Notes: generated by a model from the sequence alone, not told the origin. A DNA stretch of 64,000 nucleotides from Thermoplasmatota archaeon (GCA_029762535.1 JARVGK010000001.1:98860-162859), one strand, 5' to 3'; shown: positions 1 to 64,000, counted from the stretch's first letter. A program made the numbers and translations.

Positions 1-162
1 CAGGATCAGGCCCCAAACCAGAGACTGCCAGAATATCGTCCCGAGCTGCGGGTCCTCGTCCTTCTTACCCGTGGCGATCAGAATTATCGCTCCGAGTATC
101 CCCAACCATCCGAGTATGGCCATCACTTTATTGTCAGCTTTCTTTATTGGTTCAGATCCCAT
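1..162 (-). CDS. Small membrane protein, DUF4870-like; 3' end runs off the window
   Basis: Manual translation: MGSEPIKKADNKVMAILGWLGILGAIILIATGKKDEDPQLGTIFWQSLVWGLIL...; SD GAGGTGA just upstream of the ATG; hydrophobic helices. Not in the ORF track. Confidence 0.6.
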   Translation of the reverse strand, partial: MGSEPIKKADNKVMAILGWLGILGAIILIATGKKDEDPQLGTIFWQSLVWGLIL

Positions 163-376
163 TTGATTCACCTCAACAGTATTTCCCCATTGCCCTCTGA
201 CACGCCAAATACTCTGGCATGCGTGAACCATGAACCGTATCGGCATATTAAAAACTATTGCTATATGGACAAAAAGTATTATTTTTTAGACCCATCATCC
301 AACATGTCTTACATCCTGATAACTCACAGTATACTAAATATAATCAATGATGGTCTACCTGACGCGGTGTATCTGT

Positions 377-682
377 ATGGAACAAGAAAGATTGACGGGA
401 GAGAGGGATCCCACTGTCGCTTTGGTGATCCAGCTTTGCATAGGATGGGTCAGCTTCTTCGGCTGCCTCGGATACTTCTACATCGGCCAATGGCAGAAGG
501 CCCTGGCGTTCATCCTCGCCCAACTCATCATAACCCCGCTGACGATAATCACCATGGGAATGGTCGGTCCTCTCAACCTCGTCCTATACGTCGTAAGCGT
601 GGTCGATGTGTACATGCAGGCGAAGCAGCTCAAGAGGGGACGCGCCATAGGACATTGGACCTTCTTCGACCAGACCGTATGA
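377..682 (+). CDS. Small membrane protein (TM2-like, GLGYFYIGQWQKA motif)
   Basis: Three hydrophobic segments and a G-x-G-x-x-Y-x-G-x-x-x-K-A motif. ATG 377 chosen over 347. Confidence 0.6.
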   Translation: MEQERLTGERDPTVALVIQLCIGWVSFFGCLGYFYIGQWQKALAFILAQLIITPLTIITMGMVGPLNLVLYVVSVVDVYMQAKQLKRGRAIGHWTFFDQTV

Positions 683-696
683 GATGACTCCGATCC

Positions 697-2343
697 TCAA
701 AGGATCGATCCCACGGCGAACCTTGCCAGGAACGCAGATATCGCTGCGCACCACAGGAGTCCCGGGAGATGGATGAGCGCGATCATCCTGTTGCTGCCCC
801 GGAACCTCCTTGCCGATTCGACGGAGAACAGTATGTGGACCATCACGACCATCAGTATGGCGATCATGAGTATTATCTCGAGGTTCGCAACATCCTTCAA
901 CAGGACCAATCCCTGAAGGTTCTCAACGGATCCCGACAGATCGCTCAGCGACTCCAGCCTCTTTAGCATCTCCTCCACTACACCTTCGATAAGGAACAAT
1001 CCCCCAGAGATGAACAGGGTAAGTCCATACAGGATCGCCGTGAAGTTGTCTGCCATCAGGTATCTTCTCTTCCTTAGGGATGCCAGGCTCGTGAAGTATG
1101 TAGAGACCATCGATGAAACGTCCTTGGGGTTGCCACCGGACCTCACTCCGTCCAGGTAAGTGTTCATGAACTGGGATATCAGCTCGGAGCGGCTCTCTCT
1201 AACGAACATGTTCCACGCCCCTTCCTGATCTATTCGAGTCTCGAGCCGGTCGTAGAGGTTACGCACCTGCTCTGTCAATGCCCCGAAATCGTGCCATCTC
1301 AACCTCTTGATGACGGATAGAGGGATCCCGCCCTTGCTCTCGGCGGCGGTTCCCAGTATGCGTATGAAGGCACCGAAGGCCTCATCTCGCCTCGTTATGG
1401 TCCTCTCCTCCTTGAGTATGACGATTCCCGGAACGAGAAGCGGGGTCGCGATCACGGCAAGGTGTATGAGAGCATGTTCCAGGGAAGGCCCGATAAAGAC
1501 GGTTATGATCGCGAGAATGGAAGAGGAGATCAGTGCTAAGGCAAGGGTTATCCTGTACCTTCTGATGAAGGCCGATGTGGCAATGGATGCCCCTGTCCCG
1601 AACCATATGGATTCGCCGGGCATGGTCTGGTCCACGACTATCCAGAGTATGATCTCCACAAGGATGAAGATGAACACGATGAGGAAGGATATGAGGTAAT
1701 GATTGATCCCGACCATCATGGACAGTATCACGAGCATCACGTTGAGGAACATCGTGACGGACACCATGGAGATGTAGACCTCCCTCACGACTTCGATCCT
1801 GTCCAGAGTGTTCGAGTACCGGCTCTTGAACTCTTCCAGGGCGGCCTCCTGCTCGTTCCTGAAGAAGGCCTTGGGATCCTCATCGGTCTCTATGGCATAG
1901 GCCATCCGCTCCATGAAATCCCCCAATCTGCTCGATGGGGTCTTCTTGGATACGATCCTCAGTGCCTCCGGGATCGATATCTTCCATTTCCCCGAGAGCA
2001 CCCTCACCTTCTCGAGCTCCCAGGTTATCGCAGAGGAACCGTCCCGGTCCCTGGCCGCATGCTCGTAGATGGACTTTCTCGTCGAGGATGAGAGAGAAAG
2101 CACCCCGATCCTGATGATGAAAAGATGCAGCTGGTCATCTATCTCGCTCTTCCTCTTCTCTCTCAGTACGAGCGGGAACAGAAGTGCCGAGGAAGAGGCG
2201 AGCGCCACCAGTGCGATGAGCAAAAGGAGCGGAGGACCTGTGAGGAATACGCCCGGCAGGGCCAACATGAGAACGAGCGATAGTATTATCGCCGAGGCGG
2301 CAGCGGGCAGTACCCTCTTGAGCATCCACTGACCAGGCTCCAT
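697..2343 (-). CDS. arlJ: Archaellum motor platform protein ArlJ (FlaJ); true start may be 27-33 nt further upstream
   Basis: Multi-TM T2SSF-like protein with two cytoplasmic repeats (TPSSRLGDFMERMAYAIETD; DFGALTEQVRNLYDRL), last gene of the operon after arlI. Confidence 0.92.
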   Translation of the reverse strand: MEPGQWMLKRVLPAAASAIILSLVLMLALPGVFLTGPPLLLLIALVALASSSALLFPLVLREKRKSEIDDQLHLFIIRIGVLSLSSSTRKSIYEHAARDRDGSSAITWELEKVRVLSGKWKISIPEALRIVSKKTPSSRLGDFMERMAYAIETDEDPKAFFRNEQEAALEEFKSRYSNTLDRIEVVREVYISMVSVTMFLNVMLVILSMMVGINHYLISFLIVFIFILVEIILWIVVDQTMPGESIWFGTGASIATSAFIRRYRITLALALISSSILAIITVFIGPSLEHALIHLAVIATPLLVPGIVILKEERTITRRDEAFGAFIRILGTAAESKGGIPLSVIKRLRWHDFGALTEQVRNLYDRLETRIDQEGAWNMFVRESRSELISQFMNTYLDGVRSGGNPKDVSSMVSTYFTSLASLRKRRYLMADNFTAILYGLTLFISGGLFLIEGVVEEMLKRLESLSDLSGSVENLQGLVLLKDVANLEIILMIAILMVVMVHILFSVESARRFRGSNRMIALIHLPGLLWCAAISAFLARFAVGSIL

Positions 2344-2380
2344 GTCCAGATCGGCGTAAGCCTCTCTAATCCCCGTTCTG

Positions 2381-3997
2381 TCACCCCCTGAGGTTCCTCG
2401 GAAGCCCCTCCCAACCTCTGTCCGAATACCTGCGGAATATCGAGTTAACCTCGTCGTATCCTGTGATCCCGGACTCGACCATGGACCGTATGACCCTCTC
2501 ACGGCGGTCCAATTCGGAATAAATGTCCTTGGCGAAGTCGAGCCCCATCTTGGGGGCGATCTTGTGCTCCAGGATGTAGGAGTTGTACATCCCTGTGAAA
2601 TAATGGGTGTCCCTGACCGGATCCCATTCGAACACGGTCCTGGTGAGAATTCCTCCCCTCTCTTTGGAGTATTTTATCATTTCCTCTATGGCGCTGCATC
2701 TCCTGATGATCCTCCCCTCCTTGTAGACGATCTCCTGGAACAGCGCCACGTTCATGTTGTCGATGAAACGTATCGGGACGTTGATGGGATCCCCCGTGAA
2801 CCGCTGGATCATCTTGTCGATCGAGGAGGCGTGGAACGTGGATAGTACGCTGTGCCCCGTCTGCATCGCCTGGAAGGCTCCGCTGCCCTCCTCTCCCCTG
2901 ACCTCCCCGATTATTATGTAGTCTGGCCTGGACCTCAAGGCGGTCTTGACGAGGTCGAACAGCTCGACCTTCGCCCCCTCGAAAACCGTCTCCCTAGTGA
3001 TCAGCCTTTGCCATATATCATGAGGTACCACTACCTCGGGCGTGTCCTCAGCAGAATATATCTTCTTTCTAAAATTTATGAAGGACAGCAGGGAGTTCAG
3101 TGTGGTGGTCTTGCCGGAGGCTGTCTCTCCCGAGATGAACATGGACATGCCGTACTCCAGGCATATCCAGAGGTATGCGGCCATCTTTGCGGAGAAAGTG
3201 CCCCATTTAACGAGCTGGGGCATGGTTGGGGGCTTCTCGTAGAACTTCCTGACGGTGAAGCTCGCCCCCTCCTTGGAGACGTCCTCCGAGTAGATGATAT
3301 TGATCCTGGAACCGTCGGGCAGAGCCCCGTCGACTATCGGTCTCGCGTCGGTGACGGGTCTGCCGATCCTCTCGGCGGTGGATCTGATGAAATCGTCCAG
3401 TTCCTGTTCCGTTCGGAAACGCAGGTTGGTCCTCAGCATTCCGAATATCTTGTGGACAACGGATATGTTCTTCAGACCAACAGCATGTATGTCCTCGAGA
3501 TAGGGGTCCATGAGCAGGGGCTCGATCACACCTCCCCGTATCAGGTCTCTCTTCAATCCGTACAGGATCCCTTGAACCTCTTCACGGTCGATGACGGTCC
3601 TCTTACGTCGAAGTCTGTCCAGGAAGGTCCGGCCCTCGCCCCGGAATTGAACCGTATCTCTGAACAGCCCTTCGAGGAGCTTTTCAATATCCTCCTCGCT
3701 GCCCTTGTGAAGGGGCGCCATCTCCAAGATGTTGGACTTGATCTCCTGTATCTTGATCATGGCGTCGTCCGGCAGCGTCGGCTGGATCACGGTGTATTCC
3801 CTCTCGTCACCATCGACCTCATGGATGTGGACGAAGACCGGGTCGCCAAGAGGATATATCAGGTCAGGAGACCTGAGGGTGGAGAGGTCCTCTCCCAATC
3901 TTTCCTGGAAGAAAGGTGTCGGAAGGTTTCGGGACCTCAGCGATTCCTGATAGGACTTGAGATGCGGGTTCTTCGATGCGGCCTCCTCCATATCCAT
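2381..3997 (-). CDS. arlI: Archaellum assembly/motor ATPase ArlI (FlaI)
   Basis: Walker A GETASGKTT, ALRSRPDYIIIGEVRG, MQTGH..STFHA; N-terminal IYPLGDPVFVHI typical of FlaI. Confidence 0.96.
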   Translation of the reverse strand: MDMEEAASKNPHLKSYQESLRSRNLPTPFFQERLGEDLSTLRSPDLIYPLGDPVFVHIHEVDGDEREYTVIQPTLPDDAMIKIQEIKSNILEMAPLHKGSEEDIEKLLEGLFRDTVQFRGEGRTFLDRLRRKRTVIDREEVQGILYGLKRDLIRGGVIEPLLMDPYLEDIHAVGLKNISVVHKIFGMLRTNLRFRTEQELDDFIRSTAERIGRPVTDARPIVDGALPDGSRINIIYSEDVSKEGASFTVRKFYEKPPTMPQLVKWGTFSAKMAAYLWICLEYGMSMFISGETASGKTTTLNSLLSFINFRKKIYSAEDTPEVVVPHDIWQRLITRETVFEGAKVELFDLVKTALRSRPDYIIIGEVRGEEGSGAFQAMQTGHSVLSTFHASSIDKMIQRFTGDPINVPIRFIDNMNVALFQEIVYKEGRIIRRCSAIEEMIKYSKERGGILTRTVFEWDPVRDTHYFTGMYNSYILEHKIAPKMGLDFAKDIYSELDRRERVIRSMVESGITGYDEVNSIFRRYSDRGWEGLPRNLRG

Positions 3998-4007
3998 CGA
4001 TCACACC

Positions 4008-4715
4008 TCATGAAACCGTTGTTATATCGACGATGAAACCTGCCCGGGGCTCGATCCTGAAACCGACCGCCGTGCTCACCGGCCCGTGCGCATGCGAATA
4101 TCTGGTCACGTAGAAAATATGCTCGACCTCGCCCTCCACTATCTGGGTCTTCAGTTCTATCAGTATATCGGCGACGGACCTGAAGGGTCCGATGATCTCG
4201 GGGGGGAGGTCCAGAGGGTCCATGGCCAGCATGATGGTCTTGTTCCTGCCCGTAATCTTCTTCAGAAAGGAGATGGTCGAGATCGATCTCGCCTCGTCTA
4301 TGTCGTTCATGACCAGGGCGGAGAAGGTGTCTATCGCTATGACCTCGGTGTCGAAGAGCGACGACGTGCTGGTGAGCCGCTGCAGGAAATCGGTCCTCTT
4401 CTTGGCCTTGCCTATCAGGGGAAAAACAGGAACCAACCTCATTGATCCGTCCAATACATGCTTCTTGACGGGATAATCGAGCGAATCCATCTGGTCAAGG
4501 AAACCCTTCGTCGTCGTCTCAGTGGATATAAGCGTCATTGAATGCCTGTGTAGTAGCAGCCCGTATGCGAGCCTCTGGATCAGGGCCGATTTTCCGCTGC
4601 CCACTCCCCCTGACACGACGATCAATGTCCCCTTTGGAAGCCCGCCCCCCAGATGCCTGTGGAGTCCGTCCCTCTCGAAATCGAACCTAAGCAGGGAAGG
4701 ACGCGAGATGTTCAT
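4008..4715 (-). CDS. arlH: Archaellum KaiC/RecA-like ATP-binding protein ArlH (FlaH)
   Basis: LGGGLPKGT, Walker A GGVGSGKS, Walker B VIAIDTFS, C-terminal FRIEPRAGFIVDIT. Confidence 0.95.
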   Translation of the reverse strand: MNISRPSLLRFDFERDGLHRHLGGGLPKGTLIVVSGGVGSGKSALIQRLAYGLLLHRHSMTLISTETTTKGFLDQMDSLDYPVKKHVLDGSMRLVPVFPLIGKAKKRTDFLQRLTSTSSLFDTEVIAIDTFSALVMNDIDEARSISTISFLKKITGRNKTIMLAMDPLDLPPEIIGPFRSVADILIELKTQIVEGEVEHIFYVTRYSHAHGPVSTAVGFRIEPRAGFIVDITTVS

Positions 4716-4716
4716 A

Positions 4717-5208
4717 TCAGACCTCCCTTATCCTGAACGTGATGGTGTCCAGTGCGGACCCCCTTGGAGCCCCCCCTTCCGTGAGGCCCGATGTGGATGC
4801 CCATCCGCTGTAATCGGCGCCTTCCACGAGGCCCCCTGCCTCGAAGGTGACCTGGACAACGGACCCGGGCACCCATATAGACCCACCGCCTACTATCAGG
4901 ACCAGGGTCCCATTGCCTCCGGATACCGTTCCGTTTGCCGAAACTATGACGTCCTGAACGGAGAGCTCCGAGGATCCCGTGTTCTTGATATAGAAGGTCA
5001 GGTTCTGAGATATATTATCGTACGGCACCATGCCCGGGTCGTTAACGATGGTCAGAGAGGATGTCATGTCCGCCCTCAGTAGGGCGGCCTCGTCCCTGAG
5101 GCCCTTTGAGTAGTTGTCGGCGACATCAATGAAGGCCACCGCCACGGCGGACGATACTATCAAGGCCGCGACAAAGAAGATCAGTTCGGATATAGCGGTC
5201 CCTGCCAT
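4717..5208 (-). CDS. arlG: Archaellum stator protein ArlG (FlaG)
   Basis: N-terminal MAGTAISELIFFVAALIVSSAVA, I(V)NDP and FYIKNTGS motifs; position upstream of arlH. Confidence 0.92.
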   Translation of the reverse strand: MAGTAISELIFFVAALIVSSAVAVAFIDVADNYSKGLRDEAALLRADMTSSLTIVNDPGMVPYDNISQNLTFYIKNTGSSELSVQDVIVSANGTVSGGNGTLVLIVGGGSIWVPGSVVQVTFEAGGLVEGADYSGWASTSGLTEGGAPRGSALDTITFRIREV

Positions 5209-5217
5209 GTGGATCCC

Positions 5218-5646
5218 TCATGTCTCCTCGATGTCGCCCGCGTTCAAGTGCCGTGCGATGCCGAAGGGCCCTACTACCCTGGCCGATAGGGGTTTCGATA
5301 CGTTATCGAACGAGTATATCGCCGTGTACCCCGGGTAGATGAGAGGACCCCCTTCGTAGGAAGGGGCGGCCAGGACTCCGTCGAGCAGGAACTGGAACCC
5401 CCCTCCTTCGATGGGATCGGAGCCCGAATTGAACAATTCTATTTCGAGATCACGTGTCGTGTTGTTGTAATTCGCTCCATCTATCGAGAAATCCGTGTTC
5501 CTTATGGATATGGCGCTTTCCTTGAGATCCTCCCTGGCCTGCCTGAGGTCCCCTACCGCGCTGTCGATGTGCGGTTGAGAGACCGCCAATCCTACCACGG
5601 CCCCCATAAGGACAATGGCCAACCCGATGGAACCTCCAGAGGACAT
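5218..5646 (-). CDS. arlF: Archaellum stator protein ArlF (FlaF)
   Basis: N-terminal TM, then NT-F-I, N-GS, LLDG and YPG motifs of the FlaF beta-sandwich; position in operon. Confidence 0.8.
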   Translation of the reverse strand: MSSGGSIGLAIVLMGAVVGLAVSQPHIDSAVGDLRQAREDLKESAISIRNTDFSIDGANYNNTTRDLEIELFNSGSDPIEGGGFQFLLDGVLAAPSYEGGPLIYPGYTAIYSFDNVSKPLSARVVGPFGIARHLNAGDIEET

Positions 5647-5652
5647 GTCATA

Positions 5653-6507
5653 TCACCTTCTATCCCCTCTGATCTTCTTGATGAAATCCAGGGATTGTAT
5701 GTGGTCCTCTGCATCCAGCTTCCACGTCACCTTGCGCTCTCCCTCGCCCGCTCTCGGTGGCGATGCGATCCCCTTTGCGATGTTGAACACCTTGTCAACG
5801 ATCCTCTGGTCTACCCAGTTCATCTCCGAATAGTATTCGAGTGTACGCTCGAGGCCCTCCTTCCCTACTCGGTCTATGAGGAATTTTGTCCATCGAAGCA
5901 GCCATTCGTCCGAGTCCATTATGTCGTCCTCGAAACATTCCTCAATATCCTCGAACACATCCCGGGCTTCGACGACCTTTCCCGAGGGGGCTTCGCCCTT
6001 GACAGCGGGCGATACGGAAGCTCCGAGGGGTGGTATGTCGATGAACGGATTGATGCTGGATGAGATCATGTCGTAAAGCCCGGAGAGCTCGCTGACCGTG
6101 GACTCGATGTCCTTGAGGGAGTTCCTGAGACCCTCCAGGCTGCGGAGAAGGTAATTCACCCGCTCCATCTCCGAGCGCATGTCCTTCACCTCGGCCTCGA
6201 GCTTGGAGCTCGTGTGTTTGAGGTCCTCCATCACCTCCCGGGTCCTCCTCAGATCGTCCTCGAGCTTGAATATCTGCTGGGCGCTGGGGCCCTGGAATCC
6301 CGCCATCTGCCCCCTGCTCGGGACCTTGGGGAAGGAGGTCGGTCCAGTTGCAGAAGTGGACTCGGGCGATTCCACAACAGGCTTTACCTTCCTTCCGCTG
6401 ATGAGCGGGGGCTCCATTCGAACCTCGTATCGCTTGATCTCGCCTGAGGCTACCTTGTCGGAGGACTCGATAACGAACTCCTCCTCTTCGACCTTCTTCT
6501 TGGCCAT
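5653..6507 (-). CDS. arlCDE: Fused ArlC/ArlD(E) archaellum switch-complex protein
   Basis: Coiled coil ending in the FlaC-type motif LSGLYDMISSSINPF; C-terminal FlaD/E domain (LRWTKFLIDRVG...LEYYSEMNWV...DHIQSLDFIKKI). Confidence 0.85.
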   Translation of the reverse strand: MAKKKVEEEEFVIESSDKVASGEIKRYEVRMEPPLISGRKVKPVVESPESTSATGPTSFPKVPSRGQMAGFQGPSAQQIFKLEDDLRRTREVMEDLKHTSSKLEAEVKDMRSEMERVNYLLRSLEGLRNSLKDIESTVSELSGLYDMISSSINPFIDIPPLGASVSPAVKGEAPSGKVVEARDVFEDIEECFEDDIMDSDEWLLRWTKFLIDRVGKEGLERTLEYYSEMNWVDQRIVDKVFNIAKGIASPPRAGEGERKVTWKLDAEDHIQSLDFIKKIRGDRR

Positions 6508-6528
6508 GTGAGATTCTCCACCTGCCCG

Positions 6529-7158
6529 TCATTCCAGTAGCGATACGATCCCACCGGTCGGATACGCGCTCGGCGTCCTGAAGAAATCATACCTCTGATG
6601 GCCGGATGTGGTCACATGGGTGTATATCTCAAGGGTTGAGGCTGGCGGGAGAGCTGTGAGGGCCGTTGAGAGGTCGACCGTCAGGACCAGACGTGCCCTC
6701 TCCCCCAGTATGTACCTGGGCGGGGTCGCCGTGGGGTCATACTGGTTCAGCGGGTCCAGCACCTCGTCCGTGGCGAAGAACTGTGCGGTAGCCTGAGTGG
6801 GGGATGCGGTGTTGAACGTAAGGTCCGTAGATACCGCGTTCCCGGTCGTTGGTGTAACCAGGATGTGCAGGACTAGGTCCCTCATATCGACCCCCTCGGA
6901 ACCGTAAAGGTCCATGTACAGGTCTATCGAAACGACGTTGGAACCGCTTACGGTCCCTTCTGCTATCATTATCATCGGCGCGGCCCTGACCAGTTTGACG
7001 GCGTCCTGCTTCGCTGACTGGGCCTTCTCCTCCAGGTCCTCAGCGGTCGCTATGATCACAGCTGCGGCAATAGCCGCTACCAGTATAAGGGCGATGAAGA
7101 TTATCAATGTCCCTATCCCGATAGCGCCGGTATCTCTCTTCCAGTGCATCCTTTTCAT
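6529..7158 (-). CDS. arlB: Archaellin ArlB (single copy in the operon)
   Basis: Class III signal peptide KRDTG/AIGIGTLIIFIALILVAAIAAAVII. Confidence 0.93.
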   Translation of the reverse strand: MKRMHWKRDTGAIGIGTLIIFIALILVAAIAAAVIIATAEDLEEKAQSAKQDAVKLVRAAPMIMIAEGTVSGSNVVSIDLYMDLYGSEGVDMRDLVLHILVTPTTGNAVSTDLTFNTASPTQATAQFFATDEVLDPLNQYDPTATPPRYILGERARLVLTVDLSTALTALPPASTLEIYTHVTTSGHQRYDFFRTPSAYPTGGIVSLLE

Positions 7159-8273
7159 GTGTCTTCCTCCATATTTTTTTTCTTAAGCTTCTTATCAATA
7201 ATTCCGTCCCCGCCTATAATGTCCGGATAGGCGTACGGGCTCATGATCATCATGTCGATCTCATTTTCATCGGGCGATAACTCAGCGGTCCCCGCTTCTC
7301 CCTTTGGTGCCGTAAGGTTCTCGTCCTCTTCCTCCCAGGACACGACATCCTCATCCATGACCTCAGGGTCCATATCGACGGACCGCACTACAGGCCTCTC
7401 CTCCACCGTGAAATCGTCCTCGTCAAGGACGATCACCCTCTCCTTGGCCGCAGGGGCGTCCTCCTGTGCCCGAGCGAACGTCGGCGTATCGAGCTTGAAC
7501 TCGACGGTAGCGGATCCGAAGGGCTCGATCGATGTTATGACCGCACCCGGCGGGTCCGGAACGAGGCCGCCGGGCGGTTTCGGGGATAGCCGAACGTCCC
7601 TGATGATCTGGTCGCTGTTGTTCTCTATGGTTATGTGGTAGGAGGCCCTCCCCTGCCTGGATGAGAAGGCGGTGCGGAGTATTATGCCCGCATCCTTTAG
7701 GAGATGCCCTTCTATTCCGATGTTCCAGTTAGGATCGGTGGGATGGAGAATGAATGTGGATTCCTTGTATTCTTTGGGGCCTATCATTCCGAAGAGCCTT
7801 TCCTCGACGTTGCGGAACAGTCCTTCATCAAAACTTGGCCTGATTATTATCTCTCCAAGGGGCTCGGAAGACGGGTTCTCTATCCTTACGGTATAGTTGA
7901 TGGCATTTCCGGTCCAGATCGCCGCCGTCAGTATGTCCACGTTCCTGTTGAGCAACGGGAAAGGCGTATAGGTCGCCCTGTTCAGTGCCTTTCTCAACGT
8001 CTTTAACCTGTCAAGGGCGTTCTGGTAATCCGCCCTCAGGGCGGTATCCCTTGATGAGTCGATGATGCGCCTCGCCTCATTGACATCGTATCCGCTCTCC
8101 TCCATGAGGTCGGTCCTCTCCCGGGCCTTCTTCAACAGCTCCATGAACCTGCGGTGAAGGGATTGGGTCTCATCGATGAGGGATCCGGCCTTCTTCGAAA
8201 GCCTCGCCGCTTTGATGAAATTACCGACCGCCAACTCCTGCCTGGCCTGCTCGATCAGCTCCTGAGGGTTCAA
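7155..8273 (-). CDS. Cytoplasmic hypothetical protein: helical hairpin repeats, two beta-sandwich domains, acidic tail; translationally coupled to arlB
   Basis: TTG start; its stop overlaps the arlB ATG (ATGA). Internal duplication INYTVRIENPS / ASYHITIENNS. No signal peptide. Confidence 0.8.
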   Translation of the reverse strand: MNPQELIEQARQELAVGNFIKAARLSKKAGSLIDETQSLHRRFMELLKKARERTDLMEESGYDVNEARRIIDSSRDTALRADYQNALDRLKTLRKALNRATYTPFPLLNRNVDILTAAIWTGNAINYTVRIENPSSEPLGEIIIRPSFDEGLFRNVEERLFGMIGPKEYKESTFILHPTDPNWNIGIEGHLLKDAGIILRTAFSSRQGRASYHITIENNSDQIIRDVRLSPKPPGGLVPDPPGAVITSIEPFGSATVEFKLDTPTFARAQEDAPAAKERVIVLDEDDFTVEERPVVRSVDMDPEVMDEDVVSWEEEDENLTAPKGEAGTAELSPDENEIDMMIMSPYAYPDIIGGDGIIDKKLKKKNMEEDT

Positions 8274-8287
8274 CTTCTGGACAGCGT

Positions 8288-11200
8288 TCAGGCGAACCCC
8301 TCCTTTATCTCCTTGTTAAGCCTTTCGAGTTGATCTGAAACGTTTGATAGATAGGCCAGGCTCCTCTTCTTCAGGAACAGGGTCGATATCTGAAGCGTCA
8401 GAGCAGCGACGACGGATATGAGGACCATGGACCATACGGGGATCCATGCCGTCGAATCGAGGAACGATAGCGGGATGCCAGATAGGCCGTTCTCGTTGAT
8501 GTAGGAAGGCCAAAGCCATATGGCCAGGGGTAGAAGCGACAGCATCGTCCCTCCTGCGAGGGAGACCCCGATCGGGATCAGAGGTGTCCGAATGGGGCCG
8601 CCAGTTCTCATCTGGTCCTTTTGCCCCTGGTATCCCATCAGATGCCTGATGTATTCGTTCCCGGACCTTGTGAGCAGGAATATCATCAGGGGAAGGATGA
8701 TCACAAGGTCGACCAATATTATTGCGGCCCCGAAGGTGTTCGCCAAGAGGATATTCCCTCTGGATTCGAAAGGAAGATAGAAGAGTATCGCCAAAACCCC
8801 TGATAGGCCGATCGAGAAGGGGAGCAGGTAGAGGCTTCTCCACCTGCCGCCGGAGAGATACCCTATCAGACCCGCAGCGGCTATGATGAGCAGCAGGGCG
8901 AACAACCCAACGGTTATCGGAAGAGGGGGCGAATAGTTCATTATTGCCACACTCCTGGATAACACGTTGTTCGATTCGGCCTCCCCCCTTCCCGTGACAG
9001 TATTCTCCACCACTTCATCCTCCGGGTCTATGACGATGCGGATATCGAGGTCGCGCCCTTTCTCGTACCAGAGAAGCCCGGGTATGTCGAACTCGACCTC
9101 CAGGAATAGGGGCGAATGCATGTCGTAGCTATCGGCGGGCATAGCTGGCCCTATCGTGTATGAACCCGCCTCGACCCCGTCGACCAGGACCATGACGGGA
9201 ATGGACCCCTGGTTCCTGTTTCCGGTCGTTACGAACCTGAGAGTGGCCCCCCCCCTCTCTCCCTCGTAGAGATCGAAGAAGGTGGAGGCTTCCGCATCAA
9301 TGAAGATATCGAAGAAGACAGCCCTGGCCAGCGAGATGTGCGATCTCGTCTTGCCAGCGCCTCCTTCGAGGTCTATGTTGATCCTCGCGTATGGGGATCC
9401 ATCCACCAGGTCGTCCGGAGCGGTGAGGACGATCTCCATGTCCCTGTATTCGTAAAGCTGAGTGAGTATGACGGAGAGCCTGTTCTGATCGATCATCCAA
9501 CCCCGGCTGAAGTCTCCCTCCTCGAAGAGGTACGAAGAAAGGGTATAATTCTTCTGTAGGGGGAATCCGAGCACCGGGACCTCACCTGGATCTGGCATGT
9601 TGCATATCCTTAGTTTCATCGCTGAGGATCGGCCCAGGTCCACGTCCAGGGTCTCCGATAGGACCCTTGACATAACGACGAAAGCGTAGAGACGGACCGA
9701 TCTGTAGGAGAGCCCGTCCCCTGCATAGGCGGATACGCTCACGGCCACCTCCTCCTCGTAAAGGGGAAGGTCGTCCGGGTCCGGGTTTATGGTGAGTTCA
9801 AGTGGGTAGATGGCGAATGGGTCCTGCTCGGTCGCGCTGCTGTTGATACTGGACCATTTAAGGTACCTTGACTCCGCCTCGATCTCCGCGCTCAATAGAT
9901 CGGGGCCGTTCCCCCTGTTCTCGATAAAGAGGGAAAAGGACACATCCTCGCCCGGGAGAACGTCCTTGGTGGACATCTCACCGGTGCGAAGGAAGATGCT
10001 CGACCTGTAGGCCTGCAGGACCCCAACGGACAGCTGGATATCGACCTTGCTGTCCCTGTCCCTTCTCGGAACGACCTCGAGGGTGGATACGACCTTCTCC
10101 ATCGCACGTATCCTCAACAAGGACAGGTCATCGTTCGAGTTCGCCTCGGCGATTTCGGGAAGGGTAAGGTTCACGCGAACGAATTCCCTGCGCCCTCTGG
10201 GTATCTGCACTGACCTGACATCCTCAAGGGAGCCCGTCGAAATGGTATGGCTCCAACTATCCGCGTCGTTCGTCAGGGCCAGGTCGAAGGTATCGTTGCC
10301 GTTCCCGTCGTTCTGTATCTCCACCTCGAACGATGCGAAATCTCCAGGTACCTTCCATACCTCGGTCGGCGTGTTCGCCTTTAACGTGACACCGGCTATG
10401 TATCTAACCGTCACGTTGATGAACACCTCGTCAAAGGCCGTCGGTGATATCAACGAGGCCGCCTTGACCTTCAGTGAAAGCTCCTGGTCGGCGGAGGCCT
10501 CGGATGAAGGCGTCACCAATACCCTGAAGGACCTGGACCGTCCCGGCTCGAGGTCAAAGGTGGACTCCTCGAAGTCCACTGTCCAGCCGGACAAGGCAGG
10601 CTGCGATAGCTGGACCATGATGCTATCGATGCCGTTGCCCAGATTGGTTAGGTTGAGCATCGATGAAACGGTCTCGTCCGGATAGGCCTCGATCTCCGTG
10701 GATTCCGGCTCGAGGTCCAGTGCGAAACCCTGTTTCACGGTTATCGTGACTGACGCCCTCCTCTCAAGGGAGGGTTCGGTCAGGGAGTTCACCCTGAGCG
10801 TAACGTTGACCCTCTCACCTATTGGAGCGCCTCTGGGAACGGTGACCTGTACCCATACGATCGAGGAATGATGACGGGACTGAGTGTCGTAGAGATATGG
10901 GAGCAGTGGTCCGAACGAGCTGCCCTGCGGGAAGTTCAGAAGCCAATCCATCGGAAGCTTCACGGAACCAGGCAACGGGATCGCCGCGGCGCTGCTCCGA
11001 TAAGAGTCCCAGGTATTCCCCGTATTGGTCACATTGAATGGGAGGAGCAGCCGGTCCCCGGGAGCCCCCTCCTTCCAGTCAGGGATCCCGTTCCCGTCGG
11101 AATCGGATTCGGGATCCTGCTCGGAGAAGAATGCCCATTCGGGGGGGGATATTGTGAAATCGATCAGCGGTCTTACGAAAACGGAGACCGTACCGGTCTT

Positions 11201-12775
11201 GGGGATCGACATGCCGTCGAAGGTCTCGTTGATGATGGGGGCCGCATGCACCAGTGCATCGCCCCTTCCCTCGAAGGGGAAAGGAGGGTAGATCACCTTT
11301 AACTGAACCCACTCGCTCCAGATGCCGCTCGGAAGGTACAGGTCCGGCCTGTTGTATCCGGCTGCCCATCTCTTGGATTCGGTCTCGTTGGGATCGACGG
11401 ACCATTTGGGGGTGAATAGAACGCCTTGGGGTCCGTTGGGGGCCGTGAGCTTGATATCCATGGGCGGGGGTGCCAGTCCCGCATCGTTGTTCACCGATCG
11501 GACGGAGATGTTGAAGCGGACCTCCCTGTATCCCTCTCTGTGCCAGGGCACAGTATGGTTTCGCGGGTCCACCTTCATTTCCACGGTGTGTACAAGGCCT
11601 ACGTCGACTAGCCCCTCGGCCGAGCCCTGGGCGAAGCTTATCGGGCTGTCCGCCTGTATCACAAGGGCTCCCAGGGCCCCTCTGTAGGTCAGGTCGGTCA
11701 TCATCGAGTCGTATTCCAGTTCAGGGATCATGATCCCTGCCCGTATGATCGTCGATTCCCCCTTCGACAGCACAGGGGTGAGGGAGCTGGACCATAATCT
11801 CACCATCCAGTTCGTGGGCCTGGGGACCGCCCTAACGGCGTAATTGTCTGCCAGGTCCCCTGTGTTCGTCAGGGTGAAGGTGAAATTGACCCAAGGGCCG
11901 CCCGGGTAGCCTTTCTGGACCGGGGGGTCCGCAATGATGAAGACCCCGCTCTGGACGGCGACGGAGGTGTTCACCACCGCAACAGCGCTGATATTCTCGT
12001 CCCCGTTCGAGACCACCCTTATTATCATCGTATCCCAATCGGTGACAAGGGCGTCCTCGGGGACCATCACGTTGAAGGATAAGGTGGATGACATCTCCTG
12101 GGGCTCGACAGTTCCCATACCGGTCTGGTAAGGCAGCATGATCCATCTCGATTCGACCGAGATGGAGTACGAGTCCTGCAGCGCCCCCCGATTCATGATG
12201 ACGAATTGATACGGCCTGTACGGCGTCTCTAGCGTCGATCGCCCCCTCTCTATCGTCTGTGAGCTGGGACCTATGTTGATCAGTTCGAAGGCGTACTGCC
12301 CGCTATCGAACACGTCGATGAGTATCTCGATATGATCGTCCCGGGGGTGGTCGTCATCCGCAATGATCGAGACATTGACCCGGTACCTGCCTGTGGATGT
12401 GGGCGTCCAGGGCGGGAACGTGTGGTTGAGTTCGCTTCCCGGAGACGACAGCGTGTCCGTAAGGTCCGAGCTGTTGGTGAATACGGCCGAGGAGGCGTTC
12501 CCAAAAGCCGGGAACCATACGGTGAGCTCGAGGAACACGCTCGAATCCAAATCCTCGGTTCCGGTGTTCCTGATCCAGGCGACGAACTGCTGCGAGGACA
12601 TAATGACGGCCGAACCGTTGGAATGTGAGGTTATCCCGATCAGGCTCACATCCTTCCCGTCGGCTCTGGAGGGCATTGCGTTCGATAGATGATAGTGTGG
12701 ATCGATCAAAGTTTGCGATAATAGTATCAATGACATTGCGACGGATAAGAGAAGGGCCACTCCTTTGAAGCTCAT
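8288..12775 (-). CDS. 1495-aa surface protein: CARDB/COG1470-type Ig-like repeats with a multi-TM C-terminal anchor
   Basis: Signal peptide; repeated (V/L)TNxG(N/D)xxDxY/F units; about 5 C-terminal hydrophobic helices. Confidence 0.85.
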   Translation of the reverse strand: MSFKGVALLLSVAMSLILLSQTLIDPHYHLSNAMPSRADGKDVSLIGITSHSNGSAVIMSSQQFVAWIRNTGTEDLDSSVFLELTVWFPAFGNASSAVFTNSSDLTDTLSSPGSELNHTFPPWTPTSTGRYRVNVSIIADDDHPRDDHIEILIDVFDSGQYAFELINIGPSSQTIERGRSTLETPYRPYQFVIMNRGALQDSYSISVESRWIMLPYQTGMGTVEPQEMSSTLSFNVMVPEDALVTDWDTMIIRVVSNGDENISAVAVVNTSVAVQSGVFIIADPPVQKGYPGGPWVNFTFTLTNTGDLADNYAVRAVPRPTNWMVRLWSSSLTPVLSKGESTIIRAGIMIPELEYDSMMTDLTYRGALGALVIQADSPISFAQGSAEGLVDVGLVHTVEMKVDPRNHTVPWHREGYREVRFNISVRSVNNDAGLAPPPMDIKLTAPNGPQGVLFTPKWSVDPNETESKRWAAGYNRPDLYLPSGIWSEWVQLKVIYPPFPFEGRGDALVHAAPIINETFDGMSIPKTGTVSVFVRPLIDFTISPPEWAFFSEQDPESDSDGNGIPDWKEGAPGDRLLLPFNVTNTGNTWDSYRSSAAAIPLPGSVKLPMDWLLNFPQGSSFGPLLPYLYDTQSRHHSSIVWVQVTVPRGAPIGERVNVTLRVNSLTEPSLERRASVTITVKQGFALDLEPESTEIEAYPDETVSSMLNLTNLGNGIDSIMVQLSQPALSGWTVDFEESTFDLEPGRSRSFRVLVTPSSEASADQELSLKVKAASLISPTAFDEVFINVTVRYIAGVTLKANTPTEVWKVPGDFASFEVEIQNDGNGNDTFDLALTNDADSWSHTISTGSLEDVRSVQIPRGRREFVRVNLTLPEIAEANSNDDLSLLRIRAMEKVVSTLEVVPRRDRDSKVDIQLSVGVLQAYRSSIFLRTGEMSTKDVLPGEDVSFSLFIENRGNGPDLLSAEIEAESRYLKWSSINSSATEQDPFAIYPLELTINPDPDDLPLYEEEVAVSVSAYAGDGLSYRSVRLYAFVVMSRVLSETLDVDLGRSSAMKLRICNMPDPGEVPVLGFPLQKNYTLSSYLFEEGDFSRGWMIDQNRLSVILTQLYEYRDMEIVLTAPDDLVDGSPYARINIDLEGGAGKTRSHISLARAVFFDIFIDAEASTFFDLYEGERGGATLRFVTTGNRNQGSIPVMVLVDGVEAGSYTIGPAMPADSYDMHSPLFLEVEFDIPGLLWYEKGRDLDIRIVIDPEDEVVENTVTGRGEAESNNVLSRSVAIMNYSPPLPITVGLFALLLIIAAAGLIGYLSGGRWRSLYLLPFSIGLSGVLAILFYLPFESRGNILLANTFGAAIILVDLVIILPLMIFLLTRSGNEYIRHLMGYQGQKDQMRTGGPIRTPLIPIGVSLAGGTMLSLLPLAIWLWPSYINENGLSGIPLSFLDSTAWIPVWSMVLISVVAALTLQISTLFLKKRSLAYLSNVSDQLERLNKEIKEGFA

Positions 12776-12966
12776 GATCCTGTCCTCGCCTGTTATTACG
12801 GTTCAACAGTCGGTATGTGTTTAAGCTTTTCTCCTGATTGCTACATTCTTAAAGGCCCCAGCCCACTTGATCCGAATTGAGGATAGGGTTCCGTTCAGCG
12901 CTGTTTAGGGGGGGTTGCAGCCCTGATTTGGATTATTTATATTGATGAGAACATCATCCGGGTCGT

Positions 12967-13569
12967 ATGATCGTATCGCTCTGCGGCACTCCCGGGACCG
13001 GCAAGACCACCGTGTGCCGGCAGATCCCCCCGAAGGAAGCAATGGTCATGGACATGAACGCTCTAATAACCGAGCTCGTTCCCGACCCGTGCCACGATCC
13101 AGCCTCTGATTCCCTAGTAGTGGACGTGGACGAGCTCCGCAGGGGGCTTGCAGCCTTTCAATGGCCCGAAGCAGGGCTAATCTTGATCGAGGGCCATCTG
13201 TCCTATCTCGCTCCTTCCGACCTTTGCCTGCTGCTCCGGCTCGACCCCAGGGAGATCAAGAACCGATTGCTTCGCCGCGGATATTCAGAGACCAAGGCGA
13301 GGGAGAACGCCGAGGCCGAAGGTGTTGGAACACTCCAGATATGGGCGATGGAGGAGGAGACATCGAGGCTGGCGGGCCAGGATCCGGAAGGGATCGTGCC
13401 CGGCTGCGGTCTCGTACTCGAAAGGGATGTCACAGGAATGGAGCCAGGCGATATCGCGTCATGGATACATGAAATGGTAAGGGGCTACGATGAAAAAGAA
13501 TTAAAACGCCTCATTCCATACAGGCCCGGTAACGTAGATTGGTTGGAGGTGCTGTCGGATTGGTTTTAG
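12967..13569 (+). CDS. AK6/Fap7-type adenylate kinase (COG1936)
   Basis: GTPGTGKTT, IEGHLS, RLLRRGYSETKARENAEAE. Confidence 0.92.
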   Translation: MIVSLCGTPGTGKTTVCRQIPPKEAMVMDMNALITELVPDPCHDPASDSLVVDVDELRRGLAAFQWPEAGLILIEGHLSYLAPSDLCLLLRLDPREIKNRLLRRGYSETKARENAEAEGVGTLQIWAMEEETSRLAGQDPEGIVPGCGLVLERDVTGMEPGDIASWIHEMVRGYDEKELKRLIPYRPGNVDWLEVLSDWF

Positions 13570-14363
13570 AGATGTTGAGGACCCCTTTCGGGAAACTCCT
13601 GGACCCTCTCGTCCTCCTTTTCAGGAACGTCCATCCCAACGTATTCTCGGTGCTTTCTCTTGTATTCTCGATCGTGGCCGGGGTCCTCTACGGATCATCG
13701 AACAGATGGGCCCCTTCCGCCAGCGGTATGGAGCTCCCATTCCTTCTTTTGATAGCCGCCATTTTCGTCATATTGAACTCCATCGCGGACTCGCTCGACG
13801 GCAGGATAGCCAGGTTCTCGAACCGAGCCAGCAAGTTGGGCGATTTCCTCGATCACAGCTTCGACAGGCTGTCCGACATAGCCATCCTCGCCGGCATAGC
13901 TTTTTCCGGATTTTGCGATACGACATTTGGCCTTCTCACCGTTGTCTCTGTCCTCCTGTCCTCATATATGGGGACACAGGCACAGGCGGTAAACGTTGGG
14001 AGGGATTACAGCGGGATCATGGGAAGGGCCGACAGGATGGTCCTGCTGCTGTTCGCATCAGCTATGCAGTTCCTGGTCATAGCGGGTTGGGGGGCGGAGG
14101 GGTGGGATCCACTAGGGGTGCTGGGGCATCGGATAAGCGTTCTCGAGATGTTGATGGGGATCATGCTCATCGGGGGTATATTCACAACCTTCCAGAGAGG
14201 CTACCAGACCTATATCGCCTTGAGGAGGATATCTAACGAGAACTCGGAAAGGCCCCCTCGTAACGCGGATCAGGGTCGGATCGAAAGAAAGGGCCGAAGG
14301 AACGTGCGAACCGTTGATGGTAATAATAGACGGCCAAAGTCCTCCGATCACCCGAAATATTAG
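13560..14363 (+). CDS. CDP-alcohol phosphatidyltransferase (archaetidylinositol-phosphate/PgsA family)
   Basis: Signature DSLDGRIAR..ASKLGDFLDHSFDRLSD. TTG start at 13560 has SD GGAGGTG at 13545-13551. Confidence 0.92.
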   Translation: MVLEMLRTPFGKLLDPLVLLFRNVHPNVFSVLSLVFSIVAGVLYGSSNRWAPSASGMELPFLLLIAAIFVILNSIADSLDGRIARFSNRASKLGDFLDHSFDRLSDIAILAGIAFSGFCDTTFGLLTVVSVLLSSYMGTQAQAVNVGRDYSGIMGRADRMVLLLFASAMQFLVIAGWGAEGWDPLGVLGHRISVLEMLMGIMLIGGIFTTFQRGYQTYIALRRISNENSERPPRNADQGRIERKGRRNVRTVDGNNRRPKSSDHPKY

Positions 14364-14396
14364 GCAATCTTTAAATACTATCCTCTCCAATGATGA

Positions 14397-14498
14397 GGGT
14401 GACCTGTTCTGGAGGCCGTATCCTCCTCGGGTCGTTCACTGCCCGGAAAGGGCCGGAGCCAATAGAGAGTGCATCCCATCCCCTCTAGCTTGTTTTTC
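14397..14498 (+). ncRNA. Candidate ~100-nt structured small RNA
   Basis: TATA TTTAAATA at 14370-14377; GGGTGACC/GGTCGTTC stem enclosing a GGAGG/CCTCC hairpin; GCCC-GGAAA-GGGC hairpin; T-tract at about 14490-14498. Confidence 0.3.
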
Positions 14499-14591
14499 CT
14501 GGCCCTTCCACATTGACCGCTCCATAGAGGTCCATATGTCGAGGTTGGGGGCGGCCCTCACCTTTTATACATGTTCATCGATCCTCTTATC

Positions 14592-15203
14592 ATGGGAGAA
14601 AAGAAGGCCAGAGGGATGTTCCCTCCGGTCGAGTTCAGGAGGAAGGTCTTCCACGTGATGCTGGGGACCGCCTTCATGCTCTTGATCGTGAACGCTCCCT
14701 GGGCCCTTGCGCCTTTGATAGTTCTCTTCATTGCGGGATCGATCCTTTCGCTTGTTCAGAATAAGAGGCAGCTTCCGGTCGTCACCGCGATCCTGGCCCG
14801 ATTCGACAGGGAGGGCGATCGCCTTCCGGGAATGGGGATCATAACGTTCTTCGCCGGCGTTCTGATAGTTTGGACCTTTTTCCCCCGCGATATAGCGCTC
14901 GCCGGATGCGCGGCCATGACCTTCGGCGATCCCATGGCCTCGGTGATCGGCATGGCCGCGGGCAGGCATGGATTGCCCTGGAACAGGTCCAAATCCATCG
15001 AGGGATCGGCGGCTTTCATTATAACGACGTTCGCATTTATGGCGCCAATGTACGGCCCTTTACAGGCGATCATCATAGCACTATCCGGCGCGGTCTTCGA
15101 AAGCATAGGCTATCCCAAGGGCAGTTTCATCAGCGACAACACGATCATACCATCGGGAACGGCCCTGCCGCTCTTCGCTTTCAGGATGATGCCTTATTTA
15201 TGA
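14592..15203 (+). CDS. Dolichol/phytol kinase-like membrane protein (COG0170)
   Basis: RRKVFH, FGDPMASVIG, KSIEGS, SDN motifs. Leaderless start fits TATA TTTTATAC about 29 nt upstream. Confidence 0.9.
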   Translation: MGEKKARGMFPPVEFRRKVFHVMLGTAFMLLIVNAPWALAPLIVLFIAGSILSLVQNKRQLPVVTAILARFDREGDRLPGMGIITFFAGVLIVWTFFPRDIALAGCAAMTFGDPMASVIGMAAGRHGLPWNRSKSIEGSAAFIITTFAFMAPMYGPLQAIIIALSGAVFESIGYPKGSFISDNTIIPSGTALPLFAFRMMPYL

Positions 15204-16642
15204 TCCATGTCGGAAGATCTCCTTCCGAGCAGGGATTCCACGGTGAAGAACTTGGATGCCTCGTCCCTGCTGATGGCCCCCTTCTCCACAGCGATATCCA
15301 TCACGGACCTTCCGCTCAGAGCCGATTCCCTGGCGATCTCCGCGGCCTTCATGTAACCTATCCTTCTGTTTAGAAGCGTTGCGAGGGCAGGGTTCTGCAT
15401 AAGTCTCTTGGACAGGGCCACCTCGTCGGCCTTGATCCCGACTATGCACTTCTCGGTGAAGACGGGAAGGAAGTTCACTAGGTATTCGGCGGAGCGCAGG
15501 ATCAGGTTCCCCATTATGGGCATCATCACGTTGAGTTCGAGCTGACCCGCGCAGGCGGCCTGGGATATCGCAAGGTCGTTCCCTATTATTACGAAGCATA
15601 TCTGGTTCAGGCATTCCGGAAGCACGGGGTTGACCTTTCCCGGCATGATCGACGATCCCGGCTGGACCGCGGGAAGTATGATCTCTCCGAGTCCGGAGGT
15701 GGGTCCCGAGGACATCAGCCTGAGATCGTTGGCGATGCGCCCTAGTTCGACCGCCAATTCCTTGTAGGACGATGAGACGGCGACGATCCTGGTCGTGGAC
15801 TGCATGGCCTCATAAGGCGAGGGGTTGGACCTCAGCTCAAGGCCCGTGATCCCCTTCAAACGCTCCGTTACGACACGCCTGTAGTCCTGATGCGTATTGA
15901 TCCCGGTACCTGTGGCCGTTCCACCCAGTGGCAGCTCGAGGAGCATCTCGTTCCTGCGCTCCATCTCCCCGGTGACCCTTTTCAGGGCCGTGCCGTATGC
16001 GGCGAACTCCTCGCCGAGGGATACGGGGACCGCGTCCTGAAGATGGGTTCTGCCAGGTTTCAACACGTTCCTGAACTCGTTCCCCTTCCGCACCAGGGCC
16101 TCGATCAGGAGACCCATGACGCCCTTGAGGTCCAGCGTCATACGGTGAACCGAAAGGTGCATCGCGGTCGGGAAGGTATCGTTCGTGGACTGGGCCATGT
16201 TCACATGGTCGTTGGGGGAGATCCTGTCATAGTCGCCCCGGTCATGTCCCAGTATCTCGAGGGCCCTGTTGGCGATGACCTCGTTGACGTTCATGTTCGT
16301 GGACGTCCCGGCCCCGGCCTGGAATCTGTCCACGGGAAAATGTTCCTTGAACGCTCCTTTGCGGACCTCGTCCGCAGCCTGGACGATGGCCTTGCCGATC
16401 CCCTCATCCATCCACCCCACCTCCATGTTCGCCAGGGCAGCGGCCATCTTTATCGAGGCATAGGCCTCGATGAGGTAAGGGTGGTTAGGCAGACCGGATA
16501 CCTCGAAGTTTCCCACCGCCCTCAAGGTCTGTATCCCGAAATAGGCCTCGGACGGCACCTCGAGCTCGCCCAGGGAGTCCCTCTCCCTTCGCGTTCCCTT
16601 TCCGGACTGGTCGAACGCCATTTTCTCAACTCCATCTGCCAT
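15194..16642 (-). CDS. aspA: Aspartate ammonia-lyase (fumarase/aspartase superfamily)
   Basis: GSSIMPGKVNP signature; QAGAGTSTNMN is aspartase-type rather than the QTGSGT of FumC. Confidence 0.85.
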   Translation of the reverse strand: MADGVEKMAFDQSGKGTRRERDSLGELEVPSEAYFGIQTLRAVGNFEVSGLPNHPYLIEAYASIKMAAALANMEVGWMDEGIGKAIVQAADEVRKGAFKEHFPVDRFQAGAGTSTNMNVNEVIANRALEILGHDRGDYDRISPNDHVNMAQSTNDTFPTAMHLSVHRMTLDLKGVMGLLIEALVRKGNEFRNVLKPGRTHLQDAVPVSLGEEFAAYGTALKRVTGEMERRNEMLLELPLGGTATGTGINTHQDYRRVVTERLKGITGLELRSNPSPYEAMQSTTRIVAVSSSYKELAVELGRIANDLRLMSSGPTSGLGEIILPAVQPGSSIMPGKVNPVLPECLNQICFVIIGNDLAISQAACAGQLELNVMMPIMGNLILRSAEYLVNFLPVFTEKCIVGIKADEVALSKRLMQNPALATLLNRRIGYMKAAEIARESALSGRSVMDIAVEKGAISRDEASKFFTVESLLGRRSSDMDHK

Positions 16643-16749
16643 TACCGGGAATCTCCACAAGTATTATAATAAGTAGTCATGATTGTCGGGGTGGAGATAT
16701 CCCACATCAAGATAATAAACAGGATGTCCATACCGTTGAAGGTGATACC

Positions 16750-19515
16750 ATGTCTTGCCAAGGATCGGGTGGAAGGCCCAAGGTCGCCGCAGTAACGGTC
16801 ATTTCGGCCTTTCTCATGCTTTCTCTGACGCTCTTGCCGTACTTTTCCACAGGGGAGGTCCCGCCGACCAGATACGCCAGCCAGCTGGACCTTTCCGTGT
16901 TGGTGCCATACCATGGGGCCATTGACAAGGAACATACGGGCGAAGCCTGCCTGTCCATGATATTCGATCAATGGGGGCCCTATGTCCAGCAGCAGGATAT
17001 CAGGAACGTTACGAAAGGCCCGCGCGGGTCCGGGGTGGCGGAGCCCCTGGAGATCGTACGCGCCGGGCATTTCTCCGATCTGAGCAGGGCGGCCTCCAAC
17101 CCCCTGCAGAAGGGTTACTCCGCAAGACCTCTCGGGTACGGGGCGTTCTATTACGATTGGACGAATTCGAAGGACGACCCAAGCCCGAGGTTCCAGGAAA
17201 GGTTCGAGGACCTCTTCGAGGCGGTCACCCATGGATACACGGTCATGCTCTACATGTACACGGACACGCCACCGGTCATCGATCCACAGCCTCCCAACCC
17301 AAATATCCCGGATCCCAACGATTTCCCTCCGTCAGGAATAACCCCTCCGAGCATCGATCCGCCCGTTACCCCTTCGGACCTCGCCAGGCTGGACAAGCAT
17401 TGGAGGCTCGTGGTAGGTTACGAATCGGATACGACCAGGTTCAAGATATACGATCCATGGCCCGCCGACGGGTTCGCCAAAGGTAGGGACGAATACTGGA
17501 TCGGCAGCAACGAGCTCGACCGTATCTGGAACATAACGACCCCGGAAGGAACCGGCTTCGACACGCACCGTATAGGGGTGACGTCCGGTCCAATTAAAGC
17601 GATGCTCACCCTGCCGAGGAACGACCGCATCGAAGCAGGCACGGTCTTCGAGATCGTCGCCAACATATCTTATGCCGCCCCTCCGGTCATGGCAGGTATC
17701 TCTATACAGGATCCAGTGGCCTCTCTGGCGATACCCCCCGATTACCAGATTATGGAGAACCAGACCGTCAAGCCCCTAACCATCACCTCCCCTCGATCGT
17801 ATACGAACGTGGTATGGAATGTGAGGGCTCCGGAGAACAGCTACGAGGGGCAGCTCACGGGCTTCACTCTTGATATCAGAGGCGAGGTCAGAAATGTCGA
17901 TCTCGGAGGGAACAGTTACCGTGATATGCTGGGCAATCGCATCGAATTCAACGTGGAGACCTTCGGTTTCTTCAACTATCCGCCAACCATCACCAATGCC
18001 AGGATCGATCCGGCCATCATCCCTGATGACGGCTCTGTACAACCTCTGATCACATGTTCGGTTTCGGATGTCAACGACAATCTGAGACAGGTCTACGTAG
18101 ACCTCACCTCGATCGGAATGGCGCCTACCCAGAAGTTGTACGATGATGGCACCCAAGGGGACGTCCAGGCCGAGGACGGAATATATTCTTTTAAGATCCT
18201 GCGCGAGGTCAGCAAGGGTATGAAGACCCTGACCATATACGCCGAGGACAACAGGGGGGCGAAATCGACCGCTGAGATCATGCTGGATGTAAGGGACGCC
18301 AAGGAGCTCACCGATCCTCCGGTAATATCGCGTATGGGGGTGTCACCGAACAGTGTGCCTAACGACGGGTTCACGACATCGCTGATATGGGCCATGATCG
18401 GCGATACCCAGAGCGATATCAGAAAGGTCAGTGCGGACCTGACGCCCGTTGGCGGCGAGAGGAGGTTCGAGCTCGTGGACGACGGCACCTCAGGGGATCC
18501 CATCGAGGACGACGGCAACTACAGCGCCATGTTCGTCGTGAGCCCGGATACCCCGATAGGCAGTGTGGATGTTGAAATAACGGTCGAGGACAGGGTCGGC
18601 CATATCGTCAAGGGCAGGACCTCCTTTGTTGTGGTCATACCGCCGACGGACCCGTTGATAATCGACGCATCCGCAGAGCCGAGGAACGTTCCCAACGACG
18701 GGAAGACAAGATGCGTCCTGACGGTATATGTGTCCGACCCGAACGAGGATATCGAGTCCGTTTCCGTGGACCTGTCCAATGTGGGCGGTTCCCAGGGCTT
18801 TCAGCTCAAGGACGATGGAATTGGTGTGGATGCCAGGGCCGGGGACGGCATATGGACGGGTGAGTTCTTCGTACCGTCATCCGTATCCCCGGGGAACAAG
18901 AACATAGCGATCAAGGCGGTGGATTCCACCGATAGATTCTCGACATCGACGTTGACCATCAGAGTGGAACAGTCCAACAGGCCCCCTTCGATAATCGATT
19001 ACAGGGTAGAGCCCCCCGGAGGCAAGTTCAAAACGGGGGAGAAGGTCACCGTCAAGGTCAACGCCACGGACCCGGAGCTCCAGATAGCCTCCGTAGAACT
19101 CGACCTGATGGAGATGAACATGGGGGTCGTCGAGCTAGTGGACGACGGGAGCGGTGATGACGAGGCGGCCGGCGACGGCACCTATTCAGGCTCCTTCATC
19201 GTAACAGGCGACCTGAACGGAACCTACAATATCACGATAAGAGTGATCGATGCCGCAGGGGCCGAGGCGGTCGTTCGGTTCCCGGTCCAGGTCATCATCG
19301 AAGGCAATGGTGCCCTTTCGATAGGCCAGGGCCTGATCGTGGGGATACCCGCAGGCATCGCCCTCCTTCTCGTGATCGTTCTGGTGGCGAGCTGGGCTAT
19401 CCGGTCCCGCAAATCATCCAAGGCCCCGCAGCTCCAGAGTCCTCAGGGTGGTTTCAGACCCGTGGATCGCCCCCAGCCTCGATTCACTCCGGTCGCCGGA
19501 GCCGGTCCGAGGTAG
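16750..19515 (+). CDS. Membrane-anchored surface protein: C39-like peptidase domain (nucleophile Cys replaced) and four choice-of-anchor-X-like repeats
   Basis: VPYH...HTGEACLSMIFDQWG, HWRLVVGY, YDPW; four L.DDG..GD..A.DG.Y/W repeats; C-terminal TM. Confidence 0.8.
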   Translation: MSCQGSGGRPKVAAVTVISAFLMLSLTLLPYFSTGEVPPTRYASQLDLSVLVPYHGAIDKEHTGEACLSMIFDQWGPYVQQQDIRNVTKGPRGSGVAEPLEIVRAGHFSDLSRAASNPLQKGYSARPLGYGAFYYDWTNSKDDPSPRFQERFEDLFEAVTHGYTVMLYMYTDTPPVIDPQPPNPNIPDPNDFPPSGITPPSIDPPVTPSDLARLDKHWRLVVGYESDTTRFKIYDPWPADGFAKGRDEYWIGSNELDRIWNITTPEGTGFDTHRIGVTSGPIKAMLTLPRNDRIEAGTVFEIVANISYAAPPVMAGISIQDPVASLAIPPDYQIMENQTVKPLTITSPRSYTNVVWNVRAPENSYEGQLTGFTLDIRGEVRNVDLGGNSYRDMLGNRIEFNVETFGFFNYPPTITNARIDPAIIPDDGSVQPLITCSVSDVNDNLRQVYVDLTSIGMAPTQKLYDDGTQGDVQAEDGIYSFKILREVSKGMKTLTIYAEDNRGAKSTAEIMLDVRDAKELTDPPVISRMGVSPNSVPNDGFTTSLIWAMIGDTQSDIRKVSADLTPVGGERRFELVDDGTSGDPIEDDGNYSAMFVVSPDTPIGSVDVEITVEDRVGHIVKGRTSFVVVIPPTDPLIIDASAEPRNVPNDGKTRCVLTVYVSDPNEDIESVSVDLSNVGGSQGFQLKDDGIGVDARAGDGIWTGEFFVPSSVSPGNKNIAIKAVDSTDRFSTSTLTIRVEQSNRPPSIIDYRVEPPGGKFKTGEKVTVKVNATDPELQIASVELDLMEMNMGVVELVDDGSGDDEAAGDGTYSGSFIVTGDLNGTYNITIRVIDAAGAEAVVRFPVQVIIEGNGALSIGQGLIVGIPAGIALLLVIVLVASWAIRSRKSSKAPQLQSPQGGFRPVDRPQPRFTPVAGAGPR

Positions 19516-19520
19516 AACGG

Positions 19521-20528
19521 ATGGATCCTACTGGGGCGCATGGGAAAATCGCCCCATCTGTCTCAAGGGACGGCCTGTCGATCAAGGTGATCGATCAGAC
19601 CGCCCTCCCGTCCCTCCTCCGGATCCTGGACCTGTCCGACATCGCCGAGTTCGAGGAATGTATACGGAGCCTTCGCGTCAGGGGTGCGCCCGCAATAGGC
19701 GTTTTTGGGGCGTTCTCCCTTGCGATCTGCATATCCAATGGTATGGGCCCTGATGATGCATACTCCCGACTTGTCTCGACAAGGCCTACCGCCGTGGACC
19801 TCAGGAACTGCCTGGACCTGGTCCTGGCGGCCTTTCGGGAGGGGGGGCCTGAAGCAGCTTTGACGGAAGCGGACCGGATCAGGGAGGACATCGAACGGTC
19901 CTGCAAGGCCATAGGAGAGCATGGTGCCGCTCTCTTCGGAGAGGGTGTCAGGCTGCTCACCCACTGCAACGCGGGGGCTCTGGCAGCTCCGGATCTTGGG
20001 ACCGCGCTATCCCCAATATTCCACCTCCATTCATCCGGTAAGCGGCCGTTCGTATGGGTCTCGGAGACGCGGCCTCTCATGCAGGGATCGAGGCTGACGG
20101 CCTGGGAACTATCGATCAGGGGGATCTCCCACAGGGTCCTTGTCGATGCCGCCTGCGCGTTCCTGATGAGGAAGGGTTTGGTCGATGCGGTCATCGTCGG
20201 TGCGGACAGGGTCTGCGCGAACGGGGACATCGCAAACAAGATCGGAACCCTGGACAAGGCCATACTGGCAAAGGGTTTCTCCATACCTTTCTACGTGGCC
20301 TTTCCCATGAGCACTTGGGATCCGACGTGCCCGTCCGGTGAACATATCCCTATCGAGGTGAGGGGCCCCTCGGAGATAGCGGTATGTGGCGGTGAGAGAG
20401 TGGCCCCCGATGGGTCCGAATGCTGGAACCCTGCCTTCGACACGGTCCCTGCGGAGCTGATTACTGCCTACATCACGGACCGTGGCGTCCTCAAGAGGCC
20501 GGGCAAGTTATCTATCCTTCCCAGGTAA
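19521..20528 (+). CDS. mtnA: Methylthioribose-1-phosphate isomerase (eIF-2B alpha/beta/delta family)
   Basis: DQTALP, VRGAPAIG, TRPTAVDL, LTHCNAGALA, ETRP, GDIANKIGT, NPAFD. Confidence 0.92.
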   Translation: MDPTGAHGKIAPSVSRDGLSIKVIDQTALPSLLRILDLSDIAEFEECIRSLRVRGAPAIGVFGAFSLAICISNGMGPDDAYSRLVSTRPTAVDLRNCLDLVLAAFREGGPEAALTEADRIREDIERSCKAIGEHGAALFGEGVRLLTHCNAGALAAPDLGTALSPIFHLHSSGKRPFVWVSETRPLMQGSRLTAWELSIRGISHRVLVDAACAFLMRKGLVDAVIVGADRVCANGDIANKIGTLDKAILAKGFSIPFYVAFPMSTWDPTCPSGEHIPIEVRGPSEIAVCGGERVAPDGSECWNPAFDTVPAELITAYITDRGVLKRPGKLSILPR

Positions 20529-20539
20529 TGGGTTCATCC

Positions 20540-23539
20540 TTACTCTTCCAGGCCTTCCTCTTTTGGTTTCATGAGGAAGAAACTTATGGCCGCGATGACC
20601 AGAATGACAGCCAGTGCATATAGGAGAAGGGGTATGGTCTGCCCGTAGAGCTTGGCGCTCTCCTCCTTGTCCTTGGCGAAATCGCCCCAGTATTTCACAG
20701 AGCCCTTGTTGTCGTCGATGTCCTCGGGGACCTGCTTGTAATATACATAGGCGATCTCGTTGTCCTTCGATCTCAGCAGCTGGTCGAGGCCATGCGCCGC
20801 CTTGAGCTTTCCCAGCAGGGCGAGGTTCTCCTTTGTCCCAACCACGAGCGCCATCTGTCCGGCGACCGTTTCCTCATCGAACTCGAGGTCTAGCTCGAGG
20901 GCCGGCTCTATCCCGTCGGCCACCAGTAGGGCGTTGGAAAGTGCCGCCGCCTTGGCCGTCGCCATTGCAGAGTCCTCTGGGGGCATGGAGACCTCGGCCG
21001 ATATGATCTCGATCCCCTGTTGGCCTATCGCCCATCCGATGAAGACATTGGCCATCTGGAAGCCCATGAGGGTCTGTGTGTCCGAGTACATCTCTATGAC
21101 GTATATGGGGTCCAGGCTCAGGTTGGTGTACACGTTCATGGTGATGTTGGTGTCCAGAATGGAGCCGGTCGTCCTGTCGACCATCCATCTCTGCGTCGTT
21201 ATGACATGGACACTTAGGTTCATCCCTATGAAAGCGGGGTTGAACAGGCCCGCGTCCATTATCGTCATGTTCTCCCATAGATACTTGACGGCATCATCCG
21301 TGTAGGATGTCATGTTGGCTATGCCGAAGAGCATCTGTTCCGACATTTTCATCATCATCGGATACGCGGGAACCGACATGGGGTTCGGCGGGAAGTTCCA
21401 ATAGGTCCCGGTCGGCTCCAATGTCTCGTTCAGTATCCTGTGAGTGTCGACGTCGATCGGGAAGGAGCTCATGGACGGGGGCAGGAAATCGGACCCGTCG
21501 TCGTATTCGACCGCGCTCTCCACGTCTATCATGGCGATCCCGTCCGCCAGATAGGAGCTGGTCACGTGATTCGTCATGGTCAGGTTATCGCCTCCCAGGG
21601 AGCCCTTGAGAACCGACGTTGAATCCAGGTCATAGTATATCTCCCGATATGTGGGCGGATATATCGTGTTCGATATGCTGCGCTGCAGGTCCAGGAGCGA
21701 ACCGGTGTTCAAGTCGACGGTGTAGACGAACTCGCAGGAATATTTCATGACCACGCCCGGCTGGAGGGGCATTCCTATTAGGGATTCGGCAGCTTCAGGA
21801 GGGATCGTGACATTGTTCGCGGCCATTCGGTATGTCGCGGCGTCCCTTCCCAGGAATATCACCTCTCCCGTCAGTGGGGCCGGGAGCGATATGCCAAGAT
21901 CGGAGTTGTACAGGGTGAAATTGTCCATAAGTTCCCCCTCTTCGTTCGCTATTCCCACCGGGAAGGTGAAATAACCGGTCCTTGGAACGTTCGACCATCC
22001 ATCCACGTTCACGTATTCCATCGTATATGCGTCCACCCCGAACCTCGATCCCACGGGCGGTGAGTATACTGTACCGTTGGGATATTCCATCCATGTGGTC
22101 TCGGTGATCTTCGCGGTGGAGGAGCTCTCATCGGTGTAGCCGGAGCAGTTGATCATCTGTACCGCTATCAGATCGATCGTCTCCGTCGGACCGGTGAACG
22201 GCGTCACCGTTGTGAGCCTCGTATTGAAATGCATGGTCTTATCGATCTGAGTGGTGTCCAGAGGCAGCCTTCTCGCGTCCTGCTCCCGCCAGTTCGTGAT
22301 GCTCTTTTTCACATCGAGGACGATCCCAGTGGCCGGTTCAACGTAGTAGCGCATGTTCAATGTCGCTGTGCCTCCGGGCATGTACGGTTCCACCTCAACG
22401 TTGACGTCATAGATGTAGGCTGTGTGAGGAGAGTAGGCAGTTGTATCCATACCTGTATAGGCCGCTGTGACCTCTTTGCCGAAGCCATCGTCCCAGAAGG
22501 TGTAGTTGATGGGTTCCACCCCTGTGATCGGGAACAGGTAATGTCCGGTCCTGCCAACCCCCTTGTGCATCCCTGTTACGGGATCGATCTCGACATCTAT
22601 ATGAGAGGAGAGCAGATCTATCCTGAAGCCCAAGGGGTCGAAAACATCGATCGTTTCGGTTATGTTAAGGGATCCACCATACGGGGAGCCGAGCAGGTTC
22701 CTGACGGCGGTGATATTTTCCAGTTCCATGAAGGAGTATGCGGCCTGATCGAACATACGAAGGGAACCCGAAAAAGAGGTCGTCGAGTTCAGGTCGTCAG
22801 GATACTTCACTGGAGGTATCGGTGGAAGTACGGGAAGAAATAGATATTGCCTGATCTCCTTGGCGAAATCGACTATCGTCCCGGTCATCGGGTGTACCCA
22901 TGCCTTTTCCCAGAGGGAGAGGGTCATTGAGGAGTTGGGTGGCAGTCCGGCCGCCTGCTCCGGGGTCAGAGGTATGGAATAATTGATCTCCTCCCCTCTG
23001 AAGACATAGCAGTTCACGCCTCCCCTCTCCTCCTCGCCCATGTAATGGGCCTCGGAATACGTCAGTATGTTCATGTTCCACACCTTCGCGTCCTTCTTCT
23101 CGAGAGGGTGGGGGAATATCCACTGCACCTCATCTTCGGCGGTGTAGGTCTTGTCGTAACCCTGGAAATTCTCAACATGATACAATATCAGTTCGTGACC
23201 GTCGACCGTGTATCTGTGATGCTTATCGAGATCGGGTATGGCCAATCCGCTCCCGTTGGTCTTGCCGGAGATCCTCTCGTCTATGAGCAGTCTATCCGAT
23301 GAGAGCACCTCTTCGACCATGATATGTCTGTCCACAGTGAAATTCACCCGATCGGACTGGCCATTTGACAGGTTCAACTTCTCCATGTATCCCCCATATG
23401 TGAAATGCTCATCGAAATCCTCTGGAAAGGGTGCCTTCTGGGCCTTCGAGACCTCGTTCATGAAGAAAGCACCCGCACTCGCGGCTATCAATCCCAGCGC
23501 TATGAATACAACTCCCAGAACCATGTTCATTTTCGCCAA
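20540..23539 (-). CDS. 999-aa DUF3068/PorA-like protein with four repeated domains and N- and C-terminal TM helices
   Basis: Repeats WVHPMTGTIVD, YVEPATGIVLD, TVDLNTGSLLD, MVDRTTGSILD, each preceded by a (Y/W)xFP motif. TTG start with SD GGAGGTG. Confidence 0.75.
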   Translation of the reverse strand: MAKMNMVLGVVFIALGLIAASAGAFFMNEVSKAQKAPFPEDFDEHFTYGGYMEKLNLSNGQSDRVNFTVDRHIMVEEVLSSDRLLIDERISGKTNGSGLAIPDLDKHHRYTVDGHELILYHVENFQGYDKTYTAEDEVQWIFPHPLEKKDAKVWNMNILTYSEAHYMGEEERGGVNCYVFRGEEINYSIPLTPEQAAGLPPNSSMTLSLWEKAWVHPMTGTIVDFAKEIRQYLFLPVLPPIPPVKYPDDLNSTTSFSGSLRMFDQAAYSFMELENITAVRNLLGSPYGGSLNITETIDVFDPLGFRIDLLSSHIDVEIDPVTGMHKGVGRTGHYLFPITGVEPINYTFWDDGFGKEVTAAYTGMDTTAYSPHTAYIYDVNVEVEPYMPGGTATLNMRYYVEPATGIVLDVKKSITNWREQDARRLPLDTTQIDKTMHFNTRLTTVTPFTGPTETIDLIAVQMINCSGYTDESSSTAKITETTWMEYPNGTVYSPPVGSRFGVDAYTMEYVNVDGWSNVPRTGYFTFPVGIANEEGELMDNFTLYNSDLGISLPAPLTGEVIFLGRDAATYRMAANNVTIPPEAAESLIGMPLQPGVVMKYSCEFVYTVDLNTGSLLDLQRSISNTIYPPTYREIYYDLDSTSVLKGSLGGDNLTMTNHVTSSYLADGIAMIDVESAVEYDDGSDFLPPSMSSFPIDVDTHRILNETLEPTGTYWNFPPNPMSVPAYPMMMKMSEQMLFGIANMTSYTDDAVKYLWENMTIMDAGLFNPAFIGMNLSVHVITTQRWMVDRTTGSILDTNITMNVYTNLSLDPIYVIEMYSDTQTLMGFQMANVFIGWAIGQQGIEIISAEVSMPPEDSAMATAKAAALSNALLVADGIEPALELDLEFDEETVAGQMALVVGTKENLALLGKLKAAHGLDQLLRSKDNEIAYVYYKQVPEDIDDNKGSVKYWGDFAKDKEESAKLYGQTIPLLLYALAVILVIAAISFFLMKPKEEGLEE

Positions 23540-23740
23540 ACTAAAACACCTCCTTGTGATGCCATGCTCCTTCCAGGGCCCCCACTTCTTTTTGTAAGCA
23601 CTTTCCTATATATAAAATGGTCTGAATTAGGAATTTTGGGATAAGGATACAGAACGTGGGTCTCAAAGGGACCTGAAAGTGTTCTCCGACTTGCTCGAAT
23701 ATATGAAAAGCTTATTACTGCGTATTTTTTTAGCCCGTGG

Positions 23741-24427
23741 ATGGCAGATCCGTTGGCCTATCTCCCGGAAAGGATATTCCTCAAGCCCATAATCATGAGG
23801 TTCCTGATAAAAAGCGTAGAAGGGGCCGAGAACCTCGGCAGGGATACGCCCTACATCTTCGCATCGAACCACAACAGCCATTTCGATGAGTTCGTCCTGA
23901 TGCCTCCGATATTCCTTTCCACGAAAAGGATCACTCATTTCTTCGCGGACAGGAAGCATTGGTTCCAGGGGAAGCTCTACTTCAGGTTGCTGGCATGGCG
24001 TTTCAAGGCCATACCCGTTGACAGGGGCAAGGGTACAGGCGACCAGGCCATACTACGAGGCGTCAAAATGCTTGAGAAAGGGCACAACGTCATCATCTAC
24101 CCCGAAGGGACCCGGGGCAGCTGTTTCGAGGTGGGAAAGGGCCGTATCGGGGTTGCGAAGATGTCGTTGTTGTCCCGGACCCCCGTCGTTCCCGTTGGCG
24201 TTTACGGGACCCATCTTCTCATGCCCAAAGGGGACCACAAACCCAAGATCAAGAGGGTCGTGAAGATCAAGATAGGAGAACCGATACACTTCACCGATTG
24301 CTGGGGACGGGATCCCGACGAGGAAATGCTCAGGAGCATGACGGACAGGATCATGACCGAGATAGCGAAACTCCTTGGCCAGGAATACAAACATTGTACG
24401 GGCGGATCTCAGTCCACATCTCCCTGA
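23741..24427 (+). CDS. plsC: 1-acyl-sn-glycerol-3-phosphate acyltransferase family (PlsC/LPLAT)
   Basis: Catalytic NHxSxxD (NHNSHFD), IPVDR, YPEGTR, PVVPVG. Confidence 0.9.
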   Translation: MADPLAYLPERIFLKPIIMRFLIKSVEGAENLGRDTPYIFASNHNSHFDEFVLMPPIFLSTKRITHFFADRKHWFQGKLYFRLLAWRFKAIPVDRGKGTGDQAILRGVKMLEKGHNVIIYPEGTRGSCFEVGKGRIGVAKMSLLSRTPVVPVGVYGTHLLMPKGDHKPKIKRVVKIKIGEPIHFTDCWGRDPDEEMLRSMTDRIMTEIAKLLGQEYKHCTGGSQSTSP

Positions 24428-25272
24428 AGGCCGCATCCGGGGCATCGGAACCTGGTCCGTCCTCTGACCGTGACCTCGAAATCCTCATCGCATCTGGGGC
24501 AGGTCAGCTCCAATGTCTCTCCAAGGCCATCTTCCTCCCATTCCAGTATATCCTCTTCGGTTCGACCACCTTCATTCGACGTTTCGATATCGGAGAGGCC
24601 TTTGTCCACCCGATCGTGATCCCCTGCTCCACACTCAAGCGCTTCCAGTGTTCTTTTCGCCGCGGCATCTTCAGGGTTTATCGTGAGCGCTTTTCGTAAT
24701 GATCGGTTGGCATCTTCCATCCTGCCGAGCTTCTTGAGTACGATGCCCCTATTCGTCAATGCCTGGTGATCCCCCGGGTTGACCTGGATCGCCCTCTCGA
24801 AGCATATCAAAGCACTTTCGAAATCCTGATCCCTCATGGACAGTACAAGTCCCATTAGGACCAGAGCTCCCGGATCGTTCTCGTCGATGGAAAGGGCTTT
24901 CTCCGCCTCGGAGTAGGCATTGTCGTATTCTTTCATCCTCATGAGCATGTCCCCATAGAAGACATGCGCCCATGGATCGTCATGAGAGAGCCTCATGCCT
25001 CTCTCGACCGCTCTCTTCGCGAGGTCCATCCTTCCGAGATGTGATAGCACCCTTGCCTTGGCGAACCAGAGGCTCCTGTCCGATAGATGCATCGCTAGTC
25101 CCATATCGTATCTCCTCAACGCGTCCTGAGGAAACCCCTCACGTTCGAGGACCAGCCCCTCGAGGTAAAGGTATCTGGGACGGGGCAGTTCATCCTTCAG
25201 AAGCTCCAGGGTATCCCTCGCTGAGGCGACATCCCCCTTTCTGAGGGCCCTGATGAGATCCTCCTCCGGCAT
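24409..25272 (-). CDS. TPR-repeat protein with C-terminal zinc ribbon
   Basis: Several TPR motifs; CPRC-x15-CPGC. ATG 25272 overlaps the upstream stop (TGATG). Confidence 0.85.
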   Translation of the reverse strand: MPEEDLIRALRKGDVASARDTLELLKDELPRPRYLYLEGLVLEREGFPQDALRRYDMGLAMHLSDRSLWFAKARVLSHLGRMDLAKRAVERGMRLSHDDPWAHVFYGDMLMRMKEYDNAYSEAEKALSIDENDPGALVLMGLVLSMRDQDFESALICFERAIQVNPGDHQALTNRGIVLKKLGRMEDANRSLRKALTINPEDAAAKRTLEALECGAGDHDRVDKGLSDIETSNEGGRTEEDILEWEEDGLGETLELTCPRCDEDFEVTVRGRTRFRCPGCGLQGDVD

Positions 25273-25730
25273 CAATCCTCCGATGGGGTTTCTCCCCCGG
25301 TAATGGCTCTTTCGGGATCGTATATGAACACGTATCTGACCGGCTTTCGGGTCCTGCTCCCCGTCCAATAGCCGCAGGTAGGGCACGATCTACCCGTATT
25401 GACGATCCATCCGTAAAGCGTCTGGTTCCTGATATTCTCCAGAGAGGATGAGCACACAGGGCATTTATTCGCATTGAAGGGTTCATCGCTTTCGCGGCAG
25501 TGTATGAACATCTTAATCTCCGGCATGGAAGCCGCTATCCTCCGCAGCCTCTCAGGCGACAGCCTGTAGTGTGAACAGGTGTCGGAGCCGGCTATGTTGC
25601 GGAGTATGATGGCGTGCAGTTTGGTCTGGGACCTTATGGTCTTGTTCTCCATCAGGACCTTCAGGATGATCTCCCGGACCTTATCGGAGCTTGGAACTCT
25701 GTAACCGCCTTCCTCAGGGGGTCCATCCAT
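25272..25730 (-). CDS. Hypothetical protein with zinc ribbon (CPVC...CPTC)
   Basis: ORF track; coupled to the TPR gene; basic helical N-terminus. Confidence 0.75.
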   Translation of the reverse strand: MDGPPEEGGYRVPSSDKVREIILKVLMENKTIRSQTKLHAIILRNIAGSDTCSHYRLSPERLRRIAASMPEIKMFIHCRESDEPFNANKCPVCSSSLENIRNQTLYGWIVNTGRSCPTCGYWTGSRTRKPVRYVFIYDPERAITGGETPSED

Positions 25731-25764
25731 GTCAACCTTAAGTTATGTGTTAATAGAAAAACAA

Positions 25765-25875
25765 ATCGGATGAAGGAGTGGAAAAAGGACGGGGAGAAGG
25801 GGAAAGTGCCCCGTCCTTGGGGTTGGGATGCTTGCGGGAGGCAGGTGGAACTTGCCTCTGCCGCTCTCATCCGAT
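25765..25875. mobile_element. 111-bp MITE-like or structured element
   Basis: Terminal inverted repeat ATCGGATGA/TCATCCGAT, ACAA flanking both sides, two internal hairpins. Confidence 0.35.
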
Positions 25876-25924
25876 ACAAAAGGATATAAAACCGAGGTGA
25901 GGGGGGGTAGGCGAAAGAAATGCA

Positions 25925-26122
25925 TCATTCCATGCGCTGCAGAACCTTTCGATGCCTGATAATGTAGCCCGCCACCTTGTTTCGCAGGCTGTGGGATTGG
26001 AAATGTGCCAGTTCGGCCATTACCTTCTTGTTCTCCTCGAAATCATCGCTGAACCTATCCGGGTACCTCTTCACCAGCTCCACGGCGGCTCTCTTTATGT
26101 ATGTGGGCCTGATATTTCCCAT
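25925..26122 (-). CDS. rps17e: 30S ribosomal protein S17e
   Basis: MGNIRPTYIKR...FSDDFEENKK...LRNKVAGYI. Confidence 0.97.
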   Translation of the reverse strand: MGNIRPTYIKRAAVELVKRYPDRFSDDFEENKKVMAELAHFQSHSLRNKVAGYIIRHRKVLQRME

Positions 26123-26187
26123 GAAATTCACCTGACGAAGTGGCCGATTGAAGTTTTCATATTTATACATATCCGAGGGCTCGGCCC

Positions 26188-29100
26188 TCATTCCTCGAAC
26201 TGGAGCTTCCTGGCCCTCCTTCCGCTGGAGATGGGCCCCTCGTCCTCGAAATCGATCGGATCATATTCGTAACCGCATTCATCGCACTCGTTGCCTTGTG
26301 ACGATCGGGTCCCGCACTCGGGACAGGCCCAACCCCTGTCGATCGACGAGGCACCACCTGTCGGCTCAGAGCCCTTCCTGGTGAGGACCAGGAATATGAC
26401 CAGCGCCACGGCGAGCATTATCACGAAAGCCAGAAGAAGCAGGAAAAGGGTGGCCTGGTCGATCCCGTTCTGTTCGCTTTCGTCATCGATGATGGTGAGG
26501 GTTATGGTTCTGGTCTCGGTGTCCGTTCCGTCGTACACGGTCAGGGTGACGGTGTATGTCCCAACCTCATAGTATGTGTGGTCAACCTTCGGACCGACCT
26601 TCTCCCTCTGTATACCGTTGCTGAGATCGAAATCCCAGCTGAACGTCAGCTCGTCGCCGTCATCGTCGTACGATCCGCCGGCATCGAATAGGATCGTCTG
26701 CCTCACCTTTATTGGAGATTGGGGGCTCGCGAGCAGGTTCACGATGGGTTTGCGGTTCGGTATGTCCAGGCTGTAGACTCCCGTACGCCTTATGAAGCTC
26801 CCGTCGCTGACCTCGAAATAATAGGAATGCTGTCCCGAGGGTAGTTGGACCTTCGAAGAGAGGTAGAAGGAGAATATCCTGTTATCCACCAGGAAACCCT
26901 CGTTAGTGATGGGATAAGTGGTTGTGTTGTCTATCACTATACGGAAATCCATCGGATCGTCCCCGTCGGCGTCCCTGTATTCCACCTTGAACGTGTGGCC
27001 TTTGCCCGCATCCGATGGCTCCACATAGTTCTGGTTCGGAACATGCCTCATCTCTGGCATATCGTTGTCAAGGATTCCTATGGCATAGCGCTTCGAGTGC
27101 AACCCGGATAGGTTGCCGTAGATGATCTTGTTGACGGTGTCGACTCCCGAGTGGGGGGCCGTGAGCCATGTTCGGGACCCCTCCTCGAAATGATACAGCC
27201 TGAGCCTGGATTCCACCATTCTGACAGGGAAGGCCTTCTCGGCGTATCCGATGGATATGTTCACCCATTCGAACCTGTACGCGGCGAAGGAGGGGAGCGG
27301 TCTGAACTCGATAATTGTCGAATACACGATCCTCGGGTCCGAAGCGGCGCCCTCGGGAGTTACTATGTTAACGATACCCCTCCCGTTGGGGTCGGATATA
27401 CCATATGAGAGGCGGACCTTGACGTCGTTGACGTAATCTATGAAGTCAGGATATGTGACGCGCTTCAATATCGTGAGGTTGATCCTATCCTCCGAATATG
27501 CCATCATGTCGTCGAACACTCTCAGGACAAGGGTAACGGTCCCGATCCCGCTTATCGTGGTCGCTGTCTTCTCGAGGCCGCCCTCGTACATAGAGCCGCT
27601 TCTTCCCTCTATTGACCATCGGTAGGTCAGGGGATCCCCCTCCGGATCGAAAGAGCCGGACGCGTCCAGCTCGATCTCCTCATCGGGGAAGATCATCATC
27701 CCCTCGGTCGGACCCATAATATTGGCGACGGGCGGCGTGTTGAGGGCTCCTACCGCTCTGATCAGGCCATCCCTTGTTGGTATCAAAATATGCCCTCCGG
27801 CAATGGCCAGCTCGCCCATCGGTTCCGATAGGAGGTCCAGCTCCCATGTGGTGGAATAGAGGTCCTGGTCGAGTGGTGAGAAGGATCGAATATGCCACGG
27901 TTCGGTTCCGGTCAGGACATGGAACGTGCGGTCGCCGGCCACTATCCTGCCGGAGGGTGTTTTGTCCAATGTGACGTTGTTGTACTCTGTCCCGTTTCTG
28001 GCGTTCATGAAATGGACCGTCCTTCCGTTGAAGAAAGCGATCCTCGTCCCGGGATAATCGAACGCGGGAGGGGCCGCGGGTCCTTGAGGAATATCGATGT
28101 GCCAGTACAGGTCCCTTCCGGGAACGGTGTCCGGGACCCCCTCATCGTCGTCCTTTTCATCGACGACTCCGTCGGCGTTGTCGTCCGGGTCATTGTCCAT
28201 AGCGATGATCCCTCCTTCATGGGCCACCAGCAGCACGTCCCCGGATATCGACAGGTGCAGGGGATCCCCGCTCAAGACACCCTCGAGGGACATGTTCATT
28301 TTACGTTCCCCGGTTCCTGAATCGATGACGACGACCTCGCCCCCTACCGCGATGTAGACGTTCCAAGTGTCCGCCGCGAAGGGTGCGTCGATCCCGGCTT
28401 CGTAGCTCCATGATAGTTCTCCGGTGTCGTCATCATAGGACCGGATGGTTCCGGCCGAATCGCGAAATACCACATTGGCCCCGGTGACGATCAGGGGAGA
28501 ATGGACAGCGTGGGAGAGAGGGGTCCTCCAGATGACATCTCCGGCAGTGAAGGAGGTATCCTCCTCCGATATGAAATCTCCGTCGTTGTCAGCGTCCTTG
28601 AATCCGATCCAGTCGAAGGCCCATATCGCAAGGTCGTCCCCCGCGCAGAACACCTTGTTCGGGAAGCCCATGGACTGGTCCCGGTCGATCAGGAGGGCAG
28701 GTCTTCCCATGAAATTGACCGAAGCGTTGCGATAACTCCAGGCCAGATCCGGCGAGGTGGAGTCCTCGAAATACTCCATCGAGATCAGGGCCCCTTCGGG
28801 ATCGACCATGAAGAGGGTCGAACCTATGGCCGAGGCGGATCCCGCCCCTCCATTGGTCATAAGCCACATGTCCTCAGCGGCCCCTGACCAGGGCCTTTCG
28901 AAAGCCCTCTCCCATAACGTTCTGTTGCTTGCCACGCTCTTGCGTGAAGCGCTGGTCAACCCGGGTCCGGACCCTGTCGATGTCCAGTAACCCTGCAGCT
29001 GCGATTCCACGCTCACAAGGAGGGAATCAAGGTTGTTTTTTTGGTCCCGGTCCCTCGGATGCGTATCGTATATCAATGCCGCTATGATGGGATACCCTTT

Positions 29101-30660
29101 GACCGCCCTCCACTGCACGGTGAAGGTGGTGGAGCCGAACGCATCGACCCTCACACCCTCTCTCCTCTCGAAGACATACCGTGTCTGGAAGTCCAGAGAT
29201 GAGGCCTCGAAGGAGACGTCGCATGATGCAGGCACGGTCCCGTTGTTCCTGATGGTGAGGGATACCTCGAGCATCTCGCCCTCCAGGACGAACGGGTCCG
29301 ATATCGACAGCCCGTCGATGGCTATCGGGTCCGGTGTGCCGATGGCGAAAAGCAGCCCTCCACCGAACGGGTCCGGTCTCGCGACGAAGATCCTCCCGTT
29401 GGCAACGGCCACCGTCGATGTTATGGGAGCTCCGTAGTTCCTTGTCCAGACCTTACGTTCATCATCGTCCATGGATCTTTCATCGGTCCTCAAGCAGTAG
29501 ACCCTGTGATCCCTTGAGCAAAATATCAGATAATCGCCGTTCACCACCGGGGAGGATTCAGTTATCGTGTTCGTGATATTGAACCTCCAGTTGATCCTCT
29601 GGGTGTCGATGTCTATCGAGAACACCGATCCTCCTATGCCTCCCAATCCGTACGGCCGCTTCGCGGTGACGTATATCGTTCCGTTATGATAGGCCGGCGT
29701 GGTCGATATGCTCGGGAACTCCCCTCCGCCTAACAGCATGTTCCAGAGGATCGTGCCGTCCCCCGCGTCCATACAGAACAACCTTCCTATGCTGTTGGCT
29801 ATGAACAGTCTCCCCTCCGCGAGCATGGGCGATCCTATGATCGATGCACCCAGATTGGTGGTCCAGATGATGTCGGCGTTGGGCTCGGAGGGATCAGACT
29901 CTCCCTGGTATCCGTCGTTACCATCGGAGAAACCGTCGGCATCGAGGCAGTATATGTTGCCCCATCCGTCCCCGACGAAGACCATCCCGTCGTGATAGGC
30001 GGCGGAGGACTGGAATCCCCAGGAGTTCTCCGTCCCGTTCAAGGAGAGATACCACACCATAGATCCGTTGACCCTGTCCAGGGCGTAGAAATTGGAATAT
30101 GTGAGGGAATGGGTCCCGATGAAGACCATTCCATGTGCAACGGTCGGCGTCGATTGTACGCTAGATGCGTTGAGGTCCGTCTGCCAATTCCTCATCCTTG
30201 AGCTGATGTCAAAGGAGTAGGCGAATCCGTTGTCCGCCCCGAAGAACAGGTCGCCTTCATGTGCCGCTACGGCCCTGGAGACGTGATGCCCTCCGTTGTA
30301 TACGCTCCATTCGACCTTTCCAGTATCGATATCGTATCCCCGGACGTATCCGTCCCCTGATCCCATGAACACCAAGTCGCCGTAGACCACCGGCGCGTCC
30401 GTTGCCTTCAAGGAAGGCACCTGCGCGGACCACAATGTCGAGTTGTCCAGCGGAATGGCCGATGGGCTGTAACCGGTGTGGTTGGTGTTGGCCATGTACA
30501 TCGGCCAGTCGAGCGGACCATCATCGTGTTCGGATCTCGAGAATGGGATCGGGTCTTTATCGGCCGGGACGCTCAATGCGTCATCATCGGTAACGAGAGG
30601 GATGCCGATCAGAATGAACGTCAGAACAATCGCACCGATCACGCTAAACCTGTTGGACAT
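26188..30660 (-). CDS. 1490-aa surface protein: two PQQ/BamB-like beta-propellers, CARDB, PKD domains, TM and cytosolic zinc ribbon
   Basis: DWPMY..N..HTG, repeated S(S/T)P.V..G..W blades, LDASGSFDPEGDPLTYRW and FDAGGSYDDDGDELTFSWDF (PKD); CPEC..CDEC after the TM. Confidence 0.88.
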   Translation of the reverse strand: MSNRFSVIGAIVLTFILIGIPLVTDDDALSVPADKDPIPFSRSEHDDGPLDWPMYMANTNHTGYSPSAIPLDNSTLWSAQVPSLKATDAPVVYGDLVFMGSGDGYVRGYDIDTGKVEWSVYNGGHHVSRAVAAHEGDLFFGADNGFAYSFDISSRMRNWQTDLNASSVQSTPTVAHGMVFIGTHSLTYSNFYALDRVNGSMVWYLSLNGTENSWGFQSSAAYHDGMVFVGDGWGNIYCLDADGFSDGNDGYQGESDPSEPNADIIWTTNLGASIIGSPMLAEGRLFIANSIGRLFCMDAGDGTILWNMLLGGGEFPSISTTPAYHNGTIYVTAKRPYGLGGIGGSVFSIDIDTQRINWRFNITNTITESSPVVNGDYLIFCSRDHRVYCLRTDERSMDDDERKVWTRNYGAPITSTVAVANGRIFVARPDPFGGGLLFAIGTPDPIAIDGLSISDPFVLEGEMLEVSLTIRNNGTVPASCDVSFEASSLDFQTRYVFERREGVRVDAFGSTTFTVQWRAVKGYPIIAALIYDTHPRDRDQKNNLDSLLVSVESQLQGYWTSTGSGPGLTSASRKSVASNRTLWERAFERPWSGAAEDMWLMTNGGAGSASAIGSTLFMVDPEGALISMEYFEDSTSPDLAWSYRNASVNFMGRPALLIDRDQSMGFPNKVFCAGDDLAIWAFDWIGFKDADNDGDFISEEDTSFTAGDVIWRTPLSHAVHSPLIVTGANVVFRDSAGTIRSYDDDTGELSWSYEAGIDAPFAADTWNVYIAVGGEVVVIDSGTGERKMNMSLEGVLSGDPLHLSISGDVLLVAHEGGIIAMDNDPDDNADGVVDEKDDDEGVPDTVPGRDLYWHIDIPQGPAAPPAFDYPGTRIAFFNGRTVHFMNARNGTEYNNVTLDKTPSGRIVAGDRTFHVLTGTEPWHIRSFSPLDQDLYSTTWELDLLSEPMGELAIAGGHILIPTRDGLIRAVGALNTPPVANIMGPTEGMMIFPDEEIELDASGSFDPEGDPLTYRWSIEGRSGSMYEGGLEKTATTISGIGTVTLVLRVFDDMMAYSEDRINLTILKRVTYPDFIDYVNDVKVRLSYGISDPNGRGIVNIVTPEGAASDPRIVYSTIIEFRPLPSFAAYRFEWVNISIGYAEKAFPVRMVESRLRLYHFEEGSRTWLTAPHSGVDTVNKIIYGNLSGLHSKRYAIGILDNDMPEMRHVPNQNYVEPSDAGKGHTFKVEYRDADGDDPMDFRIVIDNTTTYPITNEGFLVDNRIFSFYLSSKVQLPSGQHSYYFEVSDGSFIRRTGVYSLDIPNRKPIVNLLASPQSPIKVRQTILFDAGGSYDDDGDELTFSWDFDLSNGIQREKVGPKVDHTYYEVGTYTVTLTVYDGTDTETRTITLTIIDDESEQNGIDQATLFLLLLAFVIMLAVALVIFLVLTRKGSEPTGGASSIDRGWACPECGTRSSQGNECDECGYEYDPIDFEDEGPISSGRRARKLQFEE

Positions 30661-30760
30661 CGTGATATCTCCTTGATGTGTGCCAACAAACCCCTCGAAA
30701 ATTATTTAAACATTTTGCATCCAGGCGCAACGAACGCTCCGATGCGTATTCCCGGCATGA

Positions 30761-31990
30761 TCAGAGGTCGAAAACCACGTCCTCGTCCGGCAGATGGACC
30801 CGGGCGAACTGCTCGATGTCCTCTTTGATGGCCTCCCTGTTGTCGCCGTGTATGAGGATCACGTCCTCGGCGCCAGTGGCCCGGGCGAAATCGACTATGC
30901 CCGCGTGATCTGAATGTGCGGAGAAATCGAAGAAGGCCACTTCGCAATCGACCCTCTCGACGGCCCCCCCGATCTCTATGTGGCCAGTGTCCTTGAGCAT
31001 CCTTCCGTTGGTGTCCTCTACCTGGTATCCCGTCAGAAGGACGGCAGAGCGGGGATCGTTCTTGATCCTGTTCACATACTCGAGCACGGGTCCTCCGTCC
31101 AGCATCCCCGACGTGGTGACGACGAGGGGGGCCTCGCAGGCCTTGTTCCTCTGGTTCGGGGTCTTGACGAACCTCATGGAGTCCATGGCCCGCTTCAGCT
31201 TTCCGGGGTTCGAAATGAACTCCGGGTGCCTTAGGTAGATCTTCGCGACTCGTCTGCCCATCCCGTCGAGCCACTTCTCCTCGTCGATGGCGCTGAGGAC
31301 CTGGACGATCTCCTGGGTCCTGCCGACGGCAAAGGCGGGGATCACCACCCTGCCGCCCCGGTCCAGGACCTCCTCGATCTTGTCCAGGAACTCCCTCTCC
31401 ACCGTCTTTCTCGGAGGGTGCCGTCTACCCGCGTAGGTGGATTCGATGACCAGGACATCGCAATCGACGGGGGAGGCCCCCTTCAGGAGCCTCGTGTCCA
31501 GGGTGTTGATGTCCCCTGTGAAAAGGGTCTTCCTGCCGTTCTCTTCTATGGAGTACATGGTGGAACCGGGTATGTGCCCCGCATCGTGCGCTTTGATCTC
31601 AAATGGGCCGTCGGTCACGCTCTGGCCGTAGCGGATCGGTTCTGTCTCCTCGGTGTAGCGCCTGAGGTCGTTTATGCCCCAGGGTATGTGATGGTTCTCG
31701 AGCTTGGAGATCTTCAGACTGTCCTCCAGAAGGACGGTTGCGACCTCCAGGGTCACCTCGGTGCCCATGTTGGAGGTGCCGTACTCCCCTGTGAGCCAGG
31801 GGATCATCCCGACGTGGTCGAGGTGGGAGTGGGAGATGTATAGGCCGTCCACGAACTGGACCTTCCTCGGGTAGCCGGGAGGTTTCTTCGGGATCACGCC
31901 GTAATCGAACATCAGCCTGGTGGATCCCGATTCAAGGAGCATCCCGAGGCCTCCCACGAACCGGACACCGCCCACAAAGCTCATCTTCAT
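30761..31990 (-). CDS. Metallo-beta-lactamase/beta-CASP ribonuclease (COG1236, aCPSF-like without KH domains)
   Basis: HSHLDHVG, AGHIPGS, TGD, ESTY, PAFAVGRTQE, SGMLDGG, FSAH. Confidence 0.93.
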   Translation of the reverse strand: MKMSFVGGVRFVGGLGMLLESGSTRLMFDYGVIPKKPPGYPRKVQFVDGLYISHSHLDHVGMIPWLTGEYGTSNMGTEVTLEVATVLLEDSLKISKLENHHIPWGINDLRRYTEETEPIRYGQSVTDGPFEIKAHDAGHIPGSTMYSIEENGRKTLFTGDINTLDTRLLKGASPVDCDVLVIESTYAGRRHPPRKTVEREFLDKIEEVLDRGGRVVIPAFAVGRTQEIVQVLSAIDEEKWLDGMGRRVAKIYLRHPEFISNPGKLKRAMDSMRFVKTPNQRNKACEAPLVVTTSGMLDGGPVLEYVNRIKNDPRSAVLLTGYQVEDTNGRMLKDTGHIEIGGAVERVDCEVAFFDFSAHSDHAGIVDFARATGAEDVILIHGDNREAIKEDIEQFARVHLPDEDVVFDL

Positions 31991-32122
31991 CGGACATCAC
32001 CTGTGAGGGTGTAGAATGAACAACTACAATTTAGTTTTGCATCGAGAACGGCATCACGATCTACGGATAACATTTATAAGGAGGGTGCGGTTCTCGTTGC
32101 CCCGTACCGGCAGTTGATCGAC

Positions 32123-32314
32123 ATGATAATCCCCGTAAGATGTTTCACATGCGGCAAGGTGATAGGCCAGCTGTACGAGGAGTACAGCGCCAGGGTCCAG
32201 AACGGCGAGGATCCGGCCAAGGTCCTTGACGATCTGGGAGTTAGCAGATACTGCTGCAGGAGAATGTTCCTCTCCCATGTCGAGCTAATCGACGAAGTTA
32301 TGCCTTACACATGA
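32123..32314 (+). CDS. rpoN: DNA-directed RNA polymerase subunit Rpo10 (RpoN)
   Basis: [12 protein letters not shown]...LDDLG..RYCCRRM. Confidence 0.98.
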
Positions 32315-32336
32315 TGATCGTGAACGATGTGACCCT

Positions 32337-32364
32337 GGGGCCGTAGGGTAGCTTGGACCATCCT
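32337..32364 (+). pseudogene. 5' fragment of tRNA-Pro (acceptor 5' strand and D-arm), copy 1
   Basis: Identical to the first 28 nt of the tRNA at 32689. Confidence 0.9.
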
Positions 32365-32511
32365 CAGGCCGGATCCCCGATCCGGCCTCCGTACAGAATT
32401 TTTCTCCCCCCCCCGAGGAAGGGCTGAATTGTCTGATACAAGCCACACTTCGAACCGAGGGTTCGAAGGGTTTATAGGGTTCATGCGATTCACCCTATAA
32501 ACCATAACCCT

Positions 32512-32541
32512 GGGGCCGTAGGGTAGCTTGGACCATCCTAG
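32512..32541 (+). pseudogene. 5' fragment of tRNA-Pro, copy 2
   Basis: Identical to the first 30 nt of the tRNA at 32689. Confidence 0.9.
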
Positions 32542-32688
32542 TGACCTTTCTCCCCGAGAAAGGTCAAAGGCAGGGAACGGATCCCCCGATCCCCCCCTTT
32601 TCTCTTCGAGGAGTTAAGTCCACACTTCGAACCGAGGGTTCGAAGGGTTTATAGGGTTCATGCGATTCACCCTATAAACCATAACCCT

Positions 32689-32766
32689 GGGGCCGTAGGG
32701 TAGCTTGGACCATCCTAGCTGCTTGGGGTGCAGTTGACCTGAGTTCAAATCTCAGCGGCCCCACCA
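32689..32766 (+). tRNA. tRNA-Pro(UGG), CCA encoded
   Basis: Acceptor GGGGCCG/CGGCCCC-A-CCA; anticodon arm GCTGC-TTGGGGT-GCAGT; T-arm CTGAG-TTCAAAT-CTCAG; followed by a T-tract. Confidence 0.97.
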
Positions 32767-32853
32767 TTTTTTTAATAATAGGAGGGATCCCCGAGGAAGG
32801 TGATATCCTCCTCTTGATATGAGGTATGGAAGGTGCAAAAGCTTTTTAGAATA

Positions 32854-32927
32854 TTACAACGATATGTAACGTTAAATTGGAAATATTAGAATTAATTGTC
32901 ACCTATTTGTTACAAATAAAGATATAC
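32854..32927 (+). promoter_or_regulatory. AT-rich promoter with palindromic operator-like sites
   Basis: TTACA-N6-TGTAA (32854-32869); TATTTGT-T-ACAAATA (32904-32918) abutting GATATAC, 30 nt upstream of ATG 32951. Confidence 0.45.
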
Positions 32928-32950
32928 TGTCTCATACTATACCTGTTATC

Positions 32951-33067
32951 ATGGAAGCCTACGAAAAAATAAGCATATACCCGATGGATCAGTCCGTAAA
33001 GAACAGGAAGAGGCTCATCTCCCTGCTCGAGGATATGGGCATCAGGTACACTTACGAAGCATATTAA
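32951..33067 (+). CDS. Putative 38-aa microprotein MEAYEKISIYPMDQSVKNRKRLISLLEDMGIRYTYEAY
   Basis: Manual translation; host-like codons (AGG, ATA, CTC); promoter spacing fits a leaderless mRNA; GC hairpins downstream. Confidence 0.5.
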   Translation: MEAYEKISIYPMDQSVKNRKRLISLLEDMGIRYTYEAY

Positions 33068-33228
33068 AGCGGGATCCCCCCAACCCCCAACCCCCCGCTT
33101 CAAAGAGGGATCCCATCCGCCCGGGGGATCCGCCCCGGGCGGTTCAATTCATTTTTTTCCAATTATAGATTGAACGTCCCAATTTTTAAATAATACGGTC
33201 CGGGGTCGCTGTTTGGGTGTGATCCCGG

Positions 33229-36200
33229 ATGATGAAACATTTTACCCCCTTGACATCGATCGTTCTCATGCTCCTCCTCACTGCTGCCATCCCCTTCGGG
33301 ATCGGATCCCCTTCCGGGGATCCCCCATTATTGAACGATGCTCCTCCACCCTCGAGGGGGGACCTCATCCTCGTACCCAACGAGATCGTGAACCTCACCG
33401 GGGTCCACGAATACAGCAGGATCGTTCTGGGACAGAACTCGACCCTGATCCTCTGGAGCTGCGATCTATCGGTCACCGGCAGCTCGCTCGATCCCCCGTC
33501 GATCCTGGGCGAGCCGAAGAACGTTATACTCTACAATTCGGAACTGACGCTTACGGGCGAGGACGGGATCGGGTTGATAAGGGACCGGGGAGAGGACTGC
33601 CTCGTCGATCTGAGCCTGTATGGCGATATGTACATGGAGATGTCCAAAATAGAGCTGCGCCCCGGCAGCGGCTGGAGCTCCGGCGAGAGAGGGGCCTATC
33701 TCACCACCGACGTCTCCGGAGGCAGGTTCGCCGGAGGGAACTCCACCCTCGATCTGGAAATGGTCGGAGGCGGCAGCTTCACCATGTTCGGGTCCGAGAT
33801 CCTCCTCCTGGGCGGGGACGGAGCCGACGCTCCGGACGGGGAAGAGGTCGATGGCAACGTGGAGAGAGAACCCGGAGGATACACTAAGGGGGGGAACGTC
33901 TCCGGATGGGTGGGAGCTGGCGGCTCATGCCTCTTCAACCTCAGCGGGGACGTATCGACCGATATCATCGTCTCCTCGATAACCCTGCGTCCGGGGAACG
34001 GGGGCAAGGCCGGAGACGCGGGTTCCGTGAAATATGCGATGTTCTTCAGATCGATCAACCAGGAGACCCCGGCCGGGGGGTACACCTCCGCCTATTCCAC
34101 CGGAACGGGGATCCGTCCCGCAGGACGGGTGAGCGACAGGGTCGGCAGCGGGGGAGATTCCACTATGTTGATCAACACCTCCTCCGTTTTCATCACCACC
34201 TCTACCCTTGACGTTTCCGGAGGAATGGGAGGCGACGCGGGGAACGGGGCGGACTGCCGAGCCCCCTCGCTCACCACCCCGACGCAGTACACCTGTACTT
34301 CAAAAGGCGGTGGCGGGGCGGGTTACGCCGGCGGTTACGGATCGGACCCGCTGGGAAGGAAAGGAGGCGACATCTCCGGGTTAGTGGGGTCCGGAGGGAA
34401 CACCGTGGTGGAGCTTCACGCACAGCACCTGCTGACGATCGAGGACCTCACCGTCAAAGCCTCCGCCGGGAACGGAGGCAGGCCGGGCGATGGGGGCCTG
34501 GGAGGGGGCGCTTCCTATTCAGGTTACAACAATGACGGCGGCGGGGGCGGAGGGGGAGGATTCTCCGGCGGCGCGGGGGCCTATGCGTCGGGGGTCACAC
34601 CGGCCCCGAGCGGGGGAGAGTGCGGTACCGTGGGACCGCTGGTAGGCAAGGGCGGGGACAACAGCTTCAGGATGGGGGCTCCGTATTTCACGGGAAAAGG
34701 TCACTTCACCATGCAGAGGACCATGGGCAAGGCGAGCTCATACGTCCCGAGGCCCGCCGAAAGCGGGGAGATAGGCGCGAACGTTTTCCTGGTCGGAGGC
34801 GAAGGGGGTCAACAGGCCCTGGGAGCCGGAACGTCCGGGACCAACCTCCTCGAACACGGCCGCCCCTCTCCTATGCTCGAGGCCCCGGATGAGGGCTTCT
34901 GCTCCGGCAGCCAGTCCCTGGCCTTCAGCTGGGCGCAGCCCATATCCTTCTTCTGGTCATATTACACCACCTACTACGACTGGAGGCTCCTGCGCTCCGA
35001 CGACGTGAACGATGTGGTCCAGGAGGTCGAGACAACCCTCAGGACCCACACGCTCGAGCAGGACCCGGGGGACGGTAAGTTCTTCTGGACCGTGAGATGC
35101 AGGAACGAGATAGGCACCTCGCCGTGGAGCGTTCCCAGGCATTTCTTCCTGGACAGGACAGCCCCTGTGATGGAGGATCCCCACGAGGGGATCATCTGGA
35201 AGGGGCTCACCGATCCCGTCGTTTCCGTCATTGCCTTCGATCCGCTCTCGGGAGTGGACCCCGGATCATGCTTCTACAAGATCGACGAGGAGGGGGAGGC
35301 CCCAGGCGTGTGGAAGAGGCCCCTCGTCAACGAGACCGATGCCGGATCGGTGGAGATCCAGGTCACCCTGCCGTCAAGGGAGATCACCTGCGATATCTGG
35401 GTGAAGGCCTCCGATCTCTCGGGGAACGGGCCTTCTATCGGGGGCCCCTACCGCTACGGGATCGATCTCTGGGCCCCTTCGGTCCACGATCCCTCCCCGA
35501 GCGGTTACATTAACACGCATCCGGTCATCTCCTTCAGCGCGTCGGACAACCGCTCCGGCGTTGCCGAGAACATTATCATTGACATATTGGAGAGGAACGG
35601 GACCGGAAGATACGTCGAGAATATGGATGTCATCGAGACCTCCCCAGGGCGGTTCACGGCCGACAGGGCCATCGCCCTGCCTCGGGGAGACTACGAATAC
35701 CGGGTCGATGTTTTCGATCTGGCCGGGAACGGGTTCGTCCTCGGGCCCGTAGGGCTCTCCATCGACGACGTGCCCCCTCTCGTATCGTCCCTGAACGTTG
35801 AGAACGATGATTGGTTCAGAACAAGAAGGCCCGTCATCAACGGAACCATAACCGATCCTCACAGCGGGGCCGGCCCCTCTCGATTGGAACTACTGGACAG
35901 CGACGGGTCCGTCATCGGGTCCAGCGCTCTTGACCTGGACCTCAACGGTAGCTTCTCCTACTCCCCCGGAGAGGACCTGGCCGACGGCATGTTCTCGTTC
36001 AGGATCGTCGCCAAGGACGAGGCCGGCAACTCCTACACGACGCCCTCGGTCCGTTTCGGGGTGGACCTCTCAAGGCCCCTACTCGATATCGTATCTTCGT
36101 CTCCGGGCGGGGACGGGATACCATTGGTCATCTACGAGGCGGAGGATGCGACCTCGGGACTGGCATCGGTCAGGTTCCAGTGGATGGCCCCCGAAGGCGA

Positions 36201-37566
36201 CGGCTGGGCCGTCGTCGGCGAGGAGAACGCGGCCGTCCCCGATAACACGGAGCGAACGACGGCGCCCCTTCCGGTCCCGGAAGGCATCGCCCCGCTCTAC
36301 TGGCGCATGATAGCCTGTGACGAGGCGGGATGGGAGAGCTCCCCGTCCCTTGTGAGCAGGTACGATCCGCCGGGGGTCCGAGCGTTCATGACCATGGGAT
36401 CAACCTTGATAGGGGCGGGATCGGTCCTGAACCTCGTCCTCGAGGACGGGTTCGGGATCGACGCCCGAAGCGTGGAGTACAGGCTGGGCCAGGGGGCGTG
36501 GGTCGCCTCAGATGTCCAGGCTCTGGTAACGGGGATCTCCCCGATAGCGGGAGAGATCGTTACGAAGGCGTCCCTGTCGATACCTGTACCGAAGGGTATG
36601 GACGGGGAGACCGGGGTGCAGGTTGCTTGGAAGGACCCACTGCCACTGTCCTTGAGGAAGGTCATGCTGTCCTCCCTTCGGGTGGACGGGTCCGGGCCGG
36701 AGTTCACCGTGAGATGCCCCCGCCTGTGGGGAAGCGCTTCGGTCCCGGTCACCGTGTCCAACCTCAGGGACGCTTCCGCTGTTTCGCCCTCGGGTTTCGA
36801 GGTCTCGACCGGGGATGCGATCTGGGTCCGGGCGGGGATCGACGGCGGCCCCCGCTGGGAGAGCTGGGACGGGGACGGCGGGGTACTGCTGGTGAACGTG
36901 ACCTGGGGCGAGGATACGACCATTTCGGTGAGGGCCTTCGATGAATGGGGGAACACCGGGTCGGGGACCGCCGTCTCCAGGGCGACCAGGCCTCCCGAGG
37001 TCCGAATTGTAGGGATCCCCGCAAACGGCAGGGTCAGGGAGGGCGGGTCATTGATGCTTGGGGCAGCGGTCTCGGATCCCGACGGGGACGAGCTGGAGCT
37101 GAAATGGTTCGTGGACGGCGTGGAGATGTCCAACGGGACCACATGCAGGATCGAGCCCGGCCTCGGAACACACGAGGTCCGGCTGGTCGCGAGCGACGGA
37201 TACCACGAGATCGAATGCGAGGGCACCTTCGAGGTGGTCGAGGGATCCTCCGCGCCGCTGATGATCGGGATCGCAGCGATATCGCTTCTATTGCTCTTTT
37301 TGCTGATCGCCCTGATCGCATTCGCGGCGTTCATGATGATGAGGCGGGGGAAGGCCCCGGTCGAGAGCGAGGAGGATTGGGGAGAGGAGGAGGCGGAGGA
37401 GGAGGATGAGAAAGGGGCCAAGTGCTCGATATGCATGAGGAGGATCCCCGAGAAGGCGGCCCCGGTGAAATGCAGGTGCGGGTCGCGCTTCCACAAAGGA
37501 TGCGCCAGGAACGAGGGCGTATGCCCGGACTGCGGAAGGGAGATACTTATATCCATTAAGGATTAG
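33229..37566 (+). CDS. 1445-aa surface protein: glycine-rich repeat region, Ig-like repeats, TM and cytosolic C4HC3 zinc finger
   Basis: Signal peptide; GGxVSGxVGxGG repeats; D.SG/A.D.AGN Ig-like units; CSIC-x12-CRC-x4-HKGC-x6-CPDC at the C-terminus. Confidence 0.85.
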   Translation: MMKHFTPLTSIVLMLLLTAAIPFGIGSPSGDPPLLNDAPPPSRGDLILVPNEIVNLTGVHEYSRIVLGQNSTLILWSCDLSVTGSSLDPPSILGEPKNVILYNSELTLTGEDGIGLIRDRGEDCLVDLSLYGDMYMEMSKIELRPGSGWSSGERGAYLTTDVSGGRFAGGNSTLDLEMVGGGSFTMFGSEILLLGGDGADAPDGEEVDGNVEREPGGYTKGGNVSGWVGAGGSCLFNLSGDVSTDIIVSSITLRPGNGGKAGDAGSVKYAMFFRSINQETPAGGYTSAYSTGTGIRPAGRVSDRVGSGGDSTMLINTSSVFITTSTLDVSGGMGGDAGNGADCRAPSLTTPTQYTCTSKGGGGAGYAGGYGSDPLGRKGGDISGLVGSGGNTVVELHAQHLLTIEDLTVKASAGNGGRPGDGGLGGGASYSGYNNDGGGGGGGGFSGGAGAYASGVTPAPSGGECGTVGPLVGKGGDNSFRMGAPYFTGKGHFTMQRTMGKASSYVPRPAESGEIGANVFLVGGEGGQQALGAGTSGTNLLEHGRPSPMLEAPDEGFCSGSQSLAFSWAQPISFFWSYYTTYYDWRLLRSDDVNDVVQEVETTLRTHTLEQDPGDGKFFWTVRCRNEIGTSPWSVPRHFFLDRTAPVMEDPHEGIIWKGLTDPVVSVIAFDPLSGVDPGSCFYKIDEEGEAPGVWKRPLVNETDAGSVEIQVTLPSREITCDIWVKASDLSGNGPSIGGPYRYGIDLWAPSVHDPSPSGYINTHPVISFSASDNRSGVAENIIIDILERNGTGRYVENMDVIETSPGRFTADRAIALPRGDYEYRVDVFDLAGNGFVLGPVGLSIDDVPPLVSSLNVENDDWFRTRRPVINGTITDPHSGAGPSRLELLDSDGSVIGSSALDLDLNGSFSYSPGEDLADGMFSFRIVAKDEAGNSYTTPSVRFGVDLSRPLLDIVSSSPGGDGIPLVIYEAEDATSGLASVRFQWMAPEGDGWAVVGEENAAVPDNTERTTAPLPVPEGIAPLYWRMIACDEAGWESSPSLVSRYDPPGVRAFMTMGSTLIGAGSVLNLVLEDGFGIDARSVEYRLGQGAWVASDVQALVTGISPIAGEIVTKASLSIPVPKGMDGETGVQVAWKDPLPLSLRKVMLSSLRVDGSGPEFTVRCPRLWGSASVPVTVSNLRDASAVSPSGFEVSTGDAIWVRAGIDGGPRWESWDGDGGVLLVNVTWGEDTTISVRAFDEWGNTGSGTAVSRATRPPEVRIVGIPANGRVREGGSLMLGAAVSDPDGDELELKWFVDGVEMSNGTTCRIEPGLGTHEVRLVASDGYHEIECEGTFEVVEGSSAPLMIGIAAISLLLLFLLIALIAFAAFMMMRRGKAPVESEEDWGEEEAEEEDEKGAKCSICMRRIPEKAAPVKCRCGSRFHKGCARNEGVCPDCGREILISIKD

Positions 37567-37571
37567 GGGGT

Positions 37572-40500
37572 ATGATCCAGATGAGAACGGCATATATTGC
37601 AGCGGCCCTGCTGCTGATCTCGGGCATCTTCCTGCAGACGGCGCAGGTCCCGGCAACGGACGGGATCCTCCCGAGGGGCACCTCCGGCACACACGACAGC
37701 GGGAACTTTTCGGTTGTTATCGGTGATGATGGTGGAAACACAGCATGGGACACATTAGAGTTCCCAATAGGTTACGATAGATTGAACACAGCCTATTTCG
37801 GGATCGGGTCCGCCTCGGACATGGTCGATTTCGGCAAGAGAGGAGACCTCGTCACGGTGGATCCCCTTATCATAAACTCACCCGGCAACGGCACCGACGA
37901 GGAGGGCTACTGCGCCTTTGCGGGATGGCCGGGTCAGGACTTCGAGGACATGAGGATAGAGCAGCGGACCTACGTTAACACATACTCGCAGGATGCACCG
38001 GGACGCACCGGGAGGTGGATGGTCGTGGACTACCATCTCAGCTCGAACATCTCCTACGACGACGTCTACGTCATGCAGATGATGGACGTGGACCTGGACC
38101 TCCCGACTGACGATCTCTTCGCCTTCGTCGGGGAGGAGAACATGACGGTCACCCATCAGGGCACGGTCTTCGTGGGCCTCGCCCATTACAACAACGGCAG
38201 GCCCCATTATCACGGGCACAACGCCGGCACGATGTCGCCGGATGTATTCGACGGAGAGGCCGCTATATTCTCGCACATGTACTCCCCCAACAACCAGACG
38301 ACCTCCTCGGATATGAGGAACTGGTACATGGACATCGTGGTCAGGATCCCCTCCGGGACCTTTCCCGGAGAGGCCCGGGTCTCCTTCGCGATACTCGTCG
38401 GGGACTCCATCGACTCATTGAAAGAGGCGCTCAACGACGCGCGTACTGGCATGTCCGGGACCTGGACCAGCAGCCCGCCCCCGGGCTGGTCCTCGGGAGA
38501 CGTATTGGCCCAGGCATCATATCTGGGCCCCGCATATCCGCCGATCTCCACCGAGGTGAAGGCTGCGGCGATGGAAGGCGGGTCCGGGGACGAGATCGAT
38601 GTGCCCTTCAATATGGGGGCGCATAGGGACCTGAACTTCACCATCGACACCGATGCCATGGTCTCTGACCACGGCGTCATTCGCTACACCATCGACAGCG
38701 TGGACCGCTGGGGATACCCTTCCCGGCGCTCCTATCACACCTTCTCGTGCGATAACTCGGGGCCCTCCATCGCCTTCTCGAAGCCCGATGGATGGTCCAG
38801 GGAGCCGTTCACGGTCGAGGCCTACGCCGACGACAGGGGCGGGTCCGGGGTGGATGACGTACAGATATCCCTCAACGAGTCACCGTTCGCCTCCGGAAGC
38901 TCGGTCCTCATCTCCGAAGAGGGCGACTCCCATCAGGTGAGGGCGTACGCCATCGACGCGGCGGGAAACGCGGGCGTCGTCCAAACGGCTTCCGAACTGA
39001 AGCTGGACATGACCAGGCCGGTCATCGGTCCGATCACGTTCTTCCCCGCCGACATAGACGAGGACACCATTGGCCCGATCACCGTCAGGGTCGATATCAG
39101 CGACGCCCTCTCCGGGATAGACCATAGCTCGGTCCAGTTCAGGTACGGGATACTGGTCCCCTCCTTCGATTGGAGCAATATGACATACGTATCGGGGCGA
39201 TTCGAGGCAGAGATAGAGATGGACTGGGACGCCGCCCAGGGATCGGAACTGTACGTGGAGGCGAAGGCGTCCGACATCGCCGGGAACCTCGCAGCAACCT
39301 TCGAACTGGAATACATCGATCCCAGGAACGATCCGCCATCCTTCACCATGGAGGTGATATCCTCTCTCTGGGAGAGGGATTCCGCGATCATAGTCTTCAA
39401 CGGGTCAGATCCCGACGGGGACGAGGTGAACTTCACGATAGAGTACATGATGGGGGACGGGGAATGGACCGATGCCGATAGCATGCTTTCAAGGCTGTCT
39501 CTCTACCGCTACATGTTCGAGCTGCCCCGGATCGAGTACGAGGGCCCACTCTACGTGCGCTCGACCGTATCCGACGGGATCGAGAACGTCACCATAGGCA
39601 CCGCCATCATCAACATGGACAGGAAGGCTCCGGGGATCTCGGTTGTGATATCTCCGCCGGGAGAATGGAGCCGTGAGTCGAGGAAGATAGCCATCTCGGC
39701 GGAGGACGCCGGATCGGGACCCGATGAAATGTATTACATCGTGAACACCGCGATGAGGAGCGGGCGCTCCCTGAACCTGACGGAGGAGGGTGTGTACAGC
39801 ATCACGGCTTACTGCACCGACGCCGCAGGCAACGTGGCCGAATACCCGCTCCCGGACATCGGCATCGATACTACCCCCCCGTCCATAGAGGGCCTGGAAC
39901 TCGACCCGCAAAAGCTCAGGCAGGGGGATGACCTTGCCGTATCCTTCAAATGCATCGACGCGTTGTCGGGCGTGGATCAGGTGAACGTCAGCATCGAAGC
40001 GGATGGGGCACCCATCGTATATGCGACATCCTTGATCGGAGAAGGCGATCCCTATTCCGCCCTCTTCGAGGACGTTCAGCTGGCCCCGGGAACGCCCTTC
40101 ACCGTCCGGGTTAAGGCCTTGGACGCCGCCGGCAATGAGTTCACGAGGGTATCCACAGGGCATCGTATGGAGGGATCGCTACCCGCGAACATAAACGCTG
40201 TCGTTCCCGACTCGGTCAACGTCGGCGAGGATTGGGAGATATCCGCAGAGTCCGATATCGACATCAGGCTGCATGTCAAGTATCCCGGCACATCCTGGGA
40301 CTGGATCATAGCCCCGTCGAGGGTCGAGGGAGGCGTCCACACCTACAATCTGCCGGCCCCCTTCTGGTCCATGGAACCGGGCCCTGCAGCGGGCGTGCAG
40401 TATGAATATCCCATACTCGCCTGGTTCGAGATGGAGGGGCCCAACGGAACGGTCCTGAGCCATCCAGATACCGCTTTCGAGGTCCAGATCCTCGGATCGC

Positions 40501-40964
40501 TGGACGAGGACGGCGACGGCCTGGAGGACCACTGGGAGGCGCTTCACGGGCTGGATCCCACCCGGCCGGACGATCCTGGCGAGGACTGGGACCGCGACGG
40601 TCTGGATACCAGAAGCGAGATGCTCAACCTCACCGATCCTAACAAGCGCGACACCGACGGCGACGGTATGGATGACGAATGGGAGGCGAGAATGGGGACG
40701 TTGCCCTTCAGGGAGGACGGGCATCTCGATCACGATTCCGACGGATACACGAACAGGGTGGAATACTACCGCAAGACCCACCCCAGGGATCCCGAGTCGT
40801 ATCCGGACGAACTCCCACTGACCCCGTGGTACTGGATGGTGATAATCGCCGGCATACTGCTCCTGATAATCGGTTTCTTCTCCTTCCAGCTCATAAACCG
40901 ACGGAAACTCAAGGAGGACCTGGACGAGTTCTCGGACGAGGACGCCTGGAGCGACAGCGACTAG
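37572..40964 (+). CDS. 1130-aa surface protein: Ig-like repeats, DxDxDG calcium-binding (TSP3-like) repeats, TM anchor
   Basis: D.AGN Ig-like units; DEDGDGLED, DWDRDGL, DTDGDGMDD, DHDSDGY; 5-nt gap from the upstream gene. Confidence 0.85.
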   Translation: MIQMRTAYIAAALLLISGIFLQTAQVPATDGILPRGTSGTHDSGNFSVVIGDDGGNTAWDTLEFPIGYDRLNTAYFGIGSASDMVDFGKRGDLVTVDPLIINSPGNGTDEEGYCAFAGWPGQDFEDMRIEQRTYVNTYSQDAPGRTGRWMVVDYHLSSNISYDDVYVMQMMDVDLDLPTDDLFAFVGEENMTVTHQGTVFVGLAHYNNGRPHYHGHNAGTMSPDVFDGEAAIFSHMYSPNNQTTSSDMRNWYMDIVVRIPSGTFPGEARVSFAILVGDSIDSLKEALNDARTGMSGTWTSSPPPGWSSGDVLAQASYLGPAYPPISTEVKAAAMEGGSGDEIDVPFNMGAHRDLNFTIDTDAMVSDHGVIRYTIDSVDRWGYPSRRSYHTFSCDNSGPSIAFSKPDGWSREPFTVEAYADDRGGSGVDDVQISLNESPFASGSSVLISEEGDSHQVRAYAIDAAGNAGVVQTASELKLDMTRPVIGPITFFPADIDEDTIGPITVRVDISDALSGIDHSSVQFRYGILVPSFDWSNMTYVSGRFEAEIEMDWDAAQGSELYVEAKASDIAGNLAATFELEYIDPRNDPPSFTMEVISSLWERDSAIIVFNGSDPDGDEVNFTIEYMMGDGEWTDADSMLSRLSLYRYMFELPRIEYEGPLYVRSTVSDGIENVTIGTAIINMDRKAPGISVVISPPGEWSRESRKIAISAEDAGSGPDEMYYIVNTAMRSGRSLNLTEEGVYSITAYCTDAAGNVAEYPLPDIGIDTTPPSIEGLELDPQKLRQGDDLAVSFKCIDALSGVDQVNVSIEADGAPIVYATSLIGEGDPYSALFEDVQLAPGTPFTVRVKALDAAGNEFTRVSTGHRMEGSLPANINAVVPDSVNVGEDWEISAESDIDIRLHVKYPGTSWDWIIAPSRVEGGVHTYNLPAPFWSMEPGPAAGVQYEYPILAWFEMEGPNGTVLSHPDTAFEVQILGSLDEDGDGLEDHWEALHGLDPTRPDDPGEDWDRDGLDTRSEMLNLTDPNKRDTDGDGMDDEWEARMGTLPFREDGHLDHDSDGYTNRVEYYRKTHPRDPESYPDELPLTPWYWMVIIAGILLLIIGFFSFQLINRRKLKEDLDEFSDEDAWSDSD

Positions 40965-41040
40965 CACCTATTGTATCCTTCAATTCAGATAAAGTATAAG
41001 TTTAACGATGACATTGCCCTTTTTGACGGGGCCAAGCGTC

Positions 41041-42051
41041 ATGAACGAGGACGACATCGAGTTCATTCAGATACTAAACATCATCAAGAGAGGCCAAAAG
41101 CTGGTGGTCCAGGCGAAGAACTCCGGGTTGGATACTAAACAGGCGGAGGAGCTCATAAACGAGGCGAAGTACGCCCTGAAGATAAACAACAGGGAGACAG
41201 CGATCGAGTACGCGAAGAAATGCATGCTCGAGGTGATACAGACCAAGAGGCGCAAGGACAGCGAGGAGCTTAGGAAGGAGGGGGCCTTGGACAAGCTCAC
41301 CAAGGTCGAGCTGAGGAAGAAGTGTGTGGACCTGGGCGTTGACCCGGTAGGGCTCAAGGAAGAGCTGATAGAGCGCATCAAGGCGAAGATATCGGAGATA
41401 TCGCCTCCAGGGGAGGAAACCCCGAAGGCCGCTCCAGAGAGCGCCCAGGAGCCGCCTCCGGAGATAACACTGGAGAAGAAGGTTGAGGAGGACATCAAGA
41501 TCGCCAAGCAGGCCGAGGAGGAGATCCGATCCGAGACCCCGCCTCAGACAGGGCCCAAGCCTTTCGACGCCGATGTGGAAGCGTCCAAGGTCATAACGGG
41601 GCTGTCCTATCTCATCGAGGAACAGAGGGCGGACAAGATATACAAGCTGTTCAACGCCCTCAAGAAGGAGGACAAGGTGGGTTTCGCCATATCCAGGGCG
41701 AACCCCAAGCTCATTCAACGCCAGTACAAGGTGGACATCACCGAGTTCATGTGGCTGACCGACAGGGACCTCGGCGGCGAGTTGCGCAGCGTCCCTCCGT
41801 CCCTTGAGTCGATAATATACTTCATAGAGGAGTTCATAGACAAGTATCCCGATGGGGTCGTCCTGCTCGACGGATTGGAGTACCTCATAGGCAACAACAC
41901 GTTCAACCCGGTGATACGCTTCCTCAGAAGGCTGGTCGATAAGATATCGACGACCCAATGCATACTGCTTGTATCGCTTGCACCCGAGACGCTGGACCAG
42001 AGCCAGGTCATGCTGCTTGAAAAGGACCTCTATCCGTTGAATTATTCCTGA
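41041..42051 (+). CDS. SAP-domain and DUF835 (inactive KaiC/RecA-like) protein
   Basis: SAP: LDKLTKVELRKKCVDLGVDPVGLKEELIERI. DUF835: SYLIEE, ISRANP, WLT, VVLLDGLEYLI..N.F..V..FL. Confidence 0.85.
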   Translation: MNEDDIEFIQILNIIKRGQKLVVQAKNSGLDTKQAEELINEAKYALKINNRETAIEYAKKCMLEVIQTKRRKDSEELRKEGALDKLTKVELRKKCVDLGVDPVGLKEELIERIKAKISEISPPGEETPKAAPESAQEPPPEITLEKKVEEDIKIAKQAEEEIRSETPPQTGPKPFDADVEASKVITGLSYLIEEQRADKIYKLFNALKKEDKVGFAISRANPKLIQRQYKVDITEFMWLTDRDLGGELRSVPPSLESIIYFIEEFIDKYPDGVVLLDGLEYLIGNNTFNPVIRFLRRLVDKISTTQCILLVSLAPETLDQSQVMLLEKDLYPLNYS

Positions 42052-42788
42052 ACGTATCCTATCAGTTTGAGGAAGGCTGTCTCCAGGTCCCCCATCTCCT
42101 CCCGCAGCTTCGATGTGGGGCCGCTCCAGAGCACCTTTCCCTTGTTAAGGACCGCGATGCGGTCGCAGATCTCGGATGCGAGGGACAGGATGTGCGTTGA
42201 TATAACGATGGTCCTGCCCCCCTTAACGTAGCCTTTGAGAAGTTCCTTGATCTTCTTCTGGAACACGGGGTCCAGGTTGATGAAGGGCTCGTCCAGAAGG
42301 AAAAGGGGCGGTTCATGGACGAAGGCCGATGCGAGCATCAGCTTCTGCCTCGTCCCTTTGGAGAGGTCCTTTGCGATGTTACCCCTGTTGGACCCCATCT
42401 CGAAGAAGTCTATCCACCTCTCGTTAAGGGCCCTGTCCGTAGGAAGCCCCCTCATTTGCATGACGAAGTCGAGGAACTCGTCCATCTTCAGGAAGGATGG
42501 AGGCGTTTCGGATTCGGGGACTATCCCGGTATTGGCCTTGATCGAGAGGGGATCCTGAGCCGGGTTCAGCCCCATCACCCGTATGCTGCCCCCGTCCAGC
42601 TTGACGGAGCCGATGAGGGCCTTCATCAGCGTGGATTTACCGGCGCCGTTGGGGCCGATGATCCCGAACATCGAACCGGCCTTGACGGTTATATCCGCTC
42701 CATCGAGCGCCAGTGTTTTACCGTACGCCTTCATCGCGCCCCTGACGTCTATCATCGGATCCGTCAGACCCGGCCTCTTGAAGCCCAT
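42042..42788 (-). CDS. ABC transporter ATP-binding protein (ABC-2/CcmA-like)
   Basis: GPNGAGKST, LSKGTRQK, LLDEP, STH. ATG 42788 preferred over GTG 42797 because of the SD AGGTGG. Confidence 0.95.
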   Translation of the reverse strand: MGFKRPGLTDPMIDVRGAMKAYGKTLALDGADITVKAGSMFGIIGPNGAGKSTLMKALIGSVKLDGGSIRVMGLNPAQDPLSIKANTGIVPESETPPSFLKMDEFLDFVMQMRGLPTDRALNERWIDFFEMGSNRGNIAKDLSKGTRQKLMLASAFVHEPPLFLLDEPFINLDPVFQKKIKELLKGYVKGGRTIVISTHILSLASEICDRIAVLNKGKVLWSGPTSKLREEMGDLETAFLKLIGYVQE

Positions 42789-42797
42789 CCATTCCAC

Positions 42798-44564
42798 CTA
42801 TGTCCTGTCCCTGCCTTTGAGCAAGATCAGACCGAAAAGGGATCCCAGGGCCACGAAGATCATTAAAAGGACGTTAAGGACCCAGAACGGGAACTCGAAT
42901 CCTCTTCCCTGGGGGGGTGCCTCCTCCTTGCTGAACACGAGCCTCTTTGGCTCGGTCACGTGTCCCGGTGCGGTCTCGCCGAGGGTGTCGTGGGCCCGGA
43001 CCTCTATGGTATGCGTCCCCCATTCGAGAGAGGCCAGGTCTATGTTGTATACCCATCCTATGAGCCCCTGTCCCGTGATCCCGGGGAGCTCCATCCATTC
43101 ACCATCGTCGATGCGGACCTCTACCTTCCTTATGCCCTCCCTGTCGTAGGCCTCGCCCCAGATCCTGCCGCTGGTCTCGAAATGTTCGAAGGTGTGGTTG
43201 AAGTCGGGGCCGGATATCGTTATCACGGGGAGCGAATCCGTGATCGGATCGATCCCGTAGAAGGCGTGGAGGAATTCGTTCCAGAGATGATGCCTCGAAT
43301 AGGATATCTCCTCGTACGCCACATTGTACTCGGTCGGGAGCTGCCGGACCTGGAGGAGCTTCTCCTCCTTGTTGGGGAAATACATGCTCAATCCCCATAC
43401 TTCGTCCTGATAGTAAGGTGCGACCTTTCCAACGATGATGAGGTCGTCGATGGCGGCCCTCACCTCCTTGCACAGGCCCAGTATCCTGCTGTTCCTGGGA
43501 AAGGCATCCTGAACGAGCCTCTCGAGCTCATAGGTGAAGTCGTAGATGTCGTACAATGGATATCCCGTGAGATCGTAGATGAGAACCGGCACAGTGTCGT
43601 ATGAATTGCTGTTCTTTCTGGCCAGGTAGATCTGGGTCAGGTACCTGAGGGACCCGGCTGGTCCGGGGGAGGCCAGCTCCTCGGAGAATTTGTCCATTGT
43701 CAGAACGAGCGGGTTCATCTTCCTCAGATCGAACGCCGTCATGGATATCCTGACGGCGTCACTCGGGTCATCTTCGCGGTCGGTGTAGGATCTTACGTAC
43801 ATGTCCACTATGAGGCTGCCGAACTCGCGCTCGTCCATCGAAGGCTTGTCCACGAGAGGTCCGAGGACCTCGTAATAGGGCCAGCCGTCGCCCGGCTCGT
43901 TGAAGCCGGAGGCGACCGAGACGGACCCGTAGTCCTTTATTTCGTAGAGGACCTCGATCCCGGCCATCAGGCATGCGTCGAACCCGATGAGCTCTATCCT
44001 CTGCGACCCTCTTGCCATGTAGATCTGCTCGAGGGCGTATCCTATCTCGACCAGGTCGAGATGGTCATGGGCGTCGCTATCGGGAACGGTCTCATCCCAG
44101 CAGATCCCTCTCCAACCCCCGCCATGGTCCCAAAGGACCAGGGCATAGTTTCGGGCGGGGAAATTGTCCATGGACCAGATCACGAAATCTATGAGCACCT
44201 GCGGATCGCCCATGTTCACCTCGCCCAGGTCCTCCAGCATGGGGGATCCCATTATCTGGGTGTCCGTGTCCTTCTCAACCCTGAAACGCCTGCATCCCGT
44301 CCAATCCCCGTTCGTCGTATCGTCGCTGGAATCTTCGGTCTCCCATCTGTCCATCTGGACGATAATATCGACCTCGCTCGTGGAACCCACCCTCTCCATC
44401 TCGTTCACGTCCTCGATCCCTGCGGATTCCAGGTTGTTGTCGGCGGCGAGATAGACCATGAACGTCCAGCTGGCCAGATCGTCCTCTTCCGCATCCGATG
44501 GCGATACAAAGGAAAGAGCAGCCATAAGCGTCATGAGGATGATCACGGTGGAAAATGCCCTCAT
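42798..44564 (-). CDS. Clostripain-family (C11) cysteine peptidase, membrane-anchored
   Basis: WTFMVYLAADNNLE, EVNMGDP, LWDHGGGW (His), GFDACLM (Cys); signal peptide, Ig-like domain, C-terminal TM. Confidence 0.93.
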   Translation of the reverse strand: MRAFSTVIILMTLMAALSFVSPSDAEEDDLASWTFMVYLAADNNLESAGIEDVNEMERVGSTSEVDIIVQMDRWETEDSSDDTTNGDWTGCRRFRVEKDTDTQIMGSPMLEDLGEVNMGDPQVLIDFVIWSMDNFPARNYALVLWDHGGGWRGICWDETVPDSDAHDHLDLVEIGYALEQIYMARGSQRIELIGFDACLMAGIEVLYEIKDYGSVSVASGFNEPGDGWPYYEVLGPLVDKPSMDEREFGSLIVDMYVRSYTDREDDPSDAVRISMTAFDLRKMNPLVLTMDKFSEELASPGPAGSLRYLTQIYLARKNSNSYDTVPVLIYDLTGYPLYDIYDFTYELERLVQDAFPRNSRILGLCKEVRAAIDDLIIVGKVAPYYQDEVWGLSMYFPNKEEKLLQVRQLPTEYNVAYEEISYSRHHLWNEFLHAFYGIDPITDSLPVITISGPDFNHTFEHFETSGRIWGEAYDREGIRKVEVRIDDGEWMELPGITGQGLIGWVYNIDLASLEWGTHTIEVRAHDTLGETAPGHVTEPKRLVFSKEEAPPQGRGFEFPFWVLNVLLMIFVALGSLFGLILLKGRDRT

Positions 44565-44712
44565 AGGCCATGCCTCCTAGATGTTCGGGACAATCGCCTC
44601 CCATTAAGCTACGGGCGATTTAACGTTTATGGTCAGATGATGGCGCTTCATCAGAACAATACATATAATAGACGTATTTTCACCCCTTGTAATAATATCC
44701 GGAGGAATCGAA

Positions 44713-44895
44713 GTGGAAGAAGAGATCTGCCACATAGAGATCAGCAAGGAGGACAGGGAGATAGTAGCCAGGCTCGAGAGCGATCTCGGAGGCATCAGGG
44801 AGTTCCGTTCCTACACATTCGAGGAGCTCCTGAAGATCATCATAAACGAACTCCAGGAGGAGTTCGAGTTCTCCGGATCCCCAGCTCAGGACTGA
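44713..44895 (+). CDS. Small acidic hypothetical protein (60 aa)
   Basis: GTG start with SD GGAGG; host-like codon usage. Confidence 0.55.
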   Translation: MEEEICHIEISKEDREIVARLESDLGGIREFRSYTFEELLKIIINELQEEFEFSGSPAQD

Positions 44896-44971
44896 ACCGT
44901 TATAATATTTGCCGCCAAGTCCCGCGGACCCGCCGATCCACGATCGGTATGGACCGAAACCCGCTTGGAGG

Positions 44972-44985
44972 CAAGGGTTATATAC
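44972..44985 (+). promoter_or_regulatory. Probable rRNA promoter (BRE/TATA)
   Basis: CAAGGGTTATATAC about 250 nt upstream of the 16S 5' end. Confidence 0.55.
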
Positions 44986-45132
44986 CAGTCCTCTTTTAGG
45001 GGCCTTTACCACGCCCCGAGCGTTCCCCTGGGAGCAGGCCGGAAGGCCTTTGACCATGATCAGGGACATCCGTGGGCGAGGACAATATCGGGGGTCCGAG
45101 AAAACCGGCCAGGGCCGTGACCTCTCAGATCC

Positions 45133-45171
45133 GTCATTTGCGATTAGGTGAGACTTGAGCGAGTCAAACCG
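45133..45171 (+). other. 5' arm of the pre-16S processing stem with bulge-helix-bulge (pairs with 46740-46776)
   Basis: GAGTCAAACCG/CGGTTTGGCTC, CTTGAG/CTCAAG, bulge AGA, 4-bp helix GGTG/CACT, bulge TAA, GTCATTTGCGAT/ATCGCAAGTGAC. Confidence 0.85.
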
Positions 45172-45226
45172 TTGTGTGCATGGAAGATGGAAAGCATACC
45201 AATGCTTGTGTCTTCCCCAAAGGTCA

Positions 45227-46693
<1,467 letters not shown>

Positions 46694-46879
46694 AAGAAAA
46701 AAAAGGGGGGATCTTCGGATCCCCCCGCAAATCTTAACCCGGTTTGGCTCCTCAAGCACTTAATATCGCAAGTGACGTATCACGGACCCCCGATCTCCCC
46801 ACCCTTTCTATGGAAGATCGATGTGTTCGCTCCCAAATTTTAAATATTCTCTGGCGTTAGCCATCTGGGTCTCGATCGT

Positions 46880-46953
46880 GGGCCGGTAGATCAGCTCGGT
46901 AGATCGCCTGATTTGCAATCAGGAGGCCTCGGGTTCAAATCCCGACCGGTCCA
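46880..46953 (+). tRNA. tRNA-Ala(UGC), CCA not encoded
   Basis: Acceptor GGGCCGG/CCGGTCC with G3:U70; anticodon arm CCTGA-TTTGCAA-TCAGG; own TATA TTTAAATA at 46839-46846. Confidence 0.97.
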
Positions 46954-47073
46954 CTCATATATTATTTATTTTTTTTGTCGTGGACCGGTCTGTTGAAAGA
47001 TCTGAAATGATGTTGTTATCTGGACGATTTTCCACACCTTTGGACCAGATAGTATTCAACTTGATGAGATGAT

Positions 47074-47622
47074 CTAGTTGTTCTGCTCCTCCTCCTCGAT
47101 CCAGGACTTGAGGCGCATGAAGGTGTTCTGGTCGATATCGCCCTTCAGGAACCTCTCGATGATGTCCAGCATGATCTCCTCGATCAACCGCTTGCGGGTT
47201 ATCACCTCTAATCCTATCCCATTCCCGTTCTCGACCTCCCAGATGAATCGCTCTCTCTTCAATTTATGCACGATCCTGTTAAGATCGTTGTGGGTGAGAC
47301 CGAACATGGAAAGGATATCTGAGGGTTTGATGCCAGGATGGTGTCTGATAAGAGTTAGAACTCGCTTGTCTTCCCTGGATAGATCAGTGTTCTGAACGTA
47401 GAGGGTGGGGGATAAAATGGTCGCGAAGTACAGCCTCCTGACCCCTTCCTTCCGGGATCTGATAATTTTCCTTTTTTCAAGGTAGTTGAGATGATATCTC
47501 AGGGTCCCCTCGTTCAAATTCATGGCCCTCATAAGATCGCTGAATGAGAGACCCGGGCGATCCCTGATCCGTTCGATCAATCGATCCCTCGTCAAATGAT
47601 CGGCATCATCTCGCTCTCTCAT
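47074..47622 (-). CDS. Double winged-helix transcriptional regulator (COG3398-like)
   Basis: RPGLSFSDLMRAMNLNEGTLRYHLNYLE; second wHTH HPGIKPSDI. Confidence 0.88.
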   Translation of the reverse strand: MRERDDADHLTRDRLIERIRDRPGLSFSDLMRAMNLNEGTLRYHLNYLEKRKIIRSRKEGVRRLYFATILSPTLYVQNTDLSREDKRVLTLIRHHPGIKPSDILSMFGLTHNDLNRIVHKLKRERFIWEVENGNGIGLEVITRKRLIEEIMLDIIERFLKGDIDQNTFMRLKSWIEEEEQNN

Positions 47623-47646
47623 ATCATACCAACTCCATACCGAAAC

Positions 47647-50274
47647 TCACTCATCATCAAGGATGGCCTTAATTTCCATGTACGAGACCATATCGAGAGA
47701 ATCTTTCCTCCTCTCCAGCATGTTCCTAAGCGTTTTCTTCCTATGACCGACCGATATCCTCTTCGTCGTCAAGGCATCCTCCATATGCCCTTCGATCATC
47801 CTGGCCTCGGAATCCGACAGGACAGGGACGCTTGCCGTTTGTCCAAAACCCATCGTCAGACCTGAAGGAAAGGCCCTGCCTGGAGGATCGAGGGACCCGG
47901 ATGTGATTACCCTAACATCCCCGGGAGGCCCATTAATATTTATCGGAGCATCTTCGAAATGACATTCGTCCGATGAGATATCCGAGCCCCCGTCCCCTTC
48001 GGTCCTTCGTCTCCTGTAGATGAACGTGCCGAGGACTATGGCCACCAGGATGATCGTGGCCAACATTATGAGCATGATCGGTATAAAGCCTGTGTGCGAC
48101 TCCTGATCGCCCTCGACATAGATATGCTGGGACACCTCCTTAGTGAGTCCGAAATGGTCGGTCACCTTAAGCCTTATCTGATATGTCCCCTCGGGCAATA
48201 CCAGTTCGATCGTTTCTCCGGTCCCGACATGCCCCATTCCCTCGATGTACCAATCGAAACTCAGGACATCCCCTCTGGCGAGGTCGGGATCAATGCTGTA
48301 TGCGGAGAGGGTGAAACTCTTCCCGGCCTTCAGGGAGCCATCGGGGAGCTTGATAGATGCCATTGAAGGGGGTTCATTGGTGATTTCGTTCCAGACCACG
48401 GTTCCGTCTCCGGGTTCCTCACCTGGTTCGGTCCCGTTTCCCGGTTCCCCGGGTTCGGTGTCATTTCCGGGTTCCTCACCTGGTTCGGTCCCGTTTCCCG
48501 GTTCCCCGGGTTCGGTGTCATTTCCGGGTTCCTCCGGTTCGGTTCCGTTTCCGGGATCCTCGGGTTCGGTGTCATTCCCCGGTTCTTCCGGTTCCGTCCC
48601 GTTGTCATCCAGAGGGATCACAGTGAGTACGAACGATCTTCGCGTAAGTTCGTCCTCATCGTTCACGCTAACGTTCACGATATACGATCCGACATCATCC
48701 TCGCCAGGTATGCCGGATATCCTGGTCCCGCTTATCGAGAGCCAGGAGGCGTTGGTCCATATTTTCCAGGTAAGTTTGGCCGCTTTTAAAAGGGGGTCAT
48801 ACGCGGCATAGGTGACGTCATAGGTCTCGTTCACCTTGACCGAGGTCACGTCCTTGGTCGTGATCCTCGGAGGTATTGTCGGACCAATGACAGTGATCCC
48901 GAACGGTGTCGTCACCGGTCTTCGATCTGCGATCCCATTGGTAGAGTTGACGATGTAAGGAGTATCCACGATCCCGTCGGAATCGTTGTCCGGTGTCGTA
49001 TGGTCGCTCCAGTAGTTCCCCTTCGAGGACCCGTTCCAGCGGTTCCCCGAGCTTTCGTCCATGCCCTGTGCTACCTGTAAAGGCTGATATGACAGAGCAT
49101 TATCGATGAAATTGTTCATCCGGATGGTGTTCTGAGTTGACGAGAGTTGCCAATGGAGCTTGATCATCGCCCCGTGTCCTCCGTTATCGGTCACGTTGTT
49201 CCAATAGACCTCGTTGTTGTCGTGTTTCCATATGGTGAAACCGTTACCTGCGTTACCGGTGACGGTATTGTTCCGGTAGGTGGAATCCTTACCATTGGCC
49301 TTGATCCCCTCCTTGCCGTTGTCCACGATGATGTTATGATCCACGAGGTTCATTCCCTCGGCCTGGTTGCCACCATCGTAATTGACGATCACTCCGGAAC
49401 CTTCATTTGAACAGATACGGTTCTTCTGTATCTTCCCCTTGTATAACATGTCGGCGTAGATCCCGGTATTCTCGTTGTGATGGACCATGTTGTCCTTGAT
49501 AACGTGCCCCTCTCCGGAAACCGATATGCCTCTCTGGTTGAAGGATATGACGTTCCTCCGGATCGTGGTCCTCTCGCAGCCGTTGTTCATTATCGCAATA
49601 CCATCGTTCGTGTGGTTCGAAACTATGTTATCCGTGATCAGATTGTCAACAGAGTCGTACAATACAAAGATGCCATATTGGGTCGTCACCGTCCCATTGA
49701 CAGGATCGTTCTCTCTGCCATAGGGGTCCGCGGTATTCGCATCGATCATGTTGTTATCCGACCACTGAAGTATGATGTTCGATGCCGCATCAAGGGAATT
49801 ACATTCGTTATCCACGATCATGTTCGCCTTTGAATGGTAGAGATGGATGTCAGACATCAGGTTGTCATTAAACGAATTCCCGCTGATGACGCAATTGATC
49901 ACATTGTTGAGGACTATCCCCTTGCCATAGGAGTTCACTATGTTGATGTTCCCCACACCATTTGCACCATGGACATGGCAATCTCGAACAATGACATGGC
50001 TTGTCGTATTGGATATGGATATTCCGTAACCTTTCACCCCTCCGTCGATGTCCCATCCTTCGATCACGTATGGATCGTCGACAATACCTGACCCTCCGAT
50101 CACACCGTTAGCAGAGGTGAATCCAGAGTTCCCCTCTATCATGATCGGGGAATGCATGTTCAACGACCTTGTCGCTTTCTCTTCATTTTCCGGCACCCCT
50201 CCGGCCGAGGACATTCCGAACGATAGCGATGCGATCAGTATCCAAGCGAGGGCCCATATTGCATATCTTTTCAT
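47647..50274 (-). CDS. Surface protein: NosD/CASH right-handed beta-helix, Ig and PKD-like domains, Pro/Glu linker, TM
   Basis: HSPIMIEGN..F...NGV..GSG...DPYVIEGW, parallel beta-helix repeats, GNYWSD, D.DGIVDTPY. Confidence 0.88.
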   Translation of the reverse strand: MKRYAIWALAWILIASLSFGMSSAGGVPENEEKATRSLNMHSPIMIEGNSGFTSANGVIGGSGIVDDPYVIEGWDIDGGVKGYGISISNTTSHVIVRDCHVHGANGVGNINIVNSYGKGIVLNNVINCVISGNSFNDNLMSDIHLYHSKANMIVDNECNSLDAASNIILQWSDNNMIDANTADPYGRENDPVNGTVTTQYGIFVLYDSVDNLITDNIVSNHTNDGIAIMNNGCERTTIRRNVISFNQRGISVSGEGHVIKDNMVHHNENTGIYADMLYKGKIQKNRICSNEGSGVIVNYDGGNQAEGMNLVDHNIIVDNGKEGIKANGKDSTYRNNTVTGNAGNGFTIWKHDNNEVYWNNVTDNGGHGAMIKLHWQLSSTQNTIRMNNFIDNALSYQPLQVAQGMDESSGNRWNGSSKGNYWSDHTTPDNDSDGIVDTPYIVNSTNGIADRRPVTTPFGITVIGPTIPPRITTKDVTSVKVNETYDVTYAAYDPLLKAAKLTWKIWTNASWLSISGTRISGIPGEDDVGSYIVNVSVNDEDELTRRSFVLTVIPLDDNGTEPEEPGNDTEPEDPGNGTEPEEPGNDTEPGEPGNGTEPGEEPGNDTEPGEPGNGTEPGEEPGDGTVVWNEITNEPPSMASIKLPDGSLKAGKSFTLSAYSIDPDLARGDVLSFDWYIEGMGHVGTGETIELVLPEGTYQIRLKVTDHFGLTKEVSQHIYVEGDQESHTGFIPIMLIMLATIILVAIVLGTFIYRRRRTEGDGGSDISSDECHFEDAPININGPPGDVRVITSGSLDPPGRAFPSGLTMGFGQTASVPVLSDSEARMIEGHMEDALTTKRISVGHRKKTLRNMLERRKDSLDMVSYMEIKAILDDE
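48409..48603 (-). repeat. Coding tandem repeat (EPGN(G/D)T) with an exact 57-bp duplication at 48409-48534
   Basis: Direct inspection; seven N-x-T sequons. Confidence 0.9.
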
Positions 50275-50572
50275 GTCTTCACCTCAGGATTTTTTTTTAA
50301 AGAGGGAAGGTCGGGGGTAGATAAGGGGGTTCTGTAGGTTCGAACGATAAACCTGGACAAGTGGTACTATTTGAAATCTCTGTTTATATCCTCCTGAATT
50401 ATCCGAAGGGATCGAAATAGACCCGCTTCTTGCGAGGTCATGCAAATTTTTATAAACCCCTCTTCAAAATTATAATTTAACGTGATAGGATTATATTCTA
50501 ATAATGGTTTTACGAACATCAGCGAGGGATCATAAAGGCGGTAACGCTAGGACCAAGCTAAGGGATGATAAT

Positions 50573-51004
50573 ATGGACATATACGAGATCTTCAATAATG
50601 CCAGGGAGAATCTCAAGGTCCGCATAGGACCGACCGAGAGAGAGATCAAGGATGGGGAATACTTCAACCTCGTGGTTGAGATCTCCAATCCCCCGAGGCC
50701 CATATTCTCTTTTCTGAAGGAGCCTTCCTACGCTTACGAGGACATAGTCCTCAAGGTATGCGAAACGCCTTACACGAAGCCCGCTGACCCGGCTTTTATT
50801 GAAGGTTACCACATAGAAAGGTCCCTAGATCCGAGCGATAAGATGACCGTCAACGTACCCCTAAAGGCCAAGACGGACCTGCACTCCGGATCGAGGCCAG
50901 ATGACATATCCATGGTCGAGGTCGAAGCGCAGTTGAAGACCGGTGACCTCTTCAGGTTCGAGAAGTCTCTCGACAGAGGGCAGTTCCGTCATCCGATCCC
51001 TTGA
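50573..51004 (+). CDS. Hypothetical protein (single beta-sandwich-like domain)
   Basis: ORF track; start at MDIYEIF preferred. Confidence 0.65.
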   Translation: MDIYEIFNNARENLKVRIGPTEREIKDGEYFNLVVEISNPPRPIFSFLKEPSYAYEDIVLKVCETPYTKPADPAFIEGYHIERSLDPSDKMTVNVPLKAKTDLHSGSRPDDISMVEVEAQLKTGDLFRFEKSLDRGQFRHPIP

Positions 51005-51020
51005 GGACATGGTCCACTCT

Positions 51021-51770
51021 CTATCCCTGATCGCATTCCATGACGAACACGGTCCTATCCTTTCTCACCCCTCTCAGGTGGTGCGTTGGGTCAACGAGAA
51101 CGTGTCCGATGTCGATATCATCCTTCTCGAAGACCTCCTGAGAGTATGTTATCCTCATGGAGGAGATCCCCTCCGGAGCGGTGCCGATCCTCGAGAGGGC
51201 ATCGATCCCCCATCGGATGTATTCGGTGTTGTTCACATGTCCGTTCATGTCTATGGACCCCCTCCCCACGGAGATGGCGTGGATCCCCTCGTATCCGGGG
51301 GCCTCCTTCAACCTCATCAGCTTCCCGAATATCCTCTTCCCGGAATCCGGGATCGCGACCTTGAGATCCTTGAGGAGGACGGGCATCTTCCTCTTCACGT
51401 CCAGAACGATCCAGTCGGAGGACGCCTTGAACAGCTCCCGTCCGTCCTCGTCCCTGCCAGAGAACTCCCTGAAGGCGATCATCCCGTCATGGCCGCTGGG
51501 CCATGTAAAGAGCGTGATCTCCTTCTCCCACAGTGGGAGGACGTCTATATGGATCCTGAAATTGAGGAGGGCCCACATGGTCCCGTTCCTCCTCATCCAA
51601 TCCATCCCCACCCCCAGTACCTCGGCGTGTTTCGCGGCGGCCTCCTGTATCTGCTGCATCAGAGAATGTGGCTTCATATATCCGCCGGGACCGCATTCAT
51701 AGGTCCTCGGTGTGAAATGGATCTCGTAGGGGAACGTGTCTATCACCTTGTCATACGGCTGAAAACGCAT
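51021..51770 (-). CDS. Acyl-ACP thioesterase (FatA-like double hotdog fold)
   Basis: QEAAAKHAEVLG, W-LL, IDMNGHVNNTEY, Y-QE. Confidence 0.92.
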   Translation of the reverse strand: MRFQPYDKVIDTFPYEIHFTPRTYECGPGGYMKPHSLMQQIQEAAAKHAEVLGVGMDWMRRNGTMWALLNFRIHIDVLPLWEKEITLFTWPSGHDGMIAFREFSGRDEDGRELFKASSDWIVLDVKRKMPVLLKDLKVAIPDSGKRIFGKLMRLKEAPGYEGIHAISVGRGSIDMNGHVNNTEYIRWGIDALSRIGTAPEGISSMRITYSQEVFEKDDIDIGHVLVDPTHHLRGVRKDRTVFVMECDQG

Positions 51771-51917
51771 CAGCGCTTATTTGTTTCGGCGATCCAGTCC
51801 TGCATCGAAGCGCCCCTGCACCCCTAACGCAAGTATTATCCTTTTTCATCACTGCCATGAAAAGCTTATTCTATCAATTAGGCCTTGCAGTGGTATTCCA
51901 ACGTTCAGGTGAAAATC

Positions 51918-52190
51918 ATGCAGCAGAGGGTAGCCACCGGAGAGAGAAGAGCAAGCAGACCAACCGGAGGGGCCCACGCCCCGGCCGCGCCAAGGAAGCG
52001 AGTTTCAACGGCGGCCAGGATATTCTACCTGATGAGATGGACCTATCACTTCATAACCCCCCTGGGCATGATAGGGATCGTCTGGGGCATCCTGGAGGCC
52101 GCCAACGGCGACCCCACGAGGGCAGGGCTGATCATCGGCGGATCGGCCGCGTTCACCTATCTCGCGAACTATTTCAACAAGGCCCGATAG
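51918..52190 (+). CDS. Small two-TM membrane protein
   Basis: SD AGGTGA then ATG 51918; two hydrophobic helices. Confidence 0.65.
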   Translation: MQQRVATGERRASRPTGGAHAPAAPRKRVSTAARIFYLMRWTYHFITPLGMIGIVWGILEAANGDPTRAGLIIGGSAAFTYLANYFNKAR

Positions 52191-52200
52191 GTGCAGGTGG

Positions 52201-52953
52201 ATGGCCAGGGACCTGTGTGTTGATGCAGTGGTCTTCGATCTGGGCAATACCCTGCTCCCGTTCGGCACCGCGGAGCATGATGAGTTCATCGAGCGCTGGT
52301 ACTCCTTGAGCGGGTCCACAACGCGAGGAATATCCTTCGACCTGTTCCTTGAAGCATATCAGGAGATGGTCGATGAGGAATGGGAAAGAAGACGCACCTC
52401 CTCCTGGGAGAGCGATCCCCTCTGGAGATCGAAGGAACTGTTATCCTCACTTCAGAAGTCCGACAGCGACACCGAGGGCATGCTCCCCGCAATTGTCACT
52501 TCCCATACCGATGCCTTCTCGGAATGCCTGAGGTTCCCCGCTCCCTCGCTCGAGGCGATGGAAGACCTTCTGACCATGCGCGGTCCGTCCGGCAGGAAGG
52601 TGAGGCTGGCCCTCGTCTCCAATGCCATGGACGGGGCAGCCATAAGGAGGTCCCTGAAGCGTTCGGGAGCGGACCTGATGCTCGATCCCATCGTGATATC
52701 CCAGGAGGTGGGCGTGACCAAGCCGCACGAGGTAATATTCAAAATTGCGACCGACGCCTTGGGGATCGACCCGCGCTCCTGCGCCTATGTGGGGGATCGA
52801 TTCGAGATCGATATCATAGGAGCGGGCAGGGCGGGAATGGTCCCGGTCTACACAAGGCAGTATGAGACCCCCGGGGAGCCTCTGAAGGGGGTCGAGGTCC
52901 AGGCCCCTACCATAAGGAGCCTGGACGAACTGCCTATTGTTCTGGGCGGATGA
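52201..52953 (+). CDS. HAD-superfamily hydrolase
   Basis: FDLGNTL, VSN, KPH..IF, VGDRFEIDIIGA. Confidence 0.93.
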   Translation: MARDLCVDAVVFDLGNTLLPFGTAEHDEFIERWYSLSGSTTRGISFDLFLEAYQEMVDEEWERRRTSSWESDPLWRSKELLSSLQKSDSDTEGMLPAIVTSHTDAFSECLRFPAPSLEAMEDLLTMRGPSGRKVRLALVSNAMDGAAIRRSLKRSGADLMLDPIVISQEVGVTKPHEVIFKIATDALGIDPRSCAYVGDRFEIDIIGAGRAGMVPVYTRQYETPGEPLKGVEVQAPTIRSLDELPIVLGG

Positions 52954-52957
52954 TACC

Positions 52958-54415
52958 ATGGGAGCATTCGTTCACCTGATAATATCGTTCCTCGTCGAGG
53001 AGTTGAGGCTCAGGAGCAGCTTCTCTCCGGCCTTCTCATTAGTCCTGTTCCCCCAGTTGATATTGATGGGCTCTCTTGCGGGATACCTGTTCCACCCCTA
53101 TCTGATCGGAGAGTTCTCTGCCAGCGACATCCATTTCTCGGTCTGCGCCGGGCTTTTCATCTTCGGCACCACCATGGGGTCAATGGCCTTTCTGGGACGG
53201 GAGTTCATCGAGAGGTCCATCGGTCCGGTGACCATGCTCGCGGCATCGGTGAATTACCAGCCGGTCTCGGACAGGCGGATGTTCACAGCATATTACCTCC
53301 ATGATGCCTTGTTCTTCCTCATATTGGTCCTGATACCGATCGGGGCTGGCGTGGCCTTAGGCACGATCGTTCACGCGATGCCGCTGCATCGTTTGCTCCT
53401 GATCATAGCCGCCTACTGGTCGTGTTTCTATCTGGGTCTGTCCCTGAGCATGTCATTGTCCGCCTGCCTGACCAACGGGAGAAAGGCATATCTCTTACTC
53501 ATTTTGCTTCTGCCCCTTCCCCTGATCGCTTTGATGGCCGCCACAGGCGATCCGAGGGCTTTCGCGGCATCGTACCTCGCCCTATCAGGCGGGGATCCCA
53601 TCTGGCTTGCCATGACCGTCGTTCTCATACTTTTCTACAGCTTCAAGGGAGCGCTGTTGTTCGACGGATCCTCATACAGCTCGGGAAGGGAGGGCCCCTG
53701 GTCCTATTCCAAAGCACTTGCGCTTTCAGCCAGGTTCGGTTCCCGGAACCCCCCCTTAATGGCAAGGGAGATGCTCAACCTCATAAGGGGAAGGGCCTAT
53801 CTAGCGATGGCCTTCTCCCTTCTGGTGCCCGTGATCGTGATGATCGCACTCGTAGGGATACTCCAGAGGGTGAACGGCGTGGAGATGGGCTTGAACTCCG
53901 TTTTCATTTCGGTAACCGTCTCCATATTCACCATCTCGGTATACACCAACCTCGTCAACACCGACGATCCGGATTTCGACCAGACGATCCCGGCGGACGC
54001 ACCGGGGATCATCAAGGAAAAACTGAGGCTGCATCTGTTCATAGCCATACCCCTCTCCATAGCCATCGTTGCGCTTTTAGCACTCTTGACCGACGACATC
54101 GCGGGTCTGTTGATAGCCCTGCCGGTATGCATTTCGACGGTCATATACATGGGATGCGTCACAGCTTACCTTACAGGGATCTGGACCAACTCGCTTCTGT
54201 TCAACAGCGCTGTTTTCATCCAGTACATATTCTTCACCATACTGCCGATCGTGTGTGCCGGATCGCTCGCATATCTGATGGGGATCGATCCGTGGCTTGC
54301 CGGGGCGGGCTCTTTTCTGTATGTGGCGCTGACGCTTTCGGCTTCGAAAATATTGGGTTCCGGTATAGAGCGGAAGTGGAGGGACCAGGTCCTCAAGAGC
54401 GGAGGTCTGGGCTAG
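52958..54415 (+). CDS. Multi-pass membrane protein, ABC-2-type permease-like (two 6-TM halves)
   Basis: About 12 TM helices; internal AREMLNLIR and P...IIKEK motifs. Confidence 0.7.
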
Positions 54416-54576
54416 TGCGTCTTCGCCCATCTGTAATGTCTGATGGTGGCGCTATCTCCGAACCCGCATGAGGCGCACACGCTCTTCCTGATGTGATATG
54501 AGTGCTTTCCGCATCTCCTGCACCTGATATGGGTCTTCTTCTGCTTCAATCCCATCGACGGTGTTCCCTTCGTCAT
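54412..54576 (-). CDS. rpl37e: 50S ribosomal protein L37e
   Basis: Manual translation [40 protein letters not shown]...; missing from the ORF track (54 aa); conserved synteny with Lsm. Confidence 0.97.
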
Positions 54577-54587
54577 TGTCCACCCTC

Positions 54588-54806
54588 CTAAGGCGAGATG
54601 TATATCACGCTGTCCCCTCGCAGTACGGCAAGGGGAAGGTCCCTGACCGGTTCGCCGTTGAGCATCTCCTGGGCATCCTTCAGGACAAGGTTCATGTGTA
54701 TGTCATATCCGTCCAGGGTGCCCCTGAACTCCCTCTTGCCCTTGAGCTCGACGATCACCCTGTTGTTGAGTGCGTTATTGAGAGCGTTCAGAGGTTTGAT
54801 GCTCAT
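54588..54806 (-). CDS. Sm-like archaeal protein (SmAP1/Lsm)
   Basis: KPL..L..ALN..V.V.LK..REFRG.L.GYD.HMNLVL...[10 protein letters not shown]. Confidence 0.97.
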
Positions 54807-54861
54807 AGGTTATACCGGCTCGACCTTACATAACGGTTTGTTATTTAAGAATTGCCACGCT

Positions 54862-57800
54862 TCAGTCCTTGTAGAACTCACCGATAACGTCGTCGATGTC
54901 CCCTTCGAGGTCCTCTATTGGAATGATCTCGTCCTCCTCGACGGGGACGATCTCCTCCTCCAGATCGCTCGGGGGCATCGGTATGCCCTCCTTTCTGCCC
55001 TCCTCGAAATCCTGGACAGATAACTCGGGCGCGTCCATGGATGAGCCGGTGCCGACGTTCGTGAGGTAGTCCGATTGTCTTTTCTCCTGGACCCTTATGA
55101 AGACCCCGTAGCCGATCAGAAGTGAGATGACCAGAACCGATAGGGCCACGATGATATTGATGGGCAATATCGCCCGATCCGTCTTCTCGACGTTCACGGT
55201 CATGGTCCTCGTGGTCGAGGCTCCTTCGATGTCGGAGATGGTGACGGTGAGCTCGTAGCTCCCCCTTTTCGCTTCGGGTGGCGCTCTTATCTCGAGGGCG
55301 GTGGAGTTCGTGCGTACGGTCTGGTATTCCCAATCGGCTGTTATGTTCAGCTCCGGGTCCTTGCTGTCGTCCTCCACCTGCAGGGGCAGGAGGAAGGACC
55401 TTCCGGCCCTGATCGTTATGGATCCCGGAAGCTGGAATCGGGGAGGATCGTTGGTATCCTCTACGATGATTGGTATCTGAAGGTTCGTGGAGAGACCGCT
55501 CTCATCGGTGGCGACGAGGGTGATGAACCGGCTTCCGACGAGATCCTCCCCGGGATTGAAGGAAATGTTGAAGTTGCCCTCATCATCCAATTTAGTTATG
55601 TTGATCCAGTCCTGGGGGCTTTCCAGCCGGACAGCGTCATCGTCCGGGTCCACGACCTGGACGTGGAAGAAGGCGGGCTCATCCTCCCGGGCCTCGATCC
55701 GCTGAGGGTAACTCATGAACAACGGCTTGTCCGGGACGGGTCTGACGGAGATGTTCAGGGTCAAACGATCCTCCGAGAGACCGTCGGTGGCTAGGATCTC
55801 CACCGACCCCTTACCGAACCAGTTGGGATCCGGGGACATGTCCAGGACCGGGTTGCCGTTCTGATCCTCGGCGAATTCAGGCGTTATCCTTCCAACGATA
55901 TCTCCTATGCTGAGCATGCTGATATCTATCCTGCCGTCCGGATCGTCGATATAGAACCATAATGGGAATGGGCCAGCATCCTCGGAGAGTGAACTGTCCT
56001 CGTTCCATTCGATCAGCGAGGGTATGTCTCCCTTGAGGAATCGTATGGGGGTGTTCGAGATGAAGGAGGCGCTCACCGCATTGTCATCGGGGTCGGATTC
56101 AACGGGGTTGAAGAGGAAGATAAGCTCCGCGGTGAAGGTGTTCCTTCCCGGATATGCATCGAACTCTTGGCTGAATTCCATGGTCTCCCCCGGGGACAGT
56201 CTGGAGATGTCCCATATGTTCGTGTTCTTCCTCGATGAGCCGTCCTCGAGGGTCATCCTCAGTATGAAGTTCTCAACGTCCATGGACCCGTCGTTGTAGA
56301 TCGTTACCGTGAAGGTCGTCTCATCCCCCGCATTGGGTATTTCAGGGTCGATCACAGGCTTCATGACCCCTACGTTGATCAGGGAAACCACCTCGATGTA
56401 CACCGTGCCAGGCCTGTACCTGTCATGCGTCACGGTCAGGGTGAAATCGCTAAGGTCCTTTTTCGGTATGACGAGTACGGCCTTTCCGTTACGGTCAGTC
56501 CGGCCGAACGTCTTATTCGATGCGTCGTCACTGTAGGACAGATGGACGCCTGCCCCCTCAATCGGTTGACCGGTCAAGGGGTCCTTGACGAATACGGTCG
56601 CGGTCTCGTTTGTGACTATGTGCGGATCGGATGCGGCGATCTCCATGCTGCGGGGTTCTTCAAGCCAGATAGGCCCCTCCGGATCGCCTAGAAGGTTGTA
56701 TGCCAGGCTCTCTATTCTGAATATTCTGAACCATTCGGGGGTGAACGGCTGCATCTCGTTCCAGATATGGACCTCATAGTTCCATTTCTGCAGATACAGG
56801 GCCTCGCCCGGGCGGGGCGTTTGGTGATATAGCAGACGGAAGTACTCCTCCGCCAACCACCAGTTGCCGTAGGACCCGCTCAGATTATCTCTCGGCCGCG
56901 TCTCACCCCTGTAGGTCTCGGTCGTGGCCCCAATGATGCCTATCGCGCCCCCGTTCCTGTTCAGCATGATACGCTCCATGTTCGTATCATCCTCCTCCGT
57001 GAAGTCCAGGGAGTCGCAGTTGGAGATGTAGAGCAGGGGGTTCCTATGGCCGTTGTCGATATACTGCGCGTCATTGTAGTTGAAGTGAACCTCGTAATCG
57101 GCGAAGTAATGAAGGTTGCCCCCGCCCTCTCCTTTGTAATTCGTGCAGTTGCCGTTCTCGTCCCCGTGGCAGGCTATCATCGCGGTCGAGAACCCCATCT
57201 CGTAGTGGTCCAGGAAGGAGGACCTGTTGAGGGTGTCGAAGAGCCTGTTGTAGCCGCCGCCCCTGTCCTGCGGATAGTCCAGAAGTGAGAATGCCGCAAC
57301 GTTCTCTGGAAGGACCTTTGTGATGTTCTTTACGAGCTTGAAGGCGTTGTCCTTGTAGTCGTTGTAACCCTCGTCCACGGGTGTGTACGGATCGTCCGGC
57401 TCGTTCGGACGGTCCATGAGGGACCCGGACAATAGCATGGAACTCGCCCAGGGGCCTTCTGGAGGATCGGTCTCGTACCTCAGCTGCCTCTCGACCATGA
57501 TCGAGAGCTCCTCCGCGTCGGAGGCCGGGAACCTGCCCACGTAGACCTCGGCATCCAGGTCCTGCTCCTCAACGCCTCCGTAGAGCCTGTTCTCCCCGAA
57601 CACGCCGTTCCCGTTCTGGTCCCAATCGCCGTCGAGTCCGGCGTAGTAGAAGTCCGTGGCGACGTAGTTATTTGGGTCGTCGGAGCCGAACTCAGCGCTG
57701 TGGTTCACGAACACCAGCCTCGCCGGTATGAACTCGGAGTCCCCGGCCAGAAGGACCCATCTGATACCGGCGTATCTCCCTCCGTCCTTTGAGGCGTTGT

Positions 57801-58116
57801 ATGCCCAGACGATGAAGTTCCTGATGGTCTCGGCCCTGTCCCTGCCCTTGAAAGAGGTAATGTTGAGTATCCCATCCACCCCATCGAGAGGATGGAAGGC
57901 GCATCGGAGGCCCCTGACGGCCTTCCATTCCAGCAGTGGCTCGAGCACAGGCCCGAAATCCTGAGGCCCGATGGCAAGGTAATCGATCCCGGCCAGGTCC
58001 ATGGGGTCGTATTCCCCTCTGGCGGGGTGCTCGATCCCCTCGGGCGCGGGGTAGGGGAAGAACAGCATGGCTGCGAATACACCTACCATTATGCAGAGAG
58101 GTCGCCGTCCTATCAT
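54862..58116 (-). CDS. Gingipain-family (C25) cysteine peptidase with CARDB/cadherin-like Ig repeats and TM anchor
   Basis: VLLAGD...IP, TDFYYA.LDG.WD, VYVGRFP, CHG (His), SNC (Cys), YNLLGDP. Confidence 0.92.
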   Translation of the reverse strand: MIGRRPLCIMVGVFAAMLFFPYPAPEGIEHPARGEYDPMDLAGIDYLAIGPQDFGPVLEPLLEWKAVRGLRCAFHPLDGVDGILNITSFKGRDRAETIRNFIVWAYNASKDGGRYAGIRWVLLAGDSEFIPARLVFVNHSAEFGSDDPNNYVATDFYYAGLDGDWDQNGNGVFGENRLYGGVEEQDLDAEVYVGRFPASDAEELSIMVERQLRYETDPPEGPWASSMLLSGSLMDRPNEPDDPYTPVDEGYNDYKDNAFKLVKNITKVLPENVAAFSLLDYPQDRGGGYNRLFDTLNRSSFLDHYEMGFSTAMIACHGDENGNCTNYKGEGGGNLHYFADYEVHFNYNDAQYIDNGHRNPLLYISNCDSLDFTEEDDTNMERIMLNRNGGAIGIIGATTETYRGETRPRDNLSGSYGNWWLAEEYFRLLYHQTPRPGEALYLQKWNYEVHIWNEMQPFTPEWFRIFRIESLAYNLLGDPEGPIWLEEPRSMEIAASDPHIVTNETATVFVKDPLTGQPIEGAGVHLSYSDDASNKTFGRTDRNGKAVLVIPKKDLSDFTLTVTHDRYRPGTVYIEVVSLINVGVMKPVIDPEIPNAGDETTFTVTIYNDGSMDVENFILRMTLEDGSSRKNTNIWDISRLSPGETMEFSQEFDAYPGRNTFTAELIFLFNPVESDPDDNAVSASFISNTPIRFLKGDIPSLIEWNEDSSLSEDAGPFPLWFYIDDPDGRIDISMLSIGDIVGRITPEFAEDQNGNPVLDMSPDPNWFGKGSVEILATDGLSEDRLTLNISVRPVPDKPLFMSYPQRIEAREDEPAFFHVQVVDPDDDAVRLESPQDWINITKLDDEGNFNISFNPGEDLVGSRFITLVATDESGLSTNLQIPIIVEDTNDPPRFQLPGSITIRAGRSFLLPLQVEDDSKDPELNITADWEYQTVRTNSTALEIRAPPEAKRGSYELTVTISDIEGASTTRTMTVNVEKTDRAILPINIIVALSVLVISLLIGYGVFIRVQEKRQSDYLTNVGTGSSMDAPELSVQDFEEGRKEGIPMPPSDLEEEIVPVEEDEIIPIEDLEGDIDDVIGEFYKD

Positions 58117-58253
58117 ACGTTCTTTCTCCGGGCCCGTATTTCGGTGAAAAATCAACTAACTGATACTTAACCGTTCTGGGCATATCTGCATGTCTTCGCC
58201 GGGCGCCGGGAACCGTTATATACGTACGAACATGTTGCCTGGGCGGTCGATGG

Positions 58254-59771
58254 ATGTACGCCAGAAAGACAATTCTGATAATGGGGAGCACGATCCTCAC
58301 GAACTTCATAGGCTATCTGAGCTGGTACTTCATAACCAACAACATACCCCAGTCTTTCGTGGGTTCCGTCGGATTTGCACTGTCCTTTCTGGGATTCTTC
58401 GGCATCGTCGTTGACCTGGGGTTCACATCCGCCCACATCAAGAGGATCTCGGAAGGGAAGGACGAGGCCAAATGCATAGGCACTTACACCTTCATCAAGG
58501 TCTTTCTGCTTACAATGTTCGTTTTACTGGCCCTTTCATCGATATGGGGTTACAAGAACGTGTACCCCAGGAGGGACTTCGCCAATTCATACGACGAGAC
58601 GGTCATACACATCATGCTCGTATGGGCCATATTGTCCAACCTGGCCTCGATCCTGGTGAACACTTATCTGGGAAAGCAGCAGGTTGCCAAGGCTCAGGCT
58701 GTCATCGTGGGGGCGGCGGTCGTTCAGTCCCTCACAACGATATTCATCGTAACCCGTACCAACGACATCAACATGTTCGCCTCCACATGGGTCGTGGGCG
58801 GGGCCGCCTCATTGGGTTTCGGGATCCTGCTCCTGGGCAAGGTCAGGATCTCCCTGCCGTCGAGGGAGTATCTTTTGAGCTACCTGAAGTACGCTCTTCC
58901 GATGATGCTCGTCATAGGCGCCGCCCCCTTGGTGCTCTTCCTTGACAAGATGATGATAAAGCTGTTCAACACCAACGTCGATGTTTCGATCTACTGGAAC
59001 GCCCAGAAGTTCGCCGCTCTTCCGGAGGCGATAGCCAACTCGGTGATCAGCGTGCTCTTTCCCGCGTTCTCCATGATGGTATCGACCGGGATGGTAGGTA
59101 GGGTGAAAGAGATCACCCGCACCGCTGAACGCTACCTATCCATGTTCATGGTCCCGGCCGCGTTCTTCCTCATCGCCGTGGCAACCCCTTTCGTCGTCAT
59201 ATTCTCCGATGTGTCCTACGAGTCGTCAGGTCTGATACTCGCTATACTGATGGGATGGGTGATACTCAAGACCCTCTCCAAGCCCTATCAGGTCCATTTC
59301 GGAGGTTTCAACAGGCCAGTCTATGCGATGTACCTGTCCCTTGTCTTCATACCGCTGAACGTCCTACTAAATCTGATCTTCATCCCCCCGTCCCTTTTCG
59401 GGATCCCCCTTCTTGGACTGGGGGCCGTGGGCGCGGCCCTGGCCTCCTTCACGGGCGCGATCGTCTATTATCTGATGATACGCTTCCTGTCCTACAGGCT
59501 GGTACCGATCGGTATCAACGTGAGCGTCATCAAGCATATCATCGCTGGTATCATCATGGCGGGATCCCTTTATCTCCTGCAACATCAATTATATTCGATC
59601 GATCGGTTCTACGATGTGATATCCTTCGCGATCATAGGGTCCGCCATCTATCTCACGGCCATATGGTTGATGGGGGAGTTCCGAAGGAAGGACATGGAGT
59701 TCATCCTGGACACGATGAACGTCGGGAAGATGTTCGGATATCTAAAGGACGAGCTGCTGGGAAGAAAGTAG
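58254..59771 (+). CDS. Wzx/MOP-family oligosaccharide flippase
   Basis: DLGF..AHIKRISEG, DKMMI, LFPAFS, NVLLNLIFIP, GAVGAALA; about 14 TM helices. Confidence 0.92.
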   Translation: MYARKTILIMGSTILTNFIGYLSWYFITNNIPQSFVGSVGFALSFLGFFGIVVDLGFTSAHIKRISEGKDEAKCIGTYTFIKVFLLTMFVLLALSSIWGYKNVYPRRDFANSYDETVIHIMLVWAILSNLASILVNTYLGKQQVAKAQAVIVGAAVVQSLTTIFIVTRTNDINMFASTWVVGGAASLGFGILLLGKVRISLPSREYLLSYLKYALPMMLVIGAAPLVLFLDKMMIKLFNTNVDVSIYWNAQKFAALPEAIANSVISVLFPAFSMMVSTGMVGRVKEITRTAERYLSMFMVPAAFFLIAVATPFVVIFSDVSYESSGLILAILMGWVILKTLSKPYQVHFGGFNRPVYAMYLSLVFIPLNVLLNLIFIPPSLFGIPLLGLGAVGAALASFTGAIVYYLMIRFLSYRLVPIGINVSVIKHIIAGIIMAGSLYLLQHQLYSIDRFYDVISFAIIGSAIYLTAIWLMGEFRRKDMEFILDTMNVGKMFGYLKDELLGRK

Positions 59772-59868
59772 TGAAGAGGGGATCCAACCGGAAAAAGCGT
59801 TTAATAGAACCGATATCATTGAGTGGAACGGGGAAACGCTCCTGGTCCGATGCCGGGAGGGCAAAGAT

Positions 59869-61056
59869 ATGGAAGATGGAGACGTCGGTGTTATCATTCT
59901 CTCGGGGACCTCCCGGGCCGCGCGCCATATTCGGTGGAAGAGGCGGGCGACGCTCCTGGGCAGGCTTCTGGGCTGGAAGGGCGATTCCAAGGGGGTCCTC
60001 GAGAACAGGATAACGTCCTGGGTGAACAGGGACGATTACATCTACGGTGAGAACAAGCCCCTTCTGTATCTTCATCCGGACCTGGTCTGGGGGCCCAACA
60101 TGGCCTTCTTCAAGAGGACTGTGAACCTGTCGGGCAGGACCGGGATCGACGTTTACCGCAAGCGGCGCAGCATACTCAGGAAATATCTCTCGGTCAAGGG
60201 CGTCACCTCACTGGAGATCGTGGCAAGATCGCTTTCAGGGTCCAAGCTCGTGGACCAGAAAAACATCGTCGTGGTGGGGCCGGTGGACCCCATCAAGAAG
60301 GAGCTCGATAGATCAGGGGCGAAGCATATCCGCATAGCAAAGCAGGGGGGGTCCCTCGGGGACAACATACTCATCGGCAGGAAAGCCCTGATCGGGTCCG
60401 GTTTCAAGGGAGGATACATAATGATCCTCGGCGGGGACATGCCCCTGATCGACAGCGGTCAGATAGACAGCTTCGTTCAGGCCTGCCGGGCCCGGGGAGG
60501 GGGCCCGGATATGTTCTACGGGATGAGCTCGAGGAAGGCTCTGGGACCGAGGTTGGAGGAATTGGACGTGGTCCATTTAGGCCGCCTCGGCCCGAACCGG
60601 CCCGCCAGGGGCAATATCAAGAAGTTCGGGATACAGTTCATCGATGATCTGGGCCTGTTCGGGCCAGAGGGAGAGAGGGTGGCCCTGATGAACTCCAACC
60701 TATTCCTCTACAAGAGGTCCTCCTTCGACCCGAAAACGATCAACAGGCTCTATTCCATGAGGAAGATGTTCGCGAACCCTTTCATCTACCATCGCCTTAT
60801 ACGCGACTTCGGGATCCCCCTCATAAGGACCCTTATGTGGCGCCTGTCCCTCTCAGAGGGGGAGGGGATATTTAGCCGGACCGTGGGATTCAAGCTCAAC
60901 GTCGTTCCGACGAACCCCCTTCTGGCCCTTGACCTCGATTCCTTCACGGACCTCAGGAGGGCAAGCGCGATCCTGTTCGGCGTCAAAGGGGAGAGAAAGG
61001 ACCTCGAGGTGGGCCTGAAGGAATATGTCAAGCGCAGGCGGAGGGAAAAGGGATGA
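59869..61056 (+). CDS. MobA-like NTP-transferase (GT-A fold) with basic insertions
   Basis: IILSG, ENKPLL, GSLGDNI, GDMPLI, ALDLDS. Confidence 0.7.
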   Translation: MEDGDVGVIILSGTSRAARHIRWKRRATLLGRLLGWKGDSKGVLENRITSWVNRDDYIYGENKPLLYLHPDLVWGPNMAFFKRTVNLSGRTGIDVYRKRRSILRKYLSVKGVTSLEIVARSLSGSKLVDQKNIVVVGPVDPIKKELDRSGAKHIRIAKQGGSLGDNILIGRKALIGSGFKGGYIMILGGDMPLIDSGQIDSFVQACRARGGGPDMFYGMSSRKALGPRLEELDVVHLGRLGPNRPARGNIKKFGIQFIDDLGLFGPEGERVALMNSNLFLYKRSSFDPKTINRLYSMRKMFANPFIYHRLIRDFGIPLIRTLMWRLSLSEGEGIFSRTVGFKLNVVPTNPLLALDLDSFTDLRRASAILFGVKGERKDLEVGLKEYVKRRRREKG

Positions 61057-62390
61057 GGCTCTCCGACAGGGAGCTGGGATCCGAGTTCTGCCGCTTCGAG
61101 AGGGCGTTGATCTTCGATCCGGCCTACGAGAACGTGGGATACGCCCACTTCCATACGAAGGACAGCATCATCTTGAAGAGGTCCAGGTTCACGGATATAG
61201 ATCGGGGCGTGATCTATTTGCTGCCACCGGACCTTGTAAAAAAGGTATCGGAGGGCGATCTCATCGAGATAGTCCCCGGAAGGTCCATGGACAGGATGCG
61301 GCCGGTCGGCGAGGGAAGGGGGAGATCCTTTACGAGGTCCAGGTACGTCGAGGCCATGGACGTCTTCGAGGCCAGGGTCCCCGTCCCGTCCCCGAACCTC
61401 CCCCGGGACGAGTTCGTACAAAGATCCTCGTCATCCTGGATCGATGCCGAAGAGGACATGCTCGATATGGTGATAGCGCTTCTTCTGGTGTCCGCTCCCA
61501 GCTCGGTCTACGGGCGGGGGGGTGTCGGTTCCGAGGGGTTGGAGGTGTACCGTGAGAGGGGATCGGGCACACTCAACGATGTAGCCCAGACGGTCAGGCA
61601 GAACCTTCCCATCGAGTTCAGGACCGGGTCGAACGTGTACAGGTATGAGGTTCTGGACACATTGGGATCGATGAGGGCGTTCAGGAAGGAGAAGACGCAG
61701 GAGCTAAGCTACTCCATAATCAAGCCCCACAGGGTGACCCAGACATGGATAAGGGAGAGGGTGCCGGTGCAGCTTCCTTTCGTCCTTGAGAACGCCAGGC
61801 TCAAGGAAAAGGTCAAGGAGATCGATCTTGATGTTCTCGATTACCAGTTGTGTGCTCTCTACTCCCCTCCCCCTGACACGGGACACGTGTTGGAGATGGC
61901 CAAAGAATCGGTCAGGAGGGCCACGGCCTCGGGCGCCTTCGACATGCCCGGGCCGCTCGAGATCGATCCGATGGCCGGATTAAGGGTGGCCCTGTCGATA
62001 ATGAGGCTGAACATAGGCCGGGAGTTCAAGGGGACATCCTACATCAGGAGGCCTTTGTCGGGTCATGAGGAGGGCATGCGGGTCTTCGAGAGGGTGCTCA
62101 AGAGGGGGCTGGAGGAGGTCCGGAAAAGGGTTGACCAGGAAGACCTCTTCCGGATGGACCGCAGCCTGCCGTTCAGGGACAGGCTGACGGAGCAGGACAG
62201 AATGCTCTTCTACGAGATAAGGAGGGAGATACAGGAGAAGGGGCTCGAGGAGATCCCGAAAGAGAGCCTGGTCAAGGGAAGGAACCGATTCGCTCTCGAG
62301 GCTTCCCTGGAGAAGCTGAACCGGTACGGGTACGTTCTCTTCATGAAGGGTGGTGAATGGATACGGATCATAGACCTGGATTCGCTCTGA
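61053..62390 (+). CDS. Hypothetical protein, probably a degenerate MCM-like protein (OB fold, truncated inactive AAA+, wHTH)
   Basis: See findings. Coupled to the upstream gene by an ATGA overlap. Confidence 0.6.
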   Translation: MRLSDRELGSEFCRFERALIFDPAYENVGYAHFHTKDSIILKRSRFTDIDRGVIYLLPPDLVKKVSEGDLIEIVPGRSMDRMRPVGEGRGRSFTRSRYVEAMDVFEARVPVPSPNLPRDEFVQRSSSSWIDAEEDMLDMVIALLLVSAPSSVYGRGGVGSEGLEVYRERGSGTLNDVAQTVRQNLPIEFRTGSNVYRYEVLDTLGSMRAFRKEKTQELSYSIIKPHRVTQTWIRERVPVQLPFVLENARLKEKVKEIDLDVLDYQLCALYSPPPDTGHVLEMAKESVRRATASGAFDMPGPLEIDPMAGLRVALSIMRLNIGREFKGTSYIRRPLSGHEEGMRVFERVLKRGLEEVRKRVDQEDLFRMDRSLPFRDRLTEQDRMLFYEIRREIQEKGLEEIPKESLVKGRNRFALEASLEKLNRYGYVLFMKGGEWIRIIDLDSL

Positions 62391-63476
62391 TCACTCCTCG
62401 ATATCCTTCGGTTCGAGGTCCCCCCATTTAAGGCGGTCCCAGTATCTCGAAAGCTCCGCCCTCACCCCGGGGCCCAGGTCCTGAGCCTCCTTGAGGTCCT
62501 TCTTCCACGCGGAGTTGACGAAGCGTATCCTCTTCATGAGCCCCGCCCGATTCGCGTTCTGGATCTCGAGCCCCGGCCTCTTGTTGACCTCTATGACGAC
62601 AACGCCCTTTCTCTCATCGACGGTGAGGTCCACTCCGACGTAGCCCATCTCCATCGCAAGGGCGGAGGCGGAGGCGGATTCCAGCATACTTTCCCACTCG
62701 TTGAACCTGAAACCGATGATGGCCTTCCCCGATCCAGGGTGCCTCTTCACCGTTCGCCTGTCCTGGGTGGCGGTGATTATCCTCCCCTCCGAGAGGGAGA
62801 TCCCGGCGGCGAGGGCTCCCTGATGAATGTTCGCCCTGCCCTGCGACCTTTTCGTTGGGAGCCTGGTCATCGCCATGATGGGAAATCCCCTGAAGACGAC
62901 TATGCGAATATCGATGAGCCCCTCCGTCTGCAGCTCCCTCAGCCTTTTGGCGAGGATAATCCTCTCCTCGATGATGGCGCGGTCGGGGATCCCCTCGGAG
63001 AAGGAGCCGTTTATGATGCTCCTGATGTGCTGTACCATATCCCTGTCCTCGAGGGTCCTGCCGTTGTAGCGGAAAGAGACCCATCCCTTCCTCGAATCGA
63101 TGACGAGTACGCCGTTGCCCCCATGGCCCTTGCTGGGTTTGATGACGAACCCCCTGTCCCAGCCCTTGAGCCAGTTATTGAAGGAGAGTATCCCGTTCTC
63201 GTCGGATACTATCATGTACGTCTCGGGGATCGGGATCCCTGCCCTGGTGAGTTTCAGTTTCTGTTCCACCTTGTCGGAGATCTCCATGAGGTGGGGGGGG
63301 TTGTGCTTCTCTATGAGCCTCTTCCAGGCTGGCCTTGTGAGGATCTCCCTTCGGGCGAGGATCGAGACGGGGATCCACCCCCCTCCCTCCCTCCGGAGGG
63401 ACTCCCTGACCTGCCTGAACCTGTCCGGGCCTCCGAAGACGAGGTTCCTCATGGCGGATCTGCCGCTCCTTGCCAT
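62391..63476 (-). CDS. ATP-grasp protein, alpha-L-glutamate-ligase-like (RimK-related)
   Basis: GIPIPETY, FVIKPSKGHGGNG, AMTRLPT..SQGRANIHQGA, GVD, IEVNKRPGL.IQ.AN. Confidence 0.9.
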   Translation of the reverse strand: MARSGRSAMRNLVFGGPDRFRQVRESLRREGGGWIPVSILARREILTRPAWKRLIEKHNPPHLMEISDKVEQKLKLTRAGIPIPETYMIVSDENGILSFNNWLKGWDRGFVIKPSKGHGGNGVLVIDSRKGWVSFRYNGRTLEDRDMVQHIRSIINGSFSEGIPDRAIIEERIILAKRLRELQTEGLIDIRIVVFRGFPIMAMTRLPTKRSQGRANIHQGALAAGISLSEGRIITATQDRRTVKRHPGSGKAIIGFRFNEWESMLESASASALAMEMGYVGVDLTVDERKGVVVIEVNKRPGLEIQNANRAGLMKRIRFVNSAWKKDLKEAQDLGPGVRAELSRYWDRLKWGDLEPKDIEE

Positions 63477-63696
63477 ATTCTGCACCTTGAAGCTAACGCC
63501 AGGTATATCATATAGGCCCCCTATTTAAATTGCCGGATGCGGATCCGGATGAAGGGAAGGTCTGGACCCTCCGGGGATCGGAGGGGATCTCAACAAAGGA
63601 AAAAGAATAAATACTTTTCAGAAGCATCACGTTTCAGACCGAGAGGTAGGCGGGTGGCAGAAGCGGTGATGCTTCCCGGTTGATGGAGGTGTGAGA

Positions 63697-64000
63697 ATGC
63701 AAAAGGATAGCATCGCACGAAAGAATATTGTCATTATTCTCGAGCTGCTGCTGATATCGGTGACGGTCACGGGTCTGGTATCTTTATCCGACGGCACCTC
63801 GGATCTCACACACACAAGATCGTACACTGGCCTGCACATAGACCTCAACATATACGACGACGCCACATCGGATCGAGATTACATATCGATCAAGGACCAG
63901 AGGATGGTCAGGTTCAACGATATTTCAAAAAGCGGAGATACGATGTCCATCGAGATCGGAAAGGAATCGATCCGAATGGAAAAAATTGAATTCCGGGACC
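63697..64000 (+). CDS. N-terminus of a secreted or membrane protein, truncated by the window end
   Basis: SD GGAGGTG; MQKDSIARKNIVIILELLLISVTVTGLVSLS...; frame open to the end. Confidence 0.7.
   Translation, partial: MQKDSIARKNIVIILELLLISVTVTGLVSLSDGTSDLTHTRSYTGLHIDLNIYDDATSDRDYISIKDQRMVRFNDISKSGDTMSIEIGKESIRMEKIEFRD

Follow-up and report, generated by a model that had tools for sequence, protein, structure and literature searches.

Non-coding cassettes carrying copies of the tRNA 5' end upstream of tRNA-Pro in a Thermoplasmatota archaeon

Directly behind rpoN in a Thermoplasmatota archaeon, two truncated copies of the 5' end of a tRNA-Pro gene stand ahead of the intact gene. Where do these fragments come from, and what is the DNA that separates them? 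The window in which they lie is a 64,000-nt stretch of a MAG (2.96 Mb assembled in 102 contigs, 93% complete), and positions below are counted along it. A preliminary description had read the locus as a mobile-cassette array. The analysis presented here supports insertion, a variable unit number and a multi-copy family, but not the integrase-element mechanism included in that reading. The two-unit array is interpreted as a set of non-coding cassettes whose insertion displaced the tRNA's original 5' end and which would supply a terminator-like tract and a promoter, an interpretation to which we give an even chance of being correct.

Architecture of the rpoN-tRNA-Pro locus

All features lie on the plus strand unless stated otherwise. 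The gene for RNA polymerase subunit N (rpoN, Rpo10; 32123-32314, 63 aa), identified by its translation and by tblastn relatives in Thermoplasmatota of at most 86% identity, ends with a stop codon at 32312-32314. The intact tRNA-Pro(GGG), located by ARAGORN at 32689-32766 with its CCA encoded, is 100% identical to genes in four other genomes (G005, G019, G022 and G023). A 33-nt block, consisting of the leader ACCCT and nt 1-28 of tRNA-Pro, occurs three times with 100% identity (32332-32364, 32507-32539 and 32684-32716), the fragment in the third copy being the 5' start of the intact gene. A 99-nt block, consisting of a segment C and nt 1-30 of the tRNA fragment, occurs twice, also with 100% identity (32443-32541 and 32620-32718). 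The repeats are spaced 175 and 177 nt apart, and chance cannot account for exact repeats of such length.

Both units follow one order: tRNA-Pro nt 1-28 or 1-30, the hairpin H1, a T-run and C-rich tract, and a palindromic C with a TATA box. Unit 1 opens with fragment 1 (32337-32364, behind its leader) and continues with its body, V1 (32365-32442; RNA fold z = -4.25). H1 of this unit (32366-32388), supported by folding and covariation, has the stem AGGCCGGA/TCCGGCCT and the loop TCCCCGA (32374-32380). Behind it, at 32399-32416, come a T-run (32399-32403), which is a candidate archaeal terminator, and a C-run (32406-32416) whose last bases are CCCGA; the C-rich tract is conserved in an alignment of 14 units. 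Copy 1 of C (32443-32511) contains a hairpin (32448-32468) and the H2 palindrome (32469-32503) with TTTATA at 32471-32476, and closes with a 3-nt linker and the ACCCT leader. Unit 2 repeats the series with fragment 2 (tRNA-Pro nt 1-30; 32512-32541) and its body, V2 (32542-32619; z = -3.16). Here H1 (32542-32566) has the stem TGACCTTTC/GAAAGGTCA and the same loop at 32551-32557, and V2 matches R1, a covariance model of H1 and its tail, with E = 7.7e-8. The C-rich tract (32580-32597) now precedes the T-run (32598-32601). Copy 2 of C (32620-32688; TTTATA at 32648-32653) then leads into the intact tRNA as its putative promoter segment. The trailer behind the gene (32767-32812) comprises a run of seven Ts and a hairpin, AGGAGG...CCTCCT, whose loop contains GGATCCCCGA. 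No copy of the tRNA-Pro 3' end is found downstream at this locus.

This map of fragments, V1, C, V2, C and tRNA-Pro is the one drawn in the preliminary description, and it is confirmed in every element. That description also held V1 and V2 to be different sequences. They do differ, but they are not unrelated: each is 78 nt long and built on a shared plan, in which H1, a perfect hairpin of 8-9 bp whose loop is TCCCCGA, precedes a T-run and a C-rich tract with ...CCCGA, and both are diverged copies of this one module. Folding is strong throughout, with z between -3.2 and -6.4 across H1, the C hairpins and the V folds. The extreme value belongs to C, which folds as two hairpins (z = -6.4), the second being the palindrome that holds TTTATA. 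Minus-strand ORFs of 53 and 66 aa were called across the units (32285-32446 and 32305-32505). Recognisable genes are absent from the units, and an integrase is likewise absent nearby.

The position of the TATA box gives C a probable role. TTTATA lies 41 nt upstream of the tRNA or fragment start, the modal distance for tRNA genes of this genome, in which 11 of 15 TTTA[TA]A boxes within 80 nt upstream of a tRNA gene start between -45 and -36. We infer from sequence that C is probably the promoter of tRNA-Pro, in line with the earlier proposal that the cassettes supply one, and that the T-run after H1 may be a terminator stopping transcription from rpoN.

Ancestral gene start and unit number among relatives

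A comparison of rpoN loci places the original start of the gene. tRNA-Pro lies downstream of rpoN in many Thermoplasmatota, and at 80 rpoN loci from other genomes it is found, when present, mostly 13-25 nt past the rpoN stop; at none of the 80 is the gene preceded by a direct copy of its 5' end. Its start falls within these 13-25 nt in four sequences from outside the family (L011, L012, L022 and L034) and in the family genome G016. Fragment 1 begins 22 nt past the stop. This shows that the ancestral tRNA-Pro began at 32337, directly behind rpoN, as the preliminary description had supposed, and that fragment 1 is its displaced original 5' end. Cassette DNA now parts that end from the gene body, and the intact gene stands behind the last C. 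Because fragment 1 occupies the ancestral position with cassette DNA before the rest of the gene, at least one insertion has happened.

Relatives within the family differ in unit number and in their V bodies at this locus. G016 has no unit, three genomes (G023, G014 and G006) have one and three others (G011, G007 and G000) have two, with two body types combined differently among them. A metagenome contig, L123, holds an array resembling that of G011, and the array layout recurs in independently assembled MAGs of six other genera. Units thus come and go among relatives; the earlier claim of insertion holds up, with units placed at tRNA nt 28-30, and the comparison favours gain and loss of units.

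The same comparison separates the parts that persist from those that do not. In G019, H1 stands directly at the rpoN stop without a fragment. The genera g3 and g5 have only a C-like promoter left before tRNA-Pro, and a palindromic promoter homologous to C precedes tRNA-Pro without a fragment in six genomes (G008, G020, G013, G004, G010 and G015). The D loop of the fragment is deleted in G002, G016 and G020. Because some relatives keep H1 and the promoter with the fragment lost or gutted, these data suggest that H1 and the promoter are the retained parts and that the fragment is a by-product.

The cassette family and the two types of tRNA-end copy

The rpoN-tRNA-Pro locus had been treated as singular. 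It is instead a member of a repeat class that extends across the genome and the family and also takes in arrays of tRNA 3' ends. A search of the assembly finds the cassette layout before tRNA-Arg(CCG), Arg(TCG), Arg(GCG) and Thr(TGT), and in reverse behind tRNA-Gln(CTG). Further copies are thus present, so that the outcome named beforehand as fatal to the mobile-cassette reading, a lone locus with unvarying units, did not arise. C is not private to tRNA-Pro behind rpoN: C-like palindromic promoters precede other tRNA-Pro genes (own contigs C44, C7 and C46) and tRNA-Arg genes. H1 and its 3' flank are identical over 31 nt at unit 1 of tRNA-Pro, the Arg(CCG) unit and two Arg(TCG) units. In the Pro and Arg units that share H1, the fragment preceding it is always that of the local tRNA.

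Beyond this genome, the R1 model matches 20 of 23 other family genomes, covering all seven genera; in 13 genomes that represent eight further families of the class it has no match. Outside the window's own genome, a strict motif (TCCCCGA, 20-30 nt, CCCCNCCCCGA) has no match because its second part has drifted; the covariance model finds the cassette family-wide. Twelve different H1 stems show all 96 of 96 cells paired, in a collection that required at least 6 pairs, and all 8 pairs show double changes while the loop is invariant.

The join between fragment and hairpin is equally regular. Among 25 units in 14 genomes, the 27-30 nt before H1 are the 5' end of the local tRNA, mostly in a perfect match. 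Local tRNA 5' ends vary between genomes, yet the fragments match them at 27-30 of 30 positions. The H1 loop lies 120-144 nt ahead of the next tRNA start in these units, which represent seven genera, and the junction falls at nt 27-30 in every tRNA and genome examined. With the 5' end of the local tRNA reproduced ahead of H1 in this way, the junction is fixed at the border of the D arm and anticodon arm, and the fragment follows the local gene. The duplicated part of the tRNA measures 11 to 44 nt depending on the locus, and the shared leader 4 to 24 nt or more, a variation at odds with a single ruler-type integrase. H1 is hosted by the same tRNA species (Pro, Arg, Thr and Gln) in all genera, which could reflect old vertical inheritance with selection and not ongoing mobility.

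The invariant loop and near-perfect fragments could equally belong to expressed, functional RNAs. C would then drive an RNA of about 65-90 nt, composed of the tRNA 5' part, H1 with the loop UCCCCGA and a U-run end; such an RNA might act as a decoy or regulator for a factor that binds tRNA 5' halves, or as a protein-binding hairpin, and the arrays would be selected. We regard this as unlikely, both for the RNA and for its function. In each unit, H1 is indeed followed by a T-run and a TATA box is suitably spaced; the stems covary around a loop that does not change in any of seven genera; the fragments keep 27-30 of 30 nt identical to the local tRNA although the tRNAs differ between genomes; the hosts in all genera are the same four species; and the E. 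coli RtT repeats are transcribed as rtT RNA (bioRxiv 10.1101/2024.07.17.603846). However, unit 1 lies directly behind rpoN with no C before it, and the fragment looks dispensable, being lost in G019 and the g5 genomes and lacking its D loop in G002, G016 and G020. Furthermore, the whole RNA of fragment and H1 folds no better than shuffled sequence (z = -0.5 and -1.5), and it has no match to an Rfam family.

The insertion-cassette reading gains a wider setting from the other tRNA genes of this genome. Counting exact words of at least 12 nt within 1.5 kb of a tRNA gene, 26 of 44 genes have copies of their own end on the matching side: the 5' end is copied upstream of 10 genes (17 copies) and the 3' end downstream of 22 (41 copies). 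In the controls, non-cognate pairs reach 0.45% and 1.0%, and copies on the wrong side number 0 and 2. Downstream units are built of other shared hairpin modules (GGAAAAT...ATTTTCC and CCTTTGGA...TCCAAAGG). Their usual opening is a copy, in inverted orientation, of the T arm and acceptor strand of the local tRNA; they close with a direct copy that begins at T-loop position 56 or 60/61. In sampled loci, arrays of the 3' type accompany 8 of 30 tRNAs in G004 of the same family, 7 of 29 in G024 of another family of the same order, and 2 of 31 tRNAs sampled across eleven further families of the phylum. Arrays of the 5' type do not occur among the tRNA loci sampled outside the family. The H1 cassette is of the same broad kind as the 3'-end repeats behind other tRNA genes here, but with the 5' end copied.

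Origin of the cassettes and relation to known systems

We describe the H1 cassette as a non-coding, lineage-specific tRNA-linked repeat. Its T-run would end read-through from rpoN and C would give the tRNA its own promoter, while the upstream fragments would be by-products and not genes. Unit number would shift by recombination between the 28-33-nt direct repeats, resulting in gain, loss and precise loop-out, and these same repeats could explain the precise loss in G016. Perfect stems would be kept by selection or by template-switch correction of palindromes, and gene conversion or frequent re-creation would hold fragments identical to the local tRNA. For the initial insertion at each tRNA, a step that recognizes a structure or a site would be needed, performed by an enzyme that is presumably encoded outside the MAG or not yet recognizable.

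In a rival history, nothing at the locus is mobile. An old promoter-leader would have been duplicated locally by slippage or unequal crossing-over, with gene conversion, and the shared bodies would stem from the descent of paralogous tRNAs and ectopic conversion. Exact repeats of 99 nt are what recent tandem duplication typically produces, family genomes with no fragment have a C-like promoter ahead of tRNA-Pro, the 5' halves of Pro and Arg tRNAs are similar enough in the family to permit ectopic exchange, and no transposase or integrase was found linked to the arrays. Nevertheless, this history is quite improbable. Duplication should have copied V as well, yet V1 differs from V2, and random breakpoints would not yield a junction that is always at nt 27-30. 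The position of fragment 1 requires at least one insertion, and in unit 1 a pure Pro fragment is joined to an H1 identical to that of Arg with no homology at the junction.

The search for an enzyme covered the whole MAG. Tyrosine recombinases (PF00589) occur only at own contigs C25:101143 and C53:7817. The preliminary description had placed the recombinase elsewhere, but none of the two tyrosine recombinases, the one serine recombinase and the one IS110 is linked to the arrays. Y1 transposase, reverse transcriptase, TnpB and DDE_Tnp_1 (PF01797, PF07282 and PF01609 searched) are absent from the 93% complete MAG. The IS110 was rejected as the enzyme, being sporadic across the class without correlation to H1; so were Cas1, found only in an ordinary Cas1-Cas2-CRISPR locus (own contig C5, about 61-69 kb), and the serine recombinase, part of an AT-rich element beside tRNA-Cys. 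The single GIY-YIG domain of the MAG is part of a 612-aa open frame that is probably UvrC. An Ssn-type hairpin nuclease (PMC11893778) was rejected on this ground.

The units might also be worn attL and attR arms of larger integrase plasmids or viruses that replace the tRNA 5' end. A precedent has been proposed in Caldiarchaeum subterraneum, where a 1.8-kb recombinase-bearing element at tRNA-Thr(GGU) is associated with a tRNA 5' fragment upstream of the complete gene (PMC3293823). Like the H1 units, it is archaeal, with its 5' fragment upstream, and its locus is heterogeneous in the population; it differs in encoding a recombinase, of which there is none inside H1 units, and in being linked to intron gain (PMC3293823). 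Direct repeats of a tRNA part flank each H1 unit and the tRNA is restored, as the three 33-nt copies and the intact gene at 32689-32766 attest. The genome of this archaeon holds a conventional integrase element at tRNA-Trp (integrase at C53:7817-8068, 20-nt copy of the tRNA 3' end at C102:492), and in G002 two 263-bp repeats containing H1 flank a 1.6-kb AT-rich insert of two genes. Against this origin, which we judge very unlikely, stands the near-constant small size of the units, 120-144 nt from H1 loop to tRNA in seven genera, unlike the random decay of kilobase-sized elements. No unit contains ORF remnants. The pattern of tRNA-Pro fragment and H1 loop has 0 matches in viral contigs, and its 1 match in metagenome contigs is of the array type, like G011. 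An autonomous integrase-bearing element with C or H1, such as the preliminary description expected, was not found, and no circular form was seen. Finally, because one cassette body joins the local fragments of different tRNAs at one position, both an element with its own fixed att site and random duplication are disfavoured.

An assembly artefact, with repeats made or miscounted by the assembler, is hardly credible: several arrays of the MAG contain N runs or reach contig ends and 99-nt repeats can confuse short-read assembly, but each unit is anchored by a unique sequence, V1 or V2, and the same layout appears in independent MAGs of six other genera and one metagenome contig.

Comparison with other repeat-bearing systems brings out what is particular to these cassettes. 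Integrations of kilobase size routinely leave tRNA fragments (PMC9897764). Islands, proviruses and tycheposons integrated at tRNA genes (Islander PMC4383910; bioRxiv 10.1101/2020.12.28.424599; PMC9897764) share with the H1 units a displaced fragment in direct repeat with the restored gene, the stacking of units in tandem at one tRNA and the occurrence of units without an integrase. They are, however, kilobases in size, encode or need an integrase with a fixed att site and usually use the 3' part of the tRNA, whereas H1 units are about 145 bp, contain no genes, copy the 5' part and share one body across local fragments. REP/BIME, REPIN and MITE sequences resemble the units in being short, non-coding, strongly folding and modular with covarying stems. 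REPINs, in contrast, depend on the RAYT (Y1) transposase, which is absent from the MAG, and are not tied to tRNA ends. The hairpins of the units are internal and not terminal; reading of the units revealed neither terminal inverted repeats nor a target duplication of fixed length. A CRISPR array was rejected, since H1, the T/C tract and C recur in the 142-144 nt between repeats, the repeat itself is part of a tRNA and cas genes lie elsewhere. An integron cassette array was likewise rejected on account of units without recognizable genes and no integrase nearby.

Identities based on tRNA processing or RNA fared no better. As to a split or intron-containing tRNA, the genome has tRNA-Pro(GGG) in intact form, and H1 pairs with itself and is common to different tRNAs, which argues against a specific split-tRNA partner. 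A bulge-helix-bulge was not seen by hand at the first insert of one interrupted tRNA-Thr(GGT) copy. An RNA intermediate was rejected: the copies of the tRNA-Arg(CCG) 3' end run into the trailer without an untemplated CCA, and there is no reverse transcriptase. Most H1 hosts are Pro and Arg tRNAs, and CCC-CGA in the loop spells a Pro and an Arg codon, but the same loop occurs at the Arg(CCG), Arg(GCG), Thr and Gln loci, and a role as codon specifier was rejected for this reason. A classical crossover in the anticodon loop was also discarded, because the shared block stops before the anticodon stem and H1 does not align with a 7-nt tRNA overlap.

The closest relatives in design are found in E. 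coli. The tRNA-linked or RtT repeats of tyrT and tyrV (rttR, RF00391) are said to have been described by Egan and Landy in 1978 and by Rudd in 1999. They have been known behind tyrT since 1978, and to our knowledge their origin and function are still unexplained. At the E. coli loci checked here, a single 175-bp unit lies behind tyrT and three units of 178 bp lie behind tyrV. Every unit ends in a 19-nt copy of the tRNA-Tyr 3' end starting from the T loop and carries an inverted GGGGAAGG and hairpins. Both systems consist of tandem gene-less units of similar length (175 and 178 bp against 175 and 177 nt here) with an exact copy of one tRNA end, an inverted tRNA piece, hairpins and a small copy number. 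The grammar of the E. coli units matches the downstream 3' arrays of this archaeon and mirrors its 5' cassettes: RtT units copy the 3' end and lie downstream, whereas H1 units copy the 5' end, lie upstream and carry a putative promoter. Furthermore, the archaeal repeats touch most tRNA genes of a family. The H1 units are not members of the RF00391 family, as they match neither its sequence nor its structure. A cmscan of 31500-33500 at E<=1 and of six other array loci at E<=0.01 returned only tRNA or tRNA-clan matches and a few unrelated ones at chance level, with none to RF00391 or to any other relevant RNA family, ribozymes included. What is new here is thus a mirror-image, family-wide variant of tRNA-linked repeats.

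A broader proposal can be offered tentatively, and we think it rather doubtful in its full extent. Most tRNA genes of the family (for the 3' type, of the order) would be wrapped in tRNA-templated modular repeats made and maintained by a new machinery, perhaps a structure-specific nuclease or recombinase that acts at the single-stranded joints of the cloverleaf (nt 26/27 and the T loop) and reads the invariant loop of hairpins such as H1, or the repeats would be functional RNAs of tRNA end and hairpin. If a new machinery or RNA class of this kind exists, the E. coli RtT repeats would be the isolated bacterial example of a wider phenomenon. The archaeal family amounts to many parallel cases of the RtT kind, with more than half of the tRNA genes involved, two mirror types, shared modules and a variable unit number. 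So many cases make the origin of such repeats approachable by comparative and read-level analysis.

The repeats also bear on expression and annotation. The 5' type would rewire expression by cutting tRNA genes from upstream operons and giving them a promoter of their own. In annotation, the fragments and the units shaped like tRNAs are liable to be taken for tRNA genes or pseudogenes, and short-read assemblies break at the arrays.

Two forms of tRNA-Pro(GGG) and an interrupted tRNA-Thr(GGT)

Within the single genus g6, two forms of tRNA-Pro(GGG) are found at the same locus (L102-L121; relatives' genomes G000, G005, G011, G016, G019, G022, and G023). Nucleotides 1-28 and the acceptor 3' strand are common to both forms; the anticodon stem and the T stem differ by compensating changes, and overall identity is 82%. 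The switch point between the two forms is the same position as the cassette junction, tRNA nt 28-30, where the tRNA 5' fragment joins the body of the H1 cassette. Downstream of tRNA-Pro, several relatives (L110, L105, L115; G003, G014, G016) have an inverted repeat of the tRNA 3' end and the start of the trailer 20-30 nt further on, forming a long hairpin whose shape is conserved while its sequence varies among genomes.

In the MAG to which the window belongs, a second, complete but interrupted copy of tRNA-Thr(GGT) lies upstream of tRNA-Thr(GGT) (contig C36:49465-49720, minus strand). Its first insert, near nt 30, is 51 nt long and contains two hairpins, and its second, in the T loop, is 77 nt long. 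Both are built from hairpin modules shared with the tRNA-linked arrays, and both are present without target duplication. Manual inspection of the first insert revealed no bulge-helix-bulge.

H1 units around a larger insert

Larger inserts, too, may be bounded by H1 units. In the relative G002 (L135, C131:14000-17300), two 263-bp direct repeats, 95% identical, surround an AT-rich 1.6-kb insert, and within each repeat an acceptor-like stem and ACCA close off an H1 unit. Of the two ORFs in the insert, one weakly matches a TrmB-type HTH; a further ORF, immediately beyond the second repeat, gives a weak match of AbiEi type.

The invariant loop of H1 (window 32374-32380 and all other H1 loops) has the sequence T-CCC-CGA, in which a Pro codon precedes an Arg codon, and tRNA-Pro and tRNA-Arg genes are most of the cassette hosts. 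This correspondence was set aside as a coincidence, since Thr, Gln, and the other Arg isoacceptors have the identical loop.

An integrated element and a probable mobile element at tRNA genes

In this MAG, a partial tyrosine integrase adjoins tRNA-Trp at the end of contig C53 (7817-8068), and the 3' end of that tRNA recurs as a 20-nt copy on a different contig (C102:492); together they constitute a conventional integrated element. On contig C58, an AT-flanked tRNA-Cys is followed after ~340 nt by a serine recombinase gene of 287 aa (C58:77885-78732; L144), and two more tRNA-Cys genes occur on the small contigs C82 and C100. The C58 recombinase and its tRNA-Cys are probably a separate mobile element that brings its own tRNA.

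Array gaps, hairpin-dense stretches, and flanking ORFs

Because N runs and contig ends fall within tRNA-linked arrays (contigs C5, C7, C23, C33, C47, and C69), the numbers of units counted for this MAG are minimum values, and tRNA genes may have been missed; one tRNA-Pro appears to lie inside an N run near ~C7:39000. Hairpin-dense, GGGATC-rich intergenic stretches with H1-like and GGAAAAT-type hairpins occur at C31:5400-5900, C31:7500-7860, and C25:31225-31460, with no ARAGORN-detected tRNA nearby, and the last of these adjoins a low-GC island (29-34%). In the window, the rpoN-tRNA-Pro region has a very long ORF on either side, one of 1490 aa (26188-30660, minus strand) and one of 1445 aa (33229-37566, plus strand).
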